64,000 nt of DNA from Eledone cirrhosa (lineage: Eukaryota): NCBI GenBank assembly GCA_964016885.1, contig OZ024742.1, positions 272,490,001 through 272,554,000 of the forward strand. Reading direction: 5' to 3'. The notes below the pieces were generated by a model. The model made no database searches. It saw only the letters and a list, made by a program, of their open reading frames with translations, and was not told the DNA's origin. This document shows positions 1 to 64,000 of the stretch, in pieces. How positions within the stretch are numbered: the first letter of the stretch is position 1; every line of letters starts with the position of its first letter. Both the position numbers and the translations under genes were made by a program.

Positions 1-1320
1 TACATTCCATGATGAATTTTATTTCTTCGAGAGGATTGTTTATGATGGAATGGAATCTTTGAAGGTCTTCTTGGCTTCTATTCCAGAAGATGAAGCAGTT
101 GTCTAGGTAGCGTTTCCAGTCGTGATTAATGTAGGTGACGATGTCATGACTGAATGTTTCCTGCAGTTTGGAATGTAATTTTGCCTCCAGGTGGCCCATA
201 ACGAGTGTTGCATATGCTGGATTCACTTTGGTACCCATGGCCGTTCCTTTTATTTGTAAATATAGTTCGTTATCAAAAAAGAAGTGGTTGTTCTCCAGTA
301 CTAGTTTGAGTCCTTCCAAAATAAACTGTTGGGGGAATCTCTCTGAAATGTTGTCTGGATGTTTTGTAATCCAGAAGTCAACAGTTTCATCTCCTAAGTC
401 GTGTGGGATGTTAGTGTATAAGCTTGTTACGTTAAAGCTGACTAAGATTGTTTCTTGGTGTACTTTCTGGTGATATAGTACAGGAATTCCATATCATATC
501 TGATGAAGCTTGGCACTTTTTCACATAAGGGTTTCAGCATGATGTCTAATAGGTGTCTAGACGTTGTGTGCTTGAGGCTGGACCGGCAACAATTGGGCGT
601 AATTTTAAATTTGTCGGTTTTGGTACTTCAACATATGATGTATTTCTGCCTTTTATGTTGTTTTGGATATCACTGGATTTGTGAAACTTCGGTAAACCAT
701 AGAATTTGCTGGTTTTCATTTAGAAGTTGGTTAAGTAACTGATTTCCTTTAGTGTCAGGTTGTCTTTGGTACTTGGTCGTCAATTTGTTTGCCTACTTTA
801 ATCATCGATTCGCTTTCTTCGTTTTTGCTGATTTTTCTGTCAAATTTCTCATTATTCAGCTGTTCTAAGACCATATCTTTGTAGTGGTTTTTTGTCCATG
901 ATGATGATTGCTCCACCTTTGTCCGTTTCTTTTATGATTATTGAGGTGTCTTTTTGTAGTTTGTTTAGTGCTTGTAGTTGGTCTGTAGGGATGTTGTGTT
1001 TGCGTTTTGTCTCTGCATTATTTGACTGTGCTGATTTTTTGAAAGCTTCTCTTTCCACATTCAGTTCATTCCATTCTTTGAACGCATTTTGAACGGTGGA
1101 ATTCTGGTCGTGTGTAACTATTTCAGAGGGGGGAATTTGTTCTTCTTTCTGGCGGTCAGCAATTAGGGAATCGAGTTTCTCCCTATAGCTGCGTGTTTGT
1201 TGTTCCATTTCATACACGGCATTAGTAAGCGAGTCGTACTTACTGATCATTATGAAGAGTTTTTTCTGAGATCTGTAATATTGTCTCCGATTTGAGGTAT
1301 TCAGTAACAGATTTTGAACG
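1..1320 (-). mobile_element. Penelope-like element, decayed N-terminal and RT region (runs off the window start)
   Basis: Minus-strand translation gives IIIKETDKGGAIIIMD (ORF 852-1250), GTAMGTKVNPAYATLVMG (~200-250) and WKRYLDNCFIFW (~85-120), typical PLE RT motifs, broken by stops and frameshifts. Confidence 0.85.
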
Positions 1321-1469
1321 TGTGTTAGCTATTCTGTCGTGTAAAAATTGGTAGAATATTAGAAAATGTGTGAGATCCTTGGTACAGTTTAAAAAACGGA
1401 AAAGAATGACTTCACTTGTAGTGTTAAAACATTTATGATTTAAGGTTATAATATAATATTATAATATTA

Positions 1470-1605
1470 TACGGTCCTGACCATTCTGAGTTCAAATCCC
1501 GGCAAGGTTTACTTTGCCTTTCATCCTTCCGGGGTCGATAGAATAAAGTACCAGTAATGCAATGGGTAATTTCTGGCCTTGTGCCAAAAGTAGAAACAAT
1601 TATAA
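1470..1605 (+). mobile_element. tRNA-derived SINE, 5'-truncated (family also at 20225-20400 -, 52125-52250 +, 59975-60095 -)
   Basis: B-box-like GAGTTCAAATCC followed by TTTGCCTTTCATCCTTCCGGGGTCGATA..ATAAAGTACCAG. Four clearly homologous copies occur in the window. Confidence 0.75.
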
Positions 1606-1689
1606 TATTATATTCTTTAAAAGAATCTCATATTGAAAACGAAAAATATTTGTACTTTCAAACATTCGATCGCTGATGAGAAGAAAACC

Positions 1690-1857
1690 CTCAGATTTAC
1701 TTTTTCAGTTTCAGAAGATCCCGTTAAGGGGGAAAGCAGCGATTCTTTACTTAAACTTTAATCTTATATTTTAATAAATATTGGCTCTACGGTTCCTATA
1801 TATTTGATATATATTTATCCTTATCGAGCCTTTCTGGGATTTTAGTCTTCAAATTTA

Positions 1858-1870
<13 letters not shown>
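1690..1870 (+). mobile_element. Solo pseudo-LTR/3' end of PLE family A, carrying the CAGAAGA hammerhead-like fold (1707-1757)
   Basis: Homologous to 34040-34120, 40320-40470, 41790-41885, 52650-52720 and 62600-62770; ends in (TA)n. Confidence 0.7.
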
Positions 1871-1920
<50 letters not shown>

Positions 1921-1989
1921 GATAGTGTTGACGTGTGCCACTTCGCTGGTAAGTTTTTTGTTAATTTTGTATGCAAAAAACAGGAACAT

Positions 1990-4900
1990 TTTGTCAAAAA
2001 ATATATTGTTTCGTAGATTAAACCCCACGCTGAATTGTCAGCTGAGCGGTAATCTCAATTTTCGCCCCGCCGCGGCGAAAATGTTATTAAAAAATGTTTC
2101 CAAAGATTTAATATTTTTGCTATCGATAATCGCTAGCTTAGTAGAAGGAACGCTAATGGATGCTGACGAAGAAAGTAGAGAGAGAAAGGCAGAGAGTAAT
2201 GTTGCCGTAAATTCTGCCTACATAGGTGTCATTATGGAGACACATAGTGACAACAAAGTTTTGTTTTGCCAAGAAGCCGAAAAATGCAACTTACAAAATG
2301 GACCATACAGCTTACAACAGACATAAAAACACAAAAAATGAAACAATTGACACAACTACAAACGGAAAAACCGACAACTACACAACAAGATCAACAACAC
2401 CAAAAAGATAACATTTTTACAGAAACAGTCACAAATATTAATAATCTCAAACTCCGCATGTATTGGCGTCACCATGGAAGCCGATAAGAACAACAACAAT
2501 GAAAACAAGATTGAACCACACAGTGTACAACAGACACCAAAAACAACAGAATATAAAATGATTGAAACAACTACAAACGGAAAGACCGACAACCACAACA
2601 ACAACAATAACAACACCAACAAAATAACTTTTCCAGAAACATTCATCAAGAAACACAAGAGTTCAAGGATCTCGATATCTACAATGCGAGACAGATGCTC
2701 TCTGAAGCAAAGGAGTTTATCACTTTCGGTGAAAACGGTGGGTTTCAAATAAACCCACCCCCAGAAATTCGTCTTGATACATTTCGAAGAACAGTTACCT
2801 TCAGAACTGTTTCAAATGAAACAAAATTGAAGCAACATTGAAGGAGATATTGCCAAACATTGACTTTATGCAGAGGGCCAAATAGTACGGGAGTTTTTCG
2901 GTACTCCTCAAAAGCGAGGCCCTTGCACAAATATACTCACTGACACCAATACTGTCAAAAAAATACACCTTTTTCCCTACATACCTGGGAAAAAGGACAC
3001 AGAAAATCAGAATTGCAAACATACCACCAGATATTAATATTTGGTCGATATTGGCAGGATTTTTAGAGGAAGGAAAATACACCATTCTCTCAATCAAAAG
3101 GTCAACCAGACACACATGGTCTGGTACACATTTGGAGATTCTGGTGCAAATGAGCGCAGAGATAATCTCCAAAGTACCCGAAAAAGTGCTGGTGGACAAC
3201 AACAGCAACATAAGCAATTTGGTTGAAGGAAGAAAACCACACTGATTTCGATGTAACAGCACAGCACATCTAAAGGCCTCCTGCCCTTTACAGACACATT
3301 TACCCCCCCCCCCCACACACACACACACATACTCTTACCAACTGTTACATACTGTTACCAACACCAACTACAAAACAAGCAACACTACAACAACAACACA
3401 CAAAACAAGCAAACGCACCAAAACAAACACCCACTCAATCAACAACAGCAAGAAAAACAAACAACTACCCTGAAGAATACAGTCCAACCCCATCACACTC
3501 CATCCAACACTGCCACAAACACACACAGACAAACCATCACCACACCACACACCCCTACCGCAAGCTCCTGATGACGAATCATCGTCAGACGAGGTTATTT
3601 CTTCATCTCCAAGTGAAGATGAAGGACAGCATCGAAAATTAAAAACCCCAAAAAGGTACCACAAAGCCACGAAAACAAAGATCAGCAATACCAACACACA
3701 AACACCGACACAAACAACAACACAAAAACGCGACAATCAACCCCCCCCCCTCACACACACACATACACTACCAGCAAAACAAACACCAACACAACCCCAA
3801 GCACAAGCACCCACCATAAAAAGAAAACTCCCGGACGAACAACAAACTAAGAAAACATAACAAAAACACAAATGACAGTACGCATATACCAACACAAACA
3901 ACAAGAGTTTGATGGAGGTCATATCCAGAAACCCCAAGGTGGAGACGGAGTGCGAAACTTTCTTTAAAGCAGAATCGTCTCCATACCTCAAGCTAATATT
4001 GATTTCGATGGAAAGATATAGCGAACTAAAAACAAACTTTTCGCAGGACGTGGACAACCCCTGTCAAAAACCCATAAACCGCGTCCTGTTAATATGTTTC
4101 CCCACCCACACAACACCCGCACCAGCACCCAAATCGAGATTGAACAACACGATTTCCAGGAAACGAAAAGGTAACTGCACCTTTTCGTCCGTTTTCGCAA
4201 ACTCTTCTCCACCAACATAACTAATTTACGAGTTGAAAGCCTGAATATGCGTAGCCTAGGGATGCCCTGGAAACAAGGCCAACATTTAAACGATCTAGGT
4301 TACACGGTATGGATGTGATAGCCATCACCGAGTCCAGGATCCACAACAGGAAGCAACTAACTCCCATCTTCAATGACTTTGAGATCTACGCATCTCTATG
4401 TCAGCCAGGAGGTGGAGGGGGAGTGGCTATCATGTTTCGGAAAAACCTGTACATTCGAAGTACAGCAAGTACACTTGGACCTGGAGGGTAGAATGGTAGT
4501 CCTGAACAGTGTTGGAGGTGGAGCTTTCAGACTGGTGGCCGTTTATGCCCCGACTGGGCAATTGCGGGCCAGACATCTTTAAGCGTCTAGAGTATTTTCT
4601 TGGAACGCCTCGCTCCTCGCTTTTAGTGGGGGACTGGAATGGAATCCTAGAGGCATGATGAGACTATGTAGGATAATTTTCGAGTAGAGTGGGGTGCAAC
4701 AGCCTCATAAATGTAATCAGTCAATTCCAACTGGCCGATAGGTATCGACTATATTTCCCGACTGCACTGCAGTGGACGTGGACAAATCCCAGCGGGGCAT
4801 CTAGATCGTATTTAGACAGGTTCTTTTTTAGAGAGAGAGAGACAAGAAGATGCTAAGCTGTTCACAAATGCACATCGTTGCCTATTTAGACCACAAACTA

Positions 4901-7860
4901 GTTATCTGCATAGCCAACCGTGATAGAATACATAGATAAGGACCCGGACACTGGAAGCTGAACGTGTCGCTATCGACACGTAAAGCCTACAGTGAACGGA
5001 TAAGTAGAGTAGTTGAGCAACAACTGACGGGAGCCATTGTCAAGAACAAATGGTGGTACTCCCTTAAGTAAGCAATTAGAGTAGAGTCGATAGACATTAG
5101 TAGAGAGTTAGCCTCAGAGAGAAACAAAAAAGAAACGGAACTAGAAGCCTATTTAAATGAGGCGCTTAGGAGTAGCAACGTAGCTAGAGTGCTAGCAACG
5201 AGAACGGCGCTGGACCGGTTCTTCGACGCGAAACACGAAAGCTTCGTGGTCAGAAGCAACTCAGGTGCTCTTGGAAATGAGGGAGCGAAAACTGCTAGCT
5301 CGGCCCGAGTGGCAGAGGCGAAAAGTGGCAATAAGTCCGCGAATCGGTCTTTGAAAGACTAAAACGGGCGCGTGCTACTTGACCCCAAGCGGATGTGCGC
5401 GGTCTTCCGCGGTACTTTGCGCAACTGTTCGGGCAGAGAGGCAGTGCGTCGAATGGGGAAATGGACTTAAGTTCATACCTCGAAGGCCTGCCGCGTCTCT
5501 TGGACATGGAAGGCAAGTTCTGCGAAAGACCGATCACATCCACTGAAATACGGGACGCTCTGGGCCGCTACGAGAAACGCAAATCACCCGCTCTAGATGG
5601 TCTACCCTATGAATTTACGTAGGCATGCTGGACTGGTTCTCTGGCTTCCTCGAGGCTGTCTACTGCAACTGGCAGTAGAACGGGAGAATTCCCAGTTCTG
5701 CAGACGGGGGCGTAGTAACGCTGATCAGGAAAAACGAGAACAAGGGAGACAAACTAAGCAACTTGAGGCCCATAACTCTGCTCAACACAGAGTTAAAGAT
5801 TTTGGCCAAGGTGTTGGCAACGAGATTGGCGCTTGTCGTCGAGAACCTGGTATGGAAAGCGCAAATGAGTGCAATCCCGACCTGGTCCATAGACGACAAC
5901 CTCCACCTCATGCGATATATCATAGAGAGGGTGGGGTGTAAATGCTGCGTTTGTGGGGCTCTGGTCAATTTAGATCAATCTAAGGCGTTCGATAGAGTTG
6001 ACCATCGATACTTGGAAGGGGTTCTCAAGGCGGCCGGTTTCGGACCCGTCTTCAGAGGCTGGATTGCCGCAATGTACACCAGCATCTGCTCGATGGTCAA
6101 GGTGGGTGAACGGCTACCTATCGGAGTCGTTCGCAATCACTCGTTCCATCCGACAGGGATGCCCTCTCTCCTCCATTCTGTAAGTACTGACTCTAGGGCC
6201 ACTGCTGCCGAAGTTGGAGCTGTTGCAAGGCATTCCTTTGGAACCGGGACACCGGAGAGCGGCGTCGGCTTATCGCGGCGACGTGACGGTAATGGTGTCG
6301 GAAGCCTCCGAAATCGGCAACTTACTGCAGAAATACGAAAGTCTCACAGGAGCAAACTTGAACCCGAACAAGTCTGTCGGTTTGCAACTCGGAACGTGGA
6401 GAGGCACACCAATGACGTCAGACAGCATCGTCGGAATCTGGACGGTCGCAGAGGCGAAAATGCTCGGGGTCTAGTTGGGTCCGGATCTCCATGTGAAGAA
6501 AAACTGGAGCGAGGTCACGGCCAAAGTATTTGCGGTGACCCAGAAGTGGGCAGAGTGCAAACTATCCTTGAAAGTTCGAGTGGAGTTGGCGAACACTTTC
6601 ATAGCGTCCGTCATCTACTGCCGCTTGACCGTCGTGCCTTGTCGCGGTGAACCCCTCACCTTCTTTAGAAGAAGAAGGCTCCTTCCTTTGGAAGAAGCAG
6701 GCTCCACTGGTGAGGAGTTCCGTCTGCTGTCAGCACCCTTCCAACGGAGGGCTGGGAATGCGGTAGCCGATGATGCGCAAGCATGCGCTCAGGCTGCGGC
6801 ATCTACAGGTATTCCTCACCAACCCCCAACCGGTGTGGGAAACCGTTTGTAAGACAGGCCATCCCGCAACTTGCCTCGCAGACGGAGCTGCAGTCATGGG
6901 TCAAGCAGAGACCGAAGAAGATGGGCGCCTGGCACATTGAATGCGCCAGGTGCTCACAGTCCTCTGTCAAGCGGGCACGGCAATCAGTGGAGATTCCACT
7001 TCGACATTCTATAGAGGGTTAGTACGTCACAAGGGCGACGATGTGCTCGGGGAGACTCTAGGCGTCGAAGACGACGAACTCACAAGTCTGTTTGGTAGGA
7101 CTATCCGCCAGGGACCTATGGACAACTTCCAGAGGTTCCTGGCCTGGCAGTTCAACCGAGGAGCTCGACCAGTTCGTGACAAGATCTTCAGGCACGGACG
7201 CTCCGGCAGGGATCCTTCCAGGAGGAGGTGTCCAAGATGCGCGCAGGACATTGAAACCATCCTGCACGAAATTGTACACTGCCCGGGCGTTACCGACCTG
7301 TGGAACTACGCCGAACAACTGCTGTCGCGTATGGGGCAAATTCAGTTGACTGCCGAGTCCATACTATAGATCAAACCGCCAGTTTCAAAAACGAAAGATA
7401 GGCGGTTTTCCTCTGTATAGTGGCTATGGTGAAAGTGGTTATATGTTGGACGAGATTGAGAGGACTGAGGACAGATGCCTTTCTCTCCGGACAGCAACTC
7501 ATTCTCTTCTTTAGATACCATTTAGAAGGAGAATCAGAGTGGAGAGAGGGGCACTGCACCACAGTAAATTTACTGAAAAGTGGGTGAATGTGGCAAAAAT
7601 GACCCTAGTGATTAGACATGTAGGTTGAAGAAGAGAGCAAAAGGAAGAAAGGAGCACTTGCACAACACGCTCCTGAAGTTGAGTATTGTTCTATCGAATG
7701 GGGTATTAAACAACCCATTTGTGGCGCCTCACTCTATTGGGGATTTAGATTGTTATAATCGTTTGTTTTATATTTTTTTACACGATTGTATGTAAAATCC
7801 CCGGCATGTCTTTCTTTCGTCCCCTTTTCTTGTGCGCCCTTGTGGCTAATAAAGAAATCT
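1990..7860 (+). mobile_element. L1/Tx1-clade non-LTR retrotransposon, near full length, decayed
   Basis: ORF1 remnant with a zinc knuckle (~2630-3300). ORF2 has APE motifs (DVIAITE, FRLVAVYAP, GDWN, SYLDRF, DHKLV), RT motifs (KSPALDGLPYEF, RPITLLNTELKILAK, LDQSKAFDRVDH, SIRQGCPLS) and a C-terminal CPRC..ETILH..HC. AATAAA at ~7848 precedes (TA)n. Confidence 0.9.
4220..7620 (+). pseudogene. Tx1/L1 ORF2 (APE endonuclease, reverse transcriptase, CCHC), frameshifted
   Basis: Consecutive ORF fragments 4309-4582, 5395-5622, 5763-6183, 6214-6852 and 6941-7369 carry the motifs in the expected order. Confidence 0.9.
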
Positions 7861-7869
7861 ATCTATCTC

Positions 7870-8020
<151 letters not shown>

Positions 8021-8029
8021 TAAATGGAA

Positions 8030-10000
8030 ACTATCTTTGTATTTAGACTGTAGGTAAATTTAAATAATTATTAGGATAATTTTTTAAGGCAAGAGAGAGA
8101 TGTTAATATTAATATTAGGGTGTAAGAAAATTTAAGGAAAGGATATAAGAAAAAAGTACATTATAGTTAGAAAAGGACTATTATTATTAATATATAATTG
8201 GATGGATCGTATTATTGATGGTGTAAAGAAAGTGAAATAATTATATTTATTTATTTAATTATAAAATTATATATGTTAGTAGTATCTATAAAATTATATG
8301 AGAACTGTAACTGTGTTCAAGTGGTAGAATACCATTTTTAAAATTTGAGAGATACTACTAATGTTGGGTCTATTCTAATCGTGAATTTTAATATTATATA
8401 GATAATATCTATAAGTGTATTTTATGAAGAATTAGGTTTGTAACTATATTTTATTTGCATAAATATTTATATAAATAATTTTGGTGATTATATATGTTGT
8501 TTTTATTAATAGATAGGTAATTTAAATATATAATACCTAAATAATTTCGATGAATAACTTGTTTATGTTTTCAATATATATTTAAGAAAATGGAAGTAGT
8601 TCTATTTTATCATAGAATATTATTTTGTACATATTATAGTTCAATCAAGATAGGAATACATTTACAAAATTTACGAAGTTAACGAAATTATACAGAAAAA
8701 ATAATATTTATGTAAAGTTTAGTTGTTACTTAGAAGAAATGTTTAAGAGTGTTTCATTATAAAGAAAAAGATAACTCCAATATTTCTTAGTTAAAATTGT
8801 TAAGTTACATTTGTCGTTTAATGCATAATTTACTTTATAAACATATTCAATGAAGATATATTCAAAATATTTGTAGAAAAATGTTATATATGATTTTAAA
8901 GTAACCAATATTACATATTTTCTAAGATAAAATTATTTTATATATGTATTTAGATAGCATTCCTTATATCTATGCATATGTTAATGTCTATACAGTCTAT
9001 AAGGAAGAAACATTACATACATCAAAAGTATATTCAGAAACATTATTAAAACCATCAACAAAAAAGATATATTTCAAAATATCATTTCAAAAACATTTAA
9101 AAAGAATATCATTAAAAAAAATATAATTTAAAAAGAAAAATATAATTTAAAAGAAACCTCACAAAACATCAATAAAGCATAGTGAAGACATATAACATGT
9201 AAACAAGTGAGATATAAATAATATTTTCTAATGATTGTAGATACTTCTGAACGTTTTGGTTTGGCGATGTCTACAAGAGATGAATAATTCTTTCTTTTTA
9301 TCAATAGACTTTTGATTAGTAAGTATATGAAATATTTCCTCAATACACAAATGACAAATTCTTGAGAGAGCCATATTTCGATATGCGGGCGCTTTCGAAA
9401 TCGTTCCCCAAGAGATTGAATAGTCAATATTATTATCTTTTAAGAACCAATTTAGATGTGAAAGTGATTTTGACAATTTTTTCTCTGATCTATTAAATGT
9501 ATGTTTGTAATTTATATCAGCGTTCCTTAAATTTTGTAGAAGTAGCACCTATATAGCTATATATTTTATATCTAGTTTTTACTATGCATTTATATATAAG
9601 TTTTTATCTAGACGATTATTCTGTAAAGGGCAATTTACTTCGTTTCTACAGTTACATTTTCTAGATGTGTTGCCTATAGGAACGGTACGATTATTATTAG
9701 TATTAATAATGTTATTAGTAATATTAATATCGTTATTTTGCTTTATTTGGGTTGGGTTTAATTTTAAGTTTCTATTATTAATTCTATTAATATCATGTGC
9801 TATGTTCATAGTAGTAGAGTAAGGTAGTTTTATAGTATATCTGTTAAAAATAGAGTGGTATCTATGGGAAACACTTATTTAATGCTTTGAAAAATATGTT
9901 TGCTACAGGTGTTTTAACTCCTGATGAGATTGGGGGAGAGTAGCAAGTAATATTTCTAATGCTAGTTCTTTTGTTTAATTTAGTATGTATGTTAAATTGC
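8030..10000 (-). mobile_element. Penelope-like element, 3' half (linker, GIY-YIG endonuclease remnant, AT-rich 3' UTR)
   Basis: CNCRNEVNCPLQN..LYI (9582-9809), NYKHTFN..LSKSLSHLNWFLKDNNIDYSISW and CHLCIEE (9228-9548): the PLE Cys-rich linker and GIY-YIG C-terminal motifs. Confidence 0.85.
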
Positions 10001-10030
10001 TTATTATTATTATTATTATTATTGTTGTTA

Positions 10031-13000
10031 TTCCTTGAATCTCAGTCATTGATGTTGGTTAACTGGAAAGTCCGTTGGAATGAATATCAAGACACTACCT
10101 GCAGCCTCAGATATTCAGGACGGAGGGTTCTTGCTGTTCCAAGCAAGCATGCCATTTGAAGCGTTCCAAAAAGCGTGACGGGGCCGATTTTCTTTAACCA
10201 TCCCTGGAAACTTTTGGAGATAGTCCCCAGTGCGCCTATGACAATCGGGATCACTTTGACTTCATGGCAGTTCCAAATCCTTTTCACCTCCCACTTTAGG
10301 TCCTGGTATCGGTTAATTTTCTCCCTCTCCTTCTCTTGCACTCTCGTGTCGAAAGGGCAGGTCACATCCACAATCAGACACGATCTTTTTTCTTTGTCCA
10401 CAACCACCAGGTCAGGTCTATTGTGTTCCAGTTTTTTGTCCGTCTGTATCCTAAAATCCCACAGCACCTTCACCTGATTGTTCTCCATCACCGCCTCTGG
10501 CCTATGCTAAAACCATTTCTCAGAATGTGGTAAATTGTTTACTTTGCACAGGTGCCAGTGGATCACCCTGCCCATCACATCGTGTCTCCAGCCCTTATAG
10601 TGGGTCTGGGCTAGGTGTTTACACTCGGACACAATGTGAGCCACAGTCGCCTCTCTCTCTCTCCACAGATCCTGCATAGTGGGCTAGCCTCCTCCTTGCA
10701 AATATGGTGCTTCAACCACTTCGTTTTGAGGGCCTGCTCCTGCGCAGCCATTAGCATTCCTTCTGTAGCCTTTTTGAGGTCTCCTCTTCTCAACCAGTTC
10801 CATGTCTGTGGATCTCTAAATTCAGTTTTCTCAAAGAAGGTACTATGAAGGGATTTTCCCTTAAGGCTGCTCTTCCTCCTTGATGTTATTTCCTCCTTGG
10901 ACATCCCCTGGCCTACTGTCCCCTCCTTCAGTACAGTTCTGAGCATTGGCTCCTTACTATAGGTCACGTATGTGTATAGGTTGTTTTTCTCCATCTGAAC
11001 ACAGTCCTCTATGCTGATAAGACCTCTTCCACCCTCAGATCTCCTTAGGTAGAGTCTATCGACATCACTCCTCTTGTGGAACATGTTGTAGATAGTCAAT
11101 AGCTTCCTAGTCTTCCTATCCATTTCTTTTTGTTCAGCAACATTCCATCTCAGAATTCTCGCACTGTACCTAATAATAGACACAGCTCGGGAATTTACTG
11201 CGCTGATGGCATTTCTGCTGTTCAGATGTGACTTCAATACGCTCCTTACTCTCCGAATGTATTCAGTTCTTAACAATTCCTTCATTTTTTTGTTCTTTAT
11301 GCCATCAGCCTCCAGAACGCCCAAATACTTGTATCCTTCCTCAGAGTCAATTTCCTTTATCATCTCACCTGTTGGTATCTGGATCCCGTTACTTCTGCTC
11401 AACCTACCCCTCTTCATCACAATGACTCCACATTTACTAATACCAAACTGCATACATATATCAATGCTGAAAATACGGACAGTGTCAACAAGCACATCCA
11501 ACTCCTTCTCACTTTTCCCGAAGAGCTTAAGATCGTCCGTGAAGAGGAGGTGATTGATGGTAAGCTCTCCCTTTCCCAACTTGTATCCTGCTCTCACTTT
11601 TCGCAGCATAATGGTCAAGGGCATCAGGGCAAGGACAAACAACAGAGGGGACAGGCTATCTCCCTGGAAGATACCTCTCTTGATCTTCACGCTTCCCAAG
11701 GATACTCCAGTTGATGTCAACTCTGTCTCCCAGGACCCCATACTCCTGCCCAGCAACCGTCTGATGTTATCTGCCACCCTGAAGATCTCGAGGCTTTTGG
11801 TGATCCAAGAATGAGGCACCATGTCAAATGCCTTTCTGTAGTCTATCTATCCCATGGCAAGATCAGTGTGTCTCCTCCTGCAATTCCCCATTACCATCTT
11901 ATCAATAAGTAACTGGTCCTTTGTACCACGTGACTTCTTTCGGCATCCTTTCTGTTCGTCCGGTAACAAGTTGTTTGTGTGGAGGTGATGGTAGATTTCC
12001 TCAGACACAATGCTCGTCAACAGTTTCCACATTACGGACAGACATGTGATAGGTCTATAGTTGGTAACATCATTACCCTTGATTCGGTCTTTCATTATCA
12101 GAATTGTGGTACCTTTTGTCAACCACTCTGGCACCTCACCCGACACCAAGCAGTCATTGAACATGGCCATCAGCTTCGGGTGGAGGGATGTTAAATTTTT
12201 AATCCAATACCCCTGCACACCATCTGGGCCTGGTGATTTCCAGTTGGTTAGTTTTTTGGCCTGCCCCTTAAGAGTTTCAACTGTGATACTCAAATCAGTT
12301 TGTTGGTGTGCCTGCTCACCGATCTCCCTCTGTACTGTCTCAATCCACCATGCCTGGACATTATATCTAACATCCTGCTCCCATATTCCTCTCCAGAATG
12401 TTTTAGTTTGCTCCGCCCCAGGGATCAAGTCGTTGCCTCTTTCTTTCCCCTCAAGCTGTCCAAACAGCATCTTCTTGTTGTTGTCGAACATGCGGTTCTG
12501 TTTATACTGACTGACTCTGTTCTCGTATCGCCTGATTTTTGCACTCTTTGCTACAATGCGTTGCTTCAGTTCCTCTATGATAATATTTAGCTTTTACCTC
12601 CTAGTTTTGTACTTTATTTCCAGTCTATTTTTAGTGCCTATGTTTTTTAGTGTCCCATTCAGTAGTGACTCAAACTTTCCTATGTCATTTCTCATTTCCC
12701 CGATTTGACCACTCAGTCGTTTCTTCCACCACGGCTCTGCTCTTTCTTGTCTGTTGTTTCCTCTCGCTTTTATACCAAGTAGTTTCCTCACCGTATTTGC
12801 TGTTGCTTTGAGGATATTGTTGCACTGGTGAAGGCTCCTCGCCTCAAGGTATGGGATGACTTTGTTTACCTTAGCTGTTGTTTCTTTTAACTTTTTCCTG
12901 TCTACAAATCTTAGGTTCATAGGTCTCCCACTATCATTGTTCAATTCATCTACCACTAAATTTAGCATGTCAACCGAATCTTATCCTAGCCCGTCAGCAT

Positions 13001-14553
13001 TCATCTCCTCAGTGGCCGTATCTCTGTTCCAGGTATTATTTATCTCAGTATTCAGATCATTGTCTGCTTCGGGTAGTTCCTCCGTTCTCAGGACCTCTTC
13101 ACCTTCATTTCCCACTGGTTCGCTTGTCTGGCATACTACACCCGCCATCTCCGAGCCATTCTCTCTGCTCAGTTCCTCCAGTTCCAGCTCGCTTATCCAC
13201 CCATTATTTCTTATTACCCGAGCCTGCCCGGCCAATTTTTGTTCATCTAATTTAAATAGACCAATCTCGTTCCAGATGTTATGCATCCGTCTCCTGTAGC
13301 CCCTCTCCTTGGGGTTACTTTTCAGGTAACATTGCATAACAGTTCTATTCAATTCTTTAGTCCAGTTGGTTCTGGCCCCTTTCCTTCTTCTCCTTCCTCC
13401 AACATCAGCAGTATTTGGTTGACAGTCAGGTTCCTGCTGCTGAGCCAGGGGGCACCTGTTGGGTGAGAGTCTGTCACATGACGTTCTAGTCTCCATTTCA
13501 CCGTTATTCGAACTGTTTATGTTCGATATTTAAACACTCTAATCGAGGATTGGCGAATGTATGGTTACATAGCCATCTGTGGATTCGCCGTTCCACTTGG
13601 CCCTTGTGTGGAATTATCACCAGGCTGTATACGAACACACATAAACAAACAAACACACAGGCAGAAAAAGCCCCAAAAATGAATAAGCATAAGTTTCATT
13701 GTAATGTAGTGTTCGAATGTCTGACTTAGTTTTTGTTTTTTTAGTTTTAGTTTTTCCCCCCTCTTCTCTGTCCGTCCGCCTGCTTCTCTCTTCATTCTTA
13801 TTTTCTTTACGTTTTTTGTTTTTGTTTTTCTCTGTTTGTTTTTCTCGTTTTTTGCTGTTGTTGCTGTGCTGCTTTGGTTTTGTTGTTTGTTTTTTCTTTT
13901 TTCTTTTGCGTCTATCTATATATTTATTTTGATGCCTTCCTCTTTTTTAGTAGTAGGAATTCTATAATGTGGTGGCAGCAGCCAGCTGTGAGAAGTTGAG
14001 GACTGGCGGCGGTAGCGATACTGAGACAGTGGTGGTGGTGATGTCGATACCGAGGCAGTGGTGGTGGCGATGTGATCGTATTACTGTGGTGATGGTGTTG
14101 TAGCGGTGGTAGCAGTGAAGGAGTGAAGGAGTGGTGATGGGATAGTGGTGGTAATGATGGCAGTAGTGAGCGGTGGTGGTGAAATTGCCGTTATCTGGCT
14201 GTTGTGTTTAGTGTACACAGGTGATGAGGTGGGTGGTGTATCTAGTTTCTGGTGTTGGTGAGTTTGGCTCTTCTATATAGTGTAGACAGAGGAGAGGAGG
14301 GGGGGGGCGTTCTTCTTCCATTTATAGCCATTTTCTTTTTTGGATATACAGTGTACAATACAAAGTTGAATATTTGAATATTTGAGCCTTATAACAATAT
14401 ATTTTGGGTCCGAATTTTTTGGGGCTCAAGCCAGGTTCTTTACGTAGCATTTGTACTAAGAGTTGTTATTTCACAAATGATTTAAATATGTTAAAAATTC
14501 AAAACTTACGGGAGCGATTTCATGACCTCCGCCACCTCGTGCGTCTTCTTCCC
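10031..14553 (-). mobile_element. R4/Dong-clade non-LTR retrotransposon (RT, CCHC, restriction-like endonuclease), probably full length with a ~1 kb 5' UTR, flanked by (TAA)n
   Basis: ORF pieces 13496 to 10087 carry KSPGPDG, NYRPITCL, EQKGC, GIFQGDSLSPLLF, HLLFTDDLKLF, CRICG and RPDLVVVDK..IVDVTCPFD..EREKINRYQDL. (TTA)n tracts lie at ~10001-10030 and 14554-14609. Confidence 0.9.
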
Positions 14554-14609
<56 letters not shown>

Positions 14610-15530
14610 GTAAATTTTAGGATGATTTGGGATGTTATTGTTATCTAAGTATTTAATTGTGTTCATGTAGCCAGCTCTATGTAAAGCATCATTGTAATAT
14701 TCAACCTTATTATCAAAAATATGTTTATTAGCTGAAATGCGTGAAATAATGACACTATTGATAATAGCATTTTTGACGTTTCTAGGATGGTTAGAATGGA
14801 AGCTTACATAGTTTAGGTTTTCATTTATATTATGGAAAGGGTAATGTAGACCTGAGCTAAGGTTTAAAGTGACATCTAAGAAGTTAACTGTTTTATTATT
14901 ATTCTCAATTTCTAATTTAAGGTTATCATTTTTGAAAAATTCTATGATAATTTTCTTTTGCCTATTAAGTTCGCTATTGCTATGGTTATCAAATATAAGT
15001 AACATATCGTCGCGATATAAACCTCCGGCCTTATCTGGCATTTTTGTATATAGTACATTAAGAATAAATATTCCAACGAAGTCTGTTACTTGGGTTGAGT
15101 CAGATGATCCGATTGTCTATCAGGCCTAGTCCAGAGATGGTTATTAAATTCAATCAGGGTTTTACGTGCGGTTAAAATGATTTAAGTCGGTTTATTTTGA
15201 AACGTAAATAAGTGCCTTATTAAGTAAGTTAAGGTTAATTGAGGAGTACTAATTAGCAATATCCATTTGTATAAATAGTTTCCTATGTTTTAATTTAATA
15301 TCTGAAGATCAATCTATTACTTCATTTGTACCGTTCCAGTGATTTATGTTTAAGTACTGGTATAATCCTATCAAGTATATGTTTGCTAATTATGGCTAAG
15401 TGAGATTTAGATGGTGCGATAATCCTGATTGGCAGTTCAAGTTCGAAATTTCTTTTGTGGTCCTTCATATTTATCTTCGATTTCCTTGGTATGAAAGGTA
15501 CAGTCTTATTTTGAATACCTAATTTATAAT
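14610..15530 (-). mobile_element. Penelope-like element, RT region (probable 5' partner of 8030-10000)
   Basis: GLYRDDMLLIF, VNFLDVTLNL and YVSFHSNHP (ORF 14520-15041); upstream KDHKRNFELELPIRIIAP. Confidence 0.85.
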
Positions 15531-15559
15531 ACGTAATTTATAAATAATTTAAAAATAAA

Positions 15560-17091
15560 ATATATATAGTGAAAGAGTGAAGAATAACATGGTCAACAGT
15601 ACAAGAAGGGTTTTATTTACAATATTAATAATTGTTTCATTGATTAAGTTGTCTTAAAATTGCTAATCACTTGAAGGTGTCACTCAATTTTAAATACGAT
15701 GTATGCTTAACCAAATCATCAGAAAACTGAATAAAATTATACATAGCGTTTACAAATTCAAATTACAACATCAGTAATAAAGAAAAAAAAAGAAAAAAGA
15801 AGAAAAAAGAAAAAAGATACAGAGAAAAAAGAGAAGGAAAGAAAGAAGAAAAAAGAATAAAGAAAAAAAGAGAGAAAAATAAAAGTAATGATAATAAATG
15901 AATAATAATAAATAAGTTATAGCGAAGATGATAAAAAAACGTATATGTGTGCGAAGAAAATCAACATAATATGATTGTTGAAAATAGTTGTGGTGTTGGT
16001 GGTTAAAATATAAATATATGATGGTATAAAGGTGAAAATATTAAATATATTCATATATGTATTAGTTAAATTAATAATTTAATAAATTGGAAGGTATATT
16101 AGAAGTGAAGATAATACGATAGGTTATGAAGAAGGAGGTGAAATATATTTAGAGAAAGAAATTGAAATATAGAAAATGAAAGAGAGAAAATATAATAGGT
16201 TATGATGAGGATTCAATGACAGTTAATAACAATAATGACAACAATTATGATAATGGCTTATTATAATAGAGTCAGGTGGTATAATTTGAATTATGGAATG
16301 TTTGGGTCGAATCAAGTTGGTTTGAAATTATCGAATTTATTTGCTGTTTTATGTCTGCAGAAAATTGACCGTTCAATTTTGCTGTTAAGCAGCATTTTGT
16401 CATATTTTAAAATATGGAATAATTCCATATTCCAAAGTCTACAGTGGGACATATCAATTTTTAGGCCATTGCCCCTGACAATTTAGACCAGCCAATCCTG
16501 TATTCTTGGTTTGTATCTTTAAGCTGCCCGATTTTATTAGCGAGCGTTGATGAATTCATTAGGTTACGGTTCTTTACAGAATGTCGGAGGACGTACCATC
16601 TTTTTTTTAACTCCCCAGCCGTAGAACCTATGTAGTGCCATGCTAAGTGGCCTAAATTTATAGTACATAGGTACAGTATATTTGATTCAAGGGATCTATT
16701 TTGCAGAGGGCTCTTATCCGGTAAGTGACAGTTACATTTTGAGGCCTTTCTATGTACCTGTTCAATGATGTGATTTTGATGTTGTTATGTATGGGCTGAG
16801 ATTTGGGTTTGTTGATGTAATGTTGTGATGTGTTCTGACGTGTGTGTGGTTGTGATGTTGTTATACGTATGTGTTTTGTATTTGGTGTTATGGTAGTTGT
16901 TTGCAGGCTATTTGTGTTAGATATTCTTTTATAGTTAATTTTATGTATGTGTGATTTTATGTTGGTTTCAGTGGAGTAAGATAGTTTGATAGTATTCCTA
17001 TTAAATATTTTATGGTATTTGGGAAGTTTAGGGAAGTACTTGTCAAATAATTTAAAGAATATAGAAGGTAGTTTGGTTTTAATAGAGGAGT

Positions 17092-17095
<4 letters not shown>
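15560..17095 (-). mobile_element. Penelope-like element 3' half with hammerhead ribozyme in the 3' UTR
   Basis: FFKLFDKYFP..YHKIFNRNTIKLSYST linker and a GIY-YIG remnant (~16400-16740); HHR at 15610-15727 on the same strand. Confidence 0.8.
15610..15727 (-). ncRNA. Type I hammerhead ribozyme with long stem II
   Basis: Minus strand: gtttt CTGATGA T TTGGTTAAG..(~55 nt)..CTTAATCAA T GAA ACAAT-TATTAAT-ATTGT A aataaaac; GUA cleavage triplet; short stem I. Confidence 0.7.
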
Positions 17096-17138
<43 letters not shown>

Positions 17139-17166
17139 TTATTTATATATATATATATGTGTGTAT

Positions 17167-17199
<33 letters not shown>

Positions 17200-17368
17200 G
17201 TGACATACCGGAAGTATTGAAATTTGAATCTTTTAAGTAAATCTTGAAATATGCAATAAGATTATTCATGTTTAATCAGTTTCATAAATTATGTAATATT
17301 AATTCATTATTCATTGAAAGTAAGCCAACTCAATTTAATAACGAGATTAAAAAATATATTGTGGACGC

Positions 17369-17444
<76 letters not shown>

Positions 17445-17559
17445 TGTGTGTGGGTGGGTGTGTGTGTGTCTGTATGTGAGTGTCTGTCTGTGTGTCTGTA
17501 TGTGAGTGTATGTGTGTATTGGGGAAAAGGAGAGTCAACGGTTAAATAGAGAGCAGGAA

Positions 17560-18875
17560 TTCAAATGTCAACCTGTATAACAACGACAACAGTGATAGTT
17601 AGGGCAATATTTATATGAAGAATAATGGTAAGCACATAACGGAGATGAGGAAGAATGTGGAGCAAAAGGAGGTACAGAAGTTTAAGGATGTAGAGGAGGA
17701 GGAAGATATGGTGGTTGCGTTGTTTATTGTGAAGATGATTGTAATGTTGGTGATGGATCTGAAGATGGTGATGGTAGAGTAGAAGATGAAGAGGAAGGTG
17801 GTGGTTAAGACGAGTGAGATGATGAAGGTTAAGATAGTGAGTTTGAGGTAAAGATGATGGAGAATGAGGAATAACTAGTATTTAAAGTTTGGTATTTGGA
17901 GGTGTTTTGAATTAGCTGGAATGGAATACAATGAAATGGAGTGGGGTGAAATCGAATGAAATGAGTAAAATAATATATGTAAGTTGGGGTTTAAGTGAAA
18001 TACATTGAAAGGGGTCCGGTAGGATTGATGAATTAGTGAATATATGAATAAGGTGAATATATGAAGTGAAATGGTTTGAAACAACATTACCTGCTTGAGG
18101 AAGTCCGCTATTGGCAACTAGCATTTGTTGGGTTAGTATGCCTGAATGATAGTGCCGAGAATGCGGTGTTTCTGGCGTGCCAGCATCTTAGCAATATTTT
18201 TTAACTGGATGTTTTTAATTTGGTAATGTCCACGGCTTTGGCAATACGAAGCCGGCACGTTCTCCATGCCGGAGCTAGAGTGTTGTGTATTTGAACCAGT
18301 TCCAATGCAACCTGAACCCGGTTTTCTTATCCTAGACTCTCCATATGAAATCCGCCAGTCTGATGCACGATCACTTGGTCCTATGGTTGAAAGGGTGCTT
18401 CTGTTGGTAGTAAAGGGCACTGAAGTTTGTGGATATGACCCTAATGCATGTGTGCTTGGAATAATAGGTTTTGACCTCACATATATAGATTATGTTTTTA
18501 GCTAGACAATTATATTTTAGGGGACACTGGTTTCTGTCTCGGCAGTTACAAGTTCGTGGTATTCTTCCGTTCTCAGGTTCGTTGTTACTAGTATACTCTA
18601 AGGATGAATGCGGTGTCTTATTTGACTTACTGTTCAGTTTTGTGTTATTGCTTGGCTGTTGGTTACAGATTGTTCCCTGGTGTTTAGGTTGTGTATGTTG
18701 GTGAAGCCCTCAGTTTCCTGGTGTTTATAGAGGCAACTATTTGTTCCAGGTTGGACTGGGTGTTGTTGAATAAGAGATCTTTACCGTGTGTCAGTTTAAC
18801 ATCTTGTGTTGGGTTGGGAAAGAATCGTCCAACGCCTTTAAGATCACGACCGGGATCTTGGTCTTTACGTGCTTG
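17560..18875 (-). mobile_element. Highly decayed Penelope-like 3' fragment (GIY-YIG remnant)
   Basis: Minus strand has a DLLFNNTQSNLEQIVASIN linker, CNCRD..CP.KYNCLAKNIIY and LADFIWRV.DKKTGFRLHW, similar to the other PLE endonucleases in the window. Confidence 0.6.
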
Positions 18876-18915
18876 GATGTGTATATATATATATATATAT
18901 ATACTGGTGTGTGTG

Positions 18916-18954
<39 letters not shown>

Positions 18955-18955
<1 letters not shown>

Positions 18956-21900
18956 TAAGAGATTTTTATAAAAATAACAAAATATGATGCTGAGGTTACA
19001 TATAGCGTTTAATCATTATAATTATTTCCAGGGTTCTCCATGCAATCGGGATGTCCTTCATTTGGTGTTCTTATGAGTACGGAATCCTCAGATCATACCC
19101 GATATGCATGATATGCAGCCGACAGGAAGAAACACGCTCTATTGCTTGTGTGCCCAGCAGGCATATGAGTTCCTTAAAGGGTCTCCCAACCGTCGCGCTG
19201 GCTACAGAAAATGATATCAACGAAAAACCGAAAAAACTGTGTGTAGCCAAAGCTCAGTAGAATGTGGAAACAATAAATGGAGCTCTAAGGGAGGGTGGGG
19301 TATATATTTTGTTGACAGTCACCTTAATACAACAACTACAAAACGACGACGGCGACAACAACAACGACAATATCAGCAAAATACCGACCTAAAGTCGTCC
19401 ACACTGGCCCCATCAATCGTAGTGATATTACTACGCTTCTGACAACAACAACGATAGCAATAGCTACAGTAAACAGTTACAAAAACAACAACAGCGACAA
19501 CCACGACAACAGCAAAAACGCAGACCAGCGTCGTGTACATAGGCTGTAACAGTCGTATTGACGATACCACCCCTCCGACAATAACAACGATAACAACTGC
19601 CACAGCAATAAACGGAGCACTGAAGTAGGCTGATACACAGATTTGATGGCGTTTATCACCAAGACCATAGCAACAACAACAATAGTAACGTTAACAAACA
19701 TTAACACCGCCCATCACCTACCCCGGTATCGTAGTACTTGTGGTAACATTGATAATAGTATCATGTCAATGGCAGTGAGTATCCGTTACCCGATAGTCAG
19801 ACAGCGGTAACACCAACAACAATAATAACACCAACACCAATGATAAGCTCACCGCGGTGTCGGTGGCAACAAAACAAAAAAAGGCCTCGCTTCCATCCAA
19901 AGGCACAAGGCCAGTAGTAAATACATTGCAGAAAAAACAAACTAACCACAATAGTAGCCAGTTGAAACTAGGAAGCGAAAATAGGGACAGAAAAACAGAT
20001 AGATATAAATAAATTCATGCACAGTTAATACATTCTCTCTATCACTATAAGGCATAAGGCAAGCAATACTTACAGTGCAGAAAAACAACTAATCACAATA
20101 GCATTCAGTTGAATCTATAATGAAATCAATACTATCAAAAGGGCTGCTAGACTATGGAAGAGAATTACGGGAAGCGAAAGTAGGTACAGAGACATATAGA
20201 AATAAATTCAGGAACACATATAGAGAACATAATTGGTTCTACTTGTGGCACAAGACCAGCAATTATCCCAGTGCATTACTGGCACTTTATTTTATCGACC
20301 TCGTAAGGATGAAAGGCAAAGTTAACCTCAGCGGGATTTGAACTCAGACCGTAAGGTCCGTAACTCTACGCTGCGAAGCATGGCGCCCGACCCTCTACCG
20401 ATACTGCCAATAGAACATAATAATAAAAAGAATGGGACAAATATACATAAAAACAACAGTAGTTATACAAACAGAGAATAAGGAACAAGGGATATGAAAC
20501 ATGGACGCACAAAGACTCCAGGTGTGCAAACAAGTTATCCATGGTTCACCTGACACTAGGGTTGTTGTGTCGCCACGCCCGGCTCCCACGGGAAATAGTC
20601 CTTAACTAGTACCACTATGTTGTTAGTCCGTACAGTTTCAGGAAGTTTCCAGATGATATGTGGTGGCAGGTGCTGAAGAGGTTAATCCTTTTATTAATAA
20701 CTCGAGAGCCTCTCTCGGTTATTTCCATAATCTCGGTGACACACAAATCGCGTGTCATATCCACCTCCTCTGTAGGGTTGGACTGAGGCTACCGTGGAGC
20801 ACAACAGGGTGTATTCCAAGTTATCATGTTTGAGACGCCACACCAGTTATGAGAGGGTGGTTCTGTTTTATCAACTCTCCTAAAGGTATGGCAGTGATTG
20901 TACCACCGTTCCTTAAATGTATTAGCCGTGGTTCCGATATAGGTGAAGGTTTGGTTATTGGCACTCACCCGACATTAATAGATTAAGCCGCTGCTAAGGC
21001 ACTTGCCTTCCAGGGGCAGTTACTGGGGTTTCTAAAGTTACAACTCGGAGGGGTGCTGCCGCCCGGATCACCGTATCGCGTTTTATGATTCCTTGGTCGT
21101 TCACAGTTCAAGATGTTACCAACGGAGGAAGAGTCATTTCTGTGACGCGCCTTCTCACGGTTGCTGGTTCCCCCAAAGTCGCGTACGTGTTTCAATCTTT
21201 TTTCTGTTTAAGGCTTCTATATTTTGCACTAGGTTTCTAGTTGTGGAGCAGGACAATTTAATAGTATGCCTGTTGAAATTGCGTGGTATTGGTGATGGTT
21301 ATGGAAGTGCTTATCCAAAGCCCTGAAAAAAGAGGCCACTAGGTTGTTGCGCAAACCGACACAGAAGGGGGGGGGGTTACACCAAATGACATTGCGGGAA
21401 CGGGTTCGCTTCCTGTTTTAGTCACCAGGTCCCGCACCCGTTCCGTCTGAGTATGAGTTACGCAGTTGCTGTGGGTGACTGGAAGGGCCATGCCCCCCAG
21501 TTTTTCGTTGCCCCTTTGGTCGCTTATGCCAACCGAACAGAGTGGTCCCCGTTCGTAGCGAGGGAGACGGTTCGTACCTTTCACGCTCACCCCCGGGCCC
21601 ACACATGTCCCTCACGGCTGCACCGCACTGGCTTCCTCGTTTTCCAATGTAGGCGAGTTCCGGTCCCTTCTTAATAAGCCATGGTTAGAAGTTCCCCAGG
21701 ATTATTATGTAGTGTGGTATCAGGGATGACTAATGAAGTCCCAGTGGTGTTGGTCCCGTCATCGTTTCCTTCTGATCTGTTACTTTCAGCGGTCCCGGAA
21801 TTCATTAGATTGGGTATATACTTAATTTTCTCCTTCTAACCTGCATTATTTAAGGCATTATTATAATAGGTAGCTATGCTATTGAAAGTTCCTGGCTAGC

Positions 21901-23960
21901 TGACAGAGAAGAAATCCTACGGGATACGCTATTTACTATGGCCCTCTTGACTGACCCGGGATGGTTGGAGTTCTAATGTACGCACTTGAGGCACTCGTTC
22001 GGCTTCTGGTACGGGTTGTAGAGGCCGGATTCTAGATTGAGGCAAACGTTCAGGAAGTTAAGTATCTTCTATTATTTTCTATGTCTATGCTGAGGCTCAG
22101 GTTTTTGAAACATCTAATTAAGCTCTTTCTAAACCTATGTATCATGCTGTTGCTGTGGCCGAGTAGCGTAAACAAGGCAACGTCGCAGTATATTCCACCG
22201 CCTAACGTTGGGATCTCGCTTTTCAGGTTCCTGAGGATGTAGAAGCCCACCAGGTCAGTAACCTGCGTCAAGTTGCTCAAAACCATCGTGATGTCAAAAT
22301 GGTCCGGCCACTCTCTCTTAGTCCAGAGCTCACCGTCCAAACCTGTCAGTGTCTTCCTGACAGTATGAATTATCTCAATTTTATCTCGGGTTAAATCTGT
22401 ATGGCTGCGTGCAAACATGCGTGCCTTGTTAAGCACCACCGGGGAGATAGATGCGTAATAGTTACATATATCTAGCTGTATAAATTTAGTCCTGCAGGCC
22501 GTTAAACTACTCGATCACGTTCCCAGTTCTGGACGACTGCTGCAATTTGATCTTTTTTAACATGCTGGTATGATTCTGTCCAGTATTCCTTTGCTTATAC
22601 ACCCGAGGTCAGACTTTAATCATACTATAAGTCTGACTGGGAGTTCAGTTCCGAAGTTCCGTTTGTGATCCTTCAGCAAAGTACGGTGTTCTCTGAGTGG
22701 TAAGGCTCGGTCCTATCCGCAATGTTGAGTTTAATTACTATTCTATTAGTTCGCTCGTTAATGTCGTCAAGGTTAGACTGCGAAGTTTTCCTGTAATTAT
22801 TTGAAAGCTCCTTAAGTATTTGTCTTCTATAAGTTGTTGCGTCCATGTTGTAGAGGTTACCCATTTTATCAGCATGAACGAGAATTCTGTCCGAACGTTT
22901 TAGTGTAGACACTCTATTCGCTAGTTTCCTGAGGCGAGGCTGCTCTTCAGATGGTGACCTATTGAAGCTAACGCCCGAAATAATATTGGCCATCTCTTTC
23001 TCAAAACCCTCCATAAGTTTGTTTTGTGGAGGTTTTTTTCTAGATTTAAAACCGAACGTAGAGACCGGGTTCCAAGTGTTCACATCATTCGTAGGGGTTT
23101 TTCTATCATAATGGAAGGCCTTCCACCGCATTATGCGTATAGACGAGTCCGTGTTAAGGGTCAGTTGTCTAGTATGTTCCTTTTCGCTGTGTAAGGGAAT
23201 GTCATTCAGGGACTCAGAGATGTTAAAATATTGCATCATGTTTTCAGCTGCTTATTCTGAAGGTGGTCAACAGTGTTGGAACTGTATGTGTGCAGAGGAG
23301 ATTGTTTTGGTAAAAACAGAAGTAAACAGGAGAAAGCTCTCAACAATCGTAGTTTTGAGTTACGTTGGAGATTTTTATAAAAATAACAAAGTAAGATGTT
23401 AAGGTTACATATAGCGTTTAATCATTATAATTATTTCGACGGTTTTCATGCAATCGAGATGTACTTCATGCATTTGTTGTTGTTATGAGAATGGTATCCT
23501 CAGATGATACCCGATATGTTTGATATATCCGCCGGCAGAAAAAAAACACGTCCTATTGCTTGTGTGCCCAGTAGACATATGAGTTCCTTAAAGGGTCTCC
23601 CAGCCGTCGCGTTTGCTAGAGAAAATGCTATCAACGAAAAAACGCATTTATGGCTTCCACTGTTTACTGGGCTTTGGCTACACACAGCTTTTTTCTTTTT
23701 TCATTGATAGAATTTTCTCTAGCAAACGCGACGGCTGGGAGACCCTTTAAGGAACACATATGTCGGCTGGGCACACAACAATAGAACGCGTGTTTATTCC
23801 TGCCGGCGGCATATCAAACATATCGAGTATCATCTGAGGATACCGTTCTCATAAAAACAACAAATGCATTAGGGACATCTCGATTGCATGGAGAACCGTG
23901 GAAATAATTATAATGATTAAACGATATATGCAACCTTAGCATCTTATTTTCTTATTTGTA
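18955..23960 (-). mobile_element. Near-complete decayed Penelope-like element with direct pseudo-LTRs (18955-19260, 23370-23650) plus an inverted pLTR copy (23700-23955)
   Basis: MQYFNISESLNDIP..RIMRWKAFHY..ADKMGNLY (22673-23239), RT remnant (21800-22680) and GIY-YIG CPLEGKCL..IY..YIGTT..FKERWYNH (~20720-21040). The three pLTR copies align and each carries an HHR. Confidence 0.9.
23829..23917 (+). ncRNA. Type I hammerhead ribozyme in pLTR (minus-strand copies 23421-23508 and 19012-19096)
   Basis: ATCAT CTGAGGA tacc GTTCTC..ATGCA..TGCAT.GAGAAC cgtg GAA ATAATTAT A ATGAT: stem I ATCAT/ATGAT, palindromic stem III, AUA triplet. Confidence 0.8.
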
Positions 23961-24449
23961 TATATGTATATATATATATATATAATTATATATATATATA
24001 TATAATTATCGCTGTACAATGTTGAATAGAAAAAATGTAATCTGAGTTTTTCGAATATTAATGATAATATTCGATTCGTTTGCAATTATTGAAACACCAT
24101 ATTTTTTTAAACTATATCAGTACAATGAGCCCCTCATTCTAGCTAATGTGTTGGCATGTAAAGAGAACTGCAAACACTACTGTTTCTGTATATCACACTT
24201 CATCAGTGCTCTTCACTTTTCACCTGACAACTGTCAGAGCTAGTGAAAATATATATTTTCTAAAATATACAGTTACTGATCAGCCTGAAATGCATATTCG
24301 CAGACTAGCTGATAAGGTAGATCAAATATTAGCAGATCCAGTAATAAGCCAGATTTGCATATCAGCAGACAGGCCTGCTAAACGAATTGAATATTATTAT
24401 TGATATTTGAAAAACTCAGATTACATTTATTATATATATATTTATATCT

Positions 24450-24772
24450 ATCTAGGGAGGTTAACATTCCCAGAACCATGGACGAATTCTCTCCAGCGGT
24501 CTCTCTCCCTCATTATAGCTGCCATGTCCTGCGTATCCAAGAGACCAGTGTCTGTTCTTAAGGCATCAACATATGTTAACCTTGGTCTTCTCCTTCCAGT
24601 GTGTCCATGCACTGGCTCCCACAGGACCACTGAGTGCAGTGTCAATTTTGGATGTCGGTGCGCATGTCCAGCTAACCTCAGACTCCTCGCTGTCACATTT
24701 GAGCTGACATTTCTGAGGCTCCCATACACCTGAGTCTTTCAGCCTCAGTGTATACTGATTAATGTCCAGAGA
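24450..24772 (-). mobile_element. RTE-clade LINE 3' end
   Basis: RSLRLAGHAHRH..VVLWEPVHGHTGRRRPRLTYVDALRTDTG..RERDRWR; homologous to the 3' end of 34240-35428. Confidence 0.8.
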
Positions 24773-24799
24773 CATATATATATATATATATATATATAT

Positions 24800-25763
24800 A
24801 CTATAGAGTAAAGCATGTCCAGAGAATTATTTGATAATATATATGCATCACCTCCACTCCCAATCAGCATAATTCAAAATGGTTGAGAACTGTGACGTGG
24901 CAGTGGTCAAGTCAGGAAGGGTGTAATTGTTTGCTTACGGCGAGTGGGTTGGTTGCTAGAAAGCGCAGCCCAATATCGTCCAAGTTTTTATCTCAAACGT
25001 ATGGGAGATTATTAAATATAAATATTTACACATACACCAATTAAACAAAGTCACAAGTATATATGTGTTTTTGCAACTTTTCACTATGTGGCTCAATGGA
25101 GAATTAATAAATTAATCAGAGCGAAATACTATAGAGTAAAGCATGTCCAGAGAATTATTTGATAATATATATGCATCATCTCTACTCCCAATCAGCATAA
25201 TTAACCACACAACAAATCAATTAGACCAGGCTATAAGAATAAAAGACATCTATGAAGAAACAGTAAATAAATACGCTATCGTGGGGTCTTCGCGTGCAAC
25301 CGCTAGAGAATATTTACCCAACATTTCAACAGCACGTGGAAATTAATTAAATATACGGTCAACCATACATAATTAGGTAAAAATTAATGTTAGAAATGAT
25401 TATATACATACCAGTATTAAATCACTAAATCCCGACACTTTGGTTTCGCTCTCTTTTGAGATACCTTATTTAAGGTTCATACTCGCGTTTAGAGCTCTTC
25501 AGGGGACAAACTCACTAGGTCATATTATTTCTTGAAGTGGCCCCCGCCAAACACGAATTCAAAAATGTTGTGTGCTTAATTATGCTGATTGGGAGTAGAG
25601 ATGATGTATATATATTATCAACTTATCAAATAATTATCTGGACATGCTTTACTGTATAGTATTTCGCACTGATTAATTTAATAATTCTCCATTGAGCCAG
25701 ATCGTGAAAAGTTGCAAAAACACATATATACCTGTGACTTTGTTTAATTGGCGTATTTGTAAA

Positions 25764-25770
<7 letters not shown>
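24800..25770. repeat. Rearranged and inverted non-coding pLTR-like repeat (family B) containing an HHR
   Basis: 25020-25210 is inverted at 25570-25770; 24800-24873 duplicates 25129-25202; related to 58400-59620. Confidence 0.75.
25430..25506 (-). ncRNA. Type I hammerhead ribozyme with extended stem II
   Basis: Minus strand: TCCC CTGAAGA GCTCT..(ACCTTA AA TAAGGT hairpin)..AGAGC GAA AC caaagt GT C GGGA; GUC triplet. Confidence 0.8.
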
Positions 25771-25806
<36 letters not shown>

Positions 25807-25808
<2 letters not shown>

Positions 25809-25990
25809 CGAAGGAAATGTGGTAAGGAACCAAGTGGACCATAACGCACCAAAGTACTCAATACTTAGGGTAGTAGAGAGACTAATAGGAACGAGTAGGA
25901 CCCCTACGGCTGAGCTCAAGCCGTTTTCACGGCTAATTAGCCGTGGGAACGGCTAGAGCTCAGCCGTCGGAGTCCTACTCCTTCCTATAT
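25807..25990. repeat. ~190-bp hairpin (MITE-like) repeat, family H (also 36527-36722, 42533-42727, 44318-44503)
   Basis: Four homologous copies, each between (TA)n tracts, each with a ~45-55 bp arm palindrome and an asymmetric ~75-bp tail. Confidence 0.85.
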
Positions 25991-26014
25991 ATATATATAT
26001 ATATATATTTATAT

Positions 26015-26140
26015 AAAGGAACGATCGACTTTCGTCAAATCGGACCGAGGGAACAACGTTTCCGTTGGTCTTTCCAATTGCTAATACTATCTATCGGTCG
26101 CAACTCCAGGTAGAAGGGGCAATGTGAAAATAAAGTGTAT
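26015..26140 (-). mobile_element. 3' part of the tRNA-derived SINE family seen more completely at 61530-61750
   Basis: Reverse complement matches 61630-61750 (GAGTTGCGACCGATAGATAGTATTAGCAATTGGAAA). Confidence 0.7.
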
Positions 26141-26143
26141 TTT

Positions 26144-26184
<41 letters not shown>

Positions 26185-26188
<4 letters not shown>

Positions 26189-26853
26189 TAAAGAATCATC
26201 TGTGCTCTACCAACACGCTAAGATGGAACACAGGGGTAGATTAGAGAGCATAGCAATAAAAATAGAATCCACGCACAGAAAAGACGCAATGTTTAGGCAA
26301 ATTACTGAGGCAGTAAGCATAAAAGAATTAAAACCAAAATTAAATAGAAAATATGAGTGGAACAGCAACATCACAACTTACAATTAAGGACAAAATGAAA
26401 ACACACACACAGATAGAACAAACAACTTACAATTGAAAACACACACAGGACAAAATGAAAACACACACACACACATAGAACAAACAACCAACCAACAATA
26501 AATAAATAAACAAATAGAAAAATGAACACAAACACACACAGACACCCGGATGTGGCACATGCGCAAACTGAGCACACAACACACACACAGAAACAAAATG
26601 GCGTAGGATAAAAAAAGAAAAGGCACAGAAACGAAGAAAGGAATCCCCAGTCACTGAAGAGGTCACAGAGTGTGTGACGAAAGGACTATGACTATATATA
26701 TAAACAACTATCTGGTTGTGGAACCAACCAACCAACCAGAAATTTATAAGTTTGTAGATTTGTAAATTCATAAATTTATAAATATATAATAAATTGAAGT
26801 GAAAGCAACTGGTGCGTGTGTTTCTTATTGGCAACATGACCCTCCCAAAGTAT

Positions 26854-26858
<5 letters not shown>
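26185..26858 (+). mobile_element. 5'-truncated Penelope-like 3' end (GIY-YIG tail, pLTR, HHR); second pLTR copy at 52305-52570
   Basis: SSVLYQHAKMEH..MFRQITEAVSIKELKPKLNRKYEW resembles a PLE GIY-YIG C-terminus; flanked by (TA)n. Confidence 0.75.
26649..26693 (+). ncRNA. Minimal type I hammerhead ribozyme (degenerate copy at 52376-52428)
   Basis: AGTCA CTGAAGA g GTCAC agagtgt GTGAC GAA AG ga CT A TGACT; one extra G between A9 and stem II. Confidence 0.75.
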
Positions 26859-26927
<69 letters not shown>

Positions 26928-26931
<4 letters not shown>

Positions 26932-27282
26932 AAAAAGGGATGAAATCGAAAATGCAACTGAAGTCTTATTTTTTTTTTAAATATATATATTTATTTGGTT
27001 CCTTTACCGGTTTCGCAGTTCTTCTGCTTTTCAAAAGGTCAGTTGAGATGGAGGGTCTGTGGTTTTTCTCACATCTGATGTGAGAAAAACCACAGACTCT
27101 CCATCTCAACTCACCTTTTGAAAAGCAGAAGAACTGCGAAACCGGTAAAGGAACCAAATAAATATATATATTTAAAAAAAAAATAAGACTTCAGTTGCAT
27201 TTTCGAATTCATCCCTTTTTCTTTATACTTCCACTCGTGTAGGACACCTCGGTTATTTTTCATTTTGTAAAAAAAACCTCAC

Positions 27283-27290
<8 letters not shown>
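26928..27290. repeat. Fold-back palindrome (arms ~26928-27074 and 27078-27225) of pLTR family C; other copies at 28988-29080 and 61825-61995
   Basis: Near-perfect inverted repeat centred at ~27076; (TA)n on both sides. Confidence 0.9.
27114..27151 (+). ncRNA. Minimal type I hammerhead ribozyme with U3-A8 compensatory core (mirror copy 27001-27038 on -)
   Basis: CCTT TTGAAAA GCAG aagaa CTGC GAA ACCGGT A AAGG. Confidence 0.85.
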
Positions 27291-27378
<88 letters not shown>

Positions 27379-27656
27379 CAGTTCATTCATGCAACGATAT
27401 GGCCCCTGACACAGCAGGAAAAAATCGTATGCAGTATGAATATATTGATAAATTGATTGATTGGGATATTGATGGAGAATATTCCTTACTGATGCATTGT
27501 GAATTATGTGCTTCAAACCTATCCAGATAAAATATAATGATTTAACTCAATATTATAAGCATAAGAGACCAGAGTAACTTTCATCTTATGTACGCATTTT
27601 CTTCGACAGAAAATGTGTGATGATTAGGAAGTTTCTTTGTTTAGATTTCTGCCTCC

Positions 27657-28052
27657 TTTAAGGATTTTATTCCTGACTTGTTCTAGTGCTGTTGAAAACC
27701 TATGTAAGTGTATGCATTTGTTTGCATTTTTGTTTTTGTGTGTAAACATGTCTCCTATATCTGCTTAAATCGACATGATTATATACAGAAATTGAATCAT
27801 TTTAAAACTATACTGGATAGAATACTTGAGAGCAGAGTTACATCAAACAAACATGTTGTTTGATACAAATGATCTAATTTGATATTCAAATGTCAGAAGT
27901 AAATGAATATAATGGTATTGATGTAAACATGTATATAAGACACAAAACACGTATAGGAAATATGTTTACACACAAAAACAAAAATGCATACAAATGCATA
28001 CACTTACATAGGTTTTCAACAGCACTATAACAAGTCAGGAATAAAATCCTTA
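27657..28052. repeat. Inverted repeat (~27657-27760 versus ~27950-28052)
   Basis: AAGGATTTTATTCCTGACTTG..GTGTAAACAT is matched by its reverse complement ~190 bp downstream. Confidence 0.8.
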
Positions 28053-28927
28053 ATTAAAAGAACATTTCGGTTCTCCTCTTCAAACGAAACATTAGATGCT
28101 GAACGAATTCAAATTAATAGGAAAGTAATATTTCCATAGGCTGTTAGAACAATTATGAATTTAAACCTAAATATAATGCTAATCACACTTCAGACAACAT
28201 GGATATCAAAAATGTTCAACTAACACAATGTATATATTATTGATTAAATGCGTAAAATCAACAGGAAAAAAATCAATATTGAAAAACCTCATGAAACGTA
28301 ACACAACGAGTATTCATGCAACATACAAAATTGAAAGTAATAAAATACTAAAAAAATGCAATAATCAAGCATCCTCTTTATTAACAAAAATTCAAATGTG
28401 GAAACAAGCGTGAATTAGAATAGTAACATTTTCAAAATGAATGTTGTAAAATTTATGAAAACAGTGTGTACATTGGTCTCTCAAGTACAACAATCTAACG
28501 AAGGTATTCCGTGTATTTACAACAAGGAGTAATTACAAAACACTACACCAGGCATATCAAAATATAGTTATATTTAAGAATACGTTTATATTATAGAGAA
28601 TCCAAAATCGGAATAGGTAATTCATCAACTATGTATAATGTGTTTGCAACATTCATACATCTATCGCTATATACATGAACATGGGGAAATATAATCGCGG
28701 TTGGTGGTTATCTCCTGATCTATTGGAGACAGTTGCTTTTGACAGGTCTCGATAGATGGGTTTCCTGGCTCTGACTCTACGACCCCCAAGGATCATGTAA
28801 GAAAAGTAGGAGAAAACGAAGAATATACAGACACTCTCTCTCACTCACGTTTACACGTACACACACGCACACACATACATATATATATATATATGTGTGT
28901 GTGTGTGGGAGAAAGTGTGAGTGTGTG

Positions 28928-28988
<61 letters not shown>

Positions 28989-29110
28989 CAGATGTGAGAA
29001 AAACCACAGACACTCCATCACAACTCTACCTTTGAAAAGCAGAAGAACTGCGAAGCCTGTAAAGGAAACATATAAATATATATATATGTATATATATTCT
29101 AATATATATA

Positions 29111-29158
<48 letters not shown>

Positions 29159-29196
29159 AAAAATAAACCGATAGTGGCCGATAGTGCTTCTTGTAG

Positions 29197-29250
29197 CTTT
29201 ACTTGCCCTGATGAGTCCTTAATAGGACGAAACATTGTTGGCTAATAAAG
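29197..29250 (+). ncRNA. Minimal type I hammerhead ribozyme with canonical core, in a solo (TA)n-flanked island (29155-29395)
   Basis: CTTTActtGCC CTGATGA GTCC ttaata GGAC GAA AC att GT T GGC taa TAAAG. Confidence 0.85.
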
Positions 29251-29391
29251 ACTTTTGATGTATTGAAGGCTTCTTTGGTTTATAATTTATAATTCTTCGG
29301 CTCTGTTTAATTACATTGAGCTATATCTTATACTGTCATTTCTATAATATGAAGAGGGTGTTTAACTCCAACACACTCTAGTATTTTAATT

Positions 29392-29492
<101 letters not shown>

Positions 29493-29494
29493 AT

Positions 29495-30294
29495 ATAATA
29501 AATACAATATCGGAGAAAGCTTTTTAGCGATACTCCGGCAAAATTCCAACTCACTCAACAAACATTAGGAAATAAGCGATTATATTCCCAATTATGCGTT
29601 CGGGGTGCTAACTAAATGTATTGCGTGGAAAATTGGCTGTATTATTTCATATGAGACATATCTAATACATCTCTTCTGAGACGGACGTCTCGTTTCATTA
29701 TAGGATTCCTACAATTTGGGTGAAATTATACCAATTTATGTAGGAGCTTGTATACCATCAATAGATATATATTCAAGTGGGCTCCTATAATTCATCAGTG
29801 GGTGCCCCATTAATACTAATATTGATAATCTCACCAACATCAGCATTTAGCGATAATCACTTTCTGTACCTGAGGTATCTGTCATGTTGCCAGTCCAGCA
29901 GTTCTACAGAAGTGCTCAAACTGATTAAAAAAATGAGGAAGTGAATTACCGCCAAAAAAAACAATACATGCGCGTGACAATGAATTCTGAGAGGAATTCA
30001 GGCCACGTGCTAAGAACTCAATTGGAAATTGAAAAAATATCTATGTGTGTACAACATTGGATGACGCACACAGATATTTTCTCGGGCAAAATAACAGAAT
30101 GAGGTATAAAGAACAATCAATATTCATATATAAAAGATAAACAAAGAAATGCTAACCTTATACCGGGAAATTTTTCAAATCTGCTGCGCCAAGAGTAAAT
30201 AAATAAATACAATATCGGAGAAAGCTTTTTAGCGATACTCCGGCCAAATTCCAACTCACTCAACAAACATTAGGAAATAAGTGATTATATTCCC

Positions 30295-30300
<6 letters not shown>
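29495..30300. repeat. Repeat family E island with terminal direct repeat (29497-29595 = 30200-30300); homolog at 57530-57760 (inverted)
   Basis: Direct sequence identity; contains an HHR-like fold on the minus strand at ~29675-29803. Confidence 0.7.
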
Positions 30301-30385
<85 letters not shown>

Positions 30386-30629
30386 TATATAGATATATAT
30401 AGATATATATATATATATATAAGTCCCGGATTCAGTCGGGGGTAACCTGAGTTACTAAGCTACTCATTATATTAATAGAGTGTAAATATTAAATTTGATT
30501 TTCACATGACTTCTACAGGATTAAAATTAATTCATTCAAGATGTTTGATGATTACTTTTGAATGACATAGTTGTAGACCTGTAACGGCCATTTCTTTATT
30601 AAACCTGATATGTATATATATATATATAT

Positions 30630-31621
30630 TGACAACGCGTACTCCCAGTTCAGTCATGATACCAGAAACCTAACATCCTTTATGTAAGTGGACAGTAAAT
30701 CACTTATGGAGCCGCAGAAACCCAAATACTGGACTTTACCATCTTTCCAGGGGTCAGGTTAAGCTTTCAACCATTTATATTTTTATATATTTTTATATCT
30801 GTATATCTGTTTGACCCGAAATAGGCGATCGAATTTTCGCTGTGTGGATGATTAGTTTAATCACCATCTCAGTGTGTTCGGCCTTTAACGTAAGTTGTAA
30901 GTTCTTATTCATATGAATTATCGAGCGCTTGCCACACAACTCAGAAGTGATTCTCGTTAATTCCTGAGCTGAAATTCGATTCTCGCTAATTTTTACTTGT
31001 ATTAATCTCCAGAGTCCAGCTATTGGCCAGTTAATTTTATTGATTGTTTTTGGTCTATACTATTGACTGCTGAATAGCTTTGTTATATTTAACCACTGTT
31101 TCGAGAGCTTTATTCGATTTGTGATATTTTGCATTTTCGCAATATTATACACAACTGAATTCATTCGCCTAATATAGGTGTTGTCTCCCTTGCTGAACAC
31201 CACGCGGGGTCAGTTACAGATACATTTTTGTGGACTTTCGAACTGAATCCCGTTGACAACGCGTACTCCCAGTTCAGTCATGATACCAGAAACCTAACAT
31301 TCTTTATGTAAGTGGACAGTAAATGACTTATTGAGCAGCAGAAACACAAATACTGGACTCTACCATCTTTCCAGGGGTGCGGGTAAGCTTTCAACCATTT
31401 TTATTTTTATATATGTTTATATCTGTATATCTGTTTGACCTGAAATATGCGATCGAGTTTTCGCTGTGTGGATGATTAGTTTAACCACCATCTCAGTGTG
31501 TTTGTCCTTTAGCGTAAGTTGTAAGCTCTAATTCCTATGAATTATCGACCGCTTGCCACACAACTCGGAAGTGATTCTCGTTAATTCCTGAGCTGAAATT
31601 CGATTCTCGCTTATTTTTACT

Positions 31622-31625
<4 letters not shown>
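30630..31625. repeat. Partial tandem duplication, ~625-bp period (1.6 units), bounded by (TA)n
   Basis: 30630-31000 is repeated at 31254-31625 with scattered substitutions. Confidence 0.9.
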
Positions 31626-31689
<64 letters not shown>

Positions 31690-32087
31690 AGGAGGGTCAT
31701 ATTTGCGTAATATTGCCAGAATTAATATATATATAAACGTTTGTATATGTATAATAAAGCCAAAACAATGCAGGTATGGACATAGAATTAAGAATGCAAA
31801 TGCAAAAGGTATTGTTGACAATTAGTCTTTTAACTTAGATTTATTTAAATGTCCTTAATTTTTGAGCTAATATCTCTTCTTCGGAGTGAAGTGAAGCGGT
31901 TAAACCAGTGTTCTAAATAGCTATATTTAATCCTTCATATATATATATATGAAGGATTGATGTCCGAAAAGACCTTCTTCCTGCTTTACCAAGCGTTAAC
32001 GTAATATATCCGTTCCATATACTGTACCGATTGTGTTGTTATTTCTGTTTCCATTTTACACACACACACATATATATATATATATAT

Positions 32088-32370
32088 GTTGTTATACTTG
32101 GGGAGGGTCAAATTGCTGTAATAATATTGCCAGAAATAATAACTGAACGCACTCACTGTTTGGTTGGTTTTCGCTTCTGTATCTTTTTTATCTCCAGAGT
32201 TAATTCATTTGGCAATCAATGTTTATCACTGACTGACCAATGGTCAAACATACAGATGTAAATACATATGTATAGTCTAACAAATTTCTTTCGTTGAACA
32301 TCTGCAACATCATCAGTGGTACTATTATCATTGTTCCCTTGCTGTATTGTATGTATTGTAATGTCTACGC
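32088..32370 (-). repeat. pLTR-like repeat with degenerate HHR (32280-32320); second copy 46675-46940 (HHR 46855-46897)
   Basis: Minus strand: cca CTGATGA T GTTGCA gatg TTCAAC GAAAG. The tail resembles that of the 26185-26858 family. Confidence 0.6.
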
Positions 32371-32384
32371 AATTTATATTTTCA

Positions 32385-32900
32385 AAATAAAAATGGCGTA
32401 GACAACCACACCCAATCTATATTACACTGGGAGATCCTAGCTTAAGCTAGATCGTATGACAGAAATAAAAGTCCATGCAATCTTTTTGCCGCTGAAGCTC
32501 TGGAAATACTCTACGCCAATTATCACATCTTAAACAATTAATCTGACGCAATTTCGGCTTGTAAACATAAATTGCATAAAACATTCCTGTACAGCCGCAC
32601 ATTATACCCTAACGGATAATACGAACAATACGCGGATAATTTACGTCTGGATGTAGTAGCTAAGTATATTTTATGTTGATACCATTACTTATTTGTATAG
32701 GTAAGTATACCCTACCCGTATGTTTGTGGAGGTACGTATACATTCTCGTACGTATATATGTTTGTATTTGTTATAGGTGTATATATTATATATACTGGCA
32801 TGTGTGTATATGGTTATGTGTATATGTGAAATTCGTGTTTTTGCGTGTATATGTGTATGTCTGTTTATGTATATGTGTATGTGTGTCTATGCGTATATGT
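32385..32900 (+). mobile_element. PLE family A fragment (GIY-YIG C-terminus and 3' UTR)
   Basis: LHWEILA.ARSYDRNKSPCNLFAAEALEILYANYHILN..AISACKHKLHKTF; homologous to 41391-41687. Confidence 0.8.
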
Positions 32901-32970
32901 GCGTATATGTGCGTATATGTGTTTGTGTGTATATATGTTTTTGTGTATATTTATGTATATCTGTGTGTAT

Positions 32971-33059
<89 letters not shown>

Positions 33060-34118
33060 ATATATATATGTGTGTGTGTATGAACGTGTGTGTGTGGATG
33101 TATGGGAATGTGTGTAAGTGTATATGTATGCACGTGTATTATATATTTTTTTATTTGATTGTGGATTTATGATATACATATATATATATATATACACAAA
33201 TGGAAGTTCAGCATAATCGAACCTCTGGCAGCAGCTATGCTAACGAATGCAATCGGAATGTGCAGCTAAGCACTCAATATGGTACTTCACCTTAGAGTAA
33301 TAACATAACGTTTAGACAGCTTTGCAAATTGAAGATTACAATCGGTAAGCCAGCAGCAGGGACAAAAGCAACGAGAAAACTGACTCAGGAAAATATGACA
33401 AACCTGGATCATTGCGTCGTTATTATACAATATCTCCGCTAGATTTCTGTAAATCCGAAATCAACAAAATCCAATTGCAGGGAATGCAAGTTATTGGTTT
33501 GGGATGATCGAACAAAGGGTTCACTTTATCAACAGGTTTCCGTTCAGTGCCGCTTGCGGGTGTGAGTTATAGCAGTAAGAAATCTGGCGATCACGTGGTT
33601 TTCCCAAAATGAGGTAACCCCCGGTCTTTGGCGGTCGAAATTCATGCTTATGTGTACGTACATGTATATGCATGTTGTTTGTGTTTTTGTGTAAGCACGT
33701 GTTTGTACGTATACAGAGGTGTATATGTATATATTTAATTGTTATTACTTTTTTGATTTTAATAACCTCTGTCATTTTCGCTGACCTGTTTTATTTACAT
33801 TATTCTTCACTACGAAGCCGAAAATTATTCGGTTTCCTAAATAGAATATACTCCTAATGACTCCCTTTATACAATAAACGTACTTTTGTCTTTGCGCATA
33901 ATTGTCCTCCACACTCCCCATAACGACGTATTAGCTTCGCTTTTTTCCGTTCATTGAAAGGGAACGTATTCACGAACCAAAGTATCGTCTTCCTGTTTTC
34001 CTTTGTTTGCAACGTTTTTCGAAATATTTACTTCTGCGTTCACAGATTGTTTTTTTTTAGTTTCAGAAGATCCCGTTAAGGCTGAAAGCAGCGATTCTGT
34101 GCTTAAACTCTCTGTTAA

Positions 34119-34175
<57 letters not shown>

Positions 34176-34239
34176 GATACTATTTATAGTTATGTATATA
34201 CTATAAACAACTATAAACACGAAAGGTCAGTAATTAATT

Positions 34240-35428
34240 ACTACCTTATTACCAGTAAGAGAAATAGCTCAAACAAATACAGGGGGTCTCATTGACGTCA
34301 CTTCTGGCAAAGAACCTGAACAGGATAATTCTTAACAGGATCTAGCCCGAGGTGGAAAAGAATCTCAGGGACAACCAGAACGGCTTCAGAGACGGAAGAT
34401 CAGCTACCAGTCACATCCTGATGTCGAGGAGGATATTAGAGGGAGCTAGAGCAAATTGCCATCCTGTAGCCATGGTTTACATTGGCTTTAGTAAGGCCTT
34501 CGATTCTGTGGACCGTCATTGCCTGATGAAGATCTCCCAGGCTTATTGTATCCCCAAGAAGATAGTGGACCTGATATCACTGCTTTACACCAACACCAAA
34601 GCCCAAGTCATTACACCTGATGGTATGATAGAGTTCTTTGAGAAACTGGCTGGAGTGCTCCAGGGTGATACATTGGCTCCCTAACTTTTTAACATCGCAG
34701 TGGAGTATTGCATGCGCCTTGCGCTGGAGAAACACCAGGAATTTATCTTTTCTGTAACACCGGCTCAGAGCAGGAGTGTTAAGGCGAAAAAGGTATTGGA
34801 TGCTGAATTTGCCGACAACATAATTCTGGTGACAATAAAAGTGAAGGAGGCAGAACATGTGTTGCAGGAGGTGGAGACTGTGTCGATGATTGTGGGACTG
34901 AGAATGAATGAGATTAAGATGAAGTATCTGGTAGATAATATTAAGAAGCCAGAGAAGATTACTAATGTACGCGGGAAGCCGCTAGCATTTGTTGACAATT
35001 TCCTGTATTTGGGAGCAAAGATTGGGAATATAAAATATGATGTGGTTGAGAGGAGGAGCAAAGCCTGTGTGGGGTGCCACAGTTTGAGATCGGTGTGGAA
35101 GTCGGACCTTCGTAAAGACCTAAAGATCCATCTCTTCGTTCCTGTAGTGGAGTATGTGCTGCTGTACTGGTCTAAGAATTGGATACTGACAAAGAAACTC
35201 ACTCAGGTGGTGGATGGGTGCTCCCCGAGAATGCTGAGGATGGCTCTGAAAATTAATCAGTATACACTGAGGATGACGAACTCAGAGATGTAAGGGAGCC
35301 TCCGAAATGTCAGCTCGAGATTAGCCCTGAGGAGACTGAGATTAGTTGGACATGGCAGCGATAATGAGGGACAGAGACCGCTGGAGAGAACTCGTCCATG
35401 GATCTAGGGAATTTTACCCGCCCTAGAC
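34240..35428 (+). mobile_element. RTE-clade LINE, 5'-truncated (RT and 3' end)
   Basis: NQNGFRDGRS, FSKAFDSVDR, GVLQGDTLAP, EFADNI, FLYLG, RMLRMALKI. Confidence 0.85.
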
Positions 35429-35450
35429 ATATACATATACATATACATAT

Positions 35451-35496
<46 letters not shown>

Positions 35497-35580
35497 AAAG
35501 TTATATTTAATTTGTTGTGTTACAACTAGTAAATATTTATAACTGATATAAAAGCACTCGACAAATATTTGGAGTATATT

Positions 35581-36511
<931 letters not shown>

Positions 36512-36718
36512 ATATATATATATATATAGTGAAGGAAAAGTGGTAAGGAACCAGGTGGACCATAACGCACCAAAGTACTCAATACTTAGGGTAGTAGAGT
36601 GGGTAATAGAAGTAAGTAAGACCCCGACGGCTGAGCTCAAGCCGTTTCGACGGATAATTCTGTACTGGATTAGCCGTCGAAACGGCTTGAGCTCAGCCGT
36701 CGGGGTCTTACTTACTCC

Positions 36719-36771
<53 letters not shown>

Positions 36772-37252
36772 CCGTCTGTCTGTGGGTGCCTGTGTGTTTG
36801 ATATATATATACATATAAAATAACATATTACATATTGTGTATTTGAATTATTCACATCAGTATTCTGAATTTATTTCATTTCCATATGCTTATATATGCA
36901 TAAAACAGGTTTACGTGCATATAAACAGTCAAGTATAGATACCTAATAGGAATGTATGATAGTGAGTACGTAATTAACAATTATGTGGTTTCTTATTTAA
37001 CGTGCCGTTGCGTGAATCAGTAGCAGTAACTCTTCGATAAAATTTCCAATATGAAATTTAGAGTTTATATTTAATTATTATGTATTAAATTAGAATGAAT
37101 GTGAATCCAAATTATGTGAATAGTGTTGGACGTAGTTTTACTTGAAATTAAAATTTGATATTCTTATTAAATGAATATCTGAATTAAATATTCATCATAT
37201 GTAACACGAGAAAAAAAGGATTATTATGTATATATATGCATGTGAACATAGA

Positions 37253-37341
<89 letters not shown>

Positions 37342-38974
37342 CGTGTGTGTGTGTATTTGTGTGTGTGTGCGTGTGTGTTTCTGTAGTGTGTCTGTGGGTG
37401 TATAATATATATTTTTATATATTATATATGTGCGTATGAACGTTCCTAAATTGTATATCTGGATATACATTTACACGTATCCTGTTTCTCAATATTAATA
37501 TACATGCGCAATGACATTTTATGCTTTGTAAATGAAGGAAGAAAAGAGAATGCTAATATACAACTAGAAGTATATAGTTTCTTAAATTTAAAGTGAATTT
37601 GTTTAGTGATATGACATTCACCTCATTACGACCATTCAGGGAATAGCTGGTCTGGAGTTTCTCGCAAATCTATTCACACTGAAAATCTAGTTCACGGGAT
37701 TCGTCTCTGTTTCTTTTTTACTATGATCATAATACAGTTTCCCTTGGTCAATTAATAGTTAGATTTCTCTACTCTTAGTTATTTTCGTTGAATAATTATT
37801 TAATAGATATTTGGTTATTGTATTCTTTTTCAATACATAGTCATTCTGCTTGACACAGTATCCCGTTATTTCGCTTTTGTTTTATGTTATTAAGGGAAGC
37901 ATATCATGCAACAGATCATGTTATTAAACGAAAAAATCTAAACTATAATAAAGTAAGGAGCGCGGGACTGCGTACGGTTTATAATTTGTTATCCCATTAG
38001 TAAAATAAGTTCGATTACTTTGAATAAATAATGAATGAATATTACATAATGTATCTACTAAATTTCGTGGCTGTTGATTAAATATAATTTGTTTATTTAA
38101 AGATTCACTTATTTAAAATTTCTGAAATGTCAACACTTCCGGTTGGCCATCGCTAAAATAAACATATTCATTTTCTGTCACTAATTTTTCCTAATGCAGT
38201 TATATAATATCGTCTTTTTTAATGTATCATGGATTGCGTAACTCATTAAATAAGACAGTGTAACGCAGTCTTCGTTCAATTTCTATGTATCATATATTAT
38301 CAATTACGATTTTATTTGATGTAGCATATTTACATGTATATATACCTGCATATAATATCAATATACACACTACACATGCTAGCTGAAAACCACCCGAAGT
38401 GTGTTTTTTTCTGCTAGTACATATAATGTACGAAGTGAATCAAAAAGACAAAATTAAAGCAACCTCATACAAAGTTAATTTAAATATTATTTTTACCAAA
38501 TACTACAATCACTTTAAAGGTCTATCTCCTAGAAAAAACAAAATGATCAACCAACAAAACAAATATCCAGTGGGCTCGAATTAGTCTTAAAAAACCTATT
38601 TGTATTAAAACACTTATAAAAACTAGAAACTAATCTTACAGCAAAATATTATTTGTTTGAGAAAAAACTATTAAAATCTATTGGCCTACACGTATTCTAT
38701 CAAATAAAATATAAACACATTTACGAAAGTAGGTATTCCACTCAGCAATAATAGATATTTTCAAAATTGACATCAGATTTTTCACACGTTGTGAAATGCA
38801 GAATGACGCTGAGACATATGACGCTTCTGTGAAATCATCAACCACGTGATCCTTGATTTCACCAGCTAGCTCTTCCATTGAGTAAATAGTTGGAACAATC
38901 ACTATCGGTAAGAAAAGAGCTACAACAACACACACACATAAACATGAACAGACAGAGAGAACAAACAAAGACAC

Positions 38975-39030
<56 letters not shown>

Positions 39031-39031
<1 letters not shown>

Positions 39032-39480
39032 TAGCAGAGGTACCCGGGGTTGCTCGGGTATTAAATAGCAGTTGTGTATCCCATTTATGTCAATACTTCA
39101 GTGCTACTTCGAAAACTATACTTTTACATACAAAATCATCGGCTTGTTCCTAAAGAGGGTTCCTGCCCCCAGGGGTCCTCTACTCAATATGTGCCAATTC
39201 TGAGAGTTCACATACATCTGTAGGACAAAGGTAGCCCATGTGTCAAGTTTTGTGAAAATCGGTTGCGAACTCCAGAAGTTATGGCGTTGTGTTGCATTGC
39301 ACGGCAGTTCTTCAGTCGACTCCAAGGAAGTGGTTAAAGGGGGCTATCTGTCGGGAGGCCCTATAATCAATATCTGTAAAAATGAAAGTGCCCATGACCA
39401 TCCGGAGTACATAAGTAACCTATGTCATAAGTTTGGTGAAAATGCTGTAGAAATGCATAAGATGTATACACGCCCGCGCT
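39031..39480 (-). mobile_element. Non-autonomous Helitron-like element (3' end at ~39031)
   Basis: Minus strand ends in the hairpin TACCCGAG caac CCCGGGTA followed 6 nt later by CTAG, the Helitron 3' signature. The 5' boundary is uncertain. Confidence 0.6.
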
Positions 39481-39947
39481 CGTGTGTGTGTGTGTCTGTG
39501 TGCCTGTATGTGTGTATGTGTGTGTGTGGGGGGTATGTATTTTTGTGTGCGTATGTATGTGTATGTCCGTCGGGGCATACGTATGTACTGGCTTAAATCT
39601 TCACTATTTACTTTTACTATTTTAATAACCTCTGTCATTTTCGTTTTCAATTTTATTTACATCATTCTTAAACTCCGGGGCTGGAAATCATTCTGTTATT
39701 TTAAATAGTCTAACGACTCCATTTATACCATAATCTTGGTCTTGTCTTTGCATGAAATTGTTCTTCACGCTCCACATAAGGACGTATTATTGTCGCTTTT
39801 TTTCGTTCATTGCCAGGGAACGTCTTCACCAACCAAAATATCGTCTTCGTGTTTTCCTTCGGTTGGAGCGTTTCTCGAAATATTTACTTCTGAGTTCACA
39901 GATTACTCTCAGTTCAATTTGAATGGAAAATTCTTGTTTCATCGATT

Positions 39948-40139
39948 GAATATCAAATTATAAAAATATTGGTGCACAGATACAATTCATCATATCCCAT
40001 GTAAGGAGTCACTGAAAATCTGAATTGCTTTGAAGAATATATATTTAACAGGTTTACTTATTTATCAGGGGAATTAATCAAGAAACAAACTGGTCACGTT
40101 TAACACATATATAAACAAATAAAACAGGCAGGCATAAAT

Positions 40140-40145
<6 letters not shown>
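39948..40145. repeat. Dispersed ~200-bp repeat, near-identical copy at 53523-53722
   Basis: Direct sequence identity; both copies end in (CA)n. Confidence 0.85.
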
Positions 40146-40225
<80 letters not shown>

Positions 40226-40267
40226 ACACACCTATATAAATATATATATATATATAAATATATATAC

Positions 40268-40298
<31 letters not shown>

Positions 40299-40309
40299 GT
40301 AAGAATAAT

Positions 40310-41885
40310 ACATTTGAAGACTAAAATCCAAAGAGGCCTCGATAAGGATAAATATATATCAAATATATAAGAACCGTAGAGCAAATATTTATTAAAATAA
40401 CAGATTAAAGTTTAAACAAAGAATCGCTGCTTTCACCCTTAACGGGATCTTCTGAAACTAACAAACTCAATCTATAAACGCATAACTGGATATTTCAAAA
40501 AACGTTGCAACCGGAGGAAGACAGGAAGACGATACTTTGGTTCGTGGAAACGTTCGCTGGCTAAGAACGGGAAAAAACGAATATAATACGTCATTAATAG
40601 GAGCGGTGAAAAACAATACGCGCAAAGACAGAACCACGTTTATAGTATAATAGAGGTCATAGACTAATGTTCTCTTAGGTGGTGCATAGAGACGTTCTCT
40701 GGCGATGAACGAAAAAAACGAAGATAAAACGTCATATGTGGAGCGTGGAGAACAATAGCACGCACAGACAAAACCACGTAAATGGTATAGCAGAAGTCGT
40801 AGACTAAATTCTAACTAGGAGACCGAATGAATTTCCGCTACGGAGTTAAGAACAAAGTAAATAAATACAATACAGAAGTAATAGAAATAAATAAATACAT
40901 ACACGCGAACAGAAACGTACATACACAAGCATACGCAAAAATTTACCATAGGTAAACAAAACCACGCACATATAAATATGTGTGTGTGTGTAAGCGTGTA
41001 TACAAATAAATAAATAATTATATAAACGTATATAAATAAATAAATACGTATATAACAAGCGCACACACATACCTACATGTAAATACACGAATGTTCGGAG
41101 ACGTAAGTCAACCAAAACATGAAGTACACATATACACATGCCCTACATACGTACGAACCTGCATACTCACACAGACGCAAAACTCCCCTATACACATAGT
41201 CGAACCATATGTACCAGAATATATAAAAAAATTTTACGCCATAACAATCAAATATACGTACGAGAAGGTATACGTACCTTCACAAAACATACGGATAATA
41301 TATACTTACCTATGCAAATAAGTAAAGGTATAAACAAAACATATAATTAGCTCCCACATCGAGACGTAAAATATCCAAGTATTGATCGTACTATCCGTTA
41401 GGGTATAACGTGGGGCTGTAATACAGGAAAGTTTTGTGCAATTTATGTTTACAAGCCGAAATTGCCTCAGATTTTTTGTTTAAGATGTGGTCTGTGGCGT
41501 AGAGTATTTCCAGGGCCTCAGCGGCGCAGAGGTCACATGGTCTTTTATTTCCGTTATACGATCTAGTCCTCACTAGGATCTCCCAGTGTAGCTTATATTT
41601 GGTGTGGTTGTCTTTTAGACTCCAGATATAAGCTGAAAGTGACGTCATATTCCTTCTTAGAGGGTAACGAAAAGAATGGGTATGCATGTAAAGACGCTGC
41701 TTGAATCTATTGGCGGTTAACCCTATGTAGGCCCTACGGGACGTGGGTGTTACAACCTTACATTTGTAGACAATGTTATCCAGTTCTGCGTTTACAGATT
41801 GACTTTGTTAGTTTCAGAAGATCCCGTTAAGGGTGAAAGCAGCGATTCTGTGCTTAAACTTTAATCTGTTATTTTAATAAATATG
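40310..41885 (-). mobile_element. PLE family A: GIY-YIG remnant, 3' UTR with ~140-bp internal duplication, pLTR/HHR (40409-40459), and an inverted pLTR at the 5' truncation (41790-41885)
   Basis: ORF 41391-41687 (MHTHSFRY..SLSAYIWSLKDNHTKYKLHWEIL..CDLCAAEA) with upstream IVYKCKVVT..YIGLTANRFKQRLY. Confidence 0.85.
41810..41860 (+). ncRNA. Hammerhead-like fold with variant core CAGAAGA (best copies 41810-41860 and 34059-34109)
   Basis: AGTTT CAGAAGA T CCC gttaa GGG T GAA AGCA gcgattctg TGCT T AAACT; outer CAGATT/AATCTG extends stem I. Confidence 0.65.
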
Positions 41886-42059
41886 TATATATATATATAT
41901 TTCTCTTATTATCCATTATCACACCCCTAGATTCCTATCACTTTTCCTTTTCTCATAGCTTCGAACTTACATGCTCACACACACACTCTTTTACTTACAT
42001 ATACACAACATTTTCTTCTTAGCTACGTACAGACATATAATAACACACACACACACACA

Positions 42060-42094
<35 letters not shown>

Positions 42095-42184
42095 TCGCGC
42101 GCGCACACACACACACACACACACGCACACACACACACACACACGCCCGCACACACAAACTCATGCTTACGCACGTGCTCGATT

Positions 42185-42490
42185 ATAGGTGTTTTTACAA
42201 AACGGTTGTTTTTCCATTTCAGGTACACGCGCGCCAACATCCACTTTAAAAAAAAAAAAATCATACACAAAACGCCAACACCAACAGTTTTGCAAGAGAT
42301 GTCAACATGAATGGAACTATTATTTTTATCTGAATACTTTTTATCCAACTCCATCCCGCCCGTCACTTTAATCTATTTTATTTCTAATTCTTTCTTCTGC
42401 TGAAGACCTAACGTCCGAAACGTTAAAACACTCTTCTTGCTATATCAAGCGTTAACCTAATATGTACCTTCCATATACTGTACCGATTAC
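42185..42490 (+). repeat. pLTR-like family K (also 31945-32060 +, 49595-49890 -, 62255-62460 -); consensus folds as a minimal HHR
   Basis: Consensus of the copies: TCTT CTGATGA a GGAC tagc GTCC GAA ACGT T AAGA. Every individual copy is mutated. Confidence 0.6.
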
Positions 42491-42493
42491 ATG

Positions 42494-42537
<44 letters not shown>

Positions 42538-42727
42538 CGAGTAGGACCCCGATGGCTGAGCTCAAGCCGTTTCGACGGCTAATTGTGGACACAGAAGTAG
42601 CAGTCGAAACGGCTTGAGCTCAGCCGTCGGGATCCTACTCGTTCATATTACCCACTCTACTACCCTAAGTATTGAGTACTTTGGTGCGTTATGGTCCATC
42701 TGGTTCTTTACCACATTTCCTTCGTTA

Positions 42728-42796
<69 letters not shown>

Positions 42797-42859
42797 TGTG
42801 GAGAAGGAGCACAAGAGTTGGAATATATATATGTATATATATATATATATATATAATAT

Positions 42860-44300
42860 ATAAGAACAAAAGATGGTTAAAGGAGTTCCATGCATTTTAT
42901 TATGCGCATTTCAAAAACAAACATCATCATGCAATAATATTTGTGTTTTCATCAGATAAAACAGGAGGACATGATATGAAGGCTAAAAAACACTTGTGGA
43001 TAGTGCAGTTTTAAATCAACATATGAGAAGTAGTTTTAGATTGATGTGTGATATTGGGAAACATATTTTATTTAGAGGGGGGGGGGGATGAAAAAAAGAG
43101 GAGGAGATGAGAGTGAAGGTGAGATGAGAGGGAGGAATATAATGAGGAAGGATGAGATAGGAGGAGAGATGGGTGATAGAGAAAGAGAGATAGTTTTTAT
43201 AACTGAGAAAGATATATTGTTTTACATAGAGAGGTTGAAAACCGTTGGAAGATAATGTATAAATTAAAAGAATTTGAAAATTAACGAAGGGAAAAATATG
43301 TGCGACCAAGGAGAGGGAGTTAATATGTATTTAGAATAATGAGTTTGGTGATAGAGAGAATAAAATAATGAATTGCGAATGAATATTCTAACGTCAAAAA
43401 AAAGTGTGTATGTTTTCTAGTATTATGGAAATTTGAAAATTAACGAAGAGAAAAAAAATTAAGGTTTGTGTATTGAAGGATTTGAGAAAAATAATGTGAA
43501 GTTAAGGTTTGTATATTGAAGGAATTGATAATATGTGCGAAGAAAGAGTTAATTTGTATTGAGAATGAGTTAGATGATAGGGAGAAAAAAATGAATTAAG
43601 GATGAATAATCTGGCGTCAAAACAAATGTATATGTTACGAAGGATTTTACAAGGTGAAAATAGAGCAAGGGTAATGAGTAAACCAGTATTATAGAGTGTA
43701 TAATACCCTTTGAAATAAGGTAGGAAGATGGGTATATTTTAAAAGAGGTGTATGTATATGTGCCTTTGAGAAAAAGATTCTAAATTAATAAAGAATTGAA
43801 TATTAGCTGTATACTTTGTGAAATGTTTTATGGAATTTATGTAAGCAGATAGAAAACAAATCAGTTCGTCTATTTATTATAGAATCTAGATTAGAGATAA
43901 TGGTAAATTTTTCATTTAGGCAGAGATTGCAGATTTTAGATAGAGAGCTGTTCAAGTTGAAAGACGCAGAAGAAACCCTCTTCCAAAAGATGGTATATTT
44001 AATATTTTTGTCTTTCAAGGACCATATGAGTTCTGAGAGAGCCGTGTTGGTTCTTTTAAGTTTGTATTTAAAAGATGAATGATGATTATAGAGACGAGCT
44101 TTAAAAGAGGTGGAAGTGGAGCCAAAATAGGTGAAGGAATTGGTGTTAGTTATAACTTTACATTCATAAATTAAGTTTTTATAAAGACAATTTTTGTTGA
44201 GAGGACATTTATTTTTAATAGGGCACTTGCAATTGCAATTAGAGAGATTATTAATGAGTGACCTAGTGTTATCTATAGAAGGAATTGGATTGGAGAAGTT
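42860..44300 (-). mobile_element. Penelope-like 3' half: GIY-YIG domain with open frame, 3' UTR and HHR
   Basis: CNCKCPIKNKCPLNKNCLYKNLIYECKV..YFGSTSTSFKARLYNHHSSF..CNLCLNEK (43803-44300). Confidence 0.85.
42894..42962 (-). ncRNA. Type I hammerhead ribozyme, intact canonical core
   Basis: Minus strand: GTTTTAT CTGATGA AAAcACAAATATTAT tgc ATGATGATGTTTGT TTTT GAA ATGCGCAT A ATAAAAT. Confidence 0.85.
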
Positions 44301-44500
44301 GTTATATATGTATATATAACGAAGGAAATGTGGAAAGGAACCAGGTGGACCATAACGCACCAAAGTACTCAATACTTAGGGTAGTAGAGTGGGTAATAGG
44401 AACGAGTAGGACTCCGACGGCTAATTCTGGATGCAGAATTCTGAGTCCAGAATTAGCCGTCGAAACGGCTTGAGCTCAATCGTCGGGTTCCTACTCGTTC

Positions 44501-44549
<49 letters not shown>

Positions 44550-44552
<3 letters not shown>

Positions 44553-46660
44553 GAAAATAGGGAGAAAAAGACGACTACTAGGAAGAAATATTTTTTTTCC
44601 CTTTTATCTTTTTATTTTTTTCTGGGTTAGAAAATGTTTAAAACAAAATATTTTACTTTGTGCGAAGTGTTAAGGTATTAGTTCTACACTTCAACAACAA
44701 CACAACTTCCGTAGTCATTTTTTGCACACATACACAGGGTAACAAGATGACACAAAGCACATAGGTGACACAAAATTTAATAACAATCATTAATTTAGCC
44801 TCTAAAGAATTAACAACAGACCAAATCAACATACTCTCCAATGTCTGAAATTTACACCAACTCCCAAACGACCAAACTACCCCGAAATGAAGGAAGATAT
44901 TGCAGAATTCAGTAGAAAACTAAGACTTAGCGAGAAACTATACGATAAATACAATGAGAATGACTCAACAGCCAGAAATAGATGCAACTACACCCCATCA
45001 AAAGGCAAGAACAAATTCCTTGATCAATTCTGTGAACACATTACTAATTTACAGCCATGAACAACTCCCTTTCCTCGACATCCTCATCAAGAAAAAAAAA
45101 CAATGTATAAAGAGACATATACTACAAACCCACAGACTCAAAACAATATCTTCTATTCAACTCGCGCCACCCTCGCCATACCAAAATGGCAATTCTTTCT
45201 AACCTAGCCAGAAGGATCTGCACAATAGTTTCAGATAAATACACATGCTACACACGACTAGAAGAATTAAAGAACAGATTTATCAGTAGTGGTTACCAAC
45301 GTGCCATAAAACTCAACATCCAGGAACTCAGACACCGCAAACCCATGATTGAACCGCAACAGAAAACTCTACCATACATCTCCACATCTCCACACACAAA
45401 CCCCTCAACAATAAGGCATTCGACACAATCCTCCAGAACAATCCTTTACTAAAAAGAGACCCACGATTGAACAAAATCCACCAAATCCCCAACATCATAA
45501 GGTGCAAAAGACAACCTAAATCCATAAAAAGCACAAGCCAAAATCCAACCAACCCTTACAATGAACCCTACAGTATAAAAATGCGGAAGACCTAACTGTG
45601 GCATATGCATGTACATCTAATAGAAGGTACAACATTCCATTTTAAACAAGGATATTTGACAGTTAAACAACTTTCATTGTGCATCTGAAAACCTAATCTC
45701 TGTTTTGACCTACTCAGGTTGTCAAGAGCACTACATAGGACAGACAAAAGACAGCCTCCGACAACGTATGACCATCCAAAGATCACAAATCAAACTAGGC
45801 AAATACAGAAAGATTGCTTTTAGTGAACATATCGCCATTGTACACCTAACCAACATCCAATCTTTAAAATTTTCCACATTTACAACTTTATAGACAACGC
45901 TTCTTTCATCCATCGTACCAATAAGGAAACGTACTTCATTAACAAATTCCAACTTCTACTTAATGGACTAAACTTCGGATTAAACTAAAACTGGAACGAA
46001 CAATGAACCAAAACCAAATCCCTATGTTCTCTAAAAATTTACCTCCCTAACACCTTACCTAATCCTTTTTCTTATATTAATGAATTACTCCATCTCATTT
46101 CTCTCTCCCCCCCCTACCTGACCACCCTGAATTACCTCCCCCTGCATATTAACTCTCTAAAAAGGGAAATCATATCAAACCCTAGACTACCTTTTGCCTC
46201 CAGAAAGGATCAACTAAGCACTCTTGTCATAATAACACATCTTGAACTGCTTATCTTCAAGAACTATGCCTGTAAATAATTTTTTTTTCTTTCCCATTAT
46301 CTTATGATGTTCCACATTACCACCTTTTTTTCTTTTTTCTTTTCACTTCAAAAACCTTGTTTGTAAATAACATTATTCTTTCTTCACCATTTCCTTAACA
46401 TGTTCAACATCACCACCATTTTACACCAATACAAATTCCCCTCCTTTGATAATGCATAAAATGCTGAAACGGTTATTGACAATTATTAAATATATAAATA
46501 AATAAATAAATGCCATTGTTAATTAATAAATAAATTAACTAATAACTTAACAGTTCACACAAATTAAAATATTGTATTTTAAACATTTTGTAACCCAGAA
46601 AAAAAGGGAAAACATATATTTTTATTCTTAATAATCGTCTTTTTCTCCCTATTTTCATAT
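44550..46660 (+). mobile_element. Internally deleted Penelope-like element with ~100-bp inverted ends (44550-44655 versus 46560-46660)
   Basis: N-terminal IINLAS..LKFTPTP jumps to LPFLDILI..YYKPTD and then GIY-YIG (TYSGCQEHYIGQTKDSLRQRMT..FSEHIA). U3-A8 HHR-like core TTGATAA T GCAT aaa ATGC T GAAAC G GT T at 46446-46474. Confidence 0.8.
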
Positions 46661-47029
46661 ATATATGTATATATGACGAGGGTCATATTGTTTTTAATAA
46701 TATTGCCAGAAATAACAACTGAATACGCTCACTGCTTGGTTGGTTTTAGCTTCTGCATCTTTTATATTTACATAGTTATTTTATTTGGCAATCAATGTTT
46801 ATCATTGACAGACCAACGGTTAAAAATACTGATATAAATATATATATGTAGTCTAACAAAGTTCTTTATTTGCACATGTGCAACATCATCAGTGGAACTA
46901 TTATAATGTTTCATCCTATTGTGTTGTATTGTAGTGTTTAGGCCATTTTTATTTTATTTATTTATTTATTTTTCTCTCCTTTTCTGCGCATGCGTTTGAG
47001 TGTGTGTATAAGGTTTGTTATTTACATTA

Positions 47030-49110
<2,081 letters not shown>

Positions 49111-49520
49111 ATGTATATATATATATATATATATATCAACTAGAAATTGATTGACACATATATATATCTAAAATAAACATATGAAACAATCACAGGGAAT
49201 CATTTGTAAAAGTGTGTAAGCACACATAATTCAAGTTTAACTAGAACTTTAAAAATAGATACCTTATAAATGGATTAATCTTCCTTGTATATATTTCATT
49301 AAAGAAATATATTTCACATCAATCTTTCAGTAAACTACAGTAGCCAAAAGCGGATTATCAACAAGGGAGAAGACTTAACTATTTGTGTTTACACAGCAAA
49401 TCCAAATCTTCGAATGACTAGCAGCACGTGTTGCACTTATCAAAAATACACACAATGTACCAGCTTCATCCCAGTGGTGTGAATAGGGTTATCGACCACT
49501 ATAAATACCAGTCGAGTCCT

Positions 49521-49561
<41 letters not shown>

Positions 49562-50289
49562 TAATTTTTGTGTGTGTGTATGTATGTAAACGGTAAACAG
49601 AAATAACACAATCGGTACAGTATATGGAAGGGATATATCAGGTTAACGCTTGATATAGCAGGAAGGGGGTCTTAACGTTTCGGACGCTAGTCCTTCATAA
49701 AAAGAAATAATAGGGCATAAAATAGATTGAGGGAACGGGCGGTTTGGATTTGGAAACAAATGTCTTTAGATAAAAATAACAGGTTCATTCCTGTTGACGT
49801 CTCATGCACAACTGTTGGTGTTGGCGTTTTGTGTATGATTTATCTTTTTAGAGAAGTGGATGATGGAGCGCATCTACCTGAAATGAAAATAAAAATGGAG
49901 TGGAAAAGATGGGAAAGACCACCTACATTACTTCTTCTCGCAGAGGAAGGATGGTTCCACCATCCCTTTTCACTTGATCGTCTGGTGAAGGGACCGTTGA
50001 ATCGCCCCTTCGGCTGCTCGTCGGCTCTTCTGTGTGTATATCCGAATATACCCTCCGGTTGAGTGTCCCTCCTAGGTCTCTGAAATCACCAACTGCGTTG
50101 GGGAATTTCGTTTTAATGTTTGTGTATTGTTTCTGTGCTATTTTTACCAGTCTTATGTCCGTTGCTGTTTTGATTGGTGCTGGTATTATGGTTGCTCTCG
50201 CAGTACCCGGTCTACCATACCACGTATGCGGTTCAGGATCATCAGACAATAGACCTTCCCTGGTATGGAGAGAAGAGTCACTCCCCTCC

Positions 50290-50700
50290 AGTTGTCACCT
50301 TAAGACCAGCCAAGAGAAGAAGTTGGACGTATTCGATTCCAGGTGTCTGCGAAAGATCCTGGGGATTAAATGGAGTAACCATGTAACAAACCAGGAAGTC
50401 AGGAACCGCACCAACCAGCAGCTAGTCTCTTCTGCCATCTGCAAGCGACGCCTGGGCTGGTTGGGCACGCTTTGAGACTTCCCCCGGAGAGACTGGCGAA
50501 CGAAGTACTTAAATGGAACCCACAGGGAAGCGGACGGAGAGGGCGACCCAAAATGAACTGGCGCCAGATAGTTGAGAGGAACCTGCGAGCGACAAACAGA
50601 CAATGACGGGACGCTGTGCAACTGGCTGCTGACCGAACGCGGTGGAACACTATGATTGCCTCATGCGTCGCAAGACGCGGGAGCTTCCGAGTCTGAGTCT
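50290..50700 (+). mobile_element. RTE-type LINE 3' fragment
   Basis: KLDVFDSRCLRKILGIKWSNHVTNQEVRNRT..RRLGWLG; ends in short GAGTCT repeats. Confidence 0.75.
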
Positions 50701-52020
50701 GGTATTATGTAGTCCTGCTGTGAAATGTCTGTGTGTTCAATTATGTAAGTCATTAATTTCTTGTTGTGTGTATTTATTGCTGTGCATTTGTTTTTCTGGG
50801 GGTGGGGTGTGGTTCTGCTATTTTCTCGTCGTTGTTGCTGGGTGTGTGTGTTTTGTTGTGTTTGCGATGTTGGTGTTTGTGGTGGTGGTGTTGAAGGTGT
50901 TGTTGTTGTTGGCGGTGGGGTTGCCGCCGGTGGTTATGGTGGTGCTAGTGTGGGTGGTGATGGTGTGGGTGGTGTTGCTGCTGTAAATCTTTTTCGTTTC
51001 TTTCCTCCCTTTTCGAAGGCGACGGTGCGCTGCTTCTGCGTTTGTGCCTTCTTGCGACCTTTTGCCATCCCTCTCCAACCTCACACTCTATGTCCGATTC
51101 TGTGAGGTCGGGGAGGGGTACCAGCTCCACTCTTTCACTTGTTGTTGTTGGTGATGTTTGCAGTGGAGTCTCTGCTGCAGCTGCAGTTGGTATTGCTGTT
51201 GTTGTTGTTAATACTTCCACTGCTGCTGCTGTTCTTGATTTCCGTGGCGTGGGTATGGGTGCCAGGGACCTATCCTTCCTGGTTGCCGCCTGTCCTGTTG
51301 CTGGTAGCAGTGGAGCCGGTTTCGGAAGGAGGGGCGTTTTCTCCTTTCTCATGGTGTTCTCATTGCAGAAGGCCCTGAGGTGAGTCGTCGATCCACAGAG
51401 GAAGTATTTCGTGCGTTTGCCCTCAACACTCATGGGCAGTTGAGTGCCGTTATCGAAGTCTATCACATCCGGGATAGCTTCGATGCACCCCTGGTGGGTT
51501 TGGATTAACATCTCAATGGAGGTGCCGACCCAATCTTCTCGTGCTTTTTTCTGTACTTGCAGTACAGTTGTTTTGTCCTCGATTCCGACGAGGACAGACG
51601 CGGCCAGGCAAGAAGGGTCCATCCCGGGGGGGGGGGGGAGTTTGACCCTCACAATCTTTTGTCCGCAGTAGGAGGGGACCAACACCATTTCCTCGATTCT
51701 TAGGGTCACTAAGGATTGAGCCTTTGCCTCCTGATGTGTGGCAAAAAGCACGTCCACGGTGGCATATTTCTTGCCTCGGGTGATATACGTTTTCCGCTGC
51801 CACACAGACCCTAAGGCTTTTTGTTTTTAAGCCTCTGTGGCCCTTTCAACCCTACGTATTTTGTGCTTACTGTACGGTACGTGACCGTACAGTGCTGTTG
51901 GGTTCGAACATTTTTTCGGCTGCCTTGCAGATTGCTCGGTGTCCGGTTTTCTATTTTTGCTTTTTTGTTTGCAGCTTGAAAGCGTGTCATTTACCCCGCC
52001 GTTTTATCTGAAAGACGCTC
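50700..52020 (-). pseudogene. Tx1/L1-type ORF1 remnant, homologous to 2630-3300
   Basis: ORF 50945-51805 has PSYCGQKIVRVKL and VEGKRTKYFLCGSTTHLRAFC (degenerate zinc knuckle), matching PTYLGKRTQKIRI and VEGRKPH..RCNSTAHLKASC in the first element. Confidence 0.7.
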
Positions 52021-53732
52021 ACTTTATCTTACTCAATACTAACTGAAATGTATTCCAGAAACTGTGCATACTCATACAGATTTAGAAGTGTAGTGGCAAT
52101 AATTAAATAAATTAATCTGGAATATCATTACGGTCTGAGTTCAAATCCCATCTAGGTTACCTTTGTCTTTCATCCTTATGGGGTCGATAAAATAAAGTAC
52201 CAGTAATGCACCTGGTAATTGGTGGCCTTGTGCCAAATGTAGAAACAATTATTAATATATATATATATATATTAATAATTGTTTATATATATATATATAT
52301 ATATGACACACACAGAAACAAAATGGCGTAGTACAGAACAAAGGAGAGACACAAAAACAAAGAAAAGAATCCCCAGTCACTGAAGAGGTCACAGAATGTG
52401 TGACGAAAGAACCTTGACGATATATAAACAACTATCTGGTTGTGGAACCAACCAACCAACCAGAAATTTATAAATTCCTAAATTTATAAATTTATGATAA
52501 TAAATTGAAGTGAAAGAATCTGGTGCGTGTGTTTCTTATTGGCAACATGACCCTCCCAAAGTATAACAATATCGGTTTCTACACACGATTTCAGATAAAG
52601 AATCTTGCTAAACAAATTCAGAAACGAAATATATATATATTAAAATAACATATTAAATGTTAAGCAAAGAATTGGTACTTTCACCCTTAACGGGAACTTC
52701 TGAAATTAAAAATAATCTGTGAACGCAGAAGTAATTATTTCGAATAAGGTTGCAACTGAAGGATATCGGACGACGATACTCTTGTTCGTTAAGACGTTCC
52801 TTGGCAATGATCGAAAAAAAGCGAAGATAATACGTCGTTATGTGGAACGTTGAGAACAATTACACGTAAAGACAAAAGAATGTTTATGGTATAAAGGAAG
52901 TCGTAGACTAATATTCTATTGAGGAAACCGAATGATTCTCGGCTACAGAGATAAGAATGTAGCCCTCTTTGGATTTTAGTCTTCAGATTTGTACATGGGG
53001 AGAGAGGAAAACAGTTTTATCTAGATACATATAATGGAAAATAAGGTCAATCTCCATGCTAACCATTTCATTATGTATTAACTATTAGGTTCATTCTACA
53101 CTGGTAAAATTATAACTTATTTCACTATGTGAAGAATTTCAAAAATGCCGTTGATTTATTTATATGATAAATAATATCGTCTCTGTACATCTCGGATACG
53201 TTTCTTTATACGAAAGATTTCGATTATGTTAAATACTTCATTCCTTAAAATTGTAAGACATCTTGACAAGGATAATAATTTCATCAACAATGTCTATTCA
53301 ATGGCATTCTCTTAGGGAAAGTTAGTGCGTTTTGTTTACAAATGTTTTCTATCAAATAAATATATGCTATACTGTACTTCATTCGAAACTGTATAGAACG
53401 GTATTGCATATTTTTTTTTTACATGTCACATTATATATTGTTTCAATAAATATCATCATTCGGTAAATATTACTAACATATTTGGTACATTTATGAAGTT
53501 TGTCCACTTACTTGAGAAATGCTGAATATCAAATTATAAAAATATTGGTGCACAGATACAATTCATCATATCACATGTAAGGAGTCACTGAAAATCTGAA
53601 GTGCTTTGAAGAATATATATTTAACAGGTTTACTTATTTATCAGGGGAATTAATCAAGAAACAAACTGGTCACGTTTAACACATATATAAACAAATAAAA
53701 CAGGCAGCCATAAATATTCACACACACACACC

Positions 53733-53770
<38 letters not shown>

Positions 53771-53888
53771 ACATGGTTCTTTCGCTTGGTGGCTTTCTGT
53801 AATAGAAGTTATCGCTGAAGCTATAATAAATAAGGGTTAAAACATTGAGATGATAAGCATTCTATAGAACAGATATACGATATCCGAT

Positions 53889-54333
<445 letters not shown>

Positions 54334-54540
54334 TCCAGCTCTGTGCACCTAACTTATGCATGAACCCAGCCACCTAGCTGCTTTCTACTGCATATTGCAC
54401 ATTGAGCACATGCCTTTACGCTTTGGCTTCTAACTAATTCACCAATCTCTCCTCTCCTATCTCCTCTCCTATCTCCATCACTCTCTTTAAGATTGGTTAC
54501 GCTTGAACTGTGTGTATATATATGTATATATATATATATA

Positions 54541-54719
<179 letters not shown>

Positions 54720-54749
54720 GTAAGTACATATGTATGTATATATATAATT

Positions 54750-55855
54750 AATTTTGATTTATTTTGAAAAATTGGTTGAATTTTACTTGTTCTGCTTATC
54801 TCGATATTAAGTTCTGGTATATCAAATTATTACCATAGAACCACCTTAAATCATAGACACACTATATATTTCCGGGGGTACATTGTACCCTCAGATATAT
54901 ATTAACCTTATTCATTAATCTCCAGTATGTAGAGATAAAAATCTGTCGTTCTATTTAGTTACAAAAAATATTTTTTTTACTGGCGATTATAGACGGCGAG
55001 TCTACGATTTCCCGCCTTCACTATACACCAATGTATTTACGGGTCACTTTCACGACCTTTTAGACCTGTATTAGTTGGAGTGAGGTCATATATTTTGTCG
55101 TTCCTGGGGTTTTTAACCCTAGGACAGGAAAATGCTTCTCTGATGATCGTTGCTTTTCCATTAATATCCTCGTGATATTTAATGTTTTGCCCGTGAAACT
55201 GTACAGTTAGGGCCATTTGAATAGGTAAATATTTATATTATATTTTTTTTAATTTTGATTGATTTTAATTGTATATTAATTTTGATTTATTTTGAAAAAT
55301 TGGTTGAATTTTACTTGTTCTGCTTATCTCGATATTAAGTTCTGGTATATCAAATTATTACCATAGAACCACCTCAAATCATAGACACACTATATATTTC
55401 CGGGGGTACATTGTACCCTCAGATATATATTAACCTTATTCAATAATCTCCAGTATGTAGAGATAAAAATCTGTCGTTCTATTTAGTTACTAAAAATCCT
55501 TTTTTTAGTGGCGATTATAGACGGCGAGTCTACGATTTCCCGCCTTCACTATACACCAATGTATTTACGGGTCACTTTCACGACCATTTAGACCTGTATT
55601 AGTTGGAGTGAGGTCATATATTTTGTCGTTCCTGGGGTTTTTAAGCCTAGGACAGGAAAATGCTTCTCTGATGATCGTTGCTTTTCCATTAATATCCTCG
55701 TGATATTTAATGTTTTGCACCGTGAAACTGTACAGTTAGGGCCATTTGAATAGGTAAATATTTATATTATATTTTTTAATTTTGATTGATTTTAATTGTA
55801 TATTAATTTTGATTTATTTTGAAAAATTGGTTGAATTTTACTTGTTCTGCTTATC

Positions 55856-55860
<5 letters not shown>
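54750..55860 (+). mobile_element. Non-coding tandem repeat, ~528-bp unit x 2.1, one hammerhead ribozyme per unit (retrozyme-like or tandem pLTR), flanked by (TA)n
   Basis: Units start at ~54751, ~55279 and ~55806 and are near-identical; HHRs at 55131-55217 and 55659-55746. Confidence 0.85.
55131..55217 (+). ncRNA. Type I hammerhead ribozyme (second copy 55659-55746)
   Basis: AATGcTTCT CTGATGA T CG ttGC..CATTAATATC ctcgt GATATTTAATG..GC c CG T GAA ACTGTACAGT T AGGG c CATT. Confidence 0.8.
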
Positions 55861-55946
<86 letters not shown>

Positions 55947-56196
55947 GGATCGGTTTTTGTGTTTTGATATATATTTTTTATGTCACTGTTTTGCAATATA
56001 TAAGTATAAAGAATCAAAGCCTATCTGGGTTTTCTTTTTGTGTTCTCTTTTGTATGTTAATATGATATCATAATTGCAAACCCTGAAAATATTAACAATT
56101 TCCTTTTACCTCTGTAAACATATAGAAACATTATAACATGCTGTTACACTTCCAGATATCAGGTCGTGTTTGTCGCTTTTTCTTATTTATTAATAA

Positions 56197-57045
56197 CTAG
56201 CTGAGCTACCCAGTCACTCATGGGTATTTTATTAATGTTGCAATATATGTAGCAAATAGTACAAAATATTTGACCGTTGAAGTTTGATTGCTGAATTTTA
56301 ACTAAAGTAGGAATAATAGCAGAATATGTGTTGCCGTTTGCAAATCATGTAGATAAAGATATCACTAGTTTTTTTCCCAGGGGTGATTTTCTGAATACTG
56401 CTCCCTATTACGGTCAGCATATATGATGCTTCACACTTGGTAGAATTATTAGGCATGTTGTCAGTGAAAAGGGCATGACCAAAACATAAATTAAATTTGT
56501 TTTCTATGTATCTTTTTCTATTTTTTTTTTTACAGAATCTAAACCTCTGATATGTTAATATATGCACATTTGACAACTATTTCAATCACACGAAGTCCTC
56601 ACTTATACTACATTATATCGCAGAGGTACCCAAGAATGCCTGCATATTCTTCCAAAGTAACACCATGCAGTAAAGTTGAAACGTCACAATTCCTGGGAAA
56701 CTACATGACTAAGGAATTAGAATCTGTCTGTATTGCCATTGAATGAGGAAATACGATATTGTTCATTTCAAAGCCTTTGGATAATCAACATTCTTGGTTT
56801 TTTCCTGTCGTGCTACAATGAAGAGACAATCGGGGTTTCCAACCATTATTGTACCAACATAGACTAGACAAGTGAAAAGACAGGAACGGGCAGGTTCAAT
56901 CCAATGACTTTCAATGAGAGCCCTTGAGATTTATTTCTGGCAATTGCAACACTGATTCTGATAAGAAATTGAACTCCTTAAAATTCAAATGGCAAAGCAG
57001 TTTGCTTCAGAGGTATTCTGGGAATGAATCGATTGGGTATATATA
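56197..57045 (-). mobile_element. Helitron 3' end with PIF1-helicase C-terminal remnant
   Basis: Minus strand ~57030-56800 reads FIPRIPLKQTALPFEF*GVQFLIRISVAIARNKSQGLSLKVIGLNLPVPVFS (PIF1 motif V region). Terminal hairpin TACCCA..TGGGTA plus CTAG at 56197-56226. Confidence 0.8.
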
Positions 57046-57762
57046 TGAACATGAACAATTTCTGCGTGTGTGTACGTAGGCATTTTATGCACGTGCGTTA
57101 GTATGTGTGTGATCGTATATATGTGGATATATTTGATTATTTACATCGTTATTTTTGTTTTTGTTTACTTTATAAAGTTATTTCTTGTCATTCTCGGGAT
57201 ACGTGCATCAGTTGGATCCTAAACCCGTGATTGGTCATTCTATATGCATGGTTGTGTCTGGCTGTCTCCATCCAAAGATTTGATGTGATTTGTGTTGTGT
57301 TACATTGGTATGAGGATCAGGTAGACTAGGTGTCTGGCCTGGAATGATGACATCTAGATCACCAGCCGGCTGCCTGGGAAACATTTGTAACCGGTTTGAG
57401 CAATGAATCTCATGTTTAACACCTTCACTTATTTATTTTGATATTGAGTAGTTGAAAGACCGTGTAAGATGTAAATTTGTTTTTGAATGTATCGACTTCT
57501 CCTCCATTTATTCTGTTTATATATATATAAGAATCCATTGATCTTACACAAGCTTCTACATAACTTGGTATAATTTCACCCACCATGTAGAAATATTATA
57601 ATGAAACGATTCGTTTTGGAAATGAGTTATTTAATATATCTCATAACAAATAATACAGCCAGTTATCCACACAATACAATATAGTTAGCACCCCAAACGT
57701 TTAACTGGGAATATACTCCGGTATTTCCTAATGTTTGTTGAGTGAGTTGGAAATTTGACAGA

Positions 57763-57895
<133 letters not shown>

Positions 57896-58175
57896 AAAAG
57901 ACGTAAAAAAAGAGAATTTAAAAAATTTTTTTTTAAAAATTAACTTACTTACTTAAATTTTCACTCCAACTAATTAGTTTCTGCAATGGGATAAAGACAG
58001 TTGCGTAATGAACTGTTGAGAATTTCATTGCGTCATCAGGCAATGGAGTTCTCAACAGTTCATTACGCAACTGTCTTTATCCCATTGCAGAAACTAATTA
58101 GTTGGAGTGAAAATTTAAGTAAGTAAGTTAATTTTTAAAAAAATTTTTTTTAATTTTCTTATTATACGTCTTTTA
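57896..58175. repeat. Near-perfect fold-back palindrome (~135-bp arms) centred on an HHR core
   Basis: Arms 57896-58031 and 58040-58175; the loop GTCATCAG contains the reverse complement of CTGATGA. Confidence 0.9.
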
Positions 58176-58276
58176 TATTATTGTTCTGCATCCTCCTGCA
58201 TTGAACCACCTAGGTACTATGACATAACCTGTGTATTTGATGGCATTAGCGTACATCTGTGCGCTTTTGTTAGTAG

Positions 58277-58317
<41 letters not shown>

Positions 58318-58318
58318 A

Positions 58319-58355
<37 letters not shown>

Positions 58356-58384
58356 TGTGTGTGTGTCTGTGTGTGTGTCTGTGT

Positions 58385-59617
58385 GTGTTTGGCAACCATT
58401 CACGGTGTGGCTCAATGACGAAGTAATTAAGCAAATAATTAATAATCAGAGCAATATATAAGAAAGTAAGTCCATAGAATCATTTGATAAAATATTTACA
58501 GTATTTCTCCTCTCTATCAGCATAATGAACCACACAAAAAATCAATTAAACGAGGCTATACGTTTAAAATGAACCTATGAAGAAACAATAGTTAAATAAA
58601 TGATAGCTATTTTATCCGCGATCAACAGCCACAGAAAATTTACCTAGTATTTCTAATAGCTCGTAAAACTGATTAGACATATAGCCAACCATACACAATT
58701 AGGTACAAAATCAAAGTTAGAAGAACAAATGTACATAAACATACCAATATTATGTTTCTACACCATGAAGTTTCATTCGATTTTTGGAAATATCCGATCA
58801 TGGATAGATTCACGAGTTTCAAAATCATCAGGAAACAAACTCAATTGGACAAAGATTTGTCTTAAATGATCCCCGCCAGAAACGAATTCAAAATGGCTAA
58901 GAATTGTCACATGGCTTATATATTGCTTATATATTGCTCTGATTGTTGATTATTTTATTAATTAATTCGTCATTGAGCCACACCGTGAATGGTTGCCAAA
59001 AACACATATATATAGCTATGGCTCTGTCTATGTTATGTATATGTAAACTTATATATTTTATATACTTCCGTATGGTCGAGTATCACTTCAGGCAGTATTC
59101 GGCTGAACCTTCTAGGAACCAGCCTACTCACCCTAAGGCACCAATCACACGCTTTCTGACAACTAGCGATGTGATAATTCTTAGCCTTTTTGAATTCGTT
59201 TCTGGCGGGGAACATTTAAGAAAAACCTTTGTCCAATTGAGTTTGTTTCCTGATGATTTTGAAACTCGTGAATTTATCCTTGATCGGATATTTCAAAAAA
59301 GCGAATGAAACCTCATGGGGTAGAAACATAATATTTGTATGTTTAAGTACATTTTTTCTTCTAACTTTGATTTTGTACCTAATTGTGTATGGTTGGCTAT
59401 ATGTCTAAACAGTTTCTACGGGCTAGTAGAAATACTAGGTTAATCTTCTGTGGCTGTTGATCGCGGATAAAATAGCTATCATTTATTTATCTATTGTTTC
59501 TTCATAGGTTCATTTACAAATTAGAGCCTCGTTTAAATGATTTTTTGTGTGGTTAATTATGCTGACTGGGGGAGAAATACTGTAAATATTTTGTCAAATG
59601 ATTCTATGGACTTACTT

Positions 59618-59622
<5 letters not shown>
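58385..59622. repeat. Long nested inverted repeats of pLTR family B' with two HHR copies (58754-58836 -, 59245-59327 +)
   Basis: 58460-58900 is inverted at 59175-59622; 58387-58460 is inverted at 58925-59002. Fold: GTTTC CTGATGA TTTTGAAA..TTTCAAAA aagcgaat GAA ACCTCATGGGGT A GAAAC. Confidence 0.8.
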
Positions 59623-59652
<30 letters not shown>

Positions 59653-60099
59653 CAGAATAAATGGAGGAGAAGACAATACATTCAAAAACAAATTTACATT
59701 TTACACGGTGTTTCAACTACTCAATATCAAAATAAAATATATGTGTGTGTACGCACGCACATATATTGATATGAATGATATTTACATAGAAACTTCAGAG
59801 AAGAAAAATAATAATAATAACAGTGGTTATAGTGAAAGCAATGTAATTTGACACTATGATGATGTGACCACTTCTATGAGGAATAATAATAATAATAATA
59901 GCTATTCTTATAATGTTGTCATTATTAATAGCAATGACCACAGTGGTTTTGATAGTAGTAATACTTATAATAAGTGTTTCTACATTAGTCACAAGGCCAG
60001 CAATTACCCAGTGCATTACTGGTACTTTATTTTATCGACCCCGTAAGGATGAAAGGCAAAGTCAACCTCGGCGGGATTTGAACTCAGATCGTAAAGGGG

Positions 60100-61020
60100 T
60101 GACCCCTGTTCTGCTAGAAACTGTAACAACAAGACTTGTAATTGTAGGACCCCTAACATCTGTCCACTTCAGGGTTACTGCCTAAGTAGTAATGTGATAT
60201 ATAAGTGCACAGTCATCACAGAAAATAGTCCTAAATCTTACATACGGGCTACTTCTAATGAATTCAAAACTAGATTTAGAACCTATCTCCACTCGTTTAG
60301 AAATAGAAAACTCAAGTTCTCAACCTCTCTCTCTAACTATATCACTGAACTAATACAATCTAACACTAGGTACACAACCAAATGGAATATAATCGACAGA
60401 GCAACGTCTTGTAACTTTAAGCATAAATGTTACTTATACTTGATGGAAGCATATTATAACTTGTGCTCCCCCATACACTTATTAATAATAGTGCTGAAAC
60501 TGTAATAAATTGCGAACATAGGCTTACCTACTCTTTCTCTAACAGGATCGTTTACCCAATACACATCTTATTTTCAACCCATTTTCTCTCCCCTCAACCC
60601 TAAAATATAGCCCCTATTCGCTACGTCTTATAAATTAGCCAGATCATCTAAATCATTGCGGCTCATAATTAGTTGCTTGATTGGGGCTTCAAACTATAGC
60701 CCACAACACACCACATAACATCCACACTATCAATGTTACTTAACTTGCCCTGTTATAATTAATAAATATCTTCCCTTTTTTTTCTAACCATAATTGCTTC
60801 AATTAGATTATTATGCCCCATTGTAACCGTCATTTTAAATTTACAAATCATACCTAACTGAAACCTATCGTTCTAAGTGATTCACTCAGGCGTATCTTTG
60901 TCTCTCCTGTAATGGGATATTTATTCCAATAATGGTAATTGTCGTTCGTTGCAGTATAATTTGGACTAACTTCCAACAACATCAATATAAACAATTATTC
61001 TTCTCTGAAGATTCTATGTA
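60100..61020 (+). mobile_element. Penelope-like GIY-YIG fragment and 3' UTR
   Basis: IYKCTVITENSPKSYIRATSNEFKTRFRTYLHSFRNRKLKFSTSLSNYI..WNII (60194-60505). Confidence 0.8.
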
Positions 61021-61152
61021 GATATCACTGTTAGTAGTGTATATGCGTGCGTTCGCACACAAATATATGTATGAACTTTGGCTGTTGGCGTCTAGTATAT
61101 TGTATCATACTTGTTTCTCTCTCCTCCACTCTTATGCTAAATGTCTCTTCTT

Positions 61153-61305
<153 letters not shown>

Positions 61306-61529
61306 CATACACACGTAAACGCATTTCGGGTTATTGACTTCATATATGTATTCATCTGACCAGACAAACGAAAATGTAACAAACAAAATAGTAAGGTATA
61401 AATATAAACACACGCACGCACACACGCGCAACACGTTCATAAACACATTGGTGTACAAAAATACATATAATTAGATAAGAGTATGTAAATGGATTTATAT
61501 ACATATACATATACATACACATTAGTTGT

Positions 61530-61750
61530 AGTGAAGGCTTGTGGCTGAGTGCTTAGAGAATTAGATTCGCAATCGTGAGGTTGAGAGTTCGATCGCTGGA
61601 CCGGGCGATGCGTTATATTCTTGAGTAAGACACTTTATTTCCCGTTGTTCCTTCTACCTTGAGTTGCGACCGATAGATAGTATTAGCAATTGGAAATACC
61701 AACGAAAACATTGTTTCCACGGTCCGATTTGACGAAAGTCGATCGACTCT
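61530..61750 (+). mobile_element. tRNA-derived SINE
   Basis: A-box-like TGGCTGAGTGC and B-box-like GAGTTCGATC, followed by CTTGAGTAAGACACTTTA. The acceptor stem does not close, so it is not a functional tRNA. Confidence 0.7.
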
Positions 61751-62215
61751 CGACACGCATACATATATATATACACGTACATATATATTCATACATACAT
61801 ACACATATGTATAAATATATATATATGAGAAAAACCACAAACCCTTCTCTCAATTCTACTTTTGAAAAACAGAACTGTAAAACCGGTAAGGGAACCAAAT
61901 AAATATATATTAAAAAAAAAAAATAGATTCCAGTTGCATTTTCGATATCATCTTTTTTCCTTATACTTTCACTCGGGATTTTTCATTTTGTAAAAATATA
62001 TATATATATATTAGCATATATAAGGGTGGTCTTGCCGAACACACCACGTTTGGGGAATACCGTATTGGGGAGGTTATTTAAGCCATAGATGGCTATCTCA
62101 TTTCTAGAGCTGAGTGAACAGACATGATCGAAACCAAAAACAGAAAAAGCTGGAGATCAATCAGGGAGGGTTTTTTCTGGGAGGAGTGAAAAGGCCTTCG
62201 ATTTAATTTGAGCAA

Positions 62216-62246
<31 letters not shown>

Positions 62247-62458
62247 AAAAGTAAACAGACATAACAACACAGTGGGTACAGTATATGGAAGGGATATATT
62301 AGGTTAACGCTTGATATAGCAGGAAGAGGGTCTTCACGTTTCGGAAGGAGTCTTTCAGCAGGAGGAAGAATGAGAAAGATAGATTGAGGGAACGGGCGGG
62401 TTGTAATTGGAACATATCTCTTTAGATAAAAATAACAGGTCCATTCATGTTCACATGT

Positions 62459-62535
<77 letters not shown>

Positions 62536-62540
62536 GTGTG

Positions 62541-62593
<53 letters not shown>

Positions 62594-62599
62594 AGTCAT

Positions 62600-63340
62600 A
62601 ATAATAAATGTGAAGACTAAAATCCAAAAAGGGCTCGATAAGTATAAATATATATCAGATGTATAAGAACCGTAGAGCAAATATTTATTATAATACAGAT
62701 TAAAGTTTAAGTAAAGAATCGCTGCTTTTACGCTTAACGGGATCTTCTGAAACTAAAAAAAGTTATTCTGTGAACGCAGAATTAAATATTTCTAAAAATG
62801 TTGCAACCGAAGGAAGACAGGAAGAAAATACTTTGGTTTGTGGAAACGTTACCTGGCAAAGAACGGAAAAAAACGAAGATAATACGTCATTAAACGAAGA
62901 TAATACGTCAAAGACAAAACCACGTTTATGATAGAAATGAAGTCGTAGACTAATATTCTATTAAGTGGTTTATGGGGACGTTCTCTGGCAATGAACGTTA
63001 AACACGAAGATAATACGTCATTATGTGGAGCGTAGAGAACAATTACACGCAAATACAAAACCACGTAAATGGTATAACTGAAGTCGTAGACTAAAATTCT
63101 ATTTAGGAAACCGAATGATTCTCGGCTTCAGAGTTAAGAATAAAGTAAATAAAATACATAGGTAATTGAAATTAAATATATACATACACGCATCCATATA
63201 CGTGCATACACAAGCATACGCGAAAATACTCGCCATGGGTATGCAAATACAAGCACATACACAAAAAAACACGCACGCATACACATAACCCACGCGACGC
63301 CTCTACCCGCACACATACGAAGTATACACCAAATACACAT
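62600..63340 (-). mobile_element. PLE family A pLTR/3' UTR copy (others at 33660-34120 +, 39590-39910 +, 52650-52990 -, 63840-64000 -)
   Basis: Aligns with 40310-40970; HHR-like fold at 62704-62754. Confidence 0.8.
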
Positions 63341-64000
63341 AAATATATATATAAAAAAATATATCATATTGAGTTATAATCTCGAAATAGTTTATAACTC
63401 AATAATTATATTCTCGGCTCCATACTTAGAGCTAATTTTAGACCCATAAAACTGGCTGCTATTTTTAGCGGCACGAGTATGAGGCGATTTAGGCGCTGTG
63501 ACATGTGCGTTTGAACAACACATATTTCTCAGTCGTCTTAAGTATTTTGATGTGAAAGGTACGAATTTCCTGGATATCCGCAGAAGAGCAGAGGGAAGTG
63601 ACTTTCACTTAATTGTTGCGAAACAAATGTAGAATTTGTCTGGGTATCACGGCCATTGCCAATATAGGTTTGTTATTTTTATTGATTTTTAAATCGAGAC
63701 AGGCAAACCATATTATTTTCAATTAGTATTTTTCAACCTAGCTAACTTGGTCATTTGCAATTCGAACATATGTATACTTTAATCAGTGTTCATCCCTCTC
63801 ATATATTAATTTGTAAAAATATATATATATGTGTGTGTGTATACATAATTAAATAAACTTATATAAATATACACACATAAATACGTATATAACGCTCGCA
63901 CACACATACCTACATGTAAAAACACATATTTTCGCGGACGTACGTCATCCCAAACACGAAGTACACATATACACACACCCTACATACGTACGATCCCGTA

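Follow-up and report, generated by a model that had tools for sequence, protein, structure and literature searches.

Penelope-like elements (PLEs) of the Hydra clade, as set out by Craig et al. (2021; PMC8557442), share a C-terminal endonuclease, the motifs RWR, DKT and CxCx5C, and (TA)n targets, and carry a type I hammerhead ribozyme near the 3' end, with U·U flanking stem II in 14 of the 25 listed families and U17 in 10 of the 25. The family analyzed here is alike in all of these features. It differs in the ribozyme core: U4 is present in all 25 listed families, and the descriptor required it, whereas the present family has an A at this position (A4). Its stem III is also longer than in those families, and non-palindromic. 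The accessible supplement of that study holds no match to the motif or to the N-terminus of the A4 family; its Hydra-1_Obim is a different family with a canonical core.

The minimal hammerheads of PLEs (Cervera and De la Pena, 2014, PMC4209133) lie in pseudo-LTRs, as does ours, and have low activity in vitro. Their stem III is minimal and palindromic (dimer type), whereas that of the A4 family is of the monomer type, and the U3-A8 variant described there is a compensated pair, whereas A4 is an uncompensated change. For the Poseidon PLE of the anole (Frangione et al., 2024, PMC11167929), hammerhead mutants leave insertion in vitro unaffected, the uncut RNA is the main template, and no reads end at the cut site, which we count as a likeness. 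Two internal reverse-transcription starts define the tail of the anole element, and resemble the ends at +75 and +163 described below. The anole element differs in having a canonical core, whose cleavage has been shown to be protein-assisted, and its ORF starts within the ribozyme, whereas that of the A4 family starts 204 nt after +1.

Natural departures from the hammerhead core have been compiled by Perreault et al. (2011, PMC3088659), according to whom U4 contacts the A6-N7 phosphate, U10.1-U11.1 occurs naturally and is tolerated better than any other mismatch, and a viroid variant with U4C, though weak in vitro, still supports infection. These variants resemble ours in being single core changes, with low but detectable activity; they are rare isolates, and the text does not name U4A, whereas here the change is fixed in more than 20,000 copies. 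In a pairwise scan of a type III hammerhead (PMC9901934), single and double mutants of the CUGA region had low activity, except for a C3-G8 swap. We found no natural U4A hammerhead in print, although subscription papers, figures, or the supplementary files to Perreault 2011, Cervera 2014 and Roberts 2023 may list one; the accessible parts of PMC11014351, PMC7151607, PMC3376415, PMC2377424 and bioRxiv 10.64898/2026.07.22.740005 contain no such case.

Our starting point was a window, that is, the whole stretch of 64,000 nucleotides from Eledone cirrhosa. It holds a core variant that is real, fixed throughout the family and seemingly unreported, in an element of a known kind. From sequence comparisons we favor, with a probability of roughly 0.6, the reading that an active Hydra-clade element has changed U4 to A family-wide, and that its ribozyme, likely weakened or dead, persists as the likely first 51 bases of the capped RNA.

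A hammerhead motif with A at core position 4

The motif has the sequence and the coordinates that the preliminary description gave it. Unit positions are counted from the first base of stem I (+1).

41810-41860, plus strand: type I hammerhead with A4 (41816) in place of U, U·U flanking a 3-bp stem II, and a predicted cut at 41855/41856 (sequence, folding, descriptor); equals unit +1 to +51
41794-41869, plus strand: extended stem I, in which, past a 7-nt U-rich bulge, a distal helix of 9 bp joins 41794-41802 to 41861-41869 (folding, alignment)

Stem I pairs 41810-41814 with 41856-41860, and C3, A4, G5, A6, A7, G8 and A9 occupy 41815-41821. Stem II lies between U 41822 and U 41834, followed by G12 to A15.1 (41835-41838) and stem III, which in the majority form of the family has 5 bp and a 7-nt loop. 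The predicted cut at the C-U-U site corresponds to unit +46/+47. The distal helix of stem I, whose 5' strand lies upstream of +1, had been overlooked. The motif thus has three stems around the core, an open stem I and a U16.1-H17 site.

When one core mismatch is allowed, a descriptor search of the 1,164 nt of the unit that do not code returns this site and no other, and 300 dinucleotide shuffles yield none; position and build match the published Hydra hammerheads. Both observations speak against chance resemblance or decay after insertion, a reading that we regard as hardly tenable, even though an Rfam scan did not detect a hammerhead at 41810-41860 and the folding z-scores of the motif are unremarkable.

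In A4 constructs of a young unit, the hammerhead fold lies 2-5 kcal/mol above the predicted minimum. With A4, a core misfold is the minimum-energy structure, at -8.8 versus -5.5 kcal/mol (-7.8 in a natural U4 copy); A4 is predicted to add one pair with U11.1-GAAA to this misfold, worth about 1 kcal/mol. Canonical sister families fold no better under the same model, and the predicted occupancy of the hammerhead fold, 0.0009 for the A4 motif, exceeds that of five of eight comparison motifs, so that misfolding alone does not single out the A4 family.

The U·U pair, presented in the preliminary description as a non-canonical novelty, turned out to be typical of the clade and a naturally tolerated mismatch (PMC8557442; PMC3088659). 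It also occurs in three canonical-core sister families of the same genome (24 of 28, 7 of 7 and 7 of 7 motifs). Half of the claimed oddity was already known, and U4A is the one departure left.

Further hammerheads of other families are present in the window. Canonical cores were found at 26649-26695, 52375-52420 and 29192-29262, the last of which matches Rfam HH9 (E=0.0054). Canonical hammerheads at 35962 and 36310 (plus strand), 348 bp apart, with an inverted copy at 35681 (minus strand), form a retrozyme-like arrangement. Four hammerhead clusters with the known U3-A8 core pair were seen at loci L226, L084, L068 and L135.

The element and its arrangement in the window

Motifs and alignment place the family in the Hydra clade. 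One locus holds three hammerheads head to tail at a spacing of 3,254 bp, i.e. full-length tandem units, and another holds a natural copy with a 709-aa open frame, from which we conclude that the family is autonomous and recently active; young copies differ by about 2% from their own consensus. The 709-aa ORF encodes a reverse transcriptase followed by a C-terminal GIY-YIG domain, has no N-terminal endonuclease, and is colinear with published Hydra alignments. The GIY-YIG assignment is by motif and by alignment by eye, Pfam giving no match for the ORF/GIY-YIG region. Loci matching the flank likewise code for a reverse transcriptase, then a CxCx5C linker and a GIY-YIG-like region. RWR, DKT and the linker motif CNCRNRADC (CxCx5C) fit the published definition of the clade, and pseudo-LTRs in tandem and inverted arrangement, ends at +75 and +163, inversions and (TA)n targets are all present. 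The leader runs for 204 nt without an AUG; the first ATG, at +205, opens the ORF. Non-LTR retrozymes have non-coding tandem units of 150-400 nt, and this class was rejected for the A4 family, since its unit is coding and measures 3,254 bp.

Twenty-six relatives, 34-47% identical, came out of a protein search. Within about 2 Mb of local sequence, short or decayed pieces aside, we saw no family of about 50-70% identity, and a pattern scan of metagenomes for the motif gave 0 matches.

Around the motif, the element is arranged as follows.

41777-41884, plus strand: inverted pseudo-LTR stub (unit 3222-3254, then +1 to +75), terminated by a (TA)n tract (unit alignment)
41391-41780, minus strand: ORF remnant truncated at its 5' end (last part of the linker, GIY-YIG region), with 96% identity to a young copy (translated comparison)
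40460-41390, minus strand: 3' untranslated region of the element, about 930 nt (unit alignment)
40409-40459, minus strand: A4 hammerhead in sense orientation downstream of the ORF, core at 40454 (copy search)
40297-40408, minus strand: leader/tail beyond the hammerhead, up to unit +163, with a (TA)n tract at its end (unit alignment)

On the minus strand, the element thus extends from 41779 past the hammerhead at 40454 to +163, and the stub at 41777-41884 is its inverted partner at the truncation point, ending at +75. The preliminary description had placed the motif downstream of GIY-YIG. This is correct insofar as a PLE hammerhead is found at its usual place, which is the copy at 40454; it does not hold for the copy at 41815, which belongs to the inverted stub, the ORF remnant being on the minus strand. 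The description of the family as the most abundant PLE was not borne out either: in 464 kb around the window, a strict descriptor gives similar counts for at least two other hammerhead families.

Other Hydra-like ORF remnants in the window, at 25-58% identity, lie at 23239-21818, 15522-14622, 44285-43821, 60137-60451, 9972-9249, 18868-18302, 21513-20639 and 17095-16470. Pieces of the A4-family pseudo-LTR also occur inside other composite repeats with shared flanks (L034, L037, L038, L039, L040, L043, L050 and L071), and one of these repeats accounts for a recurrent junction that lies 3 bases into the core.

Position 4 across copies and the constraint on the leader

All seven copies named for the window have A4 (7/7), as had been stated. 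Besides the two already listed, they are:

1707-1757, plus strand: decayed copy, A4, broken stems (window copy comparison)
34059-34109, plus strand: copy of the older subfamily, A4 (window copy comparison)
47302-47330, plus strand: copy ended after GAAA at an inversion junction, A4 (window copy comparison)
52657-52707, minus strand: decayed older copy, A4, broken stems (window copy comparison)
62704-62754, minus strand: older copy, A4, private G12A (window copy comparison)

A 26-mer with at most 3 mismatches finds six of the seven, and nothing in 100 shuffles. Folding is retained in only some of them; the stems are broken in the copies at 52702 and 1712.

The claim that A4 is the state of the family rather than decay was confirmed on the genome scale. 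Exact 23-mer counts in the 3.0-Gb genome are 20,692 for A, 89 for T and 138 for C/G, so the genome-wide consensus is not CTGAAGA, and T at position 4 is at the level of ordinary decay. A4 makes up 99% of exact-match copies, and these counts refute a reading by chance or decay. Profile searches of 1.264 Mb (the window, its flanks and five other regions, one of which was picked for known matches) gave 36 matches, 29 with A, 1 with T and 6 not covering position 4. Among 91 aligned copies, C3, G5, A6, G8, A9, G12, A13, A14 and A15.1-U16.1 are the majority state, whereas the U4 of the uridine turn is absent, with A in 88 copies and T in 3, in a set that includes loci picked for T. With A4 fixed, the family lacks the canonical hammerhead core.

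The rare T4 copies (loci L061-L080) are junction copies in 9 of 20 cases, as against 3 of 30 for A4 copies (p=0.007), and this enrichment falls at +1 and at inversion junctions. Since A4 is the center of a quasi-palindrome, template switching may flip position 4, and it is a possible origin of the U4-to-A change as well.

A second, unrelated A4 hammerhead was seen at 63573-63650 (plus strand, core 63581), with an 8-bp stem I and a stable predicted fold. It has one exact copy genome-wide, its build resembles a U4 motif in locus L204, and its A4 is probably a private change. In locus L102 (minus strand, near 6128), one of four motifs of another family, with A·A flanking stem II, has A4 and the other three U4. 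Contigs from another study (run X6) span 40413-40473, and among the rows listed there is no position-4 variant.

Does the rest of the motif look like that of a working ribozyme? Among the 91 copies, shared subfamily changes fall on 33 of 298 upstream positions and 2 of 7 bulge positions, and on 0 of 69 core and paired positions (p=7e-4), which looks like selection on the fold. Ten of eleven core bases are kept, and all three stems and the distal part of stem I are intact. Together with the restriction of nearby changes to the bulge, this fits selection on the fold and counts against a dead ribozyme. It is therefore possible, though not what we would expect, that A4 is tolerated in a working natural variant in which a contact between extended stem I and loop II, or the protein of the element, holds the core. 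The downstream copy would then cleave slowly or on cue, and the upstream copy, which would lack the distal stem if transcription starts at +1, would stay uncut. Natural core variants can work, as the viroid U4C change, the tolerance for U·U and the protein-dependent ribozyme of the anole PLE illustrate.

Other observations argue against this alternative. Old and young consensus sequences differ at 0 of 162 positions between +1 and +163, of which 111 lie outside the ribozyme, as compared with 67 of 580 and 22 of 302 in the 3' UTR and 55 of 1,198 in the ORF. The whole 163-nt leader is thus frozen, ribozyme and non-ribozyme tail alike. Compensatory changes are absent everywhere, and the stems show no covariation, either among the 91 copies or between old and young consensus, zero subfamily changes at paired positions leaving nothing able to covary. 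The comparison reaches back over a modest depth of time (about 9% at third codon positions). Taken together, the frozen non-ribozyme positions, the lack of covariation and the modest depth mean that conservation does not show catalysis. The nine upstream positions of the distal stem are too few, alone, to show constraint, and in the type III scan no second mutation rescued the CUGA mutants (PMC9901934).

Copy ends at the start of stem I and at the predicted cut

Junctions were counted as copies whose upstream bases disagree with the element. By this measure, +1 is the first base of 1,261 copies. In the first 100 of those listed, the preceding base is G in 53, A in 34 and C in 13 (G versus C, p=7e-7); T is excluded here by the junction pattern itself. 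Upstream element sequence is lacking in 29 of 30 inspected +1 loci, which mostly span +1 to +75 or +1 to +163, most of them within inversions. The extra G is also found on three of four inverted partners that reach +1. In 33 of the 53 cases an A stands before it, and some of these Gs may therefore stem from slippage that repeated the first two bases. Because untemplated 5' Gs of L1 and SVA insertions have been ascribed to a copied cap (PMC3287187), +1 is likely the capped start.

41808-41813, plus strand: likely transcription start (A at 41810) in TTAGTT, as suggested by 1,261 copies starting here, often with an extra G

We take TTAGTT to be initiator-like. Visual inspection revealed no clear downstream promoter element at +28 to +32, and a second start at +7 was rejected, as G is not in excess there by eye.

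The predicted cut behaves differently from +1. Copy ends number 137 at the cut, as against 113 at -3, 103 at +3 (a control that includes many small deletions) and 57 at -8; normalized, the values are 361, 298, 328 and 181, as compared with 2,727 at +1. An apparent excess (137 versus 57) disappeared once the flanking controls were added, which speaks against a working variant. The comparison has no positive control, cut RNA might be degraded or left uncopied, and canonical-core sister families show no clear cluster at the cut site either, in samples as small as 8 to 36 matches. For cleavage it can be said that 28 of 30 cut-site loci are real junctions by eye. The preliminary description had left two options, an active variant and a catalytically weak fold; the second fits the genomic footprints better than the first, because ends are not in excess at the cut and compensatory changes are absent.

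A third explanation is that A4 is kept as a 3' splice acceptor (TTTCAG|A) behind the U-rich tract, in which case splicing would remove half of the ribozyme. The sequence does read as a pyrimidine tract followed by CAG, the Drosophila Penelope intron ends at helix I, and 574 copies have a junction at about +7 to +9, with AG preceding in many. Many of these junctions, however, fit inversions at a short self-complementary word or the composite repeat, a start at +1 would leave the upstream copy without an intron, and a common upstream exon was not seen, the genome being a weak test since PLE copies usually keep their introns. We therefore consider a role in splicing improbable.

Together, these data are best described by a model in which the ribozyme is weak or dead while the element kept spreading. 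RNA polymerase II would start at +1 within the pseudo-LTR, and the reverse transcriptase of the element would start at +75 or +163, copy back through the uncut hammerhead and read the cap as G at +1. The ends at +75 and +163 fit two internal reverse-transcription starts, as in the anole PLE, and copies are likely made from uncut RNA, so that the element would spread with little or no self-cutting. A cut at +46/+47 in the upstream copy would uncap the mRNA; a cut in the downstream copy would separate the ORF from the start sites at +75 and +163, both of which are 3' of the cut. A founder mutation that slowed cutting would therefore cost little, and may even help. The change to A4 is expected to cost the uridine-turn contact and to favor a misfold in which U-U-U-C-A4 pairs with U11.1-G12-A13-A14-A15.1. 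That the rest of the motif is intact would be explained by constraint on the whole leader, probably as promoter and recognition site of the reverse transcriptase.

The start at +1 also bears on the alternative of a working ribozyme. The 5' strand of the distal helix is upstream of +1, so this helix can form only in the read-through copy. The U4A hammerhead could accordingly act as a positional switch, which is off in the capped 5' copy and, in the read-through copy, gains the distal stem, perhaps helped by protein, and cuts slowly. We consider such a switch doubtful. If it existed, a working hammerhead would for the first time be seen with a natural purine at the uridine-turn position, and its on/off design would be built in, set by the position of the transcription start.

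The case bears on why PLEs carry hammerheads at all, as cleavage proved dispensable in one in vitro study and clades that lack canonical hammerheads are successful. The A4 family is a natural experiment: in a family that is young, autonomous and present in more than 20,000 copies, a change at a near-invariant core base has become fixed, next to canonical sisters in the same genome. If its motif is dead, high-copy success was reached without cleavage, in a clade said always to have canonical hammerheads. If the motif cuts, both the core consensus and the search descriptors requiring CUGA have been drawn too narrowly. Through its cap-like G at +1, the family also offers a route to PLE transcription starts from genome sequence alone.

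The layout with a start at stem I may be wider than the A4 family. In the 26654 family (window 26649) and in Hydra-1/-2_Ajap (PMC8557442 File S2), too, the 5' strand of stem I overlaps with an initiator-like YYAGTY. Copies of another family cluster about 40 nt upstream of their own core.
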